Positions 1 through 60,369 of a stretch of DNA of 60,369 nt are shown here, piece by piece. Made by a program: the position numbers and the translations under genes. Origin of the DNA: an uncultured Candidatus Poseidoniales archaeon (GTDB taxonomy: Archaea > Thermoplasmatota > Poseidoniia > Poseidoniales > Poseidoniaceae). The stretch lies in the NCBI GenBank assembly GCA_964577145.1, contig CAZNXM010000007.1:4224-64592 (forward strand). The letters are read 5' to 3'. Each line of letters begins with the position of its first letter. Positions within the stretch are counted from its first letter, which is position 1. Under the pieces are notes generated by a model. That model was given only the letters and a program-made list of their open reading frames with translations, did no database searches and was not told the DNA's origin.

Positions 1-866
1 CCGATATCAGAAACCGATTCTCCAACCAATTTCAAAGCCCCACTTGAGACATCATCAACCGAATATCGACCTGGTCCACCCATCCTTGTGAGCAAGTCGG
101 GTGGGAATGTTACCGTTCCCATCTCATCGACGATTAGTTCTCGACCCTTGCTGAGATTTGTGATCTCAACATCTTCGCCATGTTCTGCAACAAATCTTCC
201 ATCACGAAGTTCTAGCGAGCGATTGGCAAATGCTGCTACTTCCTTTGAATGAGTTACAAGCAGGAATGAAACACCATCTTCTTGGTGTAATTCCTTGAAT
301 AATTTTAGCACTTCTCTAGATGTAATTGGGTCGAGAGCACCTGTTGGTTCATCGGCCAATATCAACCGCGGATTGGTGATTAAAGCACGACCGATTGCAA
401 CCCTCTGTTGCTCACCACCACTGAGTTTTGCTGGAATTGCCTTTGCTCTGTGAAGAATTCCCAACCTTTCCATCATTTCATCAGCAGCCTTCAGCGCAAC
501 CTTCGGAGCAACTCCCTGATTACGTAGTGGCTGAGCAATATTGTCTCTTGCAGAAAGATGTGGTAATAGATTACCTTCTTGGAAGATAAATGATACCGTC
601 TTCTGACGGAGTTCAACCAATTCCTTTCCAGTTAGTCTTGTAATGTTTTTACCATTGAGAGCAACGATGCCGGCAGATGGTTTCATCAAACCTCCTAGAC
701 ACTTCAATAGAGTGGATTTACCACTACCTGATGGCCCTACAACTGCAACGGCTTCTCCTGCTTCCATCCTGACATGTAGGCCGCGTAAAGCAACGACGTT
801 TCCATCCTCTGCCTTGGATTCATACACATGGTATAGGCTCTCAGATCTTAGAATCTCTTCACCCAT
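1..866 (-). CDS. ABC transporter ATP-binding protein (LolD/MacB-type) with C-terminal extension; 3' end runs off the window
   Basis: Not in the ORF track because it has no stop in the window. Manual translation from ATG at 866 gives MGEEILRSE..., Walker A GPSGSGKST, signature LSGGEQQRVAIGRAL, Walker B ILADEPTGALD and H-loop LLVTH. It starts 2 nt after the permease stop. Confidence 0.93.
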   Translation of the reverse strand, partial: MGEEILRSESLYHVYESKAEDGNVVALRGLHVRMEAGEAVAVVGPSGSGKSTLLKCLGGLMKPSAGIVALNGKNITRLTGKELVELRQKTVSFIFQEGNLLPHLSARDNIAQPLRNQGVAPKVALKAADEMMERLGILHRAKAIPAKLSGGEQQRVAIGRALITNPRLILADEPTGALDPITSREVLKLFKELHQEDGVSFLLVTHSKEVAAFANRSLELRDGRFVAEHGEDVEITNLSKGRELIVDEMGTVTFPPDLLTRMGGPGRYSVDDVSSGALKLVGESVSDI

Positions 867-868
867 CT

Positions 869-3800
869 TCACTCCCCCTTGAGCACACTGGCTAAATCCG
901 CACCCAGTGCTTTGCGCGTTGTCAGAAGTAATGCTGCCACAACTGCTGTGAATACCGATATGGCAACGATTCCAAGTTGAGTCCATGGCCATACTAAATC
1001 ACGTTGAATAACCGTTGATGAACCACCGAAAATTTGGAAGATGAATCCGAATACCTCGAATAGGCCATTGAATGAAATTGCTAGACCCATTCCAAGTAAC
1101 ATTCCCAGCCCCATTGAAACGATGATGATCGATAGGATTTCGAATAATACCAATCGAATAATCTGATTTGGTGAAGCACCAATTGCTTGTAAGACCGCTA
1201 ATTCCTTTTGGCGTTGATTTAGTACCAAAGAAAGGAAAACGAAGCTACTTGCGACTGCTGCAAGGCTGGCGACTACGAATTGAAGTGAGAGAAGACCTGG
1301 TGTTCCGAAGATTAGGCCGCCATTTCGCTCTACATTCTCATGGGCGGTTTTCCAGTCCTCAGCATCGTCGAATGACTCATCAGATTGCAAGACTGCACGC
1401 AGTGCCTTGAGGTCATCTTCATCAATTCCATCGATTGAAACTACCCACACATTCGCTCGCAAATTATCAACTTCATCATCACCGACAAAGGAACGATATG
1501 CCTGCTCTCCAATGACTAGAGTGGAAGCCATCTCAATCGTTGAAACTCCGGGGACATACTCGTGAATTCCGATATATCGTAGACTGGATTCATGGTAGGT
1601 TTCGGTAAATTCCATGGACGAGAAATTGAAGCCAATATCACGCCATTTTAATTCCAAAACTACTGATTCTTCATTGGATTTACCGAGTAGAATATCTTCG
1701 GAACCACCTGCTTTACCCCGGCCACTGCCCCACAAATCAAGTGCAAATGCTGCATCTTCACCGGCTGAAAATGTCATACCAGCGTAAGCATCCATCGCTT
1801 GAGAAACATCATCACCGGGAATAGCCTGTTGATCCCAATGTAAAACTGATTCTGCATCGTCGAGTAACACCCACGTAGTGAATGAATTATCATCCTCATC
1901 TTGCAATTGGAATTTTGGAATATTTACCGCCTGAAGATTGACATCAGCATCGGTATGAACCATTATTGCAGCCTCTACCTCTGATTGGGTAAGGTTGTCA
2001 ACCATTGTCACCTTCAATTCACTACCAACTTGGACTGAGGCTGTCTTCTCATCAACCACTGTTCCAGTATATCCCTGGACTGCAGCAAGAGTGACGATTG
2101 ACAAAGTGAGAAGCATAATTACGGCAAGGCGATTCACTGATTCAGCTGAACCTGACCCTTTCAATCCCCTCTTTACATCGTTCAGGAGCGGTGTGCGACC
2201 AAGGAAAAATTGCATTATTCTTGGACCAGCAGCGCCGATTCTCCCCAGAAGAAGAGCGCCACCAATCCAAAGCATGAATGGGGCGAATATCCCAAGAAGG
2301 CCTTCGATAAACCAATTGGAGTTGAGGCCATCCTCACTACCATTCATCTCTAACCAAGAATCGATAACCGCAAACATTCCGATTAGGAATAATGTCCAGT
2401 GTAACCAACGCTTAGGCTTGTTTACTTCACGAACTTTACGAACACCTTCATCGATTTCCATCTCGATGAAGTCCTTTGCTTTTGATCTACCAAATATCAA
2501 GGCTAAACCGAGAGTTGCAATCATTGTGAATAATGTTGAGCCAAATCCTAATCTAGGGTCAACACTGAATCCAAGTGGAGAGAATTCCATGAAACCAACA
2601 CTAGAGAGAACTATTGGAACTGCCACCATTGCTAATAGATATCCAGCGAGCCAAGCAACAGTAGACATTACTGCTAACTCGAGCATTACCATACCGCGTA
2701 GACCTTTTGCAGTCGCTCCTATCACCCGATGAATCGAAATCTCTCTGCGACGTTGCTCCAATGATAGGACCAAACCGTAAATCAGAACTGAGAGTGAAAG
2801 TACCACAATGGGTACCATGATAATGTAATCAAATGCCTGAATCAATCCAAGGAAAATATTGAGGAAACTAATGGTCCCACTGATGATATCGACATAATTG
2901 ACTTCAATTCCAGCCGAGGTGTAATTTTGTTCCTCGATATCACGGTCTAGTATCTCTAGCCACTCTTCAGCAGCAACTGTTGATTCAGAAGGGATTTGAG
3001 AGCGATCTAATGCAATACCGAGGTAAATATGGTCGCTATCCATCAATGTGCGAGTTTGGTTTGTGTCAAGAATCTCCCAACTCATCATGACTGAATTGGC
3101 TTCAAGAGTTGGATTGTTAATTGGCCATGGCTCGTAAAATCCGAGAATTGTGATATTCTCAATTCTCATCTCCTTCTGACAATGGGTTATGCCAACTTGG
3201 ACGTTGAAACTAATCTTACCTTCGCAATTGTCCTCAGTTATTTCTGGCTCTCCAGGGAATGCACTATCAATCGTATAGAAGAATGACAATTCGTCGATAA
3301 CCTCGCCAACAGTCGCACCTGTTTCACTTGAGTAAGAAATAGGCAGGTATACGCCTCTTTGAGATGCCATCTCCTCGGCGCTTACCCATTCACCCATATC
3401 CTGAACTAAATTGGAGGATAAGCGGTCTGAAATTACTCCATCAAAAGCCTCAGGACCAAAAAATTGGACTGTTCTCTTTGCACTTATTGGAGGCCCTTGT
3501 TCAAATCCTTCAGGATATGCCCAGGTGACATTATTCCATTTTGTATTGGCCGTGGAATTTGTCGAATTCATTTCCAAAGGCATTGCTTTGAAAATAGTCT
3601 CATCGCCAAATCCAAATCCCCCATGGGTCGCACGTTTACCCAGAACTACTGTACAATCTGCAATTTCGGAACGCTGTACTAATTCAGTACAAGTTTCCAC
3701 CATTATTGCCGTATCATTAGTCCAACCGGTTGCCGACTCACTTGGTTCGTCATCAAATTCGATTTTTGCATCGAAGATTTCGTCATCGAGTGAGTCCTGG

Positions 3801-3946
3801 AAAAAGACTTGAGAAAGTCCTACTCCATAGGATAGAACTGTCGTAATTACAAGACTTGCAAGGAAGACTCCTGCAAATACTGCAAGGCCGCGCTCACGTC
3901 CACGCCATGCCCCGATACTTGCAAGACGAAGTTTGTCGAAATTCAT
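869..3946 (-). CDS. ABC transporter permease, FtsX/MacB/LolE family (two permease repeats with large extracellular domains)
   Basis: Two FtsX-type motifs (EQRRREISIHRVIGAT; NQRQKELAVLQAIGASPNQI), each followed by TM helices. It is flanked by two ABC ATPases. Confidence 0.92.
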   Translation of the reverse strand: MNFDKLRLASIGAWRGRERGLAVFAGVFLASLVITTVLSYGVGLSQVFFQDSLDDEIFDAKIEFDDEPSESATGWTNDTAIMVETCTELVQRSEIADCTVVLGKRATHGGFGFGDETIFKAMPLEMNSTNSTANTKWNNVTWAYPEGFEQGPPISAKRTVQFFGPEAFDGVISDRLSSNLVQDMGEWVSAEEMASQRGVYLPISYSSETGATVGEVIDELSFFYTIDSAFPGEPEITEDNCEGKISFNVQVGITHCQKEMRIENITILGFYEPWPINNPTLEANSVMMSWEILDTNQTRTLMDSDHIYLGIALDRSQIPSESTVAAEEWLEILDRDIEEQNYTSAGIEVNYVDIISGTISFLNIFLGLIQAFDYIIMVPIVVLSLSVLIYGLVLSLEQRRREISIHRVIGATAKGLRGMVMLELAVMSTVAWLAGYLLAMVAVPIVLSSVGFMEFSPLGFSVDPRLGFGSTLFTMIATLGLALIFGRSKAKDFIEMEIDEGVRKVREVNKPKRWLHWTLFLIGMFAVIDSWLEMNGSEDGLNSNWFIEGLLGIFAPFMLWIGGALLLGRIGAAGPRIMQFFLGRTPLLNDVKRGLKGSGSAESVNRLAVIMLLTLSIVTLAAVQGYTGTVVDEKTASVQVGSELKVTMVDNLTQSEVEAAIMVHTDADVNLQAVNIPKFQLQDEDDNSFTTWVLLDDAESVLHWDQQAIPGDDVSQAMDAYAGMTFSAGEDAAFALDLWGSGRGKAGGSEDILLGKSNEESVVLELKWRDIGFNFSSMEFTETYHESSLRYIGIHEYVPGVSTIEMASTLVIGEQAYRSFVGDDEVDNLRANVWVVSIDGIDEDDLKALRAVLQSDESFDDAEDWKTAHENVERNGGLIFGTPGLLSLQFVVASLAAVASSFVFLSLVLNQRQKELAVLQAIGASPNQIIRLVLFEILSIIIVSMGLGMLLGMGLAISFNGLFEVFGFIFQIFGGSSTVIQRDLVWPWTQLGIVAISVFTAVVAALLLTTRKALGADLASVLKGE

Positions 3947-4662
3947 TCCTCTTCACCTCCGCCAATTCCCCAAGCCGAACGGATATCGCTCGCTTCACAG
4001 CAACCATCACGGAGCAATAACATGCGGTCTGCCTGACTTGCAAGGTCTGGGTCATGTGTAACCATCAGGATAGAAATTTGATCTTCTCCGTGGCTCAGTT
4101 CTTTGAATAATTCAAGAATTTCTTGGCCGCTAACTGTATCGAGATTTCCGGTTGGTTCATCAGCGAGCAGTATCGGCCTCTCACCCGCAATTGCACGAGC
4201 AATAGCAACTCTTTGTTGCTGTCCTCCTGAAAGTTGGTCAGGAATATGGTCCATTCGATCTTCTAGACCAACTCTGATTAGCGCTGCTTCTGCTTTCTTT
4301 TCAGCTTCTAGGGCAGGTACACCAGAAATTTCGAGTGCCATGGCGACATTGTCGAGGGCGTTAAGGTGATCCAATAAATGAAAATCTTGGAAAATCCAAC
4401 CTACCTTTTCACGTCGAATGTCAACAACATGTGCTGGGCCCTTGAGACCATATTGCCTACCGTCTAGTTCTATCGAACCCTCATCTCCAGCAAGTAATCC
4501 TCCAATGATATTGAGTAGCGTAGATTTACCGCAGCCCGATGGTCCCATCAAGGCAACCATTTCGCCACGAGAAATCTCGATATCGATGCCCTTCAAAACT
4601 TCAAGTCTATTCGAGCCAGAGCCGAAGCCCTTCATCAGTCCACTAATATTTAGGAGAGACAC
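3943..4662 (-). CDS. ABC transporter ATP-binding protein (LolD-like)
   Basis: GPSGCGKST, LSGGQQQRVAIARA, LLADEPTGNLD and MVTHD. Overlaps the permease start by 4 nt. Confidence 0.96.
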   Translation of the reverse strand: MSLLNISGLMKGFGSGSNRLEVLKGIDIEISRGEMVALMGPSGCGKSTLLNIIGGLLAGDEGSIELDGRQYGLKGPAHVVDIRREKVGWIFQDFHLLDHLNALDNVAMALEISGVPALEAEKKAEAALIRVGLEDRMDHIPDQLSGGQQQRVAIARAIAGERPILLADEPTGNLDTVSGQEILELFKELSHGEDQISILMVTHDPDLASQADRMLLLRDGCCEASDIRSAWGIGGGEEE

Positions 4663-5028
4663 AAAGCACCACCGGGTCTAAGCCCGATTGGCGCTAATTC
4701 ATACTTCTTTTGAAGGACTCGGTATCATGCATGTTGTCACTTTTTAGAACCGAATACTAGATTTATTACCCAGTGACTAAAAGACAAGGTATTGCTAAGT
4801 CCATTTCGGTATTGCTGTTTATCCATTATTTCGGTAACCCAAGTGTCGAGTTCGTGGTCCATACTTCTCCCTCACTTTACTTTACACACCGGGTCCTATA
4901 ATGGCCTTTGGGTGTTTATACTAAAGTTAGTGTTTTTTACAACACCATGGAGTGTGATGAAATACACTAAATGCATATGCGGAATTCTCGCGCCTTCTTC
5001 ATAGACTTCCCACTTATCCAAGCGACCA

Positions 5029-7692
5029 ATGGCATCAGATTCTGATGACCCCTCTGCCGAAAAAAACTACCTCGTTTGGTTTGAAGAATCCGGAATGGGT
5101 GATGTTGCAACTATTGGTGGAAAGGGCGCCTCATTGGGTGAAATGTATTCATCATTAACCGAAAAAGGAATCCCAATCCCAAATGGATTCACCGTTACTG
5201 TTGATGCATATGCTGAATTCGTTGATTCCGAAATTGATTCCACTCGATGGAGTGGCATCCCTGAAGCTGAAGGATTGCCCGGTCTGAGGGACTCGGTAAT
5301 GAAAGCAACAACGCTCAGAGGGGCGATTCATGCATGCTTTGAAGATGCAAAAACTTCAGACCACTTGGAAATGCATTCCAGAACATCACTCGCAAGATCA
5401 CTAATTCTCAAAAGCGTTGTACCTTCGAACATTGAAGAGCAAATAGAGAGCGGTTATCTCTTACTATGCGACGAGTATGGACCAGGTGTTGATGTTGCAG
5501 TACGTTCCTCTGCAACTGTTGAAGATTCGGTAGATGCTTCTTTTGCCGGCCAATATGAATCCTATCTCAATATCACTGGCCCAAGAAGCGTGATTTTCAA
5601 CTGGAAGAGATGTGTTGCTAGCTTATTTACAGAAAGGGCGGTTGCTTACCAAATTGACCGTGGAATGAATCCTCTTGAAGCATCACTCGCAGTTGTGGTG
5701 ATGAAGATGGTTAGGTCGGATTTGGCATCATCTGGAGTAATGTTCACACTTGACCCAGATTCAGGACACTCCGGTGTAATTCATATATCGTCTTCTTTCG
5801 GATTGGGAGAATTACTCGTACAAGGTAGCATCTCTCCTGATGGTTTCCTTGTCTGGAAGAAAGGGCTTGAACAAGGCTTGCCTGCAATTGTACAGCGACA
5901 CCTTGGTGGTAAAGAAGAAAAAATGGTCTACAGTGAAGATTCGGAAACAAAAACAGTAGATGTTTCCATCGCAGACCGACTTTCATTTTCGCTGAAACGC
6001 TCCGAAGTTCTTGAACTCGCAAATATGGCCTTGATAATTGAGCAGCATTATGACAGGCCAATGGATATTGAATGGGCTAAGGATGGAATCAGTGGAGATA
6101 TTTTCATTGTGCAAGCACGTCCTGAAACCGTGCATGCTAAAGAAAAGAGCACTGTCCTAATACGCTATCATATGAATCCAAAATTAGTGAAGAAGTTGCG
6201 TTCCAATGGTTCGGTTTTAGCAACTGGACAAGCTGTTGGAAAGCGGATTGGAGGGGGACAGGTAAGGCAATACCAGGACTATGAAGCGGTTATTTCCAGC
6301 AAACGAAATTTAAGAGATAGGTTGGCAACAGGTATTGAACTTGATTCGCTAGAATGGGCTGACCGTGTATTCGAGGAAGGTGATGTTCTCGTAACCGATA
6401 TGACTACTCCAGATTGGGAGCCGATGATGAAACAGGCCTCCTTGATTATCACTCGCAAAGGAGGAAGAACAAGTCACGCTGCAATCATTGCCCGAGAATT
6501 TGGAATCCCTGCAATTGTTGGGGCAACAGATGTCATGAGAATACTCGAGGATGGCATGGTAGTAACCGGGTCCTGCGCCGAAGGGGATGATGGATTAATC
6601 TTCAAAGGTGAGCAGCCATTTGAGATTGAAGAAATCGTAATCGACACAGATCAAAAACTCAAAACTAAAATCAAATTAAACGTCGGTTTTCCAACTAAAG
6701 CACTCGCTGATTCAATGCTACCCGTTGATGGAGTAGGACTTGCGAGAATTGAATTTATCCTCTCTGCTGAAGTCGGAATTCATCCAATGGCATTGGTACA
6801 TTGTGATGCTTTAATCGAGTATGCAGAAACCGGAGTAATTCCAAATAGCCTATTGCCATTCAGGCGTGGTCTAGAGAGAACAAATGGAAAAGATAGAGCG
6901 GAATTAATCCGAGCAATCTCCGAAAAGAGCAGAAACTCAGCCAATCCTAAATCTCTCTTTATCGACGAACTCAGAGAGGGCGTGGGTCTGATTTGTGCAG
7001 CATTTTATCCAAGGCCAGTCTTGGTTAGGCTTTCAGATTTCAAATCAAATGAGTATAGGGAATTACTTGGAGGCGAGATATTTGAGCCAATTGAGGAAAA
7101 CCCAATGATCGCTTGGAGAGGAGCCAGCCGTTATGTTGACCCGCGATTTTCACAAGCCTTCGAAATGGAATGTGAAGCTTTGCAAGGTGTACGCCACGAC
7201 ATGGGTCTAGATAATCTGCAATTGATGATACCTTTCTGTCGCTCACCCGAAGAAGGAATCGCCGTAAAGAATATCCTCGAAAAAAGAAACCTGGGCTCAC
7301 AAGACGGAGTTCCTTTATTCATCATGGTTGAATTGCCTTCCAATGTTATTGAAGCGGATCGTTTCATCGATGAAATGCAACTCGATGGAGGGTCGATTGG
7401 TACCAATGACCTCGTACAGACAGTATATGCGGTTAGCAGGGATGACTTGGAGGGATACTTACACCCCGTTGATGCTAGGTCTTCAGCAGTGAAAACAATG
7501 GTTAGGAGAACCATTGAAACTTTCAAGGAAAAGGGAATTGAAATCGGAATTTGTGGTCAGGCCCCTTCAGACCACCCAGAAGAATATCCTCCTTTCTTAA
7601 TCGAATGTGGAATTACCTCTATTTCGGTAACTCCTGATACAGCTGTTGCAGTAAGAATCGCTGTCGAAAAGGCAGAAAATAGACTTCTATAA
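5029..7692 (+). CDS. ppsA: Phosphoenolpyruvate synthase (pyruvate, water dikinase)
   Basis: GGKGASLGEM, VAVRSSATVED..ASFAGQ, DIEWAKDG, phospho-His GGRTSHAAIIARE, GVGLAR.EF, RLSDFKSNEY, EENPMIAWRGASRY, SIGTNDL and GICGQAPSD. Confidence 0.97.
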   Translation: MASDSDDPSAEKNYLVWFEESGMGDVATIGGKGASLGEMYSSLTEKGIPIPNGFTVTVDAYAEFVDSEIDSTRWSGIPEAEGLPGLRDSVMKATTLRGAIHACFEDAKTSDHLEMHSRTSLARSLILKSVVPSNIEEQIESGYLLLCDEYGPGVDVAVRSSATVEDSVDASFAGQYESYLNITGPRSVIFNWKRCVASLFTERAVAYQIDRGMNPLEASLAVVVMKMVRSDLASSGVMFTLDPDSGHSGVIHISSSFGLGELLVQGSISPDGFLVWKKGLEQGLPAIVQRHLGGKEEKMVYSEDSETKTVDVSIADRLSFSLKRSEVLELANMALIIEQHYDRPMDIEWAKDGISGDIFIVQARPETVHAKEKSTVLIRYHMNPKLVKKLRSNGSVLATGQAVGKRIGGGQVRQYQDYEAVISSKRNLRDRLATGIELDSLEWADRVFEEGDVLVTDMTTPDWEPMMKQASLIITRKGGRTSHAAIIAREFGIPAIVGATDVMRILEDGMVVTGSCAEGDDGLIFKGEQPFEIEEIVIDTDQKLKTKIKLNVGFPTKALADSMLPVDGVGLARIEFILSAEVGIHPMALVHCDALIEYAETGVIPNSLLPFRRGLERTNGKDRAELIRAISEKSRNSANPKSLFIDELREGVGLICAAFYPRPVLVRLSDFKSNEYRELLGGEIFEPIEENPMIAWRGASRYVDPRFSQAFEMECEALQGVRHDMGLDNLQLMIPFCRSPEEGIAVKNILEKRNLGSQDGVPLFIMVELPSNVIEADRFIDEMQLDGGSIGTNDLVQTVYAVSRDDLEGYLHPVDARSSAVKTMVRRTIETFKEKGIEIGICGQAPSDHPEEYPPFLIECGITSISVTPDTAVAVRIAVEKAENRLL

Positions 7693-8742
7693 TCAATCAT
7701 TTTGGCGATCGATAATTATCTCATCATAGAGTTTGATGTTGAGCAGAATCTCACCGAAATCACGTGAATACGCACAGAGTCTACGGATTGACTCAGATAA
7801 CCTAAATTCGAAAATTAAATTTCGAGCGGTGCGCCTTCCTTCCATCATTCCTTCTTCGTGTAATTGCAATACATTCTGGACTCTCTTTAGTTCATGGCGA
7901 GCTTTCTCAATTCCATGAGAATCTCGAGTTCTTATATTGATCATCAATTGCTTAATCGATTCTTGCCAAATTGGAATTTGAACGATTGGGGATTCATCGA
8001 TTTTCAATTTGATTCCACCGTCGAACTCTTGTATCATTTGAGAGATTTGTAATGCGTGGTCCATCATTCTCTCAAGGCATCTGGCAAGATTTGAATGCTC
8101 AACTGCTTGGTTCCTACCGAGTTTTAGAGAAGTTGCTACAAGGTGTGAATCCAGAGCAATGCAAACTTGTCGCTCGATTAGATAGAGTAGTGCATCAACT
8201 TCTGATTCTCTTTCTTCTGAATCGTCCAATAAATCAATATCGTCACCGTCAAGCACTGACATTATGTCTCGTATTAGGGATGATAATTGGAGATACATAC
8301 GGTTGATACTAGCGCTGAGAGGCATGTCTGAAGCGTTGATTAAGCATACTATCTCGGTATGCTTATCGTCTTCAGACATCGTTTCAAAACCTCTTGTATT
8401 CCGCAAGAATCTTCGGATTTCTTTACGGTGTTTCTTTCCTCCATCGTCATTGAAATGAATTCTAATTTTATCCACTCCGGAAATATACGCTCCCATCAGA
8501 TGGTCGTGAAGACTATCTTCAGGAAGTGAATTTGCATTGATTACTACTCTCTTGACCTGCTTATCGAGCATGTCTATTGGGGTAAGTCGAAGCGCACCAC
8601 TGGGGCGCCAATCTACTCTTACTCCATCCCTCGGACGCAATTCATTTGCAACGACCCAAGGCTTGGGCAAACTGAGGGTATATGTTGCACCGCCTGTTAA
8701 CTGGACCTTGCGGACATCTTGTTCTCCAGGACCAAATGCCAT
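7693..8742 (-). CDS. phoU: Phosphate uptake regulator PhoU with N-terminal AbrB/MazE-type DNA-binding domain
   Basis: N-terminal RKVQLTGGATYTLSLPKPWV is typical of archaeal AbrB-PhoU. PhoU helical repeats ERESEVDAL and ARCLERMMDHA follow. Divergent from a PiT transporter. ATG at 8742 preferred over TTG at 8751. Confidence 0.88.
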   Translation of the reverse strand: MAFGPGEQDVRKVQLTGGATYTLSLPKPWVVANELRPRDGVRVDWRPSGALRLTPIDMLDKQVKRVVINANSLPEDSLHDHLMGAYISGVDKIRIHFNDDGGKKHRKEIRRFLRNTRGFETMSEDDKHTEIVCLINASDMPLSASINRMYLQLSSLIRDIMSVLDGDDIDLLDDSEERESEVDALLYLIERQVCIALDSHLVATSLKLGRNQAVEHSNLARCLERMMDHALQISQMIQEFDGGIKLKIDESPIVQIPIWQESIKQLMINIRTRDSHGIEKARHELKRVQNVLQLHEEGMMEGRRTARNLIFEFRLSESIRRLCAYSRDFGEILLNIKLYDEIIIDRQND

Positions 8743-8823
8743 CGTTCTCAAAACCGCGAATATTTACTTCTATATATATTACCGTGGTTGCAGGTGATAT
8801 ACCGACAGACCCAGCAATAATTC
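8743..8823. promoter_or_regulatory. Divergent promoter region between phoU and pit with a TATATATA element
   Basis: AT-rich TCTATATATATT at about 8769-8780 between divergent starts. Confidence 0.5.
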
Positions 8824-10938
8824 ATGGAACCTGCTACCATGCTATTGCTCAGTGTCGCTGTCCTTGTTTGTGCCTATATGGCATGGAACATTGGAGCAAA
8901 TGATGTTGCAAATGCAATGGGGACAAGCGTAGGCAGTGGTGCACTCACATTGCGTAGAGCGATTATCGTAGCTGCTGTTTTTGAATTTGCAGGTGCGGTA
9001 TTCTTTGGTAGCCATGTTACTGATACCATCAGGAAAGGAGTTCTCGATTTTGGTGGAGAGGATTTCTCAGAGGAACTAAGCCTGAATCTAATGTATGGAT
9101 TTATGGCAGCACTTCTCGCTGCAGCGATCTGGCTTACTATTGCAACCAAGTTTGGTTTACCAGTTTCCACAACACACAGTATCGTAGGTGGAGTTATTGG
9201 AATGGGACTGTGGATTCAGCCCAGCAGTGTCAATTGGCCAAAGGTAGGGGAGATTGTATTGAGTTGGGTCGCTTCTCCATTACTTGGAGGGTTACTTGCC
9301 TACCTCTCCTTCGTCATCATCAAACGGGTGATTTTCAATCACGAAAACCCTGTTGAAAGGACCCGGAAGGTCGCACCTCTTCTTGCACTACCAACATTCT
9401 TTGTCCTTGGACTAGCTCTACAATTCAAGGGGCTGAAAGGATTCTACAAGAATCTTGACAACGCTGGAATTATCGACAAGGCAAATTGGCTTCCTCCTAA
9501 AGATGGAGTCACTTTCAATCCATTTGCAGATGGTGCTTGGATACCTCTCAACAGCCTATTGGTCGCTTTGGCAATTGGTTGCTTTGCAAGTTCAATTCTC
9601 TGGTATGTTCTAAAACGATACGAGTTCAAGGAAGAGGGATATGCTGGCGTTGAACGTGTATTCGTTTGGCTTCAAATCATCACCGCTTGTTATGTTGCAT
9701 TCGCTCACGGGGCGAATGATGTCGCTAATGCTATCGGGCCAATGGCTGCAATTTGGGATGTTGCAAATAATGGCATACTATCACCTGATCAAGTCGGCGT
9801 ACCATTCGGATTACTACTCTTAGGAGGAGCGGGAATTACGGTTGGTGTTGCGACCTGGGGGTACAAGGTGATGGATACTATTGGAAAGAAAATTACCCAT
9901 ATCACTCCATCACGTGGATTCGCCGCGGAATTTGGTGCAGCGACAACAGTGCTGATTTTCTCTATGCCTTTCCTAGCAGTACCAATCTCAACTACGCATA
10001 CCTTAGTCGGTGCAGTAGTAGGTGTCGGTCTTGCAGGTGGTGCATCTTCAGTTGATTTCCGAGTATTCGCTAAAATTGCTGCAAGTTGGGTCGCAAGCCT
10101 TCCTTTCGCAGGTTTAGGAGCGGTAATGTTCTACATTCTATTCGCTGGAAGTACTACCAATGTTGCAATAGTCACACTCCTTGCAATGGGTGCAACTGCA
10201 TTCATATTAACCCGAAAATCTGCTGATGAAGATCTCGGTGAAGAAGCAGATGTCGTAACCGATGCACCGGTTGACGATACTATTGCAGAGGTTACCAAGC
10301 CAAAGCCATTCGAGATGTTCCATCTACATGCTAAGGCTGTCGAGAGAACTGTTGACTGCATGCTCGATGCTGTCAAGGCTGCTGCATCTGGAAAAGATGC
10401 TAGTGATTTCATAACTGCGACTATTGCCGCTGAACTCGAGGCTGATAATATCAAAAACGATTTGCGTGAAGAAATCGGCACTGGTGTCAGGATTACGATT
10501 GGCCGTGATAACTTCATGCAAATGATTGCTCGTCAGGATAGAATTGCTGACTATGCCCAGAATGTTGCAGAGCAACTCTCTTTCCGAACCCTATTCGATA
10601 ACTCTGAAGCACGAAAACAACTCTCTGCTATGGGTGAAGCAGTCGCAAAGACCGTTGCCAAATACGAAGAGACTGTAGAACAAATCATGATATTGAGCCA
10701 TTCCGGTTTCGCTCGCAAAGAGATGATAGTTCTCATGGATTTAATCAAAGAAGTCAATTATCTCGAGCATGAAGCTGATGTCGTCGAAAGAAAGGCTGCT
10801 GCAATTGTATTCAGCCAAGGCGATGATAGTGCTCTTGCAGCCATGCACATGTACCGAGTTTTACAACGCCTTGACGATGTTGCAAATGCTTGTGAAAAGG
10901 CGGCTAATGCCTTCTTGCCACTGACACATCAGAGATGA
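8824..10938 (+). CDS. pit: Inorganic phosphate transporter (PiT/PHO4 family) fused to a C-terminal DUF47/PhoU-like domain
   Basis: PiT signatures GANDVANAMG, PVSTTHSIVG, HGANDVANAIGP and PISTTHTLVG. The C-terminal ~210 aa are soluble and helical (ELEADNIK, QDRIADYA, LEHEADVVE, LDDVANACE). Confidence 0.93.
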   Translation: MEPATMLLLSVAVLVCAYMAWNIGANDVANAMGTSVGSGALTLRRAIIVAAVFEFAGAVFFGSHVTDTIRKGVLDFGGEDFSEELSLNLMYGFMAALLAAAIWLTIATKFGLPVSTTHSIVGGVIGMGLWIQPSSVNWPKVGEIVLSWVASPLLGGLLAYLSFVIIKRVIFNHENPVERTRKVAPLLALPTFFVLGLALQFKGLKGFYKNLDNAGIIDKANWLPPKDGVTFNPFADGAWIPLNSLLVALAIGCFASSILWYVLKRYEFKEEGYAGVERVFVWLQIITACYVAFAHGANDVANAIGPMAAIWDVANNGILSPDQVGVPFGLLLLGGAGITVGVATWGYKVMDTIGKKITHITPSRGFAAEFGAATTVLIFSMPFLAVPISTTHTLVGAVVGVGLAGGASSVDFRVFAKIAASWVASLPFAGLGAVMFYILFAGSTTNVAIVTLLAMGATAFILTRKSADEDLGEEADVVTDAPVDDTIAEVTKPKPFEMFHLHAKAVERTVDCMLDAVKAAASGKDASDFITATIAAELEADNIKNDLREEIGTGVRITIGRDNFMQMIARQDRIADYAQNVAEQLSFRTLFDNSEARKQLSAMGEAVAKTVAKYEETVEQIMILSHSGFARKEMIVLMDLIKEVNYLEHEADVVERKAAAIVFSQGDDSALAAMHMYRVLQRLDDVANACEKAANAFLPLTHQR

Positions 10939-11931
10939 TCACTCGGGTATTCTCGGGTCCATGACCGCTTTCCAAAGTGGAGGAATTACCGCAAGCCACA
11001 GGCATGCATAATACCCACTAGGAAGTTGAGGTGAACCTTCGTGAACTTCCAAGTCCTGATACGATGTACTCGCTTTCAAATGGTGAGAAGGGTGCAACGG
11101 TAATTCGAGTAAAGTCCAACGCGACCACAAACTACGACTCTCCCAAGAATGCATCATAGTATGGCGCTCCCCTACTTCTCGGCGTAAGCCATAATGTTGC
11201 ATGTAATTCACATATTCCAGAAGAATGATGGCGAATACGGCTTGGATAAGGAAGACCTGGCCTATCACAGGATTATACCACCACAGTCCACCGACAAGTG
11301 CTATTTGTGTGATTAATCCATGAATTATCGGATTATTGATAATGCCCTTTCCCTTTGATGAATGAACCTTGTATGCAGAAATAAATTGCAATGGAAGTGT
11401 CATGATAATCTGAGTCCACAATCCTCTTCCTTTGGGGGATGATGCTGGGTCTAATTCGGTTGCATAATTGCGATGATGCCCATGGTTGTGCTCGGTAGTG
11501 AAATGAAGATACAGAACCAAAAGGAGATTCAATCGAGCCATCCGCCACAGGAATGAGCCTTTTCTTCGGTGACCTTGTTCGTGGGCATTTACAATACCAC
11601 TTACTCCGGTGACAACGCCAACTGAATATGTGCCCATCAACAGCTGGAGGGTTAGACCATCGATTTGAGCCCGCCAAAACAAGGTAGAAATTGCTAGGAT
11701 AGCGAATATGCTGTGGCCAACGAGAAGAGCATTCCAAGGCGTAGGTGAATACCCTTCTTTGCGTGCAGGTGCACCTTTTGGAGAAAGGATGTCAAGGATG
11801 GGTCCTATGCCGACTGCAAATACAAATCCAGTAGCACACCACCACTCTCCCTTGTACAGGCCTCCTATCGTTAGAATGGGGAGGATGAATCCCAATAGAT
11901 GTGGATGCCATGACTCTATTTTGGCCTCCAT
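10939..11931 (-). CDS. alkB: Alkane 1-monooxygenase-like membrane diiron enzyme (AlkB/fatty-acid desaturase superfamily)
   Basis: His boxes HEQGHR, EHNHGHH, NYMQHYG and LHPSHH, plus AlkB-typical ATELDPASS, HSWES and PQLPSGY. Several TM helices. Confidence 0.82.
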   Translation of the reverse strand: MEAKIESWHPHLLGFILPILTIGGLYKGEWWCATGFVFAVGIGPILDILSPKGAPARKEGYSPTPWNALLVGHSIFAILAISTLFWRAQIDGLTLQLLMGTYSVGVVTGVSGIVNAHEQGHRRKGSFLWRMARLNLLLVLYLHFTTEHNHGHHRNYATELDPASSPKGRGLWTQIIMTLPLQFISAYKVHSSKGKGIINNPIIHGLITQIALVGGLWWYNPVIGQVFLIQAVFAIILLEYVNYMQHYGLRREVGERHTMMHSWESRSLWSRWTLLELPLHPSHHLKASTSYQDLEVHEGSPQLPSGYYACLWLAVIPPLWKAVMDPRIPE

Positions 11932-11954
11932 GGGGGCCGTACACCCGTATTGGT

Positions 11955-11974
11955 CTTGAAGCGTGGGGTTGAAG
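11955..11974. promoter_or_regulatory. Back-to-back TATA-variant boxes for alkB (minus, TTCAAG) and taw1 (plus, TTGAAG)
   Basis: The elements start 29 and 31 nt upstream of the respective ATGs. The same motif and spacing recur at about 13 loci. Confidence 0.6.
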
Positions 11975-11999
11975 TCAGCATCACAGGTCGCAAGTCTGC

Positions 12000-13001
12000 A
12001 TGGACCCCGTTCTTCAGGCCAAACTGCAGAAGCAGCGCTACCATATCGTTGGTGAGCACGGTGGGGTCAAAATATGCCATTGGACAAAGGAATCTCTTCT
12101 GAGGGATCGCCAATGCTACAAGGGAAGATTCTACGGTATCGCTAGTCATAATTGCATGCAAATGTCGCCGGTAGTCGACCAATGTAACCTCGCCTGTACA
12201 TATTGCTGGAGAGAGCCTCACATGGACACATTGGAGCTATCAGACCAAGACCCGAAGGATATGCTCTATGATTCGGTAAAAGCACAACGTCGACTGCTTT
12301 CTGGATTTGGTGGCAATCCGAAAGTTCCACGTGAAAAATTCCTCGATGCACAGAATCCCAAACATGTTGCTATTTCTCTCAACGGTGAACCTACTCTGTA
12401 CAATCATCTTTCAGAATACATGGAATTATGCCATGCGCACGGCATGACTACCATGCTGGTTACCAATGGTACCTTACCGAAAGTGATTGAAAAACTCGAT
12501 ACTTTACCAACTCAACTCTATGTTTCAGTCGATGCACCAAATAAGCAGGTCTTTGATGAAATTTGTAAACCAAAATGGAATGCTGCAGCTTGGGATAAAT
12601 TCGAGCAAACAATCGATTTACTCCCGAGCCTAGATACTCGTATTGTATGTCGCCATACGTTGATTAAGGGACGAAATATGAACGAAGAACACATTCCTCA
12701 ATATGCTGCACTCGATAATAGGGCAGACCCTGATTTCATCGAATGTAAAGGATATGTTCACGTAGGTAATTCACGTGAAAACCTGACCTCTGAAAATATG
12801 CCATTCCATCAGGATATTCTCGATTTTTCAAACGCATTAGCGCCACTTGTCGATAGAAGGCTTCTCGATGATTCCCCTCCAAGCCGTGTCGCACTTGTTG
12901 GAAGAGAAGTTATCCCAATTCCAATTCCAGAAGCTACTATGTTCTTCCCAGAAGACCTCGGTATTGCTGAGTCGGTAAAGCATCTCAAAATTGTTCAGTG
13001 A
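12000..13001 (+). CDS. taw1: tRNA 4-demethylwyosine synthase (radical SAM, Taw1/TYW1)
   Basis: VKICHWTK, CYKGRFYGIASHNCMQMSP, CNLACTYC radical SAM motif and HVAISLNGEPTLY. Confidence 0.96.
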   Translation: MDPVLQAKLQKQRYHIVGEHGGVKICHWTKESLLRDRQCYKGRFYGIASHNCMQMSPVVDQCNLACTYCWREPHMDTLELSDQDPKDMLYDSVKAQRRLLSGFGGNPKVPREKFLDAQNPKHVAISLNGEPTLYNHLSEYMELCHAHGMTTMLVTNGTLPKVIEKLDTLPTQLYVSVDAPNKQVFDEICKPKWNAAAWDKFEQTIDLLPSLDTRIVCRHTLIKGRNMNEEHIPQYAALDNRADPDFIECKGYVHVGNSRENLTSENMPFHQDILDFSNALAPLVDRRLLDDSPPSRVALVGREVIPIPIPEATMFFPEDLGIAESVKHLKIVQ

Positions 13002-14055
13002 GTTGATCTATTTGGCAAAGAAAATCCTTGTGGCAAGGGGGGGAAAAATGTCCCCCTTTAGTGGACTTGGGAGTACACATGATGCTTTGATTGAAAGATT
13101 GAGAGATTCCAGAGTTGAAGGATATACCCTCGGAAAAATAGCGGAATATGATTCGCAAGCGGGCTTACTGCGCCGTGTTTGGCGTCGATGGTATTCTCAT
13201 CCCAATGTCGTTGAAAATTTGTCTAAGTCGCACGATATTGTCCACATTACCGACCAAGAACAGGCTGGATTAACCCCAAGAAGTGGAAAATCGATAATCA
13301 CGGTTCATGACCTATTCCATCTCTATCCAAGTAACCGTCACGGTGTCACAGTTGGTGAACAGAGTCCTGGAATATTCAGAAAGAAAGACATTCGAAAAAT
13401 GAAAGATGGAATTCGTAGGGCTAGTCTTCTAATCTGCATCTCTAAGTACACTCAAGAGGAGTGTGAAATGCGATTCCCCGGAATTCCTACCGCATGGGTT
13501 CCCCATGCTATTGACCTCAATAATTACCAGAAGAAAATGCAGCAACCTGAGTGGTTTGATAAAGGGGTTAACCTTCTGATAATTGGGTCTGAAGAACCTC
13601 GTAAGCGAGTAGAATTTGCAGTTGAAGTATGTGCTGGCATGGATGTCACTCTTCACAAATTAGGAGCGGAATCATCGCCCGAAGCACGAAAAAGAATTGA
13701 GGCTTTGGCAAGCGAAGTCAATTGCAAACTGAATTGGGTCGGGCAAGTCGGTTCTGATGAGAAAATTGCTGCTCTGCAACACGCTGATGCTCTCCTATTC
13801 CCTTCGATTGCCGAAGGTTTTGGCCTACCTCCTCTTGAAGCATATGCTGCAGGAACTATCGCCCTAGTTGCAGATGCCCCTGCACATAATGAAATCCCTC
13901 TCGAACAACATATTCTACCATACGATGATGTTGAAATGTGGAGAGCGGCAATTGAAGAACTTGAAGATGAATCCGATGCAGTCAAAGCACAAGCTGAAGA
14001 ATTCAGCATTGAAAAATGGACTGAGCGACTAAAAGCCGCTTATGATTCATTATAA
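12991..14055 (+). CDS. Glycosyltransferase family 4 (GT-B)
   Basis: IITVHDL, RKRVE and FPSIAEGFGLPPLEAYAAG (ExFG...E motif). The exact start is uncertain (possibly TTG at about 13012). Confidence 0.9.
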   Translation: MFSELIYLAKKILVARGGKMSPFSGLGSTHDALIERLRDSRVEGYTLGKIAEYDSQAGLLRRVWRRWYSHPNVVENLSKSHDIVHITDQEQAGLTPRSGKSIITVHDLFHLYPSNRHGVTVGEQSPGIFRKKDIRKMKDGIRRASLLICISKYTQEECEMRFPGIPTAWVPHAIDLNNYQKKMQQPEWFDKGVNLLIIGSEEPRKRVEFAVEVCAGMDVTLHKLGAESSPEARKRIEALASEVNCKLNWVGQVGSDEKIAALQHADALLFPSIAEGFGLPPLEAYAAGTIALVADAPAHNEIPLEQHILPYDDVEMWRAAIEELEDESDAVKAQAEEFSIEKWTERLKAAYDSL

Positions 14056-15299
14056 TCCTCAACCTTGATGCGCTGCAATAGCATGAATAGCAGGATTATC
14101 GCGACGATGAGGCTACCTGAGATAACAAGGGTGCCCGATAGTATTCCTTCGTCTGAATTACCTTCGATTATAGGGTCTTCATCAAGTGAAGAAGTATTTC
14201 TATCCCACATTGCCAATGTGGCAATGACATCGAGGCCGGTTTGAAGCCCAGATTCAACTCCACCTCTACCTCCAGCAAGAGTATTGAGGGTAGTTACCGA
14301 ATCTGATTGGGCGTGTTTTGGAGTTTGTTCACAGGAGTCACCTTCCTCCATAATGTACTGATGTTGCCCCCTAAGCCATGTTGCAGCATGCCCTGCCATG
14401 ATGAAATTGTAATGATCGGAATTCCCCTTGGTATCATCAATTACCCTAACCCATTCTGTAGGATGTTCTAATTCCGTATTTGCTTCTCTTAAAATATTTT
14501 GAAGTGAAGATGCATTTGTTCGCATATCATCTGTAACCTCAAGCCCTCTTTCCTCGTAATAAGACCAGTCTTCTTCAGGAGAAGTGAACATGTAAAGTGT
14601 CCAATAATCCTCATCGCATCCGCTTGCTTGCGAGGCTGCGGGGGTTGGAACTGGCCAATTCAATGCAAACATATCGAGATTGAGGTATGTTACTTCCACA
14701 TCAGATGGAATCTGCTCTTGGACAAAATGGAGGCTACCCATGCCTCCTCCTTCGGAAGAGCCGCTGCCTTGCCATTCCTCGTAATCCCACCATGCTAATT
14801 TCCAAGTGTGCTCAGGAGTGGTATTCCACTGAGCAAAAACCCGTGCCAACTCGAGCAGAGACCCCGAACCTGTTCCGTCATCATATGCTCCCGATGAAGA
14901 ACAACCGGCGTAAGTAACGCCGTTTAGGGGTGGTGGAGAATAGCAAATCGCATCATGGTGGGCTCCAACAACTATCCATTCATCGGAAATGTGTCCTGGA
15001 ATTGTCACAACAATATTTTCACAATTTGAACATTCACTGGTAGTAAATGGTTGGCGTTCGACTTCATATCCCATCGCTTGCAATTCTGAAGCTATCCAAT
15101 TCCTATTATTCTCATTGGCAGAAGTATCGATTTTTCTATACCCAAATTGGGTCATAGTGACCATGTTATCGTATGCATTTGAGCCTTCAGGCCACGCAAT
15201 TTCCTCAAGCCCATCGCTTTCGACTAATTCTCCGGGCATAAGCGAAAGAAGGAGGATGGAGCATACCCAGAATACGCCCCGCATGCAAGTACATCTCAA
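14040..15299 (-). CDS. Secreted, C-terminally membrane-anchored M28 family metallopeptidase
   Basis: Signal-like N-terminus, IVVGAHHD, GAYDDGTG, WDYEEW, YLNLDM and SDHYNF, then a C-terminal hydrophobic helix. Confidence 0.9.
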   Translation of the reverse strand: MRCTCMRGVFWVCSILLLSLMPGELVESDGLEEIAWPEGSNAYDNMVTMTQFGYRKIDTSANENNRNWIASELQAMGYEVERQPFTTSECSNCENIVVTIPGHISDEWIVVGAHHDAICYSPPPLNGVTYAGCSSSGAYDDGTGSGSLLELARVFAQWNTTPEHTWKLAWWDYEEWQGSGSSEGGGMGSLHFVQEQIPSDVEVTYLNLDMFALNWPVPTPAASQASGCDEDYWTLYMFTSPEEDWSYYEERGLEVTDDMRTNASSLQNILREANTELEHPTEWVRVIDDTKGNSDHYNFIMAGHAATWLRGQHQYIMEEGDSCEQTPKHAQSDSVTTLNTLAGGRGGVESGLQTGLDVIATLAMWDRNTSSLDEDPIIEGNSDEGILSGTLVISGSLIVAIILLFMLLQRIKVEDYNES

Positions 15300-15400
15300 C
15301 GGACCTATTTCATTTCACAGGCAACTCGTATTGAATTGCTAAGATAATTTTTCACAATTACAGCCGTTGCCTTCATGGAGGTAATACCGGTGGCCCGAAC

Positions 15401-17458
15401 ATGCAGCCTGTTCAGAGCGTGGCCATCATCGGCGCAGGAAACATGGGTTCCGGAATTGCGCAAAAGACCGCACAGGAAGAATTCGATGTCCAGATGGTAG
15501 ACCGAGAGGCTCAATGGGTTGAGCGTGGCCAAGGAATAATCGCAGATTTCCTTGCTGAAGCCGTCGAGAGGAGAATCTTCTCTCCAGAACAGGTAGAAGA
15601 GATCAATGGTCGTATTACTGGCGTAATTGGAACTGAAAATACGGCTGCTGATACCGATTTAGTCATTGAAGCGGTTTTCGAAGATTTTGACATAAAAACC
15701 GCGGTATTCAACACTCTCAACGAAGTATGTGGAGAGAACACTATTCTAGCCTCAAACACTTCTTCACTATCTGTAAATGACCTCGCTGCTGCAAGTGGTA
15801 GACCTGATAGATTCGTAGGACTCCACTTCTTCTACCACCCAGCAAAAAATCGCCTTGTTGAAGTAATTCCCGGCAATGATTCATCGCAAGAAACCATAGA
15901 TAGAACAGTCCAATATTGCCGTGGCCTCGGTAAGGTCGTGATTCTATGCAAGGACCGTCCTGGTTTCGTAGTAAACCGTTTCTTCGTACCTTGGTTAAAC
16001 GAAGCCTGCCTCTTATTGCAAGAAGGCGTGGCTAGTGCTGCAGCAATCGATGCGGTTGCAATGAAGGCTTTCAGAATCGGAATGGGGCCGTTTGCATTGA
16101 TGAATCTCACCGGGCCGCCAATCGCACTGCATTCAACAGATTATCTTGCAGAGCAACTCGATACACCTCGTTATTTCGGCGCAGAAAATTTGCGGGAGAT
16201 GGTTGAAGCCGGAGATATGTGGGAGATTGGTGATGATGTCGATTGCTCTGATGAAGTAGCTTCGGTGATAAAGACAAGATTACTTGGCCAGATTTTTGCA
16301 GTAGCCGGACAAATTGTCGATGAAAAAATCTGTTCTATGGAGGATGTAGACCGTGGAGCAAAGGTTGGACTACGATGGGCTCGAGGTCCATTTGAACTTG
16401 CAAACCGAATCGGTATCGATAATGCAAGAGCATATGCAGAGGATTACTGTGAATTAGCAAATTTCCAAATTCCTGAAGTATGGAATAGAGATTCTCCCTT
16501 CGAATTCAACTATGTCGACCTTAGTGTCGATGATGGTATTGCAACTGTGACAATCAACCGACCAGAAGCAATGAATGCTCTCAATGAAACCGTAGTCAAC
16601 CAACTCGGAGCAGTTCTTGATAATGCAAATGCAGATGCAGCTGTTCACACAATCGTATTGGATGGTGCTGGCAAAGCATTCGTGGCGGGTGCAGATGTCA
16701 AGTTCTTTGTTGACAAAATACGTGCAGACTCACTTACTGACATCTATGATTTCACTGCAAATGGTCATGTGGTTCTAGACAAATTGGAATCGTCTAGTAA
16801 GACTACTATTGCCCTAACAACTGGTTTGGCACTAGGTGGCGGCCTAGAACTCGCTTTAGCATGCGATTTCCGGATTGGCACACGCAAGACGCAATTCCGA
16901 TTCCCTGAGACAAGCATAGGAATTTTCCCCGGTCTTGGAGGAACACAGCGCCCAGCACGGATCTGTGGTATTCCGGCAGCACGCTGGGCTGTTCTTGCTG
17001 GAAATTTCATGGATGCGCAAACCGCAGCAGATCTTGGACTTGTCAGCCATCTTGTGGATATTTCAGAAGTCGATTCTACCATTTTAGCAATTGCAACAAG
17101 TGGTAAACCCGAAAACAAATATCCAGGAATACCAACTTCTCCTGATTCAAAGGTCGCTACTTTCGCAACGTCATTCTACTGTGATGAAAATATGGATTCA
17201 CTACTTTCGGGTATGTGCCCTGAAGGTTTCGACGCTGAAGACCGTACGGTTACTCGCCAACTCAAGGCGCTATCTCGTACTGCTCCAATCGCACTCAAGA
17301 TGGCTAACATCTTGATCGATGCTGCAGGAAATACCGACCTCCAAACGGGGCTTGCAATGGAATTGGATGGTTTGGATTCTATCTTTTCTACTGCTGATTC
17401 ACTCGAGGGGCTTTCTGCTCTAATCGAAGGCCGAAAGCCAACATACCGCAATGAATAA
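15401..17458 (+). CDS. Bifunctional 3-hydroxyacyl-CoA dehydrogenase / enoyl-CoA hydratase (archaeal domain order)
   Basis: GAGNMGSGIA, EAVFED, ASNTSSL, GLHFFYHP and PGFVVNR. The C-terminal crotonase has NRPEAMNALN, AFVAGAD, GGGLELALACD and PETSIGIFPGLGGTQR. Confidence 0.96.
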   Translation: MQPVQSVAIIGAGNMGSGIAQKTAQEEFDVQMVDREAQWVERGQGIIADFLAEAVERRIFSPEQVEEINGRITGVIGTENTAADTDLVIEAVFEDFDIKTAVFNTLNEVCGENTILASNTSSLSVNDLAAASGRPDRFVGLHFFYHPAKNRLVEVIPGNDSSQETIDRTVQYCRGLGKVVILCKDRPGFVVNRFFVPWLNEACLLLQEGVASAAAIDAVAMKAFRIGMGPFALMNLTGPPIALHSTDYLAEQLDTPRYFGAENLREMVEAGDMWEIGDDVDCSDEVASVIKTRLLGQIFAVAGQIVDEKICSMEDVDRGAKVGLRWARGPFELANRIGIDNARAYAEDYCELANFQIPEVWNRDSPFEFNYVDLSVDDGIATVTINRPEAMNALNETVVNQLGAVLDNANADAAVHTIVLDGAGKAFVAGADVKFFVDKIRADSLTDIYDFTANGHVVLDKLESSSKTTIALTTGLALGGGLELALACDFRIGTRKTQFRFPETSIGIFPGLGGTQRPARICGIPAARWAVLAGNFMDAQTAADLGLVSHLVDISEVDSTILAIATSGKPENKYPGIPTSPDSKVATFATSFYCDENMDSLLSGMCPEGFDAEDRTVTRQLKALSRTAPIALKMANILIDAAGNTDLQTGLAMELDGLDSIFSTADSLEGLSALIEGRKPTYRNE

Positions 17459-17508
17459 CGGTGTGAGCATTACACTATGTTTTATCTCTAACACCACTTG
17501 GGCCAATC

Positions 17509-17967
17509 ATGCCTGAGCCAGCATTGGTACTATCAACCGACGTTCTAGACGAAGTTGAATCGAGCATCAACAATACAATTTCCAATGGACGCAAGATTCG
17601 TGATATTCTATCTGAGCACTCCAATCATGGTCCTTGGAATACCGATTGGGAGGTTGAAGCCGCTGTAGAAGCTCTGCATGTTTTTGGTAGCCGATGGACT
17701 ATCGAGATTCTCGCCACCCTCTACATTGCTGGCCCACGTAGATTCAACCAACTCAAAACTCTACTAGCGGGCATTTCGAGTCGTACTCTTTCAGACAAGT
17801 TGCGTTTCCTTACCGAAGAGGGATTAGTTATCCGCCAGGTGGATGATGGACCACCGGTTAGGGTAGCATACATCCTCTCAGACCATGGCATCACCTGTGG
17901 CCGTCTTCTTTCTCCATTAGTAGCACATCTCAAGATTCATCTCGGCTCAATTATTCCACCAAAGTAA
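17509..17967 (+). CDS. HxlR-family winged-helix transcriptional regulator
   Basis: GSRWTIEIL..L..GPRRFNQLK..L.GISSRTLSDKLRFL.EEGLV.R....PPVRVAY.LS. Confidence 0.92.
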   Translation: MPEPALVLSTDVLDEVESSINNTISNGRKIRDILSEHSNHGPWNTDWEVEAAVEALHVFGSRWTIEILATLYIAGPRRFNQLKTLLAGISSRTLSDKLRFLTEEGLVIRQVDDGPPVRVAYILSDHGITCGRLLSPLVAHLKIHLGSIIPPK

Positions 17968-18017
17968 GCACACGGGAGACCGAATGCATTACAAGAGACC
18001 GAGTTAGCACTCAATAC

Positions 18018-18668
18018 ATGGCACTGATTAGTCAGTGGATCAACCAGCGGCCTTGGCTCGCTGCTGGAATTGCTGGTGCAACCGGCGGATTCGCAGGACT
18101 GGCAGGTAGTGTCTTCGGTGGAATCGGATTCTCAAGAGGAGTGATAGACACCTCGATAAGAGAATTTGAACACCCTATTCGCCGCCGTATTCTGAATACA
18201 CTAGATGCGAAGCCGGGTTTGTGCTATCGTGAACTCCAAAGCGCACTCAGTACTGCTAACGGTACTCTAAGACATCATCTCGATGTATTACAATCACGAC
18301 GCTCCATTACCATCTATTCCATCAATGGACGAACATGCTACTTCGCTGGCGCTCCTAGCCAAGTTGAAGTTTTGAAAGGGATGAATGTTAACGAAGAAGA
18401 AGCCGCTGTTAGGATGCCTATTGGTCTCTCATTGGTTCAACGCCTAATTATTGAAGATATCAAAGTGAATGGAGTACCTCGCTCTCAAGCCGCTCTCGCA
18501 CGAAGAATCGGACGTACACGCGCAACTGTTCACTCCGCACTCAAAGTTCTACGCCGAAGAGGTATCCTTCGTGAAGATAAGATTGAATTTGCACCTCACC
18601 TAATTGATGAGAGTGTGTGGAATAGTTCCAGAACCATTGATTATGACTGGTCTGATGACCGACGCTAA
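18018..18668 (+). CDS. Double winged-helix transcriptional regulator with a hydrophobic Gly-rich N-terminus
   Basis: HPIRRRILNTLDAKPGLCYRELQSAL...GTLRHHLDVL, and a second HTH SQAALARRIGRTRATVHSALKVLRRRGIL. Confidence 0.8.
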   Translation: MALISQWINQRPWLAAGIAGATGGFAGLAGSVFGGIGFSRGVIDTSIREFEHPIRRRILNTLDAKPGLCYRELQSALSTANGTLRHHLDVLQSRRSITIYSINGRTCYFAGAPSQVEVLKGMNVNEEEAAVRMPIGLSLVQRLIIEDIKVNGVPRSQAALARRIGRTRATVHSALKVLRRRGILREDKIEFAPHLIDESVWNSSRTIDYDWSDDRR

Positions 18669-19682
18669 TCACTGCGATAACATAGCCATTATCGCATCTC
18701 CTAATTCCTCAGAATTAGATACTTCATGCATACTTGAACGTGCGGCTTTGGCTCCTGGTAAGCCTTTGGTGAATGCTACTGCATGTCGTTTCATCCATTT
18801 TGGTCGCAGCCCAGTAGTTGCCCGTGCCAACTCGAGATACCTATTCCAGCACCATCGTCTTGTAGCAAATGTTCTCGCAATATCTTCCAATTCATACCAC
18901 TCATCATTTACCCAAGGCAACTCAGATTCTTCCATCCAACCAAGTCCTACCTTGATTTCTCCAAATACACTTGGACGACCAATTGCACCCCTGCCAATCA
19001 TCAATCCTGCAGCTCCTGTTGTCTCAAGACATAATGCTGCAGATTCAGTATCTACGACATCGCCATTTGCAACAACTGGAACATCTACTGAATCTACGAC
19101 ATCTTTGATGTAAGTCCAATCTGCCTCTCCACTGTAGCGTTGTTTCAATGTTCTACCATGAATGCAAAGTCTCTGTACTCCAACTTCCTCTAGACCAATG
19201 GAAATGGGGACTGCATTGTTATCCCTTCGACCTGTCCCCATGCGCATCTTTGCAGTTACTGGTGCAGATACCTCCTCAATGATACGTTCAGACATTGAAA
19301 TCAAATCCTCTGGTTGCCCCATCAATGCTGCACCAGCACAGATTTTGGTAACCTTTGGTGCGGGACATCCGAAATTGAGGTCGATGATATCGGCTTTCTC
19401 ATCAAGCATACTTGCTGCTAATGCCATCTCCTCTGGATCTCCGCCGAAAATTTGGGGAATAAAGGGTCGCTCATCGGGATGATTTTCAAGACGTGTCCAC
19501 GATTTGGCTACGTCGCGAGTAAGTGCTGCAGAAGATGTGAATTCTGTGATAGTCAAATCAGCTCCACACTCTCTTGCAAGTAATCGAAATGGCAATTCGC
19601 TAACACCTGCCATCGGTGCTAGATGGAGTGAACGTTGATTTCCATCCCATTCACCGGGTGCTGACTCGATTATCGAAGTCAT
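18669..19682 (-). CDS. dus: tRNA-dihydrouridine synthase (DusB-like)
   Basis: LAPMAGVSELPFR, QIFG, DLNFGCP, VTAKMR, IHGRT..QRYSGEADW, ANGDV and MIGRGAIGRP. Confidence 0.94.
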   Translation of the reverse strand: MTSIIESAPGEWDGNQRSLHLAPMAGVSELPFRLLARECGADLTITEFTSSAALTRDVAKSWTRLENHPDERPFIPQIFGGDPEEMALAASMLDEKADIIDLNFGCPAPKVTKICAGAALMGQPEDLISMSERIIEEVSAPVTAKMRMGTGRRDNNAVPISIGLEEVGVQRLCIHGRTLKQRYSGEADWTYIKDVVDSVDVPVVANGDVVDTESAALCLETTGAAGLMIGRGAIGRPSVFGEIKVGLGWMEESELPWVNDEWYELEDIARTFATRRWCWNRYLELARATTGLRPKWMKRHAVAFTKGLPGAKAARSSMHEVSNSEELGDAIMAMLSQ

Positions 19683-19693
19683 CGTATCACTGC

Positions 19694-20785
19694 TCAGGAC
19701 ATCGCTTCTTCAAGCATCTGGGCGACGCGACGTATTCGACGTAGAATTCTGTCAAGTGGTTCAGAACCTCGCTTGCAATGCATTGTGACACTCTCTCCTA
19801 CTAGGCGGTGCCCTAGAGGAAGGCGGCCTCCGAGTAAGTTGAGTAATAGCATCTGCTCTCTAGCATCCATTTTCTTCAATTCCTTAGCGACGATTTCAGG
19901 TGTCAAGTTACCCTTCTTCAAGCGTTTGAATATCGAATTAGGAGCACTAAGCCTCTCAAAGCCTCCTTTCTTTAACATCCAATCTTCTCCACGCCGTCCA
20001 TATTGAGTATTCATCGCAGTCCAAAGAGCAGTGGATAGCCTATCTGTTCGAGGGACTCTCTCTACGAGACCAGTTTGACGAAAACGTTCGAGAATTCTAC
20101 CCACGCGAGGCTTAGGTGCACCTATGGTAGCAGCAGCTTCATCGATGGATAATGGATGAGGTGTGGCTAATAGTATGCGATAAAGGCGCTCACTAATCGA
20201 ATCTGCAAGTATCTCCTTTCCTGGCCTCTCACCAAGTAGGCCAATGTCTGCCATACATCTGCTGAAATCACTTTCTCCTTCACCAGCAGGAGTCCATTCA
20301 CGTACTCTAATCGATGCCATTCCAGCATCATCGGCAGGTAACTCAATGTCCATTCGTACATCATCTCCTCTTTGCCAATCCGCAGAAATATTCGCCAACC
20401 TATGCTGATGTACCAATACAGCCATTGTTGCCATAGAATTGATTGCATTAGCAAGAGTGCCACCTGATAGATGATAGCGACGCCATCCATTCCCACTGGT
20501 TGAAGACACTAGTCCTGCCGATACGAGTCTAGTGAAGTGGTGATGAATCGCAGCAGGTGTCAATGCCAAATCATCTGCAAGGTCTCTAGTTTCATGGCCT
20601 TTCGAAGGATTGGCAAGAAGGTGTTCCTTTAGGATTCTATGAATTGGTGAAAAGATGTCACCATCTGCTGTTGCTTCGCCCCTTCGCCGTAGCAAACACA
20701 TCGTGTCGATCATCCAAGAAATAAGATTGTCAACATCTCTTTCGGTTCCCGGCAAAGGAATTTCAACCAAACGGAGATCAAACAT
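19694..20785 (-). CDS. Hypothetical protein with two tandem winged-helix domains (putative regulator)
   Basis: TRDLADDLALTPAAIHHHFTRLVSAGLV and LSIDEAAATIGAPKPRVGRILERFRQTGLVER. Confidence 0.7.
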   Translation of the reverse strand: MFDLRLVEIPLPGTERDVDNLISWMIDTMCLLRRRGEATADGDIFSPIHRILKEHLLANPSKGHETRDLADDLALTPAAIHHHFTRLVSAGLVSSTSGNGWRRYHLSGGTLANAINSMATMAVLVHQHRLANISADWQRGDDVRMDIELPADDAGMASIRVREWTPAGEGESDFSRCMADIGLLGERPGKEILADSISERLYRILLATPHPLSIDEAAATIGAPKPRVGRILERFRQTGLVERVPRTDRLSTALWTAMNTQYGRRGEDWMLKKGGFERLSAPNSIFKRLKKGNLTPEIVAKELKKMDAREQMLLLNLLGGRLPLGHRLVGESVTMHCKRGSEPLDRILRRIRRVAQMLEEAMS

Positions 20786-20855
20786 CAAACCTAACGCCTA
20801 GTCGACAGCCTTTGAAGACTACGCGGCAAACGCCGCTTGAGAAACGATTAGTGTC

Positions 20856-21455
20856 TCAGAAAGTAGATTCCCACTCGTCGACGTCCTGAGTTTCAGCCCA
20901 AGCTTCATCGGTGGTTTCTCCACGTACCTTGAGAACTTCGCGTGCGAGAATCCAGTAGAGTAGTGCAAGAGAGCGGCGACCCTTGTTGTTCGCAGGTAGT
21001 GCGAGGTCAACGTTACGGAGATTGTTGTTTGCATCACAGATTCCTACGATTGGGAGTCCTGTGTTAACCGCTTCACGAAGTGCTTGCTGGTCAGCTGCTG
21101 GGTCGGTAACGAAAAGGATGTCAGGCTCGACATAGGAACGAAGAGCGGGGTTGGTCAATGAACCTGGAATGAAGCGGCCGACTGCTGCACGAGCGCCGAT
21201 TGCCTCTGCAAATAGACGAGCAGGTCGCTGTCCATATTGGCGAGCGGAAACAACCATGATGTTTGCAGACTCGTAGCGGTTGAGGAAATTTGCAATAGTA
21301 CGAATTCGAGAATCGGTGATGTTGATGTCGATTAAGTAGAGACCATCCGCACGGACTTCCTGAATGAAGGTAGCCATATCGGCACTCTTCTGCTGGGTAC
21401 CGATGTGAACGGCATGCGTCTCATAGAGCTCGTTATCGACGAGTAGTTCTGTCAT
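20856..21455 (-). CDS. rps2: 30S ribosomal protein uS2 (archaeal)
   Basis: VHIGTQQKSADM, VRADGLYLID, GRFIPGSLTNP and PANNKGRRSLALLYW. GAGGT SD upstream. Confidence 0.98.
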   Translation of the reverse strand: MTELLVDNELYETHAVHIGTQQKSADMATFIQEVRADGLYLIDINITDSRIRTIANFLNRYESANIMVVSARQYGQRPARLFAEAIGARAAVGRFIPGSLTNPALRSYVEPDILFVTDPAADQQALREAVNTGLPIVGICDANNNLRNVDLALPANNKGRRSLALLYWILAREVLKVRGETTDEAWAETQDVDEWESTF

Positions 21456-21613
21456 AGAAAGACCTCAGCGTTCGGGCCACATGCCCCCCCTAAATAACCG
21501 CTTCGTATGCGCTTGAGCATCTATATCGCCCGCAGTATTACGAAAAATAGCAAAATGATGTCGGGGCAACCTTGAATTCACAGTGTCTACACGACTGAAT
21601 CCTAGGCGAGCCC

Positions 21614-22795
21614 ATGACTACCGATAATGAGTCACCTCTCCATCATGCAGAGGAATCTGACGATGGATTTTGGCGTAATTCAAAAGGTGAGGCATTGCAT
21701 GTTTCGGCTAGTGACTTGGAGCGCCATGCCTATTGTCCATTGTCATGGCAATTAGCCCGAAAAGGAAAGCCGGGTCGTGGAGAAGCCGTTCAGGCAGGAA
21801 GGGTTGCTCACGCAGAAATTCATAAGCGTGTGGAAGATTTCAAAGCCAAACAATTCGATTTACGCCGTGCACTTGTCATCTGGTCCTGGTGGTTTGCAAT
21901 CGTTCTAGTCATCATTGCAGATAGTATTGTTTTCTCGACACTAGATGATGAGATAAGGCCACCAATAGACATGGCAAAGTTCCTTGCAATGCTTGCGGTA
22001 TCTTGGTTAGGAGTAGGTTTGCTCGCAATTTACTTTCCTTGGCGACAATGGATTAACTTTCCAACAGAGGAAGATGAATACAAAGCAAAAATCGAGAATT
22101 TGAACGATATCATAATCGAACCAACCCTCCAACCTATCGGGTTCATTGGCGGTTGGTCGCAAGGTGGGAGAGTCGAGGCAGGACTACTATTGGGATCTAT
22201 CATATTGGGTGTTCACGCCATAGGGTTAACATGGGCTGAAAATAAGGAAAATGCCGCATTCATTCTCATTATCATGGCAACGATTTGGACACTTATCGCT
22301 TCATGGCAATTACAGAAAGCACTGCTAGCAGACAATGCTCTCGAAATCGCCCGTCTGGAAGCTGGGATAGAAGAAAATGTTGATGTCGCTTACTCAGATG
22401 ACGAATCCACTGCTGGTTTACTAATTGACAAAGAAACTGGTCTGAGAGGGAGACCTGACCAAATCGTCATTGTTGATGGAGAATTTATTCCGGTCGAGCA
22501 AAAGACCGGGAAAATTCCTAACAAGCCTCACAAGTCACACCAAATGCAATTATTAGCATACATTTTCCTTGTCGCATCTACTACTGGACGGGCTCCACCA
22601 TATGGCGTACTGCGTTACGGCCCTGAAAGTATTCACACGATTCAATGGAATGAAAAATCAAGTTCAAGGTTAATGGCGTCAACCAAAGAAATTCAGCGCC
22701 TAATGGTTCAAGGTGGCGCAGAGAGAAATCATACTCGAAAGGGGAAGTGTGCTAGTTGTTCACGTCGCTATGCTTGTGATTCAAGTCTGGTTTAA
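21614..22795 (+). CDS. Solo Cas4-like PD-(D/E)XK nuclease with Fe-S cysteines and four inserted transmembrane helices
   Basis: N-terminal SASDLERHAYCP, GRVAHAEIH, LRGRPD, PVEQKTG, QLLAY and C-terminal CASCSRRYAC (CX2CX5C). Hydrophobic segments at about aa 86-107, 121-143, 187-208 and 214-233. Confidence 0.88.
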   Translation: MTTDNESPLHHAEESDDGFWRNSKGEALHVSASDLERHAYCPLSWQLARKGKPGRGEAVQAGRVAHAEIHKRVEDFKAKQFDLRRALVIWSWWFAIVLVIIADSIVFSTLDDEIRPPIDMAKFLAMLAVSWLGVGLLAIYFPWRQWINFPTEEDEYKAKIENLNDIIIEPTLQPIGFIGGWSQGGRVEAGLLLGSIILGVHAIGLTWAENKENAAFILIIMATIWTLIASWQLQKALLADNALEIARLEAGIEENVDVAYSDDESTAGLLIDKETGLRGRPDQIVIVDGEFIPVEQKTGKIPNKPHKSHQMQLLAYIFLVASTTGRAPPYGVLRYGPESIHTIQWNEKSSSRLMASTKEIQRLMVQGGAERNHTRKGKCASCSRRYACDSSLV

Positions 22796-23341
22796 CTATT
22801 CCATAACGCAATCTTCTGGCGCAGTTGGATATTTGATGCAATCACGCTCAATTGTGATTAGAACATGGAATGAATCTTCCATTTGCCCTTCGACTCCATA
22901 CCCTCTTGCCTCAACGGTCAGAGTCCAAGTTCCCATTGCCAATGGTTGGAACAAATCTTTCTCTAGTGTACTATCTGAATCCGTTAATCGTTCTGACCAC
23001 ACGGTCTCTCCATCTGCACTGATTAATGAGGCTTCGACATATCTAACCCCATCGGGAACTGGGATATTTTCTCCAAATGGAATTGACGCTGAAAGATAGG
23101 CTCCAATTCTAGTGACGTGCTCATCGACCTCGAATTGCTGATCTGCTTCATATGGAGAGATAGTCAGTGGTGAAACAAAATTATGGGAAAGAGCGATTTT
23201 TTCCTGTAGCGTTCCTTCCTCTGGTTCCATCATCATACCTTCAACAAATTCGCGGGCTGGAACCAAACCAATACATCCTGCACTCGACATCAAAATGATG
23301 GTGAGCATGAAGAAAGCAGGCAAGACTCTCCGGGTTCGCAT
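22796..23341 (-). CDS. Hypothetical lipoprotein
   Basis: Basic N-terminus MRTRR, hydrophobic core and lipobox-like SSAGC, then an acidic beta-rich body (GTWTLTVEA). Confidence 0.75.
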   Translation of the reverse strand: MRTRRVLPAFFMLTIILMSSAGCIGLVPAREFVEGMMMEPEEGTLQEKIALSHNFVSPLTISPYEADQQFEVDEHVTRIGAYLSASIPFGENIPVPDGVRYVEASLISADGETVWSERLTDSDSTLEKDLFQPLAMGTWTLTVEARGYGVEGQMEDSFHVLITIERDCIKYPTAPEDCVME

Positions 23342-23424
23342 CCAATCTCCCCACTCGGGACCACCGTATCAAAACACCCTTCTAGGAATGACAGGATTCA
23401 AGCGGATGACGCCCCTCGTGTAGT

Positions 23425-23495
23425 TGTCCGAATGAAGTCAAGAGGGTCAGCCGAGCCGTAAAGGCGATGACGAACCCTGTGAGTACTGACGGACA
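23425..23495 (+). ncRNA. Box C/D methylation guide sRNA (candidate)
   Basis: 6-bp terminal stem TGTCCG/CGGACA, box C-like ATGAAG (23432-37), 13-nt guide, D' CCGA (23451-54), GCC-GTAAA-GGC hairpin, C' GATGACG (23466-72), 13-nt guide and box D CTGA (23486-89). A TTCAAG promoter element lies 28 nt upstream. Confidence 0.8.
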
Positions 23496-26252
23496 TCACT
23501 CAAACTTCGCACCACATGTAGAGCATCCTTTTGCATCTGTAGCAATATCTGCACCACATGCACCACATTCTGCAGTTTCGACCTTAGCCTTTCTGCGTCT
23601 TGGTGCTTTCCTCTTCTGAGCTTGAACTGGATTGATTTCATCATCAGTATCATCGAATGAAAAGTCCATTGCTTCCTCGGGTAATTCGTTTCCTGGAAGA
23701 GAGCGGTCCTGAATACCCATTCCGATATTGACCTCATCTCCAGGCATTACGCCTTCCTCGCCAGTGATCTCGTACAGTCTACCACGGATTGAAGCATCAC
23801 TCGCAGTCAATTCTTCTCCCTTGTCGAGGTGAGGTTTTATTTCACCCTTAGCAGCAAGTATTGCATCGATATCATGACCTTCAAAGGTCTCATCGATGGA
23901 CTTGAGTGTAGGCTCAACAATTGCCATTGCTTCCTCATCATCCATATCAGCATCAATCTCTGCTGCAACACGCCTATCGTAAGCTGCTTCGACTTCTGCC
24001 TCTGCCTTTGCAATGCTTTCATCCCAATGGCCTTCTAGGTCATCAGCATCATATCCGAATTCCTTGACCGCTTCATCGAAATCCTCGTAACCCGAGGCAT
24101 GAATTGTCGTAGGGTCGATTTCTTCTTCGTCGGGTAATGAAATCTCTTCTTTGGGCTCGATGGTCTTCCTCTCTCTGCGCTGGAAATAATTCGAAACGTC
24201 TTGTGGTGTACCACAGTATGGGCAATTTGAGAGAAGGTCAGGTATAGACTCAGTACATGTTTCACAATCGTGGAATTGTTGTCGAGCCTTTTTGAGATTG
24301 AATGAACACGAAGGGCATCTATCCTCTCCGCCTTCAAGTTCACCATCACAAGCAGGACAATAATCGAAAATATCTCTTTCGACCTCTTCATCGGGGTCCC
24401 TAGTGAGATATATGGCTGCAACCAGCGCCCCAACAAGTATGGCTAGGATTATTCCAATGATTGCAAGAGTACCCATGGTACCATCTGCCTGTGAATCAAC
24501 ACCCTGTCCTGGTAGTGATGCAGTATCCCAATTTCTGGTGAAGGTTGATGTAACAATATCATCTTCTGAAATAATTAGTAAATTCGTTTTAGGATGACTA
24601 GCAATGAACGTGCATGAGATTTGAACAATTTCTGAACGATTTACTACTTCTACCTCAATATCTTCCCAAACTCCACCGCTACCGTCTTCACAACTCATAT
24701 TCACCGTACCGGTCTCAACCGATGAAAGATTGATTGTGATAGTGTACTCCTCACCATGCGTTAAGGGGAATTCAGCAGCAGCGCCTGAATTATCGGTAAC
24801 ACTAACTGAATTTTGTTGCCACTCCAATCTCAATTGTGCCTCAACCTCAACGGTTCCCGATGCAACCGAATTTACTGGGTCATTGTCCCATGAACCAATT
24901 TGAGGAATCCAATGTGCAGATAATGTGGCTTGATGATTTCCAGAAGTTGTCAATAGCATTTCTTCCCAGATATATGTGCTCTCAGGTTGAATAATTATCA
25001 CTTGAGATTGTACTCCAACCTGGCCTTCCCAATCATATACAACACGTCCAGAAACAGGAATCTGTCCATTATTTGTTACAGAGATTATCCATTCTATCGG
25101 CTCCCCACTAGATACTTGAGGCACAGACGGCATGGCTATTGGATCCAGCGATACATCAGGAATCGGTAGTTTGGAAAAACTGCCACTAATCTCATCGTTT
25201 TCTCTACTCTCTTGAACAAATGATGCAGTATGGTAGGGGTCGATAATTGCTGTAACTGGATATATTCCTGCTGCAATATTGGACACTAAGGAATAATTCA
25301 ACTGGTAAGACCATGCTTTTTGGGCATTCTCTCCGCCAGAAATTGTCACATCGAAGGTTGGAATAATCACATTCTGTCCAGTCTCATCCACGATTTCGAG
25401 TTTCATTGGAACAATTGTTGTTCCATTACCATTTGTTCGTGAAAGGATACCTGAGATAATCCAAGGCCCCATCAATGCTTCATCGTCCACTTCTACAATC
25501 AAGCCCTCACCAATATGAGAAATGTCCATTCTCTCATCTACTGTTAGGGAACTTGTGAATACATTTGTCTCGTCAGATTCTATTACACTATCTTCCAAGT
25601 CAACTGTAACTGTAATCTCATGAGTTCCAGACTCGGGAGCCGTCATCGATTGATTGACCCAACTTGTGGAGCCAGCATCAAGAGTTTCTACATCCAATGT
25701 AATTGACTGGTCGCCTAAATCAATCTGGAGTTTACTTGCAGGAGCATTTACTGAACCACGGTTTTCGACTAATACAGAGACCTGCACTTGGTCACCAGAA
25801 TTCATTTCTGAAGGAGATGTTTCAATCGTGTTAACTTCAATATCTGCCAATCCTAGAACTGTAAACGACTTGTAAAATGCTTGTTCACCGGCTCCATCAT
25901 GGTCAAATGCAATCCAAACTTTGTGCTCACCTTCGGTCAAACCTGACCAAGTAAACTGGACATCAATGCTCGATTCAGCAGGGATGTCGATTGTATTTGC
26001 TTCAGCTAATTTATCTCCTGAAATACCATCCTTGTAGAATTTGTACAAAACATCGTATGCAGTGAAATCATTTGAGTTGTATAAAGTGAGAATTACTGTC
26101 GTGGAGGACCCTTCGGTTGGGTTTTGAGGTTGTAGGCTGACTGTCGAAGAACTTGCTTGAACTCCACCACTGTCCTCTGCTAATACCCCTAAGGGAAATA
26201 CACTGAGCAAGAGGAGGCCGAGGACGATGGAAGTCACACTAGGCTTCGCCAT
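23496..26252 (-). CDS. Single-pass membrane protein: extracellular CARDB/Ig-like repeats, TM, cytoplasmic zinc ribbons and acidic region
   Basis: Signal peptide from MAKPS (ATG 26252, promoter element 30 nt upstream; the ORF track extends to 26363). CARDB-like VLVENRGS..VD....VIESDETN, TM LAIIGIILAILVGALVAAIYL, then CPAC/CPSC, CETC/CPYC and CGAC/CSTC. Confidence 0.85.
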   Translation of the reverse strand: MAKPSVTSIVLGLLLLSVFPLGVLAEDSGGVQASSSTVSLQPQNPTEGSSTTVILTLYNSNDFTAYDVLYKFYKDGISGDKLAEANTIDIPAESSIDVQFTWSGLTEGEHKVWIAFDHDGAGEQAFYKSFTVLGLADIEVNTIETSPSEMNSGDQVQVSVLVENRGSVNAPASKLQIDLGDQSITLDVETLDAGSTSWVNQSMTAPESGTHEITVTVDLEDSVIESDETNVFTSSLTVDERMDISHIGEGLIVEVDDEALMGPWIISGILSRTNGNGTTIVPMKLEIVDETGQNVIIPTFDVTISGGENAQKAWSYQLNYSLVSNIAAGIYPVTAIIDPYHTASFVQESRENDEISGSFSKLPIPDVSLDPIAMPSVPQVSSGEPIEWIISVTNNGQIPVSGRVVYDWEGQVGVQSQVIIIQPESTYIWEEMLLTTSGNHQATLSAHWIPQIGSWDNDPVNSVASGTVEVEAQLRLEWQQNSVSVTDNSGAAAEFPLTHGEEYTITINLSSVETGTVNMSCEDGSGGVWEDIEVEVVNRSEIVQISCTFIASHPKTNLLIISEDDIVTSTFTRNWDTASLPGQGVDSQADGTMGTLAIIGIILAILVGALVAAIYLTRDPDEEVERDIFDYCPACDGELEGGEDRCPSCSFNLKKARQQFHDCETCTESIPDLLSNCPYCGTPQDVSNYFQRRERKTIEPKEEISLPDEEEIDPTTIHASGYEDFDEAVKEFGYDADDLEGHWDESIAKAEAEVEAAYDRRVAAEIDADMDDEEAMAIVEPTLKSIDETFEGHDIDAILAAKGEIKPHLDKGEELTASDASIRGRLYEITGEEGVMPGDEVNIGMGIQDRSLPGNELPEEAMDFSFDDTDDEINPVQAQKRKAPRRRKAKVETAECGACGADIATDAKGCSTCGAKFE

Positions 26253-26332
26253 ATTTTGAAGAGGGCACGCAGAGCACTTGAACCAATCGAATATAATGCC
26301 GCTATCGGATATGGATACAATAGATACCAACA

Positions 26333-26347
26333 CACCCCGTAGGGGTG
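26333..26347. repeat. Palindromic element CACCCC-GTA-GGGGTG (copy 1 of CCCCGTAGGGG)
   Basis: Read directly. The same 11-mer core occurs at 42484 and, on the minus strand, within 59616-59630. Confidence 0.65.
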
Positions 26348-26390
26348 GTTGGAATGGGAGCATTGAAGGGTGACACTCTTTGTCATAGAA

Positions 26391-28184
26391 ATGATGAGGC
26401 GGTCTGTCATTGCACTTCTGGTCGTAGTCATCATGACTACGTGTTGTGTATCACCGGAGAGCCTGAGGGACCATGATGTCTCTAGGGTTGGTACAAGTGA
26501 ACTCAATTTATCCTTCAGTAATGGCCCAGGTGAAGGAGAGGATGTCACTGGGATTCACACTATTTCTTTCGCAATAACTGGTAACGGAACCACATCGAGT
26601 ATTGAAATTGAAATTTCATCGGATGGCGAAAACTGGTCTACTGTCACCAATATAACTGGGACTCCTTGGCTAACACATTTTGATTCGACTGCATATACAA
26701 ATGGAACTTGGATACTGAGAGCCCGTGCGTGGGATTCCAGTATTTCCGACTCTAGCATTTGGTTCACAAGTGGTAATTTCAATATTGCAAACCAAGTTCC
26801 CGTTATTACTTCATTCGAGTTAACAAATAGTGGCACTGGCTCAGGTACTAGTTCTACAGATAGAGCATGGTACAATGTCGAATCAGATGGCACATTATAC
26901 TTCACTTGGACTGCCAATGATGATGATCTGATATATGCTAGTTTAGCGAATGTCCCCGGCCCCGGAACTCCTTCAGACGATGGACCAGGTACAATTGCAA
27001 ATGGATGGGATTGGTCGTCAGGTTCCTTCTCAGAAGGAACATGGAATCCAAGGTTAACCGTCTGGGATGATTCTGGCCTCTTTGCAACAAAAACCATGTT
27101 CATCGGTATTGATCGCAGCGCTCCTACTCTTTCGACACCAACAATTGGAGATGGAGGTTCTTGGAGTGATTCTACATCTGTTTTGATTAGTGGCTTAACC
27201 GCTGCTGCAGATGATGGAAGCGGTTCAGGAATTTCTCATGTTGAAATCAACTCAGACGGTACTTGGGAATCGGTGATTGGCGATTCTACCACTCTTACTC
27301 TCACAGAAGGATTACACTCCATTTCAATGCGTCCAGTAGACATGGTTGGCAATATTGGAACTGCAATCGATGTTGACATCAATGTTGATGTTACAGACCC
27401 AGAAGGCGCTGGATGGATTGTTGATGAACTAACTACTAGTAGAGTAGGTTCTGCTAATATCTCCTTTACTGCTCTTGATGATGGTTCTGGTATCGACCTT
27501 GACGAATGTCAAATACAATATGGATTCGACCTAAATGGAGTTGGAAACACACCTGACCAAACCGGTACTTGGCTAGACCTCTCTGAAACGGGCCTAGACG
27601 GTTCTATTGGATTGACAAATTGGGCTACAAAATCCAGGCAATATCTCATGCTCAGAGCAGTGGTTACTGATGTTGCAGGAAATACCATTACTACTGTACC
27701 AACCGCTTTCCAAATTTTACCGGGGCTCGACTTGATGTGGAATTCATCTTCTACAACTCTTGACCGTCTAGTCGTACGACCCGGTGATGCAAATGGTCTA
27801 ATTCAAATCACCAGCACTTTAGAATCGAATCAGGCATGGGGTGGGTCATTTACCGTAAGTCTACTCGCAGCTCCTGCAGACCGCTCTGCTGATGTAGATT
27901 GGGTCATAATGGAAACTAGACTCATGCCCAGTGGAACTCTTTCAGATTCTACAGAAGAGATTCTTTGGAATTATACTGTACCAAATACTGGGCAATATGA
28001 TTTGAGGCTCTCAATTGACCCTTCAAACGTAGTTGATGAGAGAGATGAGGGCAATAACGACTTCCACTTAGTCGTGACTGGAGCAGCGATAACCAACTCG
28101 GGAACTGTGCCTTCATTCGCCCCAAGTATTCTTGCAATAATCCTAACTGGATTCCTGATTTCTTGGCTTCAGAGAAAGGAATAA
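26391..28184 (+). CDS. Secreted Ig-like/CARDB surface protein with a PGF-CTERM-like C-terminal anchor
   Basis: Signal peptide, Ser/Thr/Gly-rich beta repeats (D..GSGI, D..GN), CARDB end IDPSNVVDERDEGNN, and C-terminus VPSF + hydrophobic helix + RKE. Start is ATG 26391 or 26394. Confidence 0.8.
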   Translation: MMRRSVIALLVVVIMTTCCVSPESLRDHDVSRVGTSELNLSFSNGPGEGEDVTGIHTISFAITGNGTTSSIEIEISSDGENWSTVTNITGTPWLTHFDSTAYTNGTWILRARAWDSSISDSSIWFTSGNFNIANQVPVITSFELTNSGTGSGTSSTDRAWYNVESDGTLYFTWTANDDDLIYASLANVPGPGTPSDDGPGTIANGWDWSSGSFSEGTWNPRLTVWDDSGLFATKTMFIGIDRSAPTLSTPTIGDGGSWSDSTSVLISGLTAAADDGSGSGISHVEINSDGTWESVIGDSTTLTLTEGLHSISMRPVDMVGNIGTAIDVDINVDVTDPEGAGWIVDELTTSRVGSANISFTALDDGSGIDLDECQIQYGFDLNGVGNTPDQTGTWLDLSETGLDGSIGLTNWATKSRQYLMLRAVVTDVAGNTITTVPTAFQILPGLDLMWNSSSTTLDRLVVRPGDANGLIQITSTLESNQAWGGSFTVSLLAAPADRSADVDWVIMETRLMPSGTLSDSTEEILWNYTVPNTGQYDLRLSIDPSNVVDERDEGNNDFHLVVTGAAITNSGTVPSFAPSILAIILTGFLISWLQRKE

Positions 28185-28928
28185 TCATTCCTCTTCCCAA
28201 TCGACGACTTCGTCCTCGGCCAAATCCATGACTTTCGATACGGCTTCTTCATCTTCTGGGTCTACCTGATGGGCCTTGAGACGGCGGTTGCGGCGTTCTG
28301 CAACTGCTGCAAGACCTGGTACAAGGTCGACAAACTCACTACTTGGAGTGTCATCTACCTTTTCTTCGATATAATCGATAGAACGGGATTCAAGACGGAT
28401 TCTACGTCTTTCCTTCTCAAGGAATTTAATGACAGTTCCATGTTCTGAACCGCTTGCAAGCATCTCAATTGCTTGACGTGCGACTATCAAACCATTCTCC
28501 TCGCCTACAAGAACAACCGTTGAATTGTAAATTGAAATCTCAGTATCGGTATGCTGCTCAACCAATTTGCGAATCTTTCCTTCAGAGCCAATAATTCTTG
28601 CACGAATTCGGCGCTGCTGGTTTGAGCGTTTGCCGACATGGTCTCTTAGATCGACCATCTCAAAGAACCAGTCATCTTGGAGTAATTGAATAGCTCTGCG
28701 TGGGGCCATTCCGCGCCCAACTGCCTTGATAACATCAGGGAGTTTGAATGCCTTTACTGGGTCATAACTTCCCGGTTCACCCCATTCAACATCGACATCA
28801 CCAGTATCTGAATGAATCTGTATTGATTTGCACCCTGCAGCCGTTTGCAAATCGCGACGTGTCTGGCCCTTGGCGCCGATTAGAACCGCTATGCGGTCCT
28901 TCGGAACTCGCGGCAGTGACTGGCGCAT
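28185..28928 (-). CDS. KH-domain rRNA processing protein (Pno1/Dim2/Krr1 family)
   Basis: RIAVLIGAKG, VIKAVGRG, RARIIGSEGKIR and AIEMLASGSEHGTV. Conserved aIF1A-RIO1-KH gene order. Confidence 0.93.
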   Translation of the reverse strand: MRQSLPRVPKDRIAVLIGAKGQTRRDLQTAAGCKSIQIHSDTGDVDVEWGEPGSYDPVKAFKLPDVIKAVGRGMAPRRAIQLLQDDWFFEMVDLRDHVGKRSNQQRRIRARIIGSEGKIRKLVEQHTDTEISIYNSTVVLVGEENGLIVARQAIEMLASGSEHGTVIKFLEKERRRIRLESRSIDYIEEKVDDTPSSEFVDLVPGLAAVAERRNRRLKAHQVDPEDEEAVSKVMDLAEDEVVDWEEE

Positions 28929-28977
28929 GGAGCGAAGCGGGCGGCCAGCCCTTCTTCAACCCCACAGTCGCGGGTTT

Positions 28978-29991
28978 TCATTCCTCTTCGAGCATCTCAA
29001 TGTGAGAGATATCCATCTCCAATACATCGTACATTGTTTCAGCCAATTCAACATCCAACCCATTCTTTTTTCCCCACTCAACAAGACGAGTTACGTCTCG
29101 AACGAGGAACTCTTGGGCTTTAGGGTGAGAGTGGATGACCGCTTGGCCAACATCGATGACTATCGGCTTATCACCATGCCACATGATATTGTATGGAGAA
29201 AAATCCCCATGTACCATTTTTGCTTTTTGCCAAGTAATTGCAAGAAATTCAAGAAGTTCCTCAAATACAGAATGAGGGTCGGGAACTTCAACATCTCGTA
29301 AACGTGGTGAAGGTGCAGAAGGTGTGCCCAAATACTCCATGACCAAGACATTACGATGAACACCAATCGGCTTTGGAACAGCCAAACCCCACTTTGCTAA
29401 TCTTGTGAGATTACGATGCTCCTTCCGAACCCAGATATCCACTAGATCCCTATGCCGTCGTTTCAAACCACCAAACCGTGGGTCGCCTTCGATGTATTGA
29501 ATCAGATTCTTGAATACCGCATTTGAGGTATGGAAGATTTTTACTGCAACAGGTCCGGTCTCACTTGTACCATGGAAAACGTGCGCTTCCTTGCCTCTAG
29601 CAATAGGGAAATCAAGAGTGTCAAAGGCTCCTAATTTCATCAACTTGTAAAGACTCATCAATGTTAGACGGTCAAATACCGAATCGAAAACACGCCTATC
29701 GACCCACTCAAACGGGCCATCTCCCAATACGCCTGCAAGACCACTCTCGATTTCCTTAAACATGCGTTTGTATCGAGATTCCTTCATCCAACTAACTTGA
29801 TCTTGGTTCTTGTCAAGAGAATCTACGAAAGCATCCTTCTCTGTTGCGTGAAAGGCTTCATCCTTGTTGAGTTCACGGCCTTTGCGACGCTTATTTCTGC
29901 GACGGCCATCAGAGAGTTCATCACTCCAGTCATCACGACGCCTAGCCAAAGATTCAACCCCCCTCGAGTCATCATCGGAGGTGCCAGACAT
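28978..29991 (-). CDS. rio1: RIO1 family serine/threonine kinase
   Basis: IARGKEAHVF, VAVKIF, YIEGDPRF, KEHRNL, VHGDFSPYNI and IDVGQAV. Confidence 0.95.
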   Translation of the reverse strand: MSGTSDDDSRGVESLARRRDDWSDELSDGRRRNKRRKGRELNKDEAFHATEKDAFVDSLDKNQDQVSWMKESRYKRMFKEIESGLAGVLGDGPFEWVDRRVFDSVFDRLTLMSLYKLMKLGAFDTLDFPIARGKEAHVFHGTSETGPVAVKIFHTSNAVFKNLIQYIEGDPRFGGLKRRHRDLVDIWVRKEHRNLTRLAKWGLAVPKPIGVHRNVLVMEYLGTPSAPSPRLRDVEVPDPHSVFEELLEFLAITWQKAKMVHGDFSPYNIMWHGDKPIVIDVGQAVIHSHPKAQEFLVRDVTRLVEWGKKNGLDVELAETMYDVLEMDISHIEMLEEE

Positions 29992-30006
29992 TGAAGGTTG
30001 TCAAGT

Positions 30007-30528
30007 TCAACCAAATAGGTCGTTGATTTCTTCGTCGTCCGCATCGTCTCCGGCTTCCTCAACCGCTTCCTCTGCGGTATCTTCTGCAGGTTCGGATTCA
30101 GAGTCATCGCCTGTAGAAAACAGACCTTCTTCATCATCGTAATCATCTGCAGTTGTATTCATACCGAAGATATCAACATCGGTAGGAAGAACTCCCTTAC
30201 GAGAGAGGTAGAATGCTTGGGTTTTGGTATAGCGATGTTTTACATCCGCTTTCGAATCTTGAAAATCCCATGGCCATACGATGATGAGGTCGCCCTCTCG
30301 CACCCACTGGCGTCGGCGCATCTTACCTGGGATTCTCGCCATTCTGGTCTCGCCATCTGCACAGAGTACAGTAACACGACGTCCACCAAGGATCTGCTCT
30401 GCTATTGCAAACATCTCATTGACCTTGGTATTGGGCATCTTCACACGTATCTTGGAAGATTCTCCAGCAGAATCCATCAGACGAGCTAATTCCTCCTCGT
30501 CGACTTTCTCTTCACGCCTGCGGCCCAT
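30007..30528 (-). CDS. eif1a: Translation initiation factor aIF-1A with a long acidic C-terminal tail
   Basis: LGGRRVTVLCADGETRMARIPGKMRRRQWVREGDLIIVWPWDFQDSKADVKHRY. Confidence 0.96.
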   Translation of the reverse strand: MGRRREEKVDEEELARLMDSAGESSKIRVKMPNTKVNEMFAIAEQILGGRRVTVLCADGETRMARIPGKMRRRQWVREGDLIIVWPWDFQDSKADVKHRYTKTQAFYLSRKGVLPTDVDIFGMNTTADDYDDEEGLFSTGDDSESEPAEDTAEEAVEEAGDDADDEEINDLFG

Positions 30529-30572
30529 AATGCGGCCGAGCGGCCCACCCTACTTGAAGGCTAATACTGTAA

Positions 30573-32270
30573 TCAGAGTCCAAAGAGGCCCTCTGCGGCA
30601 CTATAACACATCTCGATGAAGCGGTCTCCTGCAACTCCAAGTAGTATTGTAGCAACAACACAAATCCAAATTGTCATTCTAATAGATATACCATATGGTA
30701 ATGGCTTTCGACGACCTTCCTCTGGGGCATCAAGGAACATTACTACCCCAACTCTGAGGTAATAGAATACCGAAATTGCACTGTTGAGGAACATCAATAA
30801 TCCAAGCCACCAAACCCAATGGAGGGTTTCTAGGCTCTCAATTCCACCACTAGCAGCAAGATCTCCAATTGACATCTTGACAATTCCTCCAATCACTAGG
30901 AATTTCGAAAGGAATCCTGCAAGAGGGGGTACTCCGGCAAGAGCCATCATGAAGATGAACATCGAAGTAGCGATTAGAGGGTCTCTGCGCCCTAGTCCAG
31001 CAAGAGAGGACAAGCGACTTGCGCCGCCTTCCATCTCAAGAAGACCGAGAACGAGGAAGGCACCTAACTTGATTGCAACCAGTACCATTAGATGGAAGAA
31101 AATCGCTGCTAGAATCGCAGTAGCATAATGCTCTGGCATATCGACATGGCCCCAATGCCATGCTCCAACCGCAGTTAGAGCTGCAAGCAGATATCCAGCA
31201 TGAGCAACCGAAGAATACGCAAGCATTCGCTTCGGGTTCTTTGAACCGAGTGCGGCAATATTACCCCAAGTCATTGTTACTGCAGATAGTACTCCAAGCA
31301 AGCAAAGCCAAGTTGCACTCGTCTCGCCAACAGGAGAGGCTACCAATACTAAGACACGGATTAGTCCAACCATTCCCATTGCCTTTGATGCAGTTGCTAG
31401 AACTCCTGCAACCGGGCTATTTGCACCTGCATAAGCATCTGGAGCAGCAAAGTGGAATGGAGCAGCACTGACCTTGAAACCAAATCCAACCAGTACCATT
31501 CCCAAACCGATTACCGGCAGAATTGCATCTCCACTATTTGCCCAGCCAGTAGCAAGACCATCGAGTTGGAGAGTACCAAATGCAAGGTAAAGCAATGAAA
31601 GGCCGTACAAGCCTACACCACTCGCAACCGAACCGACGATGAAATATTTCACACCTGCTTCTGCACCTGCCTTGGACTCCTTATGGAATGCCACTAGAAT
31701 ATAGGTGGAGAAACTAGCCAATTCCAATCCAACAAAGAGAACAAATAGATTCTGCGCCAGAGCAACCATGCTCATTCCTAGAGCTGTGGTCAGCATCAGA
31801 ATGTAGAGATCGGCTTGACGACGGTTATCATACATCTCCTCCAGTGTATTACTAGAGTGTGGCATAGTTGCCGGAACACGGTCCATACTGGCGATTGCCG
31901 CCAACATCAATGCTCCAAAGAAAATCAATTCGAATATTCGACTGAAGCCATCAACCTGTAACAGTTTGATTCCGCCAGAACTCATTATTGCGGTAGTTCC
32001 GCCTTCGCCCATCATCTCTGTCATCAAAGTGATGAGGAAAGCACCAGTGAGAGTCGCTGCACCAATTAATCCCGGTATTGATGGGTCGCCAGTAATAGCA
32101 AATCTTCGTCCACCAAGGAACCAAGGTACCCTAACCTTTGTCAATGGAATCCTGAACTTTGCATGTCCGAGATTCGGAATCACGAATACTGCTACTAAAC
32201 CTAGGAGGAGAATGGTCTCTGGCGCCATTACCTTCCAGAATTCTACAGAGAAAACAGTAACACTATCCAT
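30573..32270 (-). CDS. nuoN: NADH-quinone oxidoreductase-like complex I subunit N
   Basis: FVGLELAS, EAGVKYFIVGS, GFKVSAAPFH..APDAYAGA, KRMLAYSSVAHAGY and LAGVPPLAGF. ATG 32270 directly follows the nuoM stop. Confidence 0.95.
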   Translation of the reverse strand: MDSVTVFSVEFWKVMAPETILLLGLVAVFVIPNLGHAKFRIPLTKVRVPWFLGGRRFAITGDPSIPGLIGAATLTGAFLITLMTEMMGEGGTTAIMSSGGIKLLQVDGFSRIFELIFFGALMLAAIASMDRVPATMPHSSNTLEEMYDNRRQADLYILMLTTALGMSMVALAQNLFVLFVGLELASFSTYILVAFHKESKAGAEAGVKYFIVGSVASGVGLYGLSLLYLAFGTLQLDGLATGWANSGDAILPVIGLGMVLVGFGFKVSAAPFHFAAPDAYAGANSPVAGVLATASKAMGMVGLIRVLVLVASPVGETSATWLCLLGVLSAVTMTWGNIAALGSKNPKRMLAYSSVAHAGYLLAALTAVGAWHWGHVDMPEHYATAILAAIFFHLMVLVAIKLGAFLVLGLLEMEGGASRLSSLAGLGRRDPLIATSMFIFMMALAGVPPLAGFLSKFLVIGGIVKMSIGDLAASGGIESLETLHWVWWLGLLMFLNSAISVFYYLRVGVVMFLDAPEEGRRKPLPYGISIRMTIWICVVATILLGVAGDRFIEMCYSAAEGLFGL

Positions 32271-32271
32271 T

Positions 32272-33999
32272 TCAGATACCCCCTCTGTTGAATACACCCT
32301 CGAAGAATGCCACAGTCCAATCATCCATCATTCCCAAAGCAATGAATGGGAAAACTCCGAAGAGTACAGTGAAGAATGCGAGGATAATCATACCAATATT
32401 TTCGGGTAGAGTGAGATCAGGTGGATTCTCTCCAAGTAGAGAAACAGGAGGTTGTCCCTCATCTCCACCTTCGAAGATTGTGCGTTGCATCGACCACAGG
32501 TAGTATGTTGCCGTGATTGCAAGGGCAAGACCTGGTAGTAAAATCCACCAACCATACATTGCCCAGTACGCTAGCAATACCATCAATTCAGCAACGAATC
32601 CAGCAAGAAGAGGCAAGCCAAGACTTGCCATCCATGCAAACATCATGTAAACTGCAAGGAATGGAGAGAACTTCGCCATTCCACGCATTGCTCCAATCTC
32701 CATCGAATGGTAATGATGCTTGAAGGCACCACAAACTGCGAAGAGCATTGGTGAGATGATTCCGTGTGCAAACATCATGAAGAGAGCAGCAGCATACCCA
32801 ATCGGCTGCATACTTGCTATTCCAAGTAGAATTACTCCCATGTGAGATACTGAGGAATAAGCTACCATTTTCTTGAGGTTGGTCTGTCCTAGACAAACAA
32901 ATGCTCCCCATACAAGAGAGATTAGACCAATCGCCATTATCCAATGTTGATAGTGCATTAGTGCATCTGGGAATAGTGCGACGGGTAGCCTAAGCATTCC
33001 ATATGCGCCCATTTTCAGCATTACACCTGCCAATAACATTGAGCCACCTGTTGGGGCTTGCACGTGCGCATCGGGAAGCCAAGTATGGAATGGTACTGCT
33101 GGTAACTTTACCAAGAAACCAATCATCAACAAAACGAAGAGGACTTTCTGCATTCCCATTCCAAGGAATATTCCATCTCCGAGGTTCCCATGGTTTGCCT
33201 GGTCAAGAATAGTGACAATATCGAATGAACGGCCAGTGAAGTCGCCAACCCATGGGTTGGATGAAGCATCTTGGGCTGGTTGTAAGAAGTACAGAGTAAT
33301 TAGTCCAAGTAGCATGATTACAGAAGATGTGAATGTGTAGATGAAGAACTTCTGAGCCGCATATCGTCGGTCCTTTCCGCCCCAACTCAAGATTAAGAAG
33401 AACATCGGAATTAATGTCAATTCCCAGAAGATATAGAACATGAATAGATCTAGTGAAACAAAGACACCAATCAGTGCACCTCCCATCATCAACAGAAGTG
33501 GATGGTATACCGCACCCTTCTTTTCATCCCAAGTCATGATAATTGTGACAGGGACTAAGAATGTGGTAAGCCAAACCATTGGGAAAGATAAGCCATCCAT
33601 ACCAACATGCCATGAAACACCGATGCTCTCAATCCAAAGATAACGGCTCTCAAGTGCATACTCATTGTACCCAAGCGCCCAATCTACAGCAATTAACCAG
33701 TCAAAGAAAAGCGCAGTACTAATCGCCAAAGGAATTAGGCTAAAACAAAGAGTTGCAAGCCGTATTGGCCCTGCTAGTACCTCTTTTCTTGCACGTGATT
33801 CCTGACTTGCAAATGCCATCAGGATACCACTCACGATGATTGGGAAGCCAATCAGTGGCAAACTTATCCAATCGACATCGCCTTGAGCATTGGAGCCCAA
33901 AGAAGGGAAGAATGCTGCTAATCCTGCTACAGCAACTAATAGTAAACCAACGAGCATGAACTCCTTGTTCCTGATATCGAGTGTGTTATTGGCGCTCAT
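32272..33999 (-). CDS. nuoM: Complex I subunit M
   Basis: FYIFWELTLIPMF, KLPAVPFHTWLPDAHVQAPTGGS, LKMGAYG, AYSSVSHMG and LPLLAGFVAE. Confidence 0.96.
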   Translation of the reverse strand: MSANNTLDIRNKEFMLVGLLLVAVAGLAAFFPSLGSNAQGDVDWISLPLIGFPIIVSGILMAFASQESRARKEVLAGPIRLATLCFSLIPLAISTALFFDWLIAVDWALGYNEYALESRYLWIESIGVSWHVGMDGLSFPMVWLTTFLVPVTIIMTWDEKKGAVYHPLLLMMGGALIGVFVSLDLFMFYIFWELTLIPMFFLILSWGGKDRRYAAQKFFIYTFTSSVIMLLGLITLYFLQPAQDASSNPWVGDFTGRSFDIVTILDQANHGNLGDGIFLGMGMQKVLFVLLMIGFLVKLPAVPFHTWLPDAHVQAPTGGSMLLAGVMLKMGAYGMLRLPVALFPDALMHYQHWIMAIGLISLVWGAFVCLGQTNLKKMVAYSSVSHMGVILLGIASMQPIGYAAALFMMFAHGIISPMLFAVCGAFKHHYHSMEIGAMRGMAKFSPFLAVYMMFAWMASLGLPLLAGFVAELMVLLAYWAMYGWWILLPGLALAITATYYLWSMQRTIFEGGDEGQPPVSLLGENPPDLTLPENIGMIILAFFTVLFGVFPFIALGMMDDWTVAFFEGVFNRGGI

Positions 34000-36180
34000 T
34001 CAAGCCACCCCCCATAGTAGAAGTGCAATTCCAAGAGTTCCAAGTGCTACCATCATGATGTAATCACGAGCTGAACCAGTGGTGATTAGACGGACCTTTT
34101 GACTGGCTGCCTGAGAGGAGGATTCTATCAATTTGATTGTACCATCGATGACGACACGATCTATCATTGCAGTAATATTGGCAAATCCAGCAACTAACTT
34201 GAGCATCGCTGCATCATATACCGCATCAAAGTGCAAGCGTTGATGCAATGACTTTGCAAGACCTGATTCCGCCCATGCTGAATTATCAAAGTGGGAGGTG
34301 CGTCGAACCTTGCTCGACAAATTAATCGCCCACTGTACCCATGGTTTTGCCTTCTCTCCATCATCGAGTCGCCCTCCATAGAGTGCCATTGCAAATGATG
34401 GTCCAAGAATTGCAGAAAGGCCGATTGCCACATATGTTAACATCAACAAGAATGGATTTTCATTAAGGAAAACGTGATGCAATTCTTCACCGATGTACTC
34501 GAAGAATCCCATAAAGTGACCATGGTCATAATCTCCAAGCCAACTAGTTGAATGCATACCGGCGAAGATAAATGCCGAGAGTGACATGAAAGTCAGAACA
34601 ACCAAAGGAATTGGTATCCATGGTGTCTGCTCGTGCACATGTGCAGCAACTTCACTCTTCGGCTTTCCAGCGAATGTCATAAACCACATTCGTGACATGT
34701 AGAAGCCTGTCATTCCTGCTCCACCGAGAACTAGTAGCGCTGGTAGAATGAAAATTGGCTCTTCCATTGCCACTGTCCAGGTATTTGCGATGATTCCTTC
34801 CTTAGACCAAAATCCACCGATGAATGGAATGCCGATAATAGACATACTACCTACGAGCATTGCTGTTGAAGCAATAGGCATCTTCGATGCAAGTCCGCCC
34901 ATGTTTTCCATAGATTGAGCATCGAAGTGATCATCATCGTGACCATCGCCATGATGGGCCACTTCGTGATGTGCGTGATGCATTTCGTGAATGACTGAAC
35001 CCGATGCCATGAAGAGCATGCCCTTTGCCATAGCGTGGTTAAACAAGTGGAAGAGTGCTGCTCCCATAGCAAGAACCGCAGCCTCTGAATAGCCATTATT
35101 CGCTAACCATAGAGCTGCCCCTAATCCTGTGAAAATATATGCTAATTGACTCATAGTCGAATAAGCCAAGACCTTCTTGATATCCATTTGGACGAAGGCG
35201 ATTAGTGCAGCCATTACCGCAGTAATTCCACCAATACAAGCGATGATTATCGCTAGGGTACTCAAGCTTCCAACATCTGCCTCAGCAAAGAATGGGAACA
35301 TACGAGCTACAAGGTATAGTCCTGCATTCACCATTGTCGCTGCGTGAATTAATGCAGAAACCGGTGTAGGGCCTTCCATAGCGTCTGGTAACCAAACGTG
35401 TAGTGGGAATTGAGCGGACTTTCCTACAGCACCGATGAACATCATTCCAAGAGCGAGTTGTAAGGAACCCGAGTCCACTGCTGCAATATTTGCTGGGTTG
35501 AAGACATAGGCGTAGTCGAGGTGGCCATCAAAGAGATTCCATAGCATTACCAAACCGATAACGAGGAATACATCTCCTACCTTGGTGGTTAGGAATGCCT
35601 TTTTCGCGGCATATGCTGCGCTTGGGCGTTCGTAGTAGAATCCAATGAGCAGATAGGAACACAACCCCATTATCTCCCAGAAGATGAACAACCAAAGGAA
35701 TGAATCTGCGAGGACCATCCCGAGCATTCCAGAACAAAATAGAACAAATTCTGCATAGAAGCGATGATTTCTGTTATCATTGATTGGATCGGTATTCATG
35801 TATCCAATCGAGAAGACGTTAATCAGGAAACAGAGGAAGGCTGCTACAAAGAGAAGCATTACTGTTAGATGATCAACATGAATACCAACACCGAATACAT
35901 CGGTTCTAATATCGCCAGTAGATGAATTCCACCACGATGATTCGAACCATGTGAAGATGTTAGAAGCACCTGTGTGATGTAGATGCTCAAAGATCAGCAT
36001 TATCGAAAGAGCAAGTGATGCGCCCATTACTGTTAGAGCAATTAGGCCACCCTCTCTCGCCTTCTTTATCCATCCAGGGGTTCCATTGAAAATTCCTCCA
36101 AGGAAGAGGATGACCGGGAAGGCCAACATCGGCAATAGGGGTATGAGTACAGCATATGTGATGATTCCAGTTCCACTCAT
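34000..36180 (-). CDS. nuoL: Complex I subunit L
   Basis: WEIMGLCSYLLIGF, GKSAQFPLHVWLPDAMEGPTPVSALIHAATMV, KKVLAYSTMSQL and GFWSKE. Confidence 0.97.
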   Translation of the reverse strand: MSGTGIITYAVLIPLLPMLAFPVILFLGGIFNGTPGWIKKAREGGLIALTVMGASLALSIMLIFEHLHHTGASNIFTWFESSWWNSSTGDIRTDVFGVGIHVDHLTVMLLFVAAFLCFLINVFSIGYMNTDPINDNRNHRFYAEFVLFCSGMLGMVLADSFLWLFIFWEIMGLCSYLLIGFYYERPSAAYAAKKAFLTTKVGDVFLVIGLVMLWNLFDGHLDYAYVFNPANIAAVDSGSLQLALGMMFIGAVGKSAQFPLHVWLPDAMEGPTPVSALIHAATMVNAGLYLVARMFPFFAEADVGSLSTLAIIIACIGGITAVMAALIAFVQMDIKKVLAYSTMSQLAYIFTGLGAALWLANNGYSEAAVLAMGAALFHLFNHAMAKGMLFMASGSVIHEMHHAHHEVAHHGDGHDDDHFDAQSMENMGGLASKMPIASTAMLVGSMSIIGIPFIGGFWSKEGIIANTWTVAMEEPIFILPALLVLGGAGMTGFYMSRMWFMTFAGKPKSEVAAHVHEQTPWIPIPLVVLTFMSLSAFIFAGMHSTSWLGDYDHGHFMGFFEYIGEELHHVFLNENPFLLMLTYVAIGLSAILGPSFAMALYGGRLDDGEKAKPWVQWAINLSSKVRRTSHFDNSAWAESGLAKSLHQRLHFDAVYDAAMLKLVAGFANITAMIDRVVIDGTIKLIESSSQAASQKVRLITTGSARDYIMMVALGTLGIALLLWGVA

Positions 36181-36189
36181 GATATCACC

Positions 36190-36492
36190 TCAGTGCTTCA
36201 ACAAGTCTACCTCGTCGAGAGATATGGTCTCGTGTTGACCGTACATGGAGAGGAAAATCGCCAAACCAATGGCGACTTCTCCCGCTGCGATTGCGATTGC
36301 AAAGATGGTGTAAACCCATCCTGTTACATCGCCCCAATGACTGGCTGCGGCGACGAATTGTAGGTTGACTGCGTTTAGCATCAACTCAATACACATCAGA
36401 ACTACGATTGCATTCTTACGACTGAATGCACCCCATAATCCGAGAATGAATAGAATGGCAGCGAGGCCAGAGACCCATGCTGGATCAATCAC
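36190..36492 (-). CDS. nuoK: Complex I subunit K
   Basis: RKNAIVVLMCIELMLNAVN and AIAAGEVAIGLAI. Confidence 0.96.
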   Translation of the reverse strand: MIDPAWVSGLAAILFILGLWGAFSRKNAIVVLMCIELMLNAVNLQFVAAASHWGDVTGWVYTIFAIAIAAGEVAIGLAIFLSMYGQHETISLDEVDLLKH

Positions 36493-36761
36493 TTTTCCTC
36501 ACCTCCAGTGAGTTCCCACTCGAGATTCACCTTACGTTCGTCACGAACAAGGTATGCTGCTCCTACCATAGCCATGGCCATAAGGAATCCAAGTGCAAGT
36601 AGTGGCAATGCCCAATCTCCAAGGATACTGTCGGCGAGTTCTGCATTGGTTGGCATATGGTCAGAAGAGTCTTCCCATACAGAATCTGATGAAACTGCAG
36701 CAATTAGTGCAGCTCCCAAAAAGACTAGTCCGACTCGAGCCAGGATGCTCATCAACCTCAT
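36489..36761 (-). CDS. nuoJ: Complex I subunit J, C-terminal half (split nuoJ)
   Basis: Two TM helices; LADSILGDWALPL..LG.LM.MAMVGA matches the last NuoJ helix. It lies between the N-half of nuoJ and nuoK. Confidence 0.82.
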   Translation of the reverse strand: MRLMSILARVGLVFLGAALIAAVSSDSVWEDSSDHMPTNAELADSILGDWALPLLALGFLMAMAMVGAAYLVRDERKVNLEWELTGGEEK

Positions 36762-37033
36762 TCGAAGTCCTCCTCTAAGATCTGCCTTCGAGTCAGCATT
36801 ATGCCGAAGAGCACAACCAACATGACCGAAGCCAAGTAAACAAGAATCTGAATAACTGCTAGGAACTCAGCACCCATCAGGATGAAAATACCTGCGACGC
36901 CTATGAAACAGAATATCAAGGACATCATGGAATGAGCAACTCGCTGCATGTAAATCAGTCCTAGAGCTCCACCGATAACGATGGTACTCATCAGGAAGAA
37001 GACAACAATTTCAGTAATCTCTGCTGCTGCCAT
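36758..37033 (-). CDS. nuoJ: Complex I subunit J, N-terminal half (split nuoJ)
   Basis: VAHSMMSL, AGIFILMGAEFLAVIQILVY...V.LVVLFGIMLT. Confidence 0.92.
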   Translation of the reverse strand: MAAAEITEIVVFFLMSTIVIGGALGLIYMQRVAHSMMSLIFCFIGVAGIFILMGAEFLAVIQILVYLASVMLVVLFGIMLTRRQILEEDFE

Positions 37034-37035
37034 TT

Positions 37036-37995
37036 TCAAGCCCCCCCTGCAGCCTTTGCTGCTTTCTTGGCACGCTTATCGCGCTCCTTGCTCGCACGCT
37101 TTGCAAGTTCAGCATCAACCGCTTCTTGGTGAACACCTGGTAAAACACGGGTTCTATCCGCATCCATCCAGAGTTCTTGACGACTAAATCCTGACATTCC
37201 ATCATACTCGTTGGTCATGAAGAAAGAGGTGAAATTACATGATTCCATGCATAATCCACAGAACATGCATCGACCTAAATCGATTCTACCAGACACAATC
37301 TGGTCGTCCGCAGGGAATACGCTCTCCAATGCGACTACGTCTTCTTCACCGGAATCATTCCATCGCATTCGCACAGAATCTCCAGAGAGGTCTAGAACTT
37401 CTCCAAAGCGCCATTCCTCAGGTACAGACTTGTGAGCAGTAACGAGGTTGAATGATTCTTGTGTGCTCTTTACCTCTGGCTTTTCAATGGCTGCAAATTT
37501 GCCAACTTCGAGTTCCGAGCCTAGACCTTCCCACTCGCCTTCAGCATTATCGAGAACATCGACTCTGAGTTCTGTGGTCATGTGTAAACAGTCGTTAGGA
37601 CAGATGTTTACGCACATTTTGCACGCAGTACATGTTTCCCAAATTACTCCGATTCGCCCGTTATAATTTCCAGGAACGAAGAGCCATGGCTCAATTTCCT
37701 CAAGCCTTTCATAGGGGTAATTTAGAGTCTGAGGCTTCCAAATTGTTGGGGTCAAATCGGTTCCTGAACGATCTGGTGCATACTCATGAGCAGTAATGTC
37801 ATTGAGATGCTTGGTCTTCTCTGCACGGATGACTGAGGGCTCATCCTTGAATTCCGGGTGTACTGTATTGTGATATTCACTACCGAAAAATCGGCCGAAT
37901 AGTGAATAGGTTCGCAAGAAGGTTAGTCCGGTAATCTTGAACGGATACCAAAACAGGTTTCGGAAGTTAGGCTTGCCGTGTGGATGTGTTGCCAT
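37036..37995 (-). CDS. nuoI: Complex I subunit I (2x[4Fe-4S]) with a large insertion
   Basis: TLNYPYE, CTACKMCVNICP and IDLGRCMFCGLCMESC. It lies between nuoH and nuoJ. Confidence 0.92.
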   Translation of the reverse strand: MATHPHGKPNFRNLFWYPFKITGLTFLRTYSLFGRFFGSEYHNTVHPEFKDEPSVIRAEKTKHLNDITAHEYAPDRSGTDLTPTIWKPQTLNYPYERLEEIEPWLFVPGNYNGRIGVIWETCTACKMCVNICPNDCLHMTTELRVDVLDNAEGEWEGLGSELEVGKFAAIEKPEVKSTQESFNLVTAHKSVPEEWRFGEVLDLSGDSVRMRWNDSGEEDVVALESVFPADDQIVSGRIDLGRCMFCGLCMESCNFTSFFMTNEYDGMSGFSRQELWMDADRTRVLPGVHQEAVDAELAKRASKERDKRAKKAAKAAGGA

Positions 37996-38004
37996 ATTAT
38001 CACC

Positions 38005-39486
38005 TCACTCCGTACCTGCAGTGTGCGTTCCCGCAGGCGTTAACGTCTGAACATGGTACATTCTTTCCATATCTTCAGTATCGTCTTCGTCATTCATGAA
38101 TACCCAGAATACTGCCAACCAGAAGGCTGTGGTCAATATTGGGACCGCCCAAGGGAACAGTCCAGCATCCCACGACCATCCACCAGAGGTGGAATCATCG
38201 AGAGCACTTGCATCGAATAGGTAGATTCTGTAAATGATTGCAAGGGCAACTTGTAGAACAGAAAGTGGTAGAAGCATTCTCCAGCCGAACTCGAGAATCT
38301 GGTCGGTACGGATACGAGGTAGAGCAGTGCGTGCCCAAACGAATACCACCGTGAAAATCATCCAAGCCTTCAGCAAAGTCCAGATTACACCAGGAATCAA
38401 TGGGCCACCGGGAACTAATCCTGCAAATGGTGAATGCCACCCTCCAAGGAAGAAGTGAGCGAATAGAATCGATGCCGCATAGACACGCATGTACTCAGCA
38501 GCGAATAAGAGGCCAAAGCGCATACCGCCATACTCAGTCCACCAACCTTCGACAAGCTCGGCCTCAGCCTCTGGCATATCGAAAGGAATTCGCTCAACTT
38601 CTGCAATCATACTCACGAGGTACAATACTGCGCCAAGAGGCATGAGGAAGAGTAGCCATACGCCAGATGAGTGTTGGAAGTGTACAATCTCAAGGAAATT
38701 GAATGAGCCTGCCATGATACAAACTCCAAGAATGCTAAGCAATAGTGGAATTTCATATGCAGTTAATTGAGCAGCACTTCTAATTCCTCCAAGTAGAGTG
38801 TACTTGTTATTGGAAGACCAACCTGCAAAGAAGACGCCTAAAGGCGCAATTCCAAAGATTGCAAAGGCGAATAATACCGAGAGTTCAGGATTAGCACCAT
38901 AGATTCCGCTCGATAGCGGAATCATTCCAAGAATCATTACTGTTGAAGAGATTACAAGGAATGGTGCTAGTTCAAAGATGACCTTATCCGCACGATTTGG
39001 AACCATGTGTTCCTTGATTAGGAATTTCATTCCATCTGCAAGGTTCTGGAAGAACCCTGGGAAAATGGTCACGCCATACCAAGAACGGTTACCTACTCTG
39101 TTGACCATCTCTTGTTCGTGGCCATCATTTCCAGCTACGCGATTAAGCCATCCGTTAATTGCACCAATTGGCTTACCTAAGCCATATGGAATCATATTCC
39201 ACCATTCGCCAGCAGTAACCCCATTTTCTCCGACCCAAAGTGAACGGAGAGCGGTAGTTGCACCACGACGATCGTTGACACGAGCGTAGAATTTCCGCTC
39301 GATCCAGAGAATCATAAACATCGAAATCATGATTCCTCCGAAGGTAATCAAACAAGTTAGTAGGGTGTGAATGAAGAATGCAACATCATTGCTACTCGAT
39401 TCAAGGAATGTGCCCTCAAATGCCCACCAGCACAACTCACGTGTGCGATAGAAAATGAAATCGTGAAGTCCTAGCCAGTCATTCAT
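38005..39486 (-). CDS. nuoH: Complex I subunit H
   Basis: WIERKFYAR, ADGMKFLIKE, GWSSNNKYTLLGGIRSAAQLTAYEIP, RIPFDMPEAEAELVEGWWTEY and PRIRTDQ. ATG 39486 has a GAGGTG SD. Confidence 0.96.
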   Translation of the reverse strand: MNDWLGLHDFIFYRTRELCWWAFEGTFLESSSNDVAFFIHTLLTCLITFGGIMISMFMILWIERKFYARVNDRRGATTALRSLWVGENGVTAGEWWNMIPYGLGKPIGAINGWLNRVAGNDGHEQEMVNRVGNRSWYGVTIFPGFFQNLADGMKFLIKEHMVPNRADKVIFELAPFLVISSTVMILGMIPLSSGIYGANPELSVLFAFAIFGIAPLGVFFAGWSSNNKYTLLGGIRSAAQLTAYEIPLLLSILGVCIMAGSFNFLEIVHFQHSSGVWLLFLMPLGAVLYLVSMIAEVERIPFDMPEAEAELVEGWWTEYGGMRFGLLFAAEYMRVYAASILFAHFFLGGWHSPFAGLVPGGPLIPGVIWTLLKAWMIFTVVFVWARTALPRIRTDQILEFGWRMLLPLSVLQVALAIIYRIYLFDASALDDSTSGGWSWDAGLFPWAVPILTTAFWLAVFWVFMNDEDDTEDMERMYHVQTLTPAGTHTAGTE

Positions 39487-39496
39487 AACAATCACC

Positions 39497-40639
39497 TCAA
39501 CGGTCGGTCTCCCCAATACACGGATCAAAACTGCCCATAATGGCAGGAATATCTGCGACCTTGTAACCAATCATGGTTTTAGCCACATATGGAATTGTGA
39601 TGAACATAGGCGAGCGTATCGAAACTCTGTACGGGTGTTTTCCACGACCATCGCCACCACCTTGAAGGTAGAATTGGCTAACTCCACGGGTGCATTCGTA
39701 AGTGCTTGTACCAGTTGCTCCTTCAGGAGCACGGGTTGGTGCCTTAGTGAGAATCATTTCATCGCCGGGTGAATAATGAGTGTTTGAGCCACCTGGAATC
39801 TTCTCTATTGCATCGAGAATCATACGGCAGGATTGGCGCATCTCTTCCATTCGCACACGGTAGCGGTCATAACAATCCGCACCTTTGACACTGGTTGGTT
39901 TCTCAACCGCTGGCTCCCAATCAACTTGGTCGTAGACCGAGTAAGGATTGGTCCATCGTGCATCGGTGTTGACTCCAGCTGCACGAATATTTGGACCTGT
40001 TACGCCTTCGTTGAGTTGGTCTTCTGCAGTAGCATACCCGACTCCTTGTAGACGAACTAGCCAAATTGTGGATTCATCAAGAAGCATCTCATACTCATCG
40101 ATACGGTGTTCGAACAACTTGATTTTCGCACGCAAGCGGTCAGCCCAGCCGATTGGAATATCTCGCTTGACTCCACCCACTCTAGGGAAATTGTAGTGCA
40201 TTCGGGAACCACCGAGTTCTTGGAGCAGGTCGAGGAACATCTCTCGGTCACGTAAACACCAAGTCATCAGTGTTAGATTTCCGATATCTGGACCAAATGC
40301 TCCAAGCCACATCAAGTGACTTGCTAAGCGCTGAAGTTCAGCCGCCATTAAACGAATATATTCTGCACGCTCAGGGACTTCAGCCTCGAGAAGGTCCTCC
40401 GCTGCCATGATGTACGAATGCGCCCAAGTCATAGCGCTAACATAGCACAGACGGTCGCAATAAGGAGTGATTTGAGTGAAGTCTCTCGACTCACAAATCT
40501 TCTCAACTCCACGGTGAATGTATCCGAGTTCTGCCTCGGTATCGGTAACCGTTTCTCCATCGACCTTGACTCTTAGAGTCCACAGGCCATGCGTCATTGG
40601 GTGCTGAGGCCCCATAGTGATCCACATTTCTGCCATCAT
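39497..40639 (-). CDS. nuoD: Complex I subunit D
   Basis: MGPQHPMTHG, GYIHRGVEK, DRLCYVS and C-terminal GSFDPCIGETDR. It lacks NiFe CxxC motifs. Confidence 0.96.
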   Translation of the reverse strand: MMAEMWITMGPQHPMTHGLWTLRVKVDGETVTDTEAELGYIHRGVEKICESRDFTQITPYCDRLCYVSAMTWAHSYIMAAEDLLEAEVPERAEYIRLMAAELQRLASHLMWLGAFGPDIGNLTLMTWCLRDREMFLDLLQELGGSRMHYNFPRVGGVKRDIPIGWADRLRAKIKLFEHRIDEYEMLLDESTIWLVRLQGVGYATAEDQLNEGVTGPNIRAAGVNTDARWTNPYSVYDQVDWEPAVEKPTSVKGADCYDRYRVRMEEMRQSCRMILDAIEKIPGGSNTHYSPGDEMILTKAPTRAPEGATGTSTYECTRGVSQFYLQGGGDGRGKHPYRVSIRSPMFITIPYVAKTMIGYKVADIPAIMGSFDPCIGETDR

Positions 40640-40646
40640 CAACACC

Positions 40647-41300
40647 TCACTTTACACGGCCCTCATCAACCGGTTTACGACCGAATCCCTGAGGGTCGTC
40701 GTACATTTCATTGAAATCATGATAGCGAATCTTGTGTTGTCTCTGTAAAGGATGGAATTCATCTGGGGAATCGTGGGGATTTAGAACGCGGTGCATATTG
40801 ACATGCCCTTCGAAATCAATCCCTACAAGGTCCCAAGTTTCTTTTTCATTCCAATCAGCCCCGCCCCAGATGTCCTGGACAGATGGCACGGATGGTGATT
40901 CACTCGCCTCAATTGGAATGAAAACTTCGTACTCAAGTGGGACGTCTTCTCCTGTGAGTTTTTCGCCAACGTGAATAGTACTGGTATGTGGTGCAACATT
41001 TGCGATTGGCCAGCGATACAAGTGTACTGCAACTTCCCAACCTCTCTCTGAAGAACCGTCAGGGAAATGTGTTCCAGTAATCATCCCGCAATGGTTGACT
41101 CCAGCCTCTGCAGCAAGCCACTTTGCAAGGGCTCTCCACTGAGCAGGAGCGCAAGTGATGCGCACGAATTCGAATTTCTTTCCTGCACTATGAGCCACTG
41201 TTTCGGCTACAATACCAGCGTCTGAGAAGCGCTCATTAACCGCACTAGTTGCAGCTGACACTGCCTTAGAATTCTGTTTAGCGGTAATTGTGGTACCCAT
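40647..41300 (-). CDS. nuoC: Complex I subunit C
   Basis: VPSVQDIWGGADWNEKETWDLVGIDFEGH...HPLQR. Confidence 0.93.
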   Translation of the reverse strand: MGTTITAKQNSKAVSAATSAVNERFSDAGIVAETVAHSAGKKFEFVRITCAPAQWRALAKWLAAEAGVNHCGMITGTHFPDGSSERGWEVAVHLYRWPIANVAPHTSTIHVGEKLTGEDVPLEYEVFIPIEASESPSVPSVQDIWGGADWNEKETWDLVGIDFEGHVNMHRVLNPHDSPDEFHPLQRQHKIRYHDFNEMYDDPQGFGRKPVDEGRVK

Positions 41301-41302
41301 GT

Positions 41303-41896
41303 TCAGTCCTCTCCGATGATGATGGGCTTGTCACCCTCACGGCCAGTGGATGGTGCTCCACCAATGCGAATTATCTTCTCGCGCAACTTACCAAAGCCAT
41401 CGATGAGGGCCTCTGGTCGAGGTGGGCATCCTGGAATGTATACGTCTACTGGGATGACTGTGTCAACCCCTTCGAGAATATTGTATGACTGATAATATGG
41501 GCCTCCTGAAATGGCACATTCGCCCATTGCAATACAATACTTAGGCTCAGGCATCTGCTCCCATAGCCTGACAACAGGGTCGGCGAATTTCTTTGAAATT
41601 GGTCCATTGACCAACAGAACATCGCTCTGACGTGGGCTTGATCTGAATAGTACTCCGAAACGGTCTCCATCAAATCTCGGTGTCGCTGAAGCTGCCATCT
41701 CAATAGCACAGCACTTGATTCCAAGGTGCAGTGTGAACAAAGATTTACGCCCAGCCCAATTGAAGAATCGACCAGCGAGTACTCCTAGGAATTGCTTAAT
41801 CCGTGTAGCCTTGAGGGCTTCATCGGTAACATCTCCTACCATCTCTACGAGGGCACGGCTGTTGAATGCGGCGTAATTCTCTCCACTATCACTCAT
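41303..41896 (-). CDS. nuoB: Complex I subunit B
   Basis: KCCAIEM, RSSPRQSD, QMPEPKYCIAMGECAISGG and PVDVYIPGCPPRPEAL. Confidence 0.97.
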   Translation of the reverse strand: MSDSGENYAAFNSRALVEMVGDVTDEALKATRIKQFLGVLAGRFFNWAGRKSLFTLHLGIKCCAIEMAASATPRFDGDRFGVLFRSSPRQSDVLLVNGPISKKFADPVVRLWEQMPEPKYCIAMGECAISGGPYYQSYNILEGVDTVIPVDVYIPGCPPRPEALIDGFGKLREKIIRIGGAPSTGREGDKPIIIGED

Positions 41897-41905
41897 CAAA
41901 TCACC

Positions 41906-42379
41906 TCAGATGTAAATGCGGCCTCTCTTGCGGAAGACGTGCCAAACACCCATTACCATGATGCCGAAGAAAAACGCTAGTACCAACATACTGCCCTCTA
42001 GGGAAGTCAGGTCTGCTGCACTTGCTCCAGCGCCAGTATTCTCAGCGGCCAATAGTCCGCCAAGTGCTAAGAACATGAAAGCAACATCAAACACAAGGAA
42101 GATAATAGCGTACCAATAGTATTGGAAGTGGAATTGAATCATTGCATCTCCAACAGGTTCTGAACCACATTCATAGGTTGAAAGTCGACGTGGATAGAGG
42201 CTATGGTCACTCTCATACCCTTCCATCAGCCACGAACGGGTAATGTTTGGGCGAGAGGGGTCGGTCTTGGGCATCACGAAGTATTGCGTGACGAATGCGC
42301 CTAGGGGCATGCCAATACCGATGAGGGTAAGGAGGGCCATCGAGAGATAGGTGCCAGTAACGGAAATATCGCCGACCAT
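41906..42379 (-). CDS. nuoA: Complex I subunit A
   Basis: TYECG.EP.G and [13 protein letters not shown], with three TM helices. Confidence 0.95.
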
Positions 42380-42480
42380 TCAATCACCATTGAGAGCGAT
42401 GACGCTCTCCAATCTTGGCGACTCGCGGTCCATCCATAAGCGTTGTCTCACACCCACGCGAAAGAACAGGGTCAAAATCA

Positions 42481-42497
42481 TGACCCCGTAGGGGTCA
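42481..42497. repeat. Palindromic element TGACCCC-GTA-GGGGTCA (copy 2)
   Basis: 7-bp inverted repeat overlapping the stop of the 42495 gene, upstream of the nuo operon. Confidence 0.65.
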
Positions 42498-45386
42498 AGC
42501 GCTCTTTCTACGGCTCATGAAAAATAGCCCTAGGATAATTACTCCACCCATCCCATAGAGTACATTTGGAGTGATTAAAGAATTCAATGCAAAAGTCTCA
42601 GGATGTCCGGTTACTGTCAATTCAATATTTTCACGCCCGACCAATCCAACATCGGTTGGTTCTACTGAGAGCGTGAAAATATACTCATCAGTAATCTCTG
42701 CATTATCAATTGAAGGTGGTCTGACTAATGCGGTTATTCTCATCGTCTCTCCCTCTTCGAGGATACAAATCAAATCCGCTCCATCGCTCTCACATCCTTG
42801 ATCAGCTGAAAGTGTAACACTCCATCCTCTCAAACCTTCACTTGCGAAAACCTTGACTTCGGTTTCGACATTTCCGCTATTTGTAATATTGACATAGAAT
42901 TTGGAATTGGATTCAATGTCACCGAATGTAATGTCTCTATCTGCATCTCCAATGAGTTCCATATCTAAGTCCATCACTGTTTCAACCGAAAGTGAAACTG
43001 TGATTTTTCCACTCCTGTTTGCAGCATTTGCCACAGATGTTACGACCATCTCTAACAAACCGCCATCACCATTTTCCGAACTACTAGATGCGGTGATAAC
43101 CAGCTCGATAACAGCATAATATTGGATTGCTTCATGTGTTTCCATCAATCCTGCAGCAATCATTTTCTCGACTATTTTATCGTCGGTACTTCCAATCATT
43201 GGGCCGCCGTTCTCATAGTAGAATTCGCCTGTGGCGAGGTCTTTTGCACCCCAGCCCTTAGGAACATGAATCGCTCCATCAATTTCCATGCCTTGGTGAT
43301 AGATTGTACGAGTTGCAATTCCTTGTAATCCAGTGAAGTCGAATAGTGCATCATCGTGGCCATCGCCGGTATTGATCACTTTGATCTGATAAGTGGAAGA
43401 GCCCCCCGGTGGTAAGATTATGAGCCCATTACGAGAAAGGTCATTCGTCGAATGCATAATCAAACAATCCATTGCGAAATTGCGGTCGGAAAGAATTGCA
43501 CGGAAGGTAAATTCGATTTGATTGTCAGGGACGCCGTCATCATCAGCATCACCATTGTTATTATCGCCAATATTGGTTACACGAACAGTTAGCCTTGAAC
43601 TTGCTAATTCTTCTTCACCATCTATACTGACAACGAGATACATTATCGCCGAACTTCTTGCATCGATATCAATCTCGGTCTTTACTTCATCATCAGCCGT
43701 CTCGAAGTGATTGCCCCATGCTGGTGTTGCAGTCTGAGAGATTACAGAGAATCTGAATGAATCAACTGTATTTCCATCATTGTGCACAGTGATTGGGAAC
43801 CTTACAGTAGTGTCTGAGCGACCTGTTTGGTCATCGGCAACCGAATCACCACTCATCCCATGAATCGCCTTTACAGTAATTCGTAATGTCTGAGTAGCAT
43901 ATGCAGCACCGCCGCTATTTGGCATTACAGAGAATGTGATTTCCACTTCTTCTGTAGCAAGAGCATCATCCGGCAATGATACTTGAATTTCGATAGTACC
44001 TTGCTTTTGATTTGAATGACGAGATTCGGTAGAGATTGTAGATGCTTCAAGGGAGACTGACCATCCCGAAGGTGGGGATGATGCTGAAACGCGGAAAGTA
44101 TCGGGACCATTGCCCTCATTTGTAACAGTTAGAGTAGTGGTAGCATTCGCCCCTGGGTCAATATTGTGTATTACAGAATTACCCATCGACATCGATGCAC
44201 CATGCGACTGTCCAACTATCACATTGATGTCTGATGAACACTTAGCAAGATTGCCGTCTCTTCCTTGAATCGTTATCGTGGATTGGCTATTAGCCTCAAC
44301 TGAATCATCTGGAGTAATGTCGATTGTGAACTCTTTCTCGCCATTTCCATCATCATAGGGGAGCATTCCACTCGATGCACCATCGACTGAAGCCCATGAC
44401 GCCTTCGAGCCAGTAAATGCGACATTTACCGACCAATCGGTATTACCGGTATTCGAGAAAGTAGCCTCTAAACTTCCAGAATTTCCGGGGTCAACAGAAA
44501 CTGAGGACTTGGATAATTCCAAATCGCATTCCTTTAATTCGGGAACTGTAAGATCGAATGGTTCAACATCCGATGCACTACCATTTGGATTTTGGTCATT
44601 GGAAACAACTCCAGTAATCTCCCAGCAATACTTCTCAGCAGATGCACCCGCAGGTACATCCAAAGTAACGAGAACCCATTCACTCGATTCATTGTCGAGT
44701 TGTACTTGTGCAGGATCCACACTTACTGAGAAACCAGTAGAGGAAACACAGGGTCCTGAAGTGATGTCTTCCAAAGTAAGGTCAATAGTTTCCTGAACTC
44801 TACCTGTGTTTTTGACTTCAACATCCCATTCAATTGTCGATTCTCCAGCCCATGTTCTCGATGGCTGTTCTACAGTTAACTCAACGCCGAATACTTCTGA
44901 ACCTGCACCATCACCTGCTGTAGTGGTGACATCATACGTTTCTTGTGCAGGAGCTCCGGGCTGGTCCGGAGGTGTAACCTGTTCGTTGGCATTTGCCGTG
45001 ACAGTAGTAATGCAAGAGTCCTCGGCATTTTGAGCAAGTGTAACGTTGAGGAAGGTTTCCTCAGTAGCACCAGAGTCGATTGGCTGGCCAATCTGACCGA
45101 TAGTTGAAGAGTATCCACTGCAATCCTGGTCATTCGTTGCAGCTAGATTTATCGAAACAGGATTTGCACCATTATTGGTGACTCTAACAGTATACTCCGC
45201 AGTTTCTCCAGGATTGACAGTTTGAGCCACTGGAGAAACTGTCAGGGTGATACTCGCATCCCTGCCACTATCATCTGCAAGTACAGGAGTTGCAAGTGCA
45301 GGAATGATTGCGAGGAGCATGATAGAAACAAGCAAGATACTGGCTCGACGCTGGTTGCGTAGGAGGTCTTCTCGGCGGGGTTCCAT
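42495..45386 (-). CDS. Large surface protein with repeated Ig-like (NEW3/NPCBM-associated-like) domains and a C-terminal TM anchor
   Basis: Signal peptide, about 7 repeats of (V/I)xNxG(N) beta-sandwich motifs (VTNNGAN, VKNTGR, FSNTGN, VTNEGNG, VHNDGN, VINTGD, ITNSGN), then a C-terminal TM and SRRKSA. Start is probably ATG 45386. Confidence 0.8.
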   Translation of the reverse strand: MEPRREDLLRNQRRASILLVSIMLLAIIPALATPVLADDSGRDASITLTVSPVAQTVNPGETAEYTVRVTNNGANPVSINLAATNDQDCSGYSSTIGQIGQPIDSGATEETFLNVTLAQNAEDSCITTVTANANEQVTPPDQPGAPAQETYDVTTTAGDGAGSEVFGVELTVEQPSRTWAGESTIEWDVEVKNTGRVQETIDLTLEDITSGPCVSSTGFSVSVDPAQVQLDNESSEWVLVTLDVPAGASAEKYCWEITGVVSNDQNPNGSASDVEPFDLTVPELKECDLELSKSSVSVDPGNSGSLEATFSNTGNTDWSVNVAFTGSKASWASVDGASSGMLPYDDGNGEKEFTIDITPDDSVEANSQSTITIQGRDGNLAKCSSDINVIVGQSHGASMSMGNSVIHNIDPGANATTTLTVTNEGNGPDTFRVSASSPPSGWSVSLEASTISTESRHSNQKQGTIEIQVSLPDDALATEEVEITFSVMPNSGGAAYATQTLRITVKAIHGMSGDSVADDQTGRSDTTVRFPITVHNDGNTVDSFRFSVISQTATPAWGNHFETADDEVKTEIDIDARSSAIMYLVVSIDGEEELASSRLTVRVTNIGDNNNGDADDDGVPDNQIEFTFRAILSDRNFAMDCLIMHSTNDLSRNGLIILPPGGSSTYQIKVINTGDGHDDALFDFTGLQGIATRTIYHQGMEIDGAIHVPKGWGAKDLATGEFYYENGGPMIGSTDDKIVEKMIAAGLMETHEAIQYYAVIELVITASSSSENGDGGLLEMVVTSVANAANRSGKITVSLSVETVMDLDMELIGDADRDITFGDIESNSKFYVNITNSGNVETEVKVFASEGLRGWSVTLSADQGCESDGADLICILEEGETMRITALVRPPSIDNAEITDEYIFTLSVEPTDVGLVGRENIELTVTGHPETFALNSLITPNVLYGMGGVIILGLFFMSRRKSA

Positions 45387-45439
45387 GAACCCCGCTCGAA
45401 GCCTTCCCATTAAAGGCCTGTCCGAGTATGTTTGAATTA

Positions 45440-48400
45440 TCACTCAACGATAACGAAAGAATCTGCACTCGATTCACAGTTTAGACACGTTTTCACATCG
45501 CATACTGAATGATAGCGTGCGCCGCACCCGGGGCAACCTAGCATGCCTGAAAGAATAGGTTGACGGCAGGACCAGCAAGGAGTTGCGTCCGCAGAGGCCG
45601 AGAATGCAGCCGCGGCTGGGGCGGCGGCCGGAGTTTCCAGCGGAACATGGTCGGTTTCATTTGCCATTCTTCGGATTAGAAGGCCAACCAAAACCACGAT
45701 AATTAACACACCTAATATCGACAAAGTCACGACAGTCATATTGGCTCCTGGTTCGGTAATTAGTTCACCCTCTGAACTCATTTCATATGTCATGGTACGG
45801 CCTGAAACATCAGGACTATTTGCCAATGCAAAAGTGAAACTAACTTCCCCAGGTTGACTTGCGTTTACTTTCAATCGCAGGCGTTTGGATTCTCCTGCGC
45901 TTAAATCGATCATATCTCCTCCATCAAATGCAGCAGTCCATTCCTCTGGAGGAGTAACAGAAACTCGGTCTGAAATTAGGCTATTTCCCGTATTGGTGAT
46001 AGTGATTTGAAGAGTAGATTCAACTCCTGTTTCAACAATTGATGCGCCTTCAAACTTCCAACTTATCCCCTTCACTTCAGCTACACTCATCGAAATCTGA
46101 TGTTGAATGCTTACGGAACCATCATCAAGAACAACAGTGAACGATGGTTCTGAACCTGGATTTGCAGTTGCAGGAATAATCACAGTGCACGTCATCGCCT
46201 CAACATCGTTCTTTCCTAGAGGTTCAACATTGTCACATTCTCCAAGCAAACCACTTCCCAATTGAAGAGTAGTACTCGGATTCCACAGCGTATCTGCTTC
46301 ATTTGAAACAAGCCAAGTATAGTTCAAGGCTTTTCCAGTTGGATGAGAACCAGAACCGAATTCATTCGACCATGTTTCTCCATCGATTTCAAGAGAGAGA
46401 AATGTCATTACAGGTTCGGCCAATTGAATGACACTGATTGGAGATTGGTCTTGCCAACTCAATGAAGGTCCGTCAAGAATGAATGTAATATCACCACTCT
46501 TTGCCCCTTCTGCTGCGGTAATGGAAATTAGGATATTGCGACTACCAGTCCAAGATAATGTGAACTCTTCCAAGATAGTATTCTGAACCCATCCAGTAGG
46601 TAGTTGAAGACGCGGAGATAAATCGAGGTCGATATTTCCCTCATGTTCAATACTATACTGCAAAGAGATAGTGCTACCAGGCATTATCGAAGATAATTGA
46701 GTTTCAAGGTCAACACTAATTTCCTTAATCTCTTGTACAATCAAAGGTAGATCATAGATTACATGACCTGCTACTTCAGTCTGTGAAACCACACGCAATT
46801 TCACTGTTAATTCAGAACCTGCCAATGTCATTACTTGTGGTGGTGTGAATGTAATTCCAACACTCCTTTCACCGCCCTCCAGCATTAGACCTGTAGAACC
46901 AGAATTTGCACCGCCTTGAATTGATAAGTCATCGAAACCAGAATGCCAACCTGGTGGACTCTCAAGGAATAAGTCGTAACCGATATCGGTATTTCCATCA
47001 TTGAAAAGTCGTACATCGATAGACGTAGGATTAGATGGATGAACCGGTATTTTCTGGTAATCGATTTCTATTCTAGTATCTGCGAGAATTAGCACATCTA
47101 GTTCTAGGGTAAATGGCGATTCAACATTATTATCGGTATCTTCACCAAGTAATTCGATAGAATATATCCCGGGTTCTGGGCCTGCAGGATGGACTAAAGT
47201 CACATTCACCAGTGCTCCTTCTTGCCCTTCGAGAGAGAAGTCGGTCTCATCGAGCCCAACATACCAAGGGAGTATTTCACCATTCGGAGAAGTCACACCG
47301 GTCGACGAAAGCGAGGCATTTGTCGAAAGTAATGCAGTATTGGTTAGTACTACTTGCCATGATGAAGTTGTGGCCAAAATATCAGTCAAAACAGTTGTAG
47401 AGTCTTCCGATTCTATTCGGACGCCAGGTGTTGTAACATTCACAATAATGTCTGCACGGTTATTGGCTTCATTGATTTCATCGATTGAATCATCACTGTC
47501 TACCAAGAAAGTGAGAGTACGTGAGCCAGCAGTCTGAGGGTTCCACCAAAATCCAAGGGCCTTTACTCCACCCGGTCCGAGGTCGAAAGTAGAGGTGTCA
47601 ATTGGAACGCCTTCCTCTTGGAAGATTACCTCGACGCCTTGTGCTTCGACATTTCCGAGATTGGTAATGTCGATCTCGACGAATACTGTGTCCCCCACTT
47701 GTGGAATTTCAATATCTGTTGAAAAAGTAGCGGCAATAGGACTTGGGTCTGGCCTTAGGTCATTCACACCTACTCCAGAAACCGCTACTGCAAATGGTTG
47801 AGTCTTACTTCCTGAGTGGCCCGCATCTCTAACTTCAAGACTCCATAAGCCAGTCGCTGCACTATCGATTAACACAACTTCGACATTATTCAAATCATCA
47901 TAATTCCCGCCTTGAATTGACCGCCCTTGGCTGAAGACATTACCTCTGTATTCCGTTCCAGAAGGGTCGGTAAGTGTCAAATCGAGGTCATTTACCAATT
48001 GGGTGTTAGAAAACCTTGAGCCTCTCTCATCAGACCAAGCGACTACTGCTTTGAATGGTTGATTCGGTGATGTGATATTGAATGAATATGTCTTGGTATT
48101 ACCAGTTGAAGAAAGTACAGACCTATCATCAACCCAAATACCACGGTCATTGCTTGGAGCAAGGGTATTTTTGAGGTCTATTCTACCCCATCCTTCATTC
48201 ATATTTGGAATATCTCGGCTCCCCATATCCTTAGCACCAAGAATCATCAAAGCCTTCACTAAAGCACCTTGAGGTTCTGGCCTCTGAGCAATCTCAGTAA
48301 TGTATTCACGAATTAGTGCTGCTGTACCTGCTGCATTTGGTGTTGCCATCGAGGTACCCGTGTACTCAAGGTACCAAGTACTCGACCAAGTTGAGCCGCC

Positions 48401-49864
48401 GGTATCAGTTGCTTCCTGAGCCCTACAAGAGCGAACAAATCCACCGGGGGCAACTATGTCTGGCTTTATTCTTCCATCATCGGTAGGGCCTCGACTTGAA
48501 CCATCCATCAGAGAATTTGGCGCCCCTGAGTATCTATTCTGTGAATTACCAACTGAAATGGTATTCTTTGCTGTAGCTGGCGGCCCGACAGTACCACTAT
48601 CCGGTCCATCATTGCCATTTGCGAATAAAATCACTAGGCCTTCTCTACCACTGTAATATTGGTCATAATATCGAGCACGGTCGTCCACGTCTTCTGCTGA
48701 AGAAGTATATGCGCCCCATTCAGATGATGAAGATGAGCCCCACGAATTGGTATGGACACGAGCACCCTGATTATACGCTGTATTGAGCATATTGTTGATA
48801 CTAGCCCATTGGAAGTTGCCACTGTTATCATTTTCCATCGCTTGGAAATATAACTCAGCCTCAGGTGCTATACCTGCGTAACTTGAGGTATGGCTACCAT
48901 CGCCAAGAACTGTGCATGCTACATGTGTACCATGTCCAGAATGTTGGTCCGCTGTAGAGCCGTCTCCGACTAAGTCTACATTACCGACAACTCTCGTTCC
49001 AAAATCGCCGTGGTCCTCATCCAAACCGGAATCTGCAACTGCGACGATAATTCCTGAACCATCGAGGTCTGTTGTGTAATATTGACGCATCACATTGATG
49101 CCGGTATGGCTTCGTGCTTGATCATTGTAAAGCATGATTTCTGGAAGCGGCCCTATCCACGCTATCGCGGGTTCCATTGCGAGAGATGCAATTGAAGTTG
49201 TAGTGAATCCATCATAACGACCTGTTTCAGCGAAATGGGTATTCTCAAGCATGTTATGTGCAACACGGTCCATCGATTGATAGAGTGAGTCTCCCCGAGA
49301 ATCGGTGAGTGATACTCCATCGAGTAATGTCTCTCCTCTCCAAGATTCAATACGAACTGGCGTTCCTTCATCGGAATTCATTACACGTTCATCGACCAGC
49401 ATTGCAATCGGTATTGGCTGGGTTGAGGCTACACCTTCGACACTGAAAACAAGGGCCAACGCGTTCTGTGTTCCTTGAACCATCAAACCCGATGGGGAAA
49501 TGAACTCCCTCACCGAGAGTCCTGGGATTGCATCAAGTTCTGCTCTTGCATCTGCAATTCTGACATCGGATGATATCAACAGTAGAGCCATGTCGGTTCT
49601 CGGTACAAGCAATTCATCAGGAATTGCAGTTTCAAATAAGACACCATTTGCATCGTGTATGCCAATTCTTGAATGCGCTAGAAGCGCTCTATCTTCGAGC
49701 GCAAGAGTTTCATCAAGAACTCCGACAAGGCTTGACATAGCATCTTCTGGAAGGTCAAAACGCAACCATTCGACTCCTGATTGTCCAGCCTCATTCTCAG
49801 ACTGTTCGGGAATAGGAATACTCGAAAGGAGCAGGACCACCAGTAGAAGTAACGCTCTTCGCAC
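45440..49864 (-). CDS. Membrane-anchored S8 (subtilisin-like) serine protease with CARDB/Ig-like repeats and a cytoplasmic C4HC3 Zn finger
   Basis: Catalytic triad VAVADSG, HGTHVA and GTSMATP, oxyanion ANGNDG, LVNDLDL/NNVE domain, CARDB IDEINEANN, TM, then CWSC..CPGC...YHSVC....CLNC. Confidence 0.94.
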   Translation of the reverse strand: MRRALLLLVVLLLSSIPIPEQSENEAGQSGVEWLRFDLPEDAMSSLVGVLDETLALEDRALLAHSRIGIHDANGVLFETAIPDELLVPRTDMALLLISSDVRIADARAELDAIPGLSVREFISPSGLMVQGTQNALALVFSVEGVASTQPIPIAMLVDERVMNSDEGTPVRIESWRGETLLDGVSLTDSRGDSLYQSMDRVAHNMLENTHFAETGRYDGFTTTSIASLAMEPAIAWIGPLPEIMLYNDQARSHTGINVMRQYYTTDLDGSGIIVAVADSGLDEDHGDFGTRVVGNVDLVGDGSTADQHSGHGTHVACTVLGDGSHTSSYAGIAPEAELYFQAMENDNSGNFQWASINNMLNTAYNQGARVHTNSWGSSSSSEWGAYTSSAEDVDDRARYYDQYYSGREGLVILFANGNDGPDSGTVGPPATAKNTISVGNSQNRYSGAPNSLMDGSSRGPTDDGRIKPDIVAPGGFVRSCRAQEATDTGGSTWSSTWYLEYTGTSMATPNAAGTAALIREYITEIAQRPEPQGALVKALMILGAKDMGSRDIPNMNEGWGRIDLKNTLAPSNDRGIWVDDRSVLSSTGNTKTYSFNITSPNQPFKAVVAWSDERGSRFSNTQLVNDLDLTLTDPSGTEYRGNVFSQGRSIQGGNYDDLNNVEVVLIDSAATGLWSLEVRDAGHSGSKTQPFAVAVSGVGVNDLRPDPSPIAATFSTDIEIPQVGDTVFVEIDITNLGNVEAQGVEVIFQEEGVPIDTSTFDLGPGGVKALGFWWNPQTAGSRTLTFLVDSDDSIDEINEANNRADIIVNVTTPGVRIESEDSTTVLTDILATTSSWQVVLTNTALLSTNASLSSTGVTSPNGEILPWYVGLDETDFSLEGQEGALVNVTLVHPAGPEPGIYSIELLGEDTDNNVESPFTLELDVLILADTRIEIDYQKIPVHPSNPTSIDVRLFNDGNTDIGYDLFLESPPGWHSGFDDLSIQGGANSGSTGLMLEGGERSVGITFTPPQVMTLAGSELTVKLRVVSQTEVAGHVIYDLPLIVQEIKEISVDLETQLSSIMPGSTISLQYSIEHEGNIDLDLSPRLQLPTGWVQNTILEEFTLSWTGSRNILISITAAEGAKSGDITFILDGPSLSWQDQSPISVIQLAEPVMTFLSLEIDGETWSNEFGSGSHPTGKALNYTWLVSNEADTLWNPSTTLQLGSGLLGECDNVEPLGKNDVEAMTCTVIIPATANPGSEPSFTVVLDDGSVSIQHQISMSVAEVKGISWKFEGASIVETGVESTLQITITNTGNSLISDRVSVTPPEEWTAAFDGGDMIDLSAGESKRLRLKVNASQPGEVSFTFALANSPDVSGRTMTYEMSSEGELITEPGANMTVVTLSILGVLIIVVLVGLLIRRMANETDHVPLETPAAAPAAAAFSASADATPCWSCRQPILSGMLGCPGCGARYHSVCDVKTCLNCESSADSFVIVE

Positions 49865-49914
49865 GGCCTAAAGGCCGTGTTGGGACTGCTTTAGGACTTG
49901 TCACTCCACGGGTG

Positions 49915-50460
49915 CTAAAGGAACCAAGTAGTGGTATCACATTCATCGGTGAATACCTCATACATCGTTTCACCGATTGGATGGCTGAATGTCTGGGTAT
50001 GTGATTTACCATTGAAATCAGTCCATCCTACATTGATAACGACATGATATTCTTCCCATACAGAATGTCCGAATAAAACGAGTTCCATTTCATCGCCAGA
50101 TATGCTCGTATGGCTGGCAACAGAATTGAAAGAATGCTGATATTGACCAACTACAATATCTGATGAATCTATTACCTCTACACTGAAGCTCACATCTGTA
50201 ACTTCCCTACTTCCAGTATTGCTAAACTCGGTCATGATAATATGTCCTTGACGTTGGAGATATACAGTCTCTATTTCAACCGAATCTCGTGGAATAACCC
50301 AATACCAAGTAGAGACTAATGATCCCAATAGAATTAGCATTAGCACACCGGCTAAAGCGATTCGAATTGGATGCACTCTTTCAGACAATTCCTTTACTCT
50401 CTCGCCGACCTCTTGGACGAGTTCTTCGATGACATCTGGATCTTCGGTATCTGGATTCAT
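49915..50460 (-). CDS. Hypothetical membrane protein (N-terminal TM and a small Ig-like domain)
   Basis: Hydrophobic IALAGVLMLILLGSLVSTWYWVI followed by a beta-rich FSNTGS domain. Starts 1 nt after the upstream gene's stop. Confidence 0.7.
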   Translation of the reverse strand: MNPDTEDPDVIEELVQEVGERVKELSERVHPIRIALAGVLMLILLGSLVSTWYWVIPRDSVEIETVYLQRQGHIIMTEFSNTGSREVTDVSFSVEVIDSSDIVVGQYQHSFNSVASHTSISGDEMELVLFGHSVWEEYHVVINVGWTDFNGKSHTQTFSHPIGETMYEVFTDECDTTTWFL

Positions 50461-50461
50461 T

Positions 50462-53400
50462 TCAACTCACCACCCAATTAACTCCCGTAGCGATTAGTGT
50501 CGTAATCGGCTCTGCAATCATGATATGTGTAGTGTCGACCTTTTCACCGGTCAAACTACCGATTAGTGAAAGGTCTGTTACTACACCATTTACTCCCATA
50601 CTCGATGCGGTTGGTATTCCACCGGTGAATTGGGCATCGAGTAATACACCACGGCCATCTATTGTGTAATCACCAACTTCAGCCTCTGCATGTGCTGTTG
50701 CTACAATTCGACCGCTAGAAATACCGTCGAGGATGATGATTGGATATCCACCAATTTTCTTGATATGAACATCAGCACTCTTCAAATCCTCTCCAACGAC
50801 CTCTGCAGTAACCAGTGTTAGGCCAGGTCGCATTGGAGTATCGCTTCTTCTCAAGTATAATTTTTCAACACCATTTCCTGATGCCGAAATTCGCACTCCA
50901 TATTCATCGGTGGTTTCCATCACAAATATGTCAGGTAAGTTTTCTGCAAGCATCAAATTATTACTCTTGATATTCTGAGCCTTACCCTTTGTTTCAAGGA
51001 ATAAATCCATCTCATCACTATTCGAGCGATAATCCAGTTCAAACATGCCCTGGAAACTAACAATTTCATCGATATCGAAATCTGATGCAGGGGACGCATC
51101 GAGGTGCATTTCCCCTGGGACATCATGGATGAACATGGTAGAAGGCCACCAAATATCATCGACTTTTCGCAATTGCTGTAAGATCAGGGAATCGGCAGCG
51201 TTGACTCCGATTCGGTACTCAGGTGGGACAACTAAGTCTGCAATTAACACATCACCAATGGTCGCTGAAAGGTTGACCTTTCTTGGAGCATCAAAAATCA
51301 TCATCTCAGTTCTTATTCCTCTAATGTGATTATTCTGTAAAACATGGGCTGTATTCATCCTCTCCCCAATATCATATGTCATATCGATATTAGTACGGGG
51401 GATTACCCTATCAGCATCAGTAGTGAATACAGCATCGAGTATGACATCTCGTGACATCTCGGTGTTCAATCCGTCGAGTTTGAGTACAGTATCTGTTCGT
51501 GATAATCCATGGACCTCGATAGTAAGAACGGGTCGCTCCGGCTTGTATTGCTCTAATTGTGCAGTTATTTGGAAGGTTGGAACATCATCCACCACAACTA
51601 GGTCATATGCAAGGTTGATTCGTCCTGCAGGAAGGCTTGGCATCCAAATCTTGCTTTGCCATGAACGACGCTGTTCCAATGTCAATCCTTCTTCCTCAAG
51701 CAATTCGTGATCGATATTACTCCATTCACGTACTGATACATATCCATCTGCTAATGATTCGATTAGAATTTCAGTCTGATTTAGCCCCGCCCATTCAAAC
51801 GCGTTTGTAATGTCGCTAATCTCGTCTTGCTCTATTCTGAAATCTTCCAATACCGCAGCTACTGTTTCGCGACTTGTTTGAGTAAAGGTAGGCATTCTAC
51901 TGTAATTGAATACCAATTGTGTAGCATCGAGTACTTCTGCTGAAATCCCATGAACCCATCTTGGTTTTTCATCGAGATTTACTCCCTTAGTGATATCGAG
52001 AACCAAATCGAATTCCTCATCGGTCACAAGATCAATTCCAAGAGTCATATTGGTCCTCTCATTCGATGTATCGCCTAAGTTCACCATGCTTTGAAGCGCA
52101 AAATCGTTGATAGAAGCACCAAATTCAATCATCCCTCCGAGGAAGAATGAGAGTGAAAGTACACCATTGCTTTCACCGAAATCTGGAATTTGAATTACCT
52201 GTGAATTCTGAGATGTTGGCAAAGAAAAACTGATATTCGCAGGTAAGGGGTTTAGATGAGCACGCCCCGATAGTCCCATGAACTCATCTTCTCTTACCGA
52301 TACATCCTCCAACAGAATACCGAAAGGAGAACTGCCTGTTCTTTCCATTTCAAATCGGCTATTACCGGATGTGCCGCGCGAACCAGGCTCATCTGGAGGA
52401 TATTGATTGATTCTTGTAATATCAGAGATTCGCATAGACATACTTGCTTCACCTGAGTTTTCATCTACCCAGAATCTAATGTGGTCTCCGTCCATAGTCA
52501 ATGGCTCGGTAGCATTTGAAATTTGAACTACAATTTCATCAACACCTTGCTCGGCAGTAAATCCGAGAGTATCGCCTAATTCCAATGAAAACTCAGATGG
52601 CAAGCCAACCAACCGTAGAGCATTGTACTGGCCATCTCCTTCACCACTGTAGGTGATTGTTCCAATCGGTCCACTAGCAGTGTAGTAGATGTTGGTGCCA
52701 ATTTGGTTAATCAATAATGTATCTGGGCGATTGGAAATGGTTGCAAATTGTCTGACCTTACCTTCGGTTGTTCCAGAACTATGGTTCAGATGGCCTATTA
52801 CGAGAGTTTCATTCGACCTGCCATCAAGGGTAATTTTGCGATCGTCAGAAATTTGGTCGTAAGAATAACCCACTGCTGAAACATTTGTCAAAGTGAGACT
52901 CATGGCTACAGGTACCAATGGGTCTTCTGGGCCGTAACGGCCATCCACTTGCTGATTATCATTGTCTTCTGCAAGAATAATGTGGTCCCCTGGCATCACA
53001 GGCTGGTCACTACTTGCAACTGAAATTGACACAAATGACGCTATATCTGGCATTCTAGTTGAACCATCGGAATGAGCGGATTTGACTTGATTGTAACAGT
53101 TTAGCAATATTTCTCCACTGCTAGTGCCAGCCGTTCCAACAATAGCTTCAGGTAAACCATTGAGGATTGTGCCTATGTCAAGAACAATCTCAACCAGATT
53201 AAGCACGATATTGTCTAACAGTTCTGAAAGTAAATCTGGGGCTGTTCCAAACTCAACCCGCACACGATTTGATGCGGGTATCTCGAATGTTCCGAGAACA
53301 ATAATCACTTCAGGGAGGTCCTCGACTCTGATTAACAATGAAGATGAATCTTCGACATACCCATGTCTTTGGAATGTTGAGACATATTCAAGTTCTGCAA

Positions 53401-55108
53401 TACGCTCTGTACCCGCTATCAAAATTAGGCTATTCCATCTCTCATCAGTAGGGTCGACAATCAATGAAGCATCGTATGTATTTGTAGTAGCATCGGCAGT
53501 GAAATTCTTGATTGCGACTATCAAAGATAGTCGGTCAGGAATATCTCCAGGTAAATTCACAGAATCCGGCGCCTCTCCAATCATTGTGAAAATAGCATTG
53601 ATCTCCTCTGCTGGAAGAGTTCCATGAGGTAATCCCCTAATCCAACCTCGAGAATCTGTGATGTTGCCAAGTTTTCCACCTGCCTCAATATGATTTGACC
53701 TATCCTCGAAATAATGGAACCACAAATCAGCAGTTACATCGCTGTAAATCTCGATTGTGTCAAAGGAATTATCACCAACATTATCATTTCTTAGAACTAA
53801 ATCAACTTCGGATGGAATGACACTGCTACCAATTACTGGATGTAGGGCCACATCGACATATCCCATTTCCATTACTGGACGGTTATTTGTGGCCTCATCT
53901 TTTGCATCAAAATGAACATAGCCAATTCCGACGCTATACCCACATTTATGGTCTCTACTTTCCGCATCATGGTCGGTAATTGTGTCATAGTAATTCCCAT
54001 CCATACAATCTGTTTGTTCATTTGCTGAGGATGAATCGGGATTTGTTATTATGATCGAATAAGGTGCTGTTACAGACATCACTTCAAGTGATGATTCGTC
54101 GGTACCACCGGTGAATATTGACAATACGCCAGCTAGTGTAGCGAGCAAAGTATCGGTAATAGCGAGGTCCATTTGGTCAAGGCCAACTTTGGTCCTGAAA
54201 TCATGAGGGGGTTCGGTGAATCTTGAATCGATGACTAGGGCATATGATTCTCCATTATCCTGTCCGATTGACAAATCATAGGCGAAACCCTTCATCATCG
54301 AGACTTCCATAGTTGCCATATCGTCCCACATTGGATTTGAATGGTCCAATACATGGACCCTCCATTGGAAGTTTGGACGTATCCAAATCGATTCAACAAT
54401 TGGAATCAAATCGTTGGACCAAATTATGTCCCAACCTTCTCCTTGCTCACCCATGCCTGCAATCGAAAGACCAACTCCGATGTCGTTACTACCGTCGCCA
54501 TCCAAATCTATTGCATTGTCAAAAATGCCTGTTCCCTCAAATGAAATGATGTCGCCAGTAAAGGTTCCATAATCCCATGCCTCATATTGTGGACCATCGT
54601 CTCTTGCTGAGTAATTGACGTAAATCGAGTAGGTGTTTGCACCCACTGCTAGAGGGTCTGAAAATGAAGGAGGAAGGTCAAATAATGTTTCAATCAAATC
54701 ATTAGGCCATCCCTCGGGGTGAGTTGAATTATCGGTGAGATAAGTATAGGGCCGTGGATGATTGGGTTCCAATGGCGTGGTATCTCTCATCGTAATTTGC
54801 CCAAGCACGCCATCTGTAGCAAGTAATGCATCACCTTCACCAATCAATCTTCCATTGGCTACAACTGCATCAAGAACTGCTTCGGCTTCGGATTTTGCTC
54901 TTTCATCTTCACCTGAAAGTGCTTGTTGATTCAATGCATCAGCCATTGCGTCGAGTACACCGAAGTCGTCGCGACCAACCGACACATCCGCAGTTGTCGG
55001 TGAAAAAATGGGCAAGAACATGACGAGAACTAGCACTATTGCCATCCGCCGTCCATCGACAGGACGCTGTACTCCTCGTTGGAGAAGACGTACGCCATCC
55101 GCTGACAT
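50462..55108 (-). CDS. Very large (1548 aa) secreted acidic beta-rich hypothetical protein
   Basis: Long uninterrupted ORF, signal peptide RRMAIVLVLVMFLPIFSPTTA, DLDGDGSND Ca-binding-like loop. No catalytic motif recognised. Confidence 0.75.
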   Translation of the reverse strand: MSADGVRLLQRGVQRPVDGRRMAIVLVLVMFLPIFSPTTADVSVGRDDFGVLDAMADALNQQALSGEDERAKSEAEAVLDAVVANGRLIGEGDALLATDGVLGQITMRDTTPLEPNHPRPYTYLTDNSTHPEGWPNDLIETLFDLPPSFSDPLAVGANTYSIYVNYSARDDGPQYEAWDYGTFTGDIISFEGTGIFDNAIDLDGDGSNDIGVGLSIAGMGEQGEGWDIIWSNDLIPIVESIWIRPNFQWRVHVLDHSNPMWDDMATMEVSMMKGFAYDLSIGQDNGESYALVIDSRFTEPPHDFRTKVGLDQMDLAITDTLLATLAGVLSIFTGGTDESSLEVMSVTAPYSIIITNPDSSSANEQTDCMDGNYYDTITDHDAESRDHKCGYSVGIGYVHFDAKDEATNNRPVMEMGYVDVALHPVIGSSVIPSEVDLVLRNDNVGDNSFDTIEIYSDVTADLWFHYFEDRSNHIEAGGKLGNITDSRGWIRGLPHGTLPAEEINAIFTMIGEAPDSVNLPGDIPDRLSLIVAIKNFTADATTNTYDASLIVDPTDERWNSLILIAGTERIAELEYVSTFQRHGYVEDSSSLLIRVEDLPEVIIVLGTFEIPASNRVRVEFGTAPDLLSELLDNIVLNLVEIVLDIGTILNGLPEAIVGTAGTSSGEILLNCYNQVKSAHSDGSTRMPDIASFVSISVASSDQPVMPGDHIILAEDNDNQQVDGRYGPEDPLVPVAMSLTLTNVSAVGYSYDQISDDRKITLDGRSNETLVIGHLNHSSGTTEGKVRQFATISNRPDTLLINQIGTNIYYTASGPIGTITYSGEGDGQYNALRLVGLPSEFSLELGDTLGFTAEQGVDEIVVQISNATEPLTMDGDHIRFWVDENSGEASMSMRISDITRINQYPPDEPGSRGTSGNSRFEMERTGSSPFGILLEDVSVREDEFMGLSGRAHLNPLPANISFSLPTSQNSQVIQIPDFGESNGVLSLSFFLGGMIEFGASINDFALQSMVNLGDTSNERTNMTLGIDLVTDEEFDLVLDITKGVNLDEKPRWVHGISAEVLDATQLVFNYSRMPTFTQTSRETVAAVLEDFRIEQDEISDITNAFEWAGLNQTEILIESLADGYVSVREWSNIDHELLEEEGLTLEQRRSWQSKIWMPSLPAGRINLAYDLVVVDDVPTFQITAQLEQYKPERPVLTIEVHGLSRTDTVLKLDGLNTEMSRDVILDAVFTTDADRVIPRTNIDMTYDIGERMNTAHVLQNNHIRGIRTEMMIFDAPRKVNLSATIGDVLIADLVVPPEYRIGVNAADSLILQQLRKVDDIWWPSTMFIHDVPGEMHLDASPASDFDIDEIVSFQGMFELDYRSNSDEMDLFLETKGKAQNIKSNNLMLAENLPDIFVMETTDEYGVRISASGNGVEKLYLRRSDTPMRPGLTLVTAEVVGEDLKSADVHIKKIGGYPIIILDGISSGRIVATAHAEAEVGDYTIDGRGVLLDAQFTGGIPTASSMGVNGVVTDLSLIGSLTGEKVDTTHIMIAEPITTLIATGVNWVVS

Positions 55109-55174
55109 CAGTATGAATGACTACTCTAAGCCGTATCAACCCATCCCTCATGCGGGCGCGAGATGTGTCGTTTT

Positions 55175-57505
55175 TCAACGCTGGAATAATTGGTCGATTC
55201 CACACGAAGGGCATGCGACGACCGCTTGATTTACTCCTTCGGGTAATTTGATTGCAAATCCTTTGCCGCAAGCTGTACAATCACTATTCAAACTGTGTGA
55301 CTGAACGACTGGAACCTCTGGTATTTCCGCTTTGGGAGCTGCTTGTGGAAGAGCGATTCCACCGCTCCTAACCTTGCCACTAACAATGGCTGGCTTCTGT
55401 TTTGCAGCACCGGGTGCTAAATCATCTGCAAATGCTTCGAACGCTTCCATAGATAGCGAATGGTCCACACGCCTAATCTGAGGTTGTGCTGGCCTGAATC
55501 CTGCATTTGGATCGGTAGCGATTGTTCCGCCACTTTCTCCATAGATGGAGTTCATTTCTGCGGCTTTGGCATCAACGGCTTTCTGCGCATCGCTCTTCAG
55601 AGTCATTCCTTCCTCAAGACCTGCTAACTGGGTCGCCTTTGCAAATATTGGAATCTTGCGGGTTCGAGCGACCTCAATCAACCGCACCTGAGAATCATAA
55701 TGGGACAGGCCGCCTTGCATCAGTAACTGGATTGCAGCGCCTTGTTGAAGACGGCGATGGCCGAATAATACAACACCAAGAGTAACTAGTGCTACTAGAA
55801 TAACGATGGTTACAATTGCAAATGCGCCTACTGATGTTGGCGGCTCTACTACTTCTATTGTGAAAACGTGGATGTCCGAATTATTCGATGCATCGTAAAC
55901 GGTGAGAGCGATGCTCTTCGTGCCGGTCGTCTCAAAGTTAACTTCGATAGTTTGCCCGACCATATCTGCATCATTTCTTGCATCACCGTCATCATTATCA
56001 TCAATTCCAGGATTCAAATCCCACTCATATCGAAGATTGGCTGGATCATCCCACAAATCGACAGCTGTTCCCTTCAATGTGATGGTGTCACCTATGTGAA
56101 CTTCATTCAATTCATCGAGAGCACTCGTTTCTAATATTGGAATGGTCGAATCGTAGACGACAACTGTGTTATTCACAAATCCAATATTTCCTGAACCATC
56201 AGTCACTGTGAGTTTGATTAAGTGGCTACCAATTTCCGACCAACTAACTGTAATTTGAGTGGCAGATGAAAATGGCTCACCATCAATACTCCAAGAATTT
56301 GAGGAAATCATGTCATCATCGAATGAAGATACTGCGGATAATTGCAGGTCGGCGGTTCTAAGGAGGCGCCACTCGCCATTTAGTCCACGGATTCCATTTC
56401 CTGTGATGACCGCAACTGGAATTTCAAGATCTTGAACCTCTACAATGTGGCTAGTAGTCATGCTCGCACCTGTAGGTGAAGACGCGGTTAGATTGACTGT
56501 TTTCAGCCCTGGAGAATCCCATGAAGCATCGACTATCATTCCACTATCATCCTCCATTCCATCGCCATCAAAATCCCAAGAGAGCGAGGTTACCTGTCCT
56601 AAGCGGTTCGGCGTTGAAAGTGCATTGAGAGTAATTGTCTCGCCAATACTGGTAGTAGCGTTATCATCGTCACTAATTATTGGATTCAGAGGAGGGTCCA
56701 ACTCAACTTCGATTGTGAAATGTAAGGGCGATGATTGACCTCGAGTATCTACTACGAGATTCAATGCCTGTGCGTCCAAGAAAGAAGGTACTGACCAAGA
56801 AAGTGAAGATGTGCCAGCAATATCATCCATTTTTGTTCCACTTAGAAAGAGGTCACCGCCGACTTGGTTATCTGATTGAAGGTAAAGGTCGCCGCTACCA
56901 GAAATGACATCGGTTCTGATGGTAATACCAGTTCCTTCATCAAGAGTTAAGTCACCACCATCAAGAAGGGTTTGCTGTTGCTCAACTTGGAAAAGGAAGA
57001 GGTCGTGTAATGGTGTCCATTGGCCATCTTGAGCAATTGTAATGTCAATGGTAAACCGTGCCCTCATACCGCCTTGGTCGCCCATTCCTTGGTCGCCATC
57101 GTGAGCGGTATTATCAATCACAAGATACCAATTTTTGTCACTGAGTGAAGAAGGAGGGCGCCAATCATAATCATATGAGCCTATAGCACTCTCAAATGAT
57201 GCTTCAGAAACGAATGTGCTTCGATAGGATTGACCTAACTCGTATGGCTCCAATCCATTGGTATTGAATAGCAATGCATCTACAGCATCATCGACGATAT
57301 CAAGGTCGAATTCTAAGACTTGCGAACTAGACCTTGTGCCAATGTCAATGATGAGACAGGTACCTGCATCTACCGCAATTTGGGAATTAATATCGCCGAT
57401 ATCCAAGGTTGAACAATTTGGTGCAGCACGTCCTGAAACCGCACTTGCAGCAGGCGCCAACATGAGGAACACGAGGAGGAGGGCAAGGGTGCGTGCTGGC
57501 CTCAT
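55175..57505 (-). CDS. PKD-domain surface protein with TM helix and cytoplasmic zinc ribbon
   Basis: Signal peptide, PKD-like SWDFDGDG, LTVTDGSGN and YEWDL..LTVYD, TM, then C-terminal CTACG...CPSCG. Confidence 0.85.
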   Translation of the reverse strand: MRPARTLALLLVFLMLAPAASAVSGRAAPNCSTLDIGDINSQIAVDAGTCLIIDIGTRSSSQVLEFDLDIVDDAVDALLFNTNGLEPYELGQSYRSTFVSEASFESAIGSYDYDWRPPSSLSDKNWYLVIDNTAHDGDQGMGDQGGMRARFTIDITIAQDGQWTPLHDLFLFQVEQQQTLLDGGDLTLDEGTGITIRTDVISGSGDLYLQSDNQVGGDLFLSGTKMDDIAGTSSLSWSVPSFLDAQALNLVVDTRGQSSPLHFTIEVELDPPLNPIISDDDNATTSIGETITLNALSTPNRLGQVTSLSWDFDGDGMEDDSGMIVDASWDSPGLKTVNLTASSPTGASMTTSHIVEVQDLEIPVAVITGNGIRGLNGEWRLLRTADLQLSAVSSFDDDMISSNSWSIDGEPFSSATQITVSWSEIGSHLIKLTVTDGSGNIGFVNNTVVVYDSTIPILETSALDELNEVHIGDTITLKGTAVDLWDDPANLRYEWDLNPGIDDNDDGDARNDADMVGQTIEVNFETTGTKSIALTVYDASNNSDIHVFTIEVVEPPTSVGAFAIVTIVILVALVTLGVVLFGHRRLQQGAAIQLLMQGGLSHYDSQVRLIEVARTRKIPIFAKATQLAGLEEGMTLKSDAQKAVDAKAAEMNSIYGESGGTIATDPNAGFRPAQPQIRRVDHSLSMEAFEAFADDLAPGAAKQKPAIVSGKVRSGGIALPQAAPKAEIPEVPVVQSHSLNSDCTACGKGFAIKLPEGVNQAVVACPSCGIDQLFQR

Positions 57506-57545
57506 GGGGGTGCATGGGATGCACCCGACCTTTGAATCTCCCCCT

Positions 57546-58616
57546 TCAGGAAGTCAACCAACCATTCTCGGTTTTGACCATATGTGTTAGGCTGCCATCC
57601 TCTTCCAAACGCAATCTATCTCCGTCACCACAAGCGACGACTGATGCATGAATTGACCTTGCTTCATCAAGTGAAAGAGAATGGTCTTCTAAACGGCCAG
57701 AGTAGTGAGTTAAGGCAAGATGTTTCGCTTCACATGCAACTGCGGTTCTCGCCGCTCCGGCTGCAGTAGAATGCAGATGGTCATCGGCCAATGCAGCATG
57801 AGTCTCAAGGAATGTTGCTTCGTGAATCAATAAATCGCAATCGGTATCGATTGAGCGCTCTGCAGTATCTCCTGAAACAATGACTGAATGGCCTAAGCGG
57901 GGTTCATCTCTGAAATCCTTAGCCAGCAGAGTTTCGCCATCGTGTTGAACGTCTTCGCCATTTGCCAAATTAGTTCTCATTTCCAACGGAAGGCCAGCTG
58001 CCTTCTCCCGATTGAATTTACCAAGACGGTCTGAATTGCTTATCTTCCAGGCAAAAGAAGGAATTGTATGAGCGGTTGTATGAGCGGAAATTTCTGCGCC
58101 CTTGAGAGGTTGAGGAAGTTCCTCCAAAAGTCCCTTTCCAAGTTGATACCACCTCTCACCATCTCCAAGAACAAATGAGAGTTCATATCCTAGAGCTTCT
58201 GTAGTTGCTCCCAAATCAATCCACATATCATATTGGATAACAAGGTCAGAAGGGTCTACTTCGGCTTCACCTTCACCATTGATCAGAGTATCGATGACTT
58301 CAGGACTTGTCGGTCCGATAACAAAGAGCTCATCTTTACGACCATCTAGTGCAAGTGTCTGGAGCCATGGTAATACACCCCAAGTGTGGTCAAGATGTCC
58401 ATGAGTTAGGAGAATCGCTGACAAACGAGAAACTTTGATGCGACGACCAGCATGCTCTTTCATCGCTTTACGATGCTCGACAAGACGGTTCTGGAAACCC
58501 TCGCCACAATCGATTACAACAATCCCTTCTAGAGTTTCTAAGAGAGAGCCTGAAACCGAACGACCTTGGGCAGGACGAGCCGAAGAAGTTCCGAGCACAT
58601 GTAGTTCGAGGGACAT
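57546..58616 (-). CDS. rnz: Ribonuclease Z (tRNA 3' endonuclease, MBL fold)
   Basis: LGTSSARP, IDCGEG, THGHLDH, exosite GKFNREKA, SGDT, LLIHEATF, HST and LTHYSGR. ATG 58616 has a GAGGTG SD. Confidence 0.93.
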   Translation of the reverse strand: MSLELHVLGTSSARPAQGRSVSGSLLETLEGIVVIDCGEGFQNRLVEHRKAMKEHAGRRIKVSRLSAILLTHGHLDHTWGVLPWLQTLALDGRKDELFVIGPTSPEVIDTLINGEGEAEVDPSDLVIQYDMWIDLGATTEALGYELSFVLGDGERWYQLGKGLLEELPQPLKGAEISAHTTAHTIPSFAWKISNSDRLGKFNREKAAGLPLEMRTNLANGEDVQHDGETLLAKDFRDEPRLGHSVIVSGDTAERSIDTDCDLLIHEATFLETHAALADDHLHSTAAGAARTAVACEAKHLALTHYSGRLEDHSLSLDEARSIHASVVACGDGDRLRLEEDGSLTHMVKTENGWLTS

Positions 58617-58626
58617 TTTCGACACC

Positions 58627-58887
58627 TCAATTGCGTAGTGGAATCGGAGTCTTAGGGAACCATCGCAATAGGACAACATCACCTACTGAGCGAACCCAAC
58701 GCCATGGAACAGCGAGATTTACCTTACCTTCAACCAAATCTTCTGGAGTTTCTTTGACGAATAAATGAGTAGCGATATGATCGCCGGCCTCGACAACAGC
58801 ATCGTGTACTGAACCAAGACGTCGACCATCTGGAAGATAGACGTCCATGCCCTTCAGGCTAGTCAATCTCCACTCGTTATCTGACAT
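58627..58887 (-). CDS. PRC-barrel domain protein
   Basis: LTSLKGMDVYLPDGRRLGSVHDAVVE...AVPWRWVRSVGDVVLL. ATG 58887 has a GGAGG SD. Confidence 0.88.
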   Translation of the reverse strand: MSDNEWRLTSLKGMDVYLPDGRRLGSVHDAVVEAGDHIATHLFVKETPEDLVEGKVNLAVPWRWVRSVGDVVLLRWFPKTPIPLRN

Positions 58888-58952
58888 GACAAAGCCCTCC
58901 GCTAAACAGGCGAGGCGAGCGCCCCTCAAAGAACCCAACGGCGACTTTCGGC

Positions 58953-59543
58953 TCACTTGCCGATGTTGCCACGTGCCTTTAGGGATGGGCGCAACTTCTC
59001 TGCACCCTTACCCTTGTTGTGAAGACCGCGTCCGCGCTTGCCAGCACTGGTCTTTCCACGGTATGCTCGTCCCTTGTGATGGGAGTCTGCAATCCAGCCA
59101 AGATCCTTGTCGGACTTGATTGCTGGGTGAGAAGCATCGAGCATGATTATCTCGTAATACTTGTGCTTACCATCTTGGCCAACCCAATAGGAATTGAGGA
59201 CCTCTAGGTTAGGGAAGTGACGGTTAACACGCTCTTCAGCGATGCGCTGAGTATTCTTGGCCATGGTAATTTTGTTGATACCTGCCTTGGATGGCTTGCG
59301 CTTCATGTGGACCTTACTCTTTCGTAGACCACCACGTCGGACACGAGTACGGACAAGAACAACGCCTTGCTTTGCCTTGTATCCAAGGCGGCGTGCGGCG
59401 TCAAGACGTGTAGGGCGCTCAATACGACAGTTTACCGGTTCGCGACGCCACTGGACCATGCGGTCTTGGCGCTGCATATGGGTAATGGTGTCCTTTGGAC
59501 GCTTCCAAGTTGCACGAACGTGCTGGTAGAGACCTTTTGCCAT
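58953..59543 (-). CDS. rpl15e: 50S ribosomal protein eL15
   Basis: WRREP...RIERPTRLDAARRLGYKAKQG, LEVLNSYWVGQDGKHKYYEII and RGKTSAGKRGRGL. Confidence 0.98.
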   Translation of the reverse strand: MAKGLYQHVRATWKRPKDTITHMQRQDRMVQWRREPVNCRIERPTRLDAARRLGYKAKQGVVLVRTRVRRGGLRKSKVHMKRKPSKAGINKITMAKNTQRIAEERVNRHFPNLEVLNSYWVGQDGKHKYYEIIMLDASHPAIKSDKDLGWIADSHHKGRAYRGKTSAGKRGRGLHNKGKGAEKLRPSLKARGNIGK

Positions 59544-59615
59544 TGTACATCAACTGCCCACTAGGAGCATTTCGGCGACTTGACTCCCCTATTTGAATAC
59601 CGCGACGCGACTTTA

Positions 59616-59630
59616 CCCCCCTACGGGGGG
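59616..59630. repeat. Palindromic element CCCCCC-TAC-GGGGGG (copy 3, opposite orientation)
   Basis: 6-bp inverted repeat between the divergent rpl15e and trmH-like genes. Confidence 0.6.
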
Positions 59631-59647
59631 GATTCACTCATGAGGCA

Positions 59648-60358
59648 GTGGTCCATCGGGGGGATGTGTCCCTTCAAATCACCGGAACTGATTCGGTTCT
59701 AAAAGCTCTGAAAGATGGCACAGAAATCAAACTTGTTCTAGTGGATAGAGAAGCGGATTGTCAAGAGATAATCAAATTGTGTGAAAGCAAGGATATTCCA
59801 GTTGTCGAAGGCTCTTCAACCGACTTGTGGAGAATGAGTGCAGACGGGCAACAGGATGCTCTTGCTCTAATCGGCAGAGAGCCGGAAGGAAGCCTTTCTG
59901 AAGTCTTCGAAAGAGAAGGTGCAATCTGGCTTTTTGACGGTGTTGAATACGCTACAAATCTCGGATTTGCAATTCGAACAGCAGAGGTAAGTGGAGCCAC
60001 TGCAGTTCTAATCAATGTCGAGAAAACCCACTCTGAAAGAAGAACGGTTCGAAGAGCAGGAATGAGGGCTAATCGATTCATCCCCGTAGTATATGCGAGT
60101 ACAGAAGAAATACTGGCCGAATGCAATAGAAAGATCGTTGTTGCTGAAGATATCGGTGACAAAGCACCTTGGGATACTGACCTTACAGGGAATGTATTGT
60201 TAGTAGTAGGCGCAGAAAATTCCGGAGTTTCACAAGAAGTTCTCGATGCTGCAGATGAAATAGTCAGACTACCGATGCCAGGATTTGTTCCCTCCTACAA
60301 TCTACAAGTCGCAGTTAGTGCTCTTGCAATCGAAAGATTACGACAAATTGGTGATTGA
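59648..60358 (+). CDS. TrmH/SpoU family RNA 2'-O-methyltransferase
   Basis: NLGFAIRTAEVSG, LVVGAENSGVS and IVRLPMPGFVPSYNLQVA SPOUT motifs, with an L7Ae/L30e-like N-terminal domain. Start is uncertain. Confidence 0.92.
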   Translation: MVHRGDVSLQITGTDSVLKALKDGTEIKLVLVDREADCQEIIKLCESKDIPVVEGSSTDLWRMSADGQQDALALIGREPEGSLSEVFEREGAIWLFDGVEYATNLGFAIRTAEVSGATAVLINVEKTHSERRTVRRAGMRANRFIPVVYASTEEILAECNRKIVVAEDIGDKAPWDTDLTGNVLLVVGAENSGVSQEVLDAADEIVRLPMPGFVPSYNLQVAVSALAIERLRQIGD

Positions 60359-60369
60359 ATGGATTGGCT

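Follow-up and report, generated by a model that had tools for sequence, protein, structure and literature searches.

A Cas4-Family Nuclease Interrupted by Predicted Membrane Hairpins in Poseidoniales Archaea

An uncultured archaeon of the order Poseidoniales carries a gene for a 393-residue Cas4-family nuclease with a membrane module set into its fold. The gene lies at 21614..22795 on the plus strand of a 60,369-nucleotide stretch of DNA (referred to here as the window) and is unlinked to CRISPR. Cas4-family nucleases are known as soluble proteins that serve in CRISPR adaptation or in DNA repair, or that occur as "solo" copies of unknown role. In this protein, an insert of about 170 residues with four hydrophobic helices separates an N-terminal Cys/His segment from the catalytic core, and the interrupted fold is fixed in whole archaeal lineages, including the Poseidoniales. 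The best explanation, with about an even chance of being right as a whole, is a membrane-tethered nuclease that faces the cytoplasm and acts on DNA ends. A published description of a membrane-interrupted Cas4 architecture was not found in the literature.

The Gene and Its Conserved Motifs

The open reading frame begins with ATG and ends with a stop codon at 22793-22795; its identification draws on the reading frame itself, Pfam and NCBIfam matches, orthologues, and dN/dS. All of the Cas4 hallmarks are intact. The N-terminal Cas4 segment (residues 29-72; 21698..21829, plus strand), delimited by motif conservation, profile alignment, and model confidence, contains the first putative cluster cysteine, C41, in the motif AYCP (residues 39-42; C41 at 21734-21736, plus strand), and the putative metal-binding histidine, H66 (21809-21811, plus strand), in the G62..H66 helix. 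The catalytic PD-(D/E)XK core (residues 257-393; 22382..22792, plus strand), delimited by Pfam, conservation, and Foldseek, contains, all on the plus strand, GRPD (residues 279-282; 22448-22459), E295-Q-K297 (EQK, residues 295-297; 22496-22504), Q312..Y316 (QLLAY, residues 312-316; 22547-22561), and CX2CX5C (residues 379-388; 22748-22777). The only cysteines in the protein are C41, C379, C382, and C388.

These motifs are conserved across 38 sequences that are 23-91% identical to the window protein. Invariant positions comprise Y40, C41, and G62 in the N-terminal segment and G279, P281, D282, K297, Q312, C379, C382, and C388 in the core, while H66, E295, and Y316 are at least 90% conserved. Against a 91%-identical orthologue, dN/dS is 0.089 for the whole gene and 0.104 for the membrane module alone; by these sequence measures, the gene is real and under purifying selection, membrane module included. 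A look for RNA sequencing runs that cover this DNA turned up none.

Family Membership and Fold

The HMM search proposed in an earlier, sequence-only reading of this DNA places two families above their cut-offs, both on the C-terminal core: PDDEXK_1 (PF12705; 48.2 bits against a cut-off of 22, in two stretches, the best at residues 259-389) and Cas_Cas4 (PF01930; 37.0 bits against the curated cut-off of 22.7, residues 278-388). No other Pfam family matches the window protein. The NCBIfam model TIGR00372 (cas4) gives 61.8 bits, narrowly below its equivalog cut-off of 65. A shorter four-helix relative (P0148) reaches 92.5 bits on the PADLOC Cas4 model PDLC00943 (180 positions, without a cut-off), which we take to be TIGR00372. 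The best models in PADLOC-DB 2.0 are those of Cas4; the others, a Cas1 fusion and DruK, match the nuclease domain only. A profile of the two-helix relatives (A2) aligns its Cys/His segment to the N-terminus of the Cas4 chains 8D3L and 4R5Q, weakly when taken alone (8.7 and 3.7 bits), and its core to the core of the same chains.

The AlphaFold2 model of the window protein has a mean pLDDT of 80.4 and a pTM of 0.71, with pLDDT values of 91-94 for residues 11-50 and 86-87 for residues 51-70. Foldseek matches the soluble part of this model to Cas4 (8D3L_J; E 1.1e-4, rmsd 3.4 over 150 columns), to further Cas4 structures (4IC1, 7MI5, and 4R5Q), and to the Dna2, AdnAB, and MGME1 fold (5EAX, 6PPR, and 8XA9). 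The model of an eight-helix relative is of low confidence (pLDDT 68, pTM 0.49), and its Foldseek matches say nothing about the helix bundle. For the four- and eight-helix models alike, every Foldseek match with E <= 0.1 is a nuclease chain, and none is a solved membrane fold. A single-sequence search of PDB sequences returned chance-level matches only (E 0.054 and 0.7). In the ESM Atlas, the whole protein retrieves clusters of its own family and one 356-residue bacterial "hypothetical" cluster at 0.93; the membrane module alone scores at most 0.78 and is uninformative. A homodimer prediction from two copies of the protein (alignment A1), run without controls, scored 0.00 and speaks neither for nor against a dimer.

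The Membrane Module and Its Topology

Four Kyte-Doolittle peaks (1.86-2.19) mark the insert, and AlphaFold2 places long helices at residues 57-109, 117-140, 185-207, and 211-250. The first hairpin (21872..22036, plus strand) consists of TM1 (residues ~87-107, peak 2.19), a short outer loop, and TM2 (residues 123-141, peak 2.16); the second (22172..22312, plus strand) consists of TM3 (residues 187-205, peak 1.86), an outer loop, and TM4 (residues 215-233, peak 1.92). Between them runs a predicted cytoplasmic loop (residues 142-186; 22037..22171, plus strand) with pLDDT below 50 for residues 156-184. This loop is long in the Poseidoniales clade only and is much shorter in four-helix relatives of 320-365 residues; its conserved positions are P142-W143-R144 and F177/G179-G180-W181/G185. 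The two hairpins are homologous (hhalign score 55, E 7.7e-13, versus scores of 12.9-15.6 for reversed controls), and the insert consists of one two-helix hairpin unit of about 65 residues that is present twice. Positional entropies of 1.11 bits for TM3 and 1.03 bits for TM4, versus 0.96 for the core, make these two helices and the core about equally conserved. Two residues toward the outer ends of membrane helices, D103 in TM1 and H201 in TM3, are conserved within the Poseidoniales clade but not outside it.

The topology is derived from hydropathy, charge bias, and AlphaFold helices. By the positive-inside rule, 62 of 63 proteins have their nuclease side in the cytoplasm; K+R per residue amounts to 0.222 on that side and to 0.089 on the other, and the outer loops average 10 residues. 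Hydropathy peaks number 2, 4, or 8 in 63 of 69 full-length representatives, and the six odd counts shift with the threshold. An even number of helices puts both halves of the nuclease on one membrane side, as the sequence-only reading had supposed when it described a Cas4-like nuclease split by a four-helix membrane domain; its description of the protein as an integral-membrane, CRISPR-unlinked enzyme is likewise supported. Because two membrane-spanning hairpins interrupt the nuclease domain, the enzyme should sit in the membrane facing the cytoplasm, and the architecture and topology proposed here are very probably correct.

Relatives, Split Forms, and Distribution

Relatives across the Thermoplasmatota contain one, two, or four copies of the hairpin (i.e., two, four, or eight helices), and this number has changed several times on the tree. 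Some relatives are split into two genes, the break falling between the helices of one hairpin, so that an N-piece (Cys, His, and one membrane helix) is encoded separately from a C-piece (one membrane helix and the core). The two-gene form occurs in eight of nine metagenome loci and in all five genomes of a sister family (f35), so that in these cases the separate halves have to come together again at the membrane. These two-gene nucleases have the motifs of the window protein and carry their membrane helices at the same place, after the Cys/His segment and before the core, but their hairpin is divided between two polypeptides, whereas both hairpins of the window protein belong to a single chain. 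Eight-helix forms at two loci of one family are fused to C-terminal TRAM domains (E 1.6e-15 and 1.1e-10). A single-helix form of about 175 residues is named from an Anaerolineaceae bacterium. Among viral contigs, none of 98 pattern matches is a relative.

Within the order Poseidoniales, full-length matches are present in 130 of 201 genomes, and the protein was found in all 99 sampled Poseidoniaceae. Presence is all-or-none by genus, and inheritance looks vertical and syntenic. The protein was not found in seven small-genome genera, which keep an AddAB-like nuclease. The same full-length architecture recurs in hundreds of metagenome proteins and on contigs of up to 1.9 Mb. An assembly chimera, which the sequence-only reading had named as a possible refutation, or a mis-joined reading frame is exceedingly improbable in view of this recurrence and of the low dN/dS, and nothing was found in favour of either.

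Gene Neighbourhood and Other DNA-Processing Genes

The gene is flanked by two genes on the minus strand. Upstream and divergent, across a 158-bp spacer, is the gene for ribosomal protein S2 (20856..21455; Pfam Ribosomal_S2); downstream and convergent is an ORF of 181 residues (22796..23341) with a signal-peptide-like N-terminus and a cysteine, without a Pfam family. The earlier naming of the neighbours as rps2 and a lipoprotein agrees with this. Of 81 Poseidoniales loci, 79 have the S2 gene at position -1 and 78 have the 181-residue ORF at position +1; this ORF was not found beside distant relatives. Since the 81 loci are closely related, the adjacency of S2 reflects synteny rather than a functional link. 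No gene partner is conserved across the phylum (the commonest neighbour family occurs in 5 of 20 loci), and neighbours in distant loci are housekeeping genes. Cas1 was not found in the source genome (93.6% complete) or in any of 41 Poseidoniaceae in the phylum sample, all 41 of which have the membrane nuclease. A helicase domain was found neither in the protein (by Pfam) nor among its neighbours, and PADLOC-DB 2.0 showed no match to a protein specific to one anti-phage system, nor were the partner genes of such a system found nearby.

Elsewhere in the source genome is an AddAB-like pair without hydrophobic helices, and an AddB-like gene is present in 196 of the 201 genomes of the order, including 69 of 71 from the seven genera without a match to the membrane nuclease. 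Because of this pair and the AddB-like genes across the order, the membrane nuclease is not the general end-resection enzyme. NurA (PF09376) was not found in the source genome; the idea that the membrane nuclease substitutes for a missing resection nuclease was dropped, since the AddAB-like pair is present.

Comparison with Known Systems

The reference structures for Cas4 were 8D3L (type I-C Cas4), 4IC1 (SSO0001), 4R5Q (Pcal_0546), and 7MI4 (Cas4-Cas1). In common with CRISPR Cas4, the window protein has a PD-(D/E)XK core with D..ExK, QxxxY, an N-terminal cysteine with CX2CX5C, and the same fold. CRISPR Cas4, however, is a contiguous soluble protein of about 160-220 residues, whereas the window protein has its module of two hairpins between H66 and D282, its gene lacks linkage to cas1 and cas2, and its TIGR00372 score stays under the cut-off. 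The nuclease fold is shared with the DNA-end-processing Fe-S or PD-(D/E)XK nucleases AddB, AdnAB, Dna2, and MGME1 (PF12705). In AddB and Dna2, an Fe-S "staple" joins the N- and C-terminal cysteines. Unlike these enzymes, the window protein has neither a helicase domain nor a helicase partner and is membrane-embedded. It also differs from ComEC-type uptake machinery in having no competence channel, metallo-beta-lactamase, or OB fold (by Pfam), and no match to a membrane fold.

As a Cas4-family gene outside CRISPR-cas loci, the window gene falls within the definition of Solo-Cas4 (PMC5704561; for Methanosarcina mazei, PMC12501428), the role of which is also unknown in this literature. The words "membrane" and "transmembrane" do not occur in the M. 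mazei paper (PMC12501428). In the text of Hudaiberdiev et al. 2017 (PMC5704561), the supplements of which may list such proteins, "transmembrane" does not occur and "membrane" occurs once, in the name of an unrelated gene. The defence system Kiwa (KwaA/KwaB) is similar in logic only: in its published account (PMC11785009), a DNA-acting module without sequence specificity meets entering DNA at the membrane. Kiwa is there a two-protein supercomplex without a nuclease, its proteins are unrelated to the window protein, and PADLOC found no homology.

Proposed Function and Alternatives

The protein is proposed to be an active Cas4-family [4Fe-4S] PD-(D/E)XK nuclease embedded in the cytoplasmic membrane. 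Its first cluster cysteine and its metal-site histidine would come from the N-terminal segment, and D282, E295, K297, QxxxY, and three cysteines from the C-terminal core; both parts would lie on the cytoplasmic side and fold jointly into one Cas4 domain. The two tandem hairpins between them would hold this domain at the inner face of the membrane by way of two continuous stalk helices. The enzyme would work without CRISPR and, by analogy with Cas4, AddB, and Dna2, would cut or trim free single-stranded 5' ends or flaps. A tethered enzyme would reach only those DNA ends that appear at the membrane, and action on such ends has slightly better than an even chance of being its function. The ends may possibly come from entering foreign linear DNA, against which the enzyme would form a RecBCD-like innate barrier, or, just as tentatively, from the chromosome of the cell itself while it is being repaired or segregated; imported DNA is an improbable source. 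The all-or-none, syntenic, and vertical pattern of inheritance is unlike that of typical defence genes, and absence from small genomes in which an AddAB-like gene is kept speaks against an essential housekeeping role; for these two reasons, neither the barrier nor the chromosomal role is favoured.

A maintenance role with SMC-ScpA, in which the enzyme would work at the membrane while the cell segregates its DNA or divides, trimming the ends of that DNA or DNA that has become trapped, is rather unlikely. It draws on the sister family, where the two-gene form directly follows a divergent scpA-like gene in all five genomes (three genera) and overlaps it in the two loci where the ORFs were read, while the scpA-like gene follows smc in the two genomes checked; housekeeping neighbours elsewhere and seemingly vertical inheritance also fit. 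This linkage, however, is confined to that one family, and unrelated genes belong to the gene string as well, since its last member is a tyrosyl/tryptophanyl-tRNA synthetase. In the source genome smc, the scpA-like gene, and scpB lie on another contig; at 20 loci of other families (the gene itself being located in 19), kleisin-like ORFs are absent within about 8 kb, and seven genera that keep the AddAB-like gene lack a match to the nuclease. Replacement of ScpB by the nuclease in the sister family was also considered and rejected, since ScpB is present in all five genomes.

Two further readings give the hairpins themselves a task. In one, the module would be a mechanical switch, not a passive anchor, and assembly of the Cas4 active site would depend on the state of the membrane: a membrane change (e.g., virus entry, depolarisation, or stretch) would move TM1 relative to TM4 and activate the site. 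The insertion point does split the active site, with H66 on one side and D282, E295, and K297 on the other; in the Poseidoniales, conservation of the membrane helices is on a par with that of the core, and D103 and H201 are kept. The gene was not found in the small-genome genera, and Kiwa (PMC11785009) is a published membrane-located, DNA-binding defence. The argument is nonetheless purely anatomical; conservation of D103 and H201 stops at the clade, the gene lies outside defence islands, PADLOC recognises only the Cas4/DruK nuclease domain, and inheritance looks vertical and syntenic, all of which leaves such a gated sensor, and the switch it depends on, unlikely. If the switch were real, the protein would be a one-protein, membrane-sensing, DNA-destroying device of innate immunity or suicide, vertically inherited in the most abundant planktonic archaea, and evolution would have varied the switch in its repeat number (one, two, or four hairpins) and in the two-gene forms. 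In the other reading, raised by the sequence-only reading, the helices, alone or in an oligomer, would form a DNA-conducting pore, and the nuclease would process DNA as it crosses for nutrient uptake or transformation. A membrane location suits a DNA nuclease of this kind, and the doubling of hairpin helices from two to four to eight could mean a bundle of fixed size built from four, two, or one chains. Outer loops of about 10 residues, however, leave no external DNA-binding part; single-hairpin relatives exist, hairpin number has changed repeatedly, and neither the four-helix model nor the low-confidence eight-helix one matched a channel or transporter fold in Foldseek. A ComEC, pilus, or ATPase gene was not found as a neighbour in the 19 distant loci or in the window, and no uptake gene is a conserved neighbour in those loci. 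Both the pore and the role in uptake or transformation fare poorly against these results, and this reading is quite improbable.

TRAM, a fold known from RNA-modifying enzymes, binds nucleic acids. The TRAM fusions on eight-helix forms could point to a membrane-associated RNA-processing nuclease, but they are rare (2 of 19 distant loci, in one family), and all solved relatives by sequence or fold are DNA nucleases; an RNA substrate is very improbable. The cytoplasm-facing, membrane-tethered nuclease acting on DNA ends is the reading retained here.

Significance

In the surface ocean, Poseidoniales belong to the most abundant heterotrophic archaea. An enzyme of this kind, if it is active at the membrane, would represent a new place of DNA-end processing in archaea and would have a bearing on how organisms that cannot yet be grown deal with virus entry, gene transfer, and their chromosomes. 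The relatives, with one, two, or four hairpins or with two genes, form a natural series in which to study the tolerance of a soluble Fe-S enzyme for a membrane insertion. The two-gene form is present in complete, single-contig genomes of the sister family and may allow genetics if these organisms are cultured.

Sequence motifs and fold

The membrane Cas4-type nuclease is a 393-aa protein encoded at 21614..22795 on the + strand, from an ATG start and within a region of unremarkable base composition. Its motifs comprise AYCP (39-42), G62..H66, GRPD (279-282), EQK (295-297), QLLAY (312-316) and CX2CX5C (379-388), and its only cysteines are C41, C379, C382 and C388. Kyte-Doolittle peaks of 1.86-2.19 (19-residue window) lie at about residues 87-107, 123-141, 187-205 and 215-233. 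ORF reading and hydropathy bear out the Cas4 motifs and the four hydrophobic segments described in the sequence-only reading; nuclease activity would follow from the intact motifs. The two Pfam families with which that reading had proposed a profile search, PDDEXK_1 (48.2 bits, cut-off 22, two stretches, the best 259-389) and Cas_Cas4 (37.0 bits, cut-off 22.7, residues 278-388), both score above cut-off and fall on the C-terminal part, and NCBIfam TIGR00372 (cas4) narrowly misses its cut-off of 65, at 61.8 bits. Among PADLOC models Cas4 is best and DruK weaker; PHROGs matches are to exonuclease and Cas families.

Of 8000 candidates scored in a word-indexed protein search, 1122 match at E <= 0.001. 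The top 120 all measure 382-422 aa, are 66-91% identical over 97-100% of the query and, where named, bear the names [quoted passage not shown] or "CRISPR-associated exonuclease Cas4". Compared with an orthologue of 91% identity, the gene has a dN/dS ratio of 0.089 over its whole length; the membrane module taken separately has 0.104 and the C-terminal part 0.056. This ratio and the full-length relatives in many genomes rule out a chimera or chance ORF; an assembly chimera was a possibility raised at the outset, and the fusion recurs in 130 of 201 whole genomes of the order (99/99 in the organism's own family, f1, 2/2 in family f2 and 28/99 in family f3).

In an alignment of 38 four-helix proteins that share 23-91% identity with the window protein, the invariant residues are Y40, C41 and G62 on the N-terminal side, and G279, P281, D282, P293, K297, P302, S308, H309, Q312, G331, Y335, R371, H373, C379, C382, R384 and C388 in the core. 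H66, E295 and Y316 are at least 90% conserved. A profile of two-helix relatives matches the solved Cas4 chains 8D3L (E 6e-9), 4R5Q (3.9e-8), 4IC1 (1e-6) and 7MI4 (2.2e-4); its core pairs with the core and CX2CX5C of 8D3L and 4R5Q, and its N-terminal segment with their N-terminal Cys/His regions, weakly when taken alone (8.7 and 3.7 bits). The core and CX2CX5C are common to these Cas4 proteins and the window family, whereas the membrane insert belongs to the latter.

An AlphaFold2 model built from the 38-row alignment (mean pLDDT 80.4, pTM 0.71) is confident at residues 11-50 (pLDDT 91-94) and in most of the core (85-97), with a low-confidence loop at 156-184. Four long helices (57-109, 117-140, 185-207 and 211-250) are modelled, and from these extents TM1 and TM4 would therefore run on as stalks into the nuclease. 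A Foldseek search of the PDB with the model matches Cas4 chain 8D3L_J (E 1.1e-4, rmsd 3.4 over 150 columns); others are SSO0001, Dna2, AdnAB, MGME1 and the Argonaute-associated Cas4-family protein ACE1, with no membrane protein among the PDB matches.

Membrane topology and the repeated hairpin

Searched exhaustively with HMMER, 1.84 billion representatives yield 792 proteins at E <= 0.001. Among the best 150 of these plus the query, 69 combine the N-terminal Cys motif with a C-terminal CX2CX5C, and 63 of the 69 have 2 (n=18), 4 (n=32) or 8 (n=13) hydropathy peaks between the motifs. Helices were counted by a crude predictor, a hydropathy threshold of 1.5, and the odd counts (1, 3 or 7) of the other six shift with the threshold. 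In 62 of the 63 proteins chosen for 2, 4 or 8 peaks, K+R is richer in loops on the side of the termini than in the opposite loops (0.222 versus 0.089 per residue); opposite loops average 10 residues and same-side internal loops 29. Under the positive-inside rule, the nuclease is therefore cytoplasmic, with next to nothing exposed outside. The expectation that both nuclease halves lie on one side of the membrane agrees with this charge bias and with the mostly even peak counts.

Profile-profile comparison aligns hairpin 1 (TM1-TM2) with hairpin 2 (TM3-TM4) over 64 columns (score 55.0, E 7.7e-13), against 12.9 and 15.6 for column-reversed controls and 5.0-8.2 for five column shuffles. Taken singly, TM1 pairs with TM3 (E 1.6e-5) and TM2 with TM4 (E 1.5e-10), and the cross pairs give no match; by this comparison the insert is a repeated two-helix hairpin. 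The single hairpin of the 2-helix forms, both hairpins of the window protein and all hairpins of the 8-helix forms are mutually homologous (hhalign scores 29-72, 21 pairs). A quick tree, built from the soluble parts after masking the membrane columns, is poorly resolved, with 31 of 60 inner branches open. Poseidoniales are monophyletic on it (SH-aLRT 99); hairpin number changes 17 times on the best tree, and well-supported branches force at least 3 changes. TRAM domains (E 1.6e-15 and 1.1e-10) follow CX2CX5C in two 8-helix members of one family, at L033 7467-9401 (-) and L026 7142-8884 (+).

Across 37 Poseidoniales sequences less than 80% identical, the entropy of TM3 (1.11 bits) and TM4 (1.03) is close to that of the core (0.96). 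The conserved positions are W90, W92 and W93; D103 and H201, close to the outer ends of TM1 and TM3 respectively; P142-W143-R144; F177, G179-G180-W181, G185 and E188; and W225, T226, Q232 and Q234. D103 and H201 are specific to the Poseidoniales clade.

Two-gene forms and the smc-scpA locus

Some relatives of about 170-190 aa, one of them named from an Anaerolineaceae bacterium, consist of the core behind a single N-terminal hydrophobic helix, the N-terminal Cys segment being absent. One lineage is represented by nine metagenome loci; in 8 of them (the ninth is cut off), an ORF of about 90 aa with the Cys motif, the His helix and a single helix at its C-terminal end lies directly upstream of the core gene, overlapping it by 25 nt in a different frame. 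These contigs (L123-L130; e.g., L123 2753-3549, with a 182-aa ORF of one helix and core) are 84-98% identical, and from their reading frames the split may represent two true genes or programmed frameshifting. The same arrangement occurs in all five genomes, from three genera and several single-contig, of f35, a sister family in the same phylum. Since two-gene forms exist, the nuclease halves must meet at the membrane.

The f35 genes form a string of smc, a divergent scpA-like kleisin gene, N-piece and C-piece with overlapping gene ends (L141, G355:C1, 3543-8593; L143, G423:C44, 4562-9712; L139, 403-1974). The scpA-like gene is directly upstream of the nuclease pair in 5/5 genomes of the 3 genera, and overlaps it in the two loci whose ORFs were examined. 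The kleisin profile matches ScpA 6IVH (E 1.5e-4) in its N-terminal part, with C-terminal chains of ScpA matched at E 0.2-0.9. Smc proteins of 1172 and 1176 aa, with SMC_N and hinge, are encoded ahead of it in both genomes checked, and in the single locus checked for this the string continues with a class I Tyr/Trp-tRNA synthetase gene. ScpB is encoded elsewhere in all five genomes, and loci of other families have no kleisin-like ORF near the nuclease gene; the smc-scpA link is specific to the f35 lineage.

In the organism's own genome, smc, an scpA-like gene and scpB lie on a different contig from the nuclease gene. The 391-aa gene between smc and scpB (contig C2, L144 4998-6173) has no Pfam family, SMC_ScpA has no match in this genome, and only the profile of f35 kleisin-like proteins finds the gene (E 7.7e-15), so the kleisin of this phylum has apparently diverged beyond the reach of the Pfam model.

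Distribution and gene neighbourhood

Occurrence within the order is all-or-none by genus: 17 genera are positive in every genome searched, and seven f3 genera (g14, g15, g16, g17, g19, g23 and g24; 71 genomes) give no match, their genomes being about 1.3-1.6 Mb among those listed. In the phylum sample, 211 of 301 genomes have a match. Matches outside the order start at query residue 190-220 or so, and thus include the last hairpin; most have a second, N-terminal match, in ORFs of about 270-360 or 500-600 aa. The organism names seen for relatives are Thermoplasmata, Thermoplasmatota, Methanomassiliicoccales, "Ca. Natronoplasma", "Ca. Saliniplasma" and unclassified Euryarchaeota. Scanning 185,579 species genomes by pattern gives 541 relatives; in the best 80, every title naming a sub-phylum group gives Poseidoniales, Poseidoniaceae or Thalassarchaeaceae. 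IMG/VR viral contigs contain no relative. One own-family genome has, beside its intact copy, a second, diverged copy (G060:C6:85801-86948) with 37-50% identity, broken into several matches, one with 3 in-frame TGA; it may be a decaying paralogue.

The window gene is monocistronic. A divergent ribosomal protein S2 gene lies upstream across a 158-bp spacer, and a convergent 181-aa secreted or lipoprotein-like ORF lies downstream, as the sequence-only reading had reported. Winged-helix regulators, a Dus gene and large CARDB surface proteins lie further around. Two of the latter are encoded at 23496-26363 (-) and 26370-28184 (+); the 955-aa one of these two also carries a membrane helix and, in its cytoplasmic tail, a double zinc ribbon. 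The proposed neighbourhood comparison shows this order conserved in 78-79 of the 81 loci from close Poseidoniales, as synteny between related genomes, and finds no phylum-wide partner: in a set of 20 loci (the window and 19 from other families), each neighbour family is present in 5 at most. Recurrent neighbours are Trm1, an NTPase, L15e, a GlmS-like protein, a tubulin/FtsZ-family protein and a sugar nucleotidyltransferase.

Relation to CRISPR and other nucleases

The proposed independence from CRISPR holds in the organism's own genome (93.6% complete), in which no Cas1 is found and the window gene is the sole Cas_Cas4 match. Cas1 occurs in 73 of 301 genomes of the phylum sample; by family, Cas1 versus membrane nuclease is 0/41 versus 41/41 in f1, 0/8 versus 8/8 in f4, 1/9 versus 9/9 in f10, 5/24 versus 23/24 in f19, and 0/10 versus 9/10 in f29.

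This genome also encodes adjoining AddB-like (1228 aa; PDDEXK_1 and C-terminal CX2CX5C) and AddA-like (1621 aa; UvrD helicase domains and PDDEXK_1) proteins on contig C14 (L132 3832-12383), a bacterial-type helicase-nuclease in an archaeon, as well as a soluble 381-aa PDDEXK_1 protein. Two tandem PDDEXK_1 proteins of 535 and 591 aa (contig C2, L134 1175-6366) are encoded directly after an ABCE1/RLI-like ABC ATPase gene. Neither the AddAB-like pair, the 381-aa protein nor the tandem proteins have hydrophobic helices, and NurA is not found in this genome. The AddB-like gene is present in 196/201 genomes of the order, including 69/71 in the seven genera without the membrane nuclease.

Possible functions

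No description of a membrane-interrupted Cas4 was found in the literature abstracts searched, although the supplementary tables of PMC5704561 might list such proteins; the available text of that paper does not use "transmembrane", and its one use of "membrane" is within the name of an unrelated gene. The available text of PMC12501428 has "membrane" 0 times, that of PMC13621843 presents a Cas4-DEDD fusion of different, non-membrane design, and that of PMC11785009 describes Kiwa.

The pore or DNA-uptake role first suggested finds no support, given opposite-side loops of about 10 residues and Foldseek matches free of membrane proteins. A cell-biological function is what the vertical, syntenic, all-or-none distribution looks like, together with neighbours of housekeeping type and, in one family, the link to smc-scpA. 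An accessory barrier to entering DNA fits the absence of the nuclease from small genomes that retain the AddAB-like gene, and the defence proteins among the relatives of the nuclease family. These patterns pull in opposite ways and cannot separate the two functions. The architecture, topology and CRISPR independence of the protein are well supported, and the membrane tether should limit the nuclease to those DNA ends that lie at the membrane's inner face.
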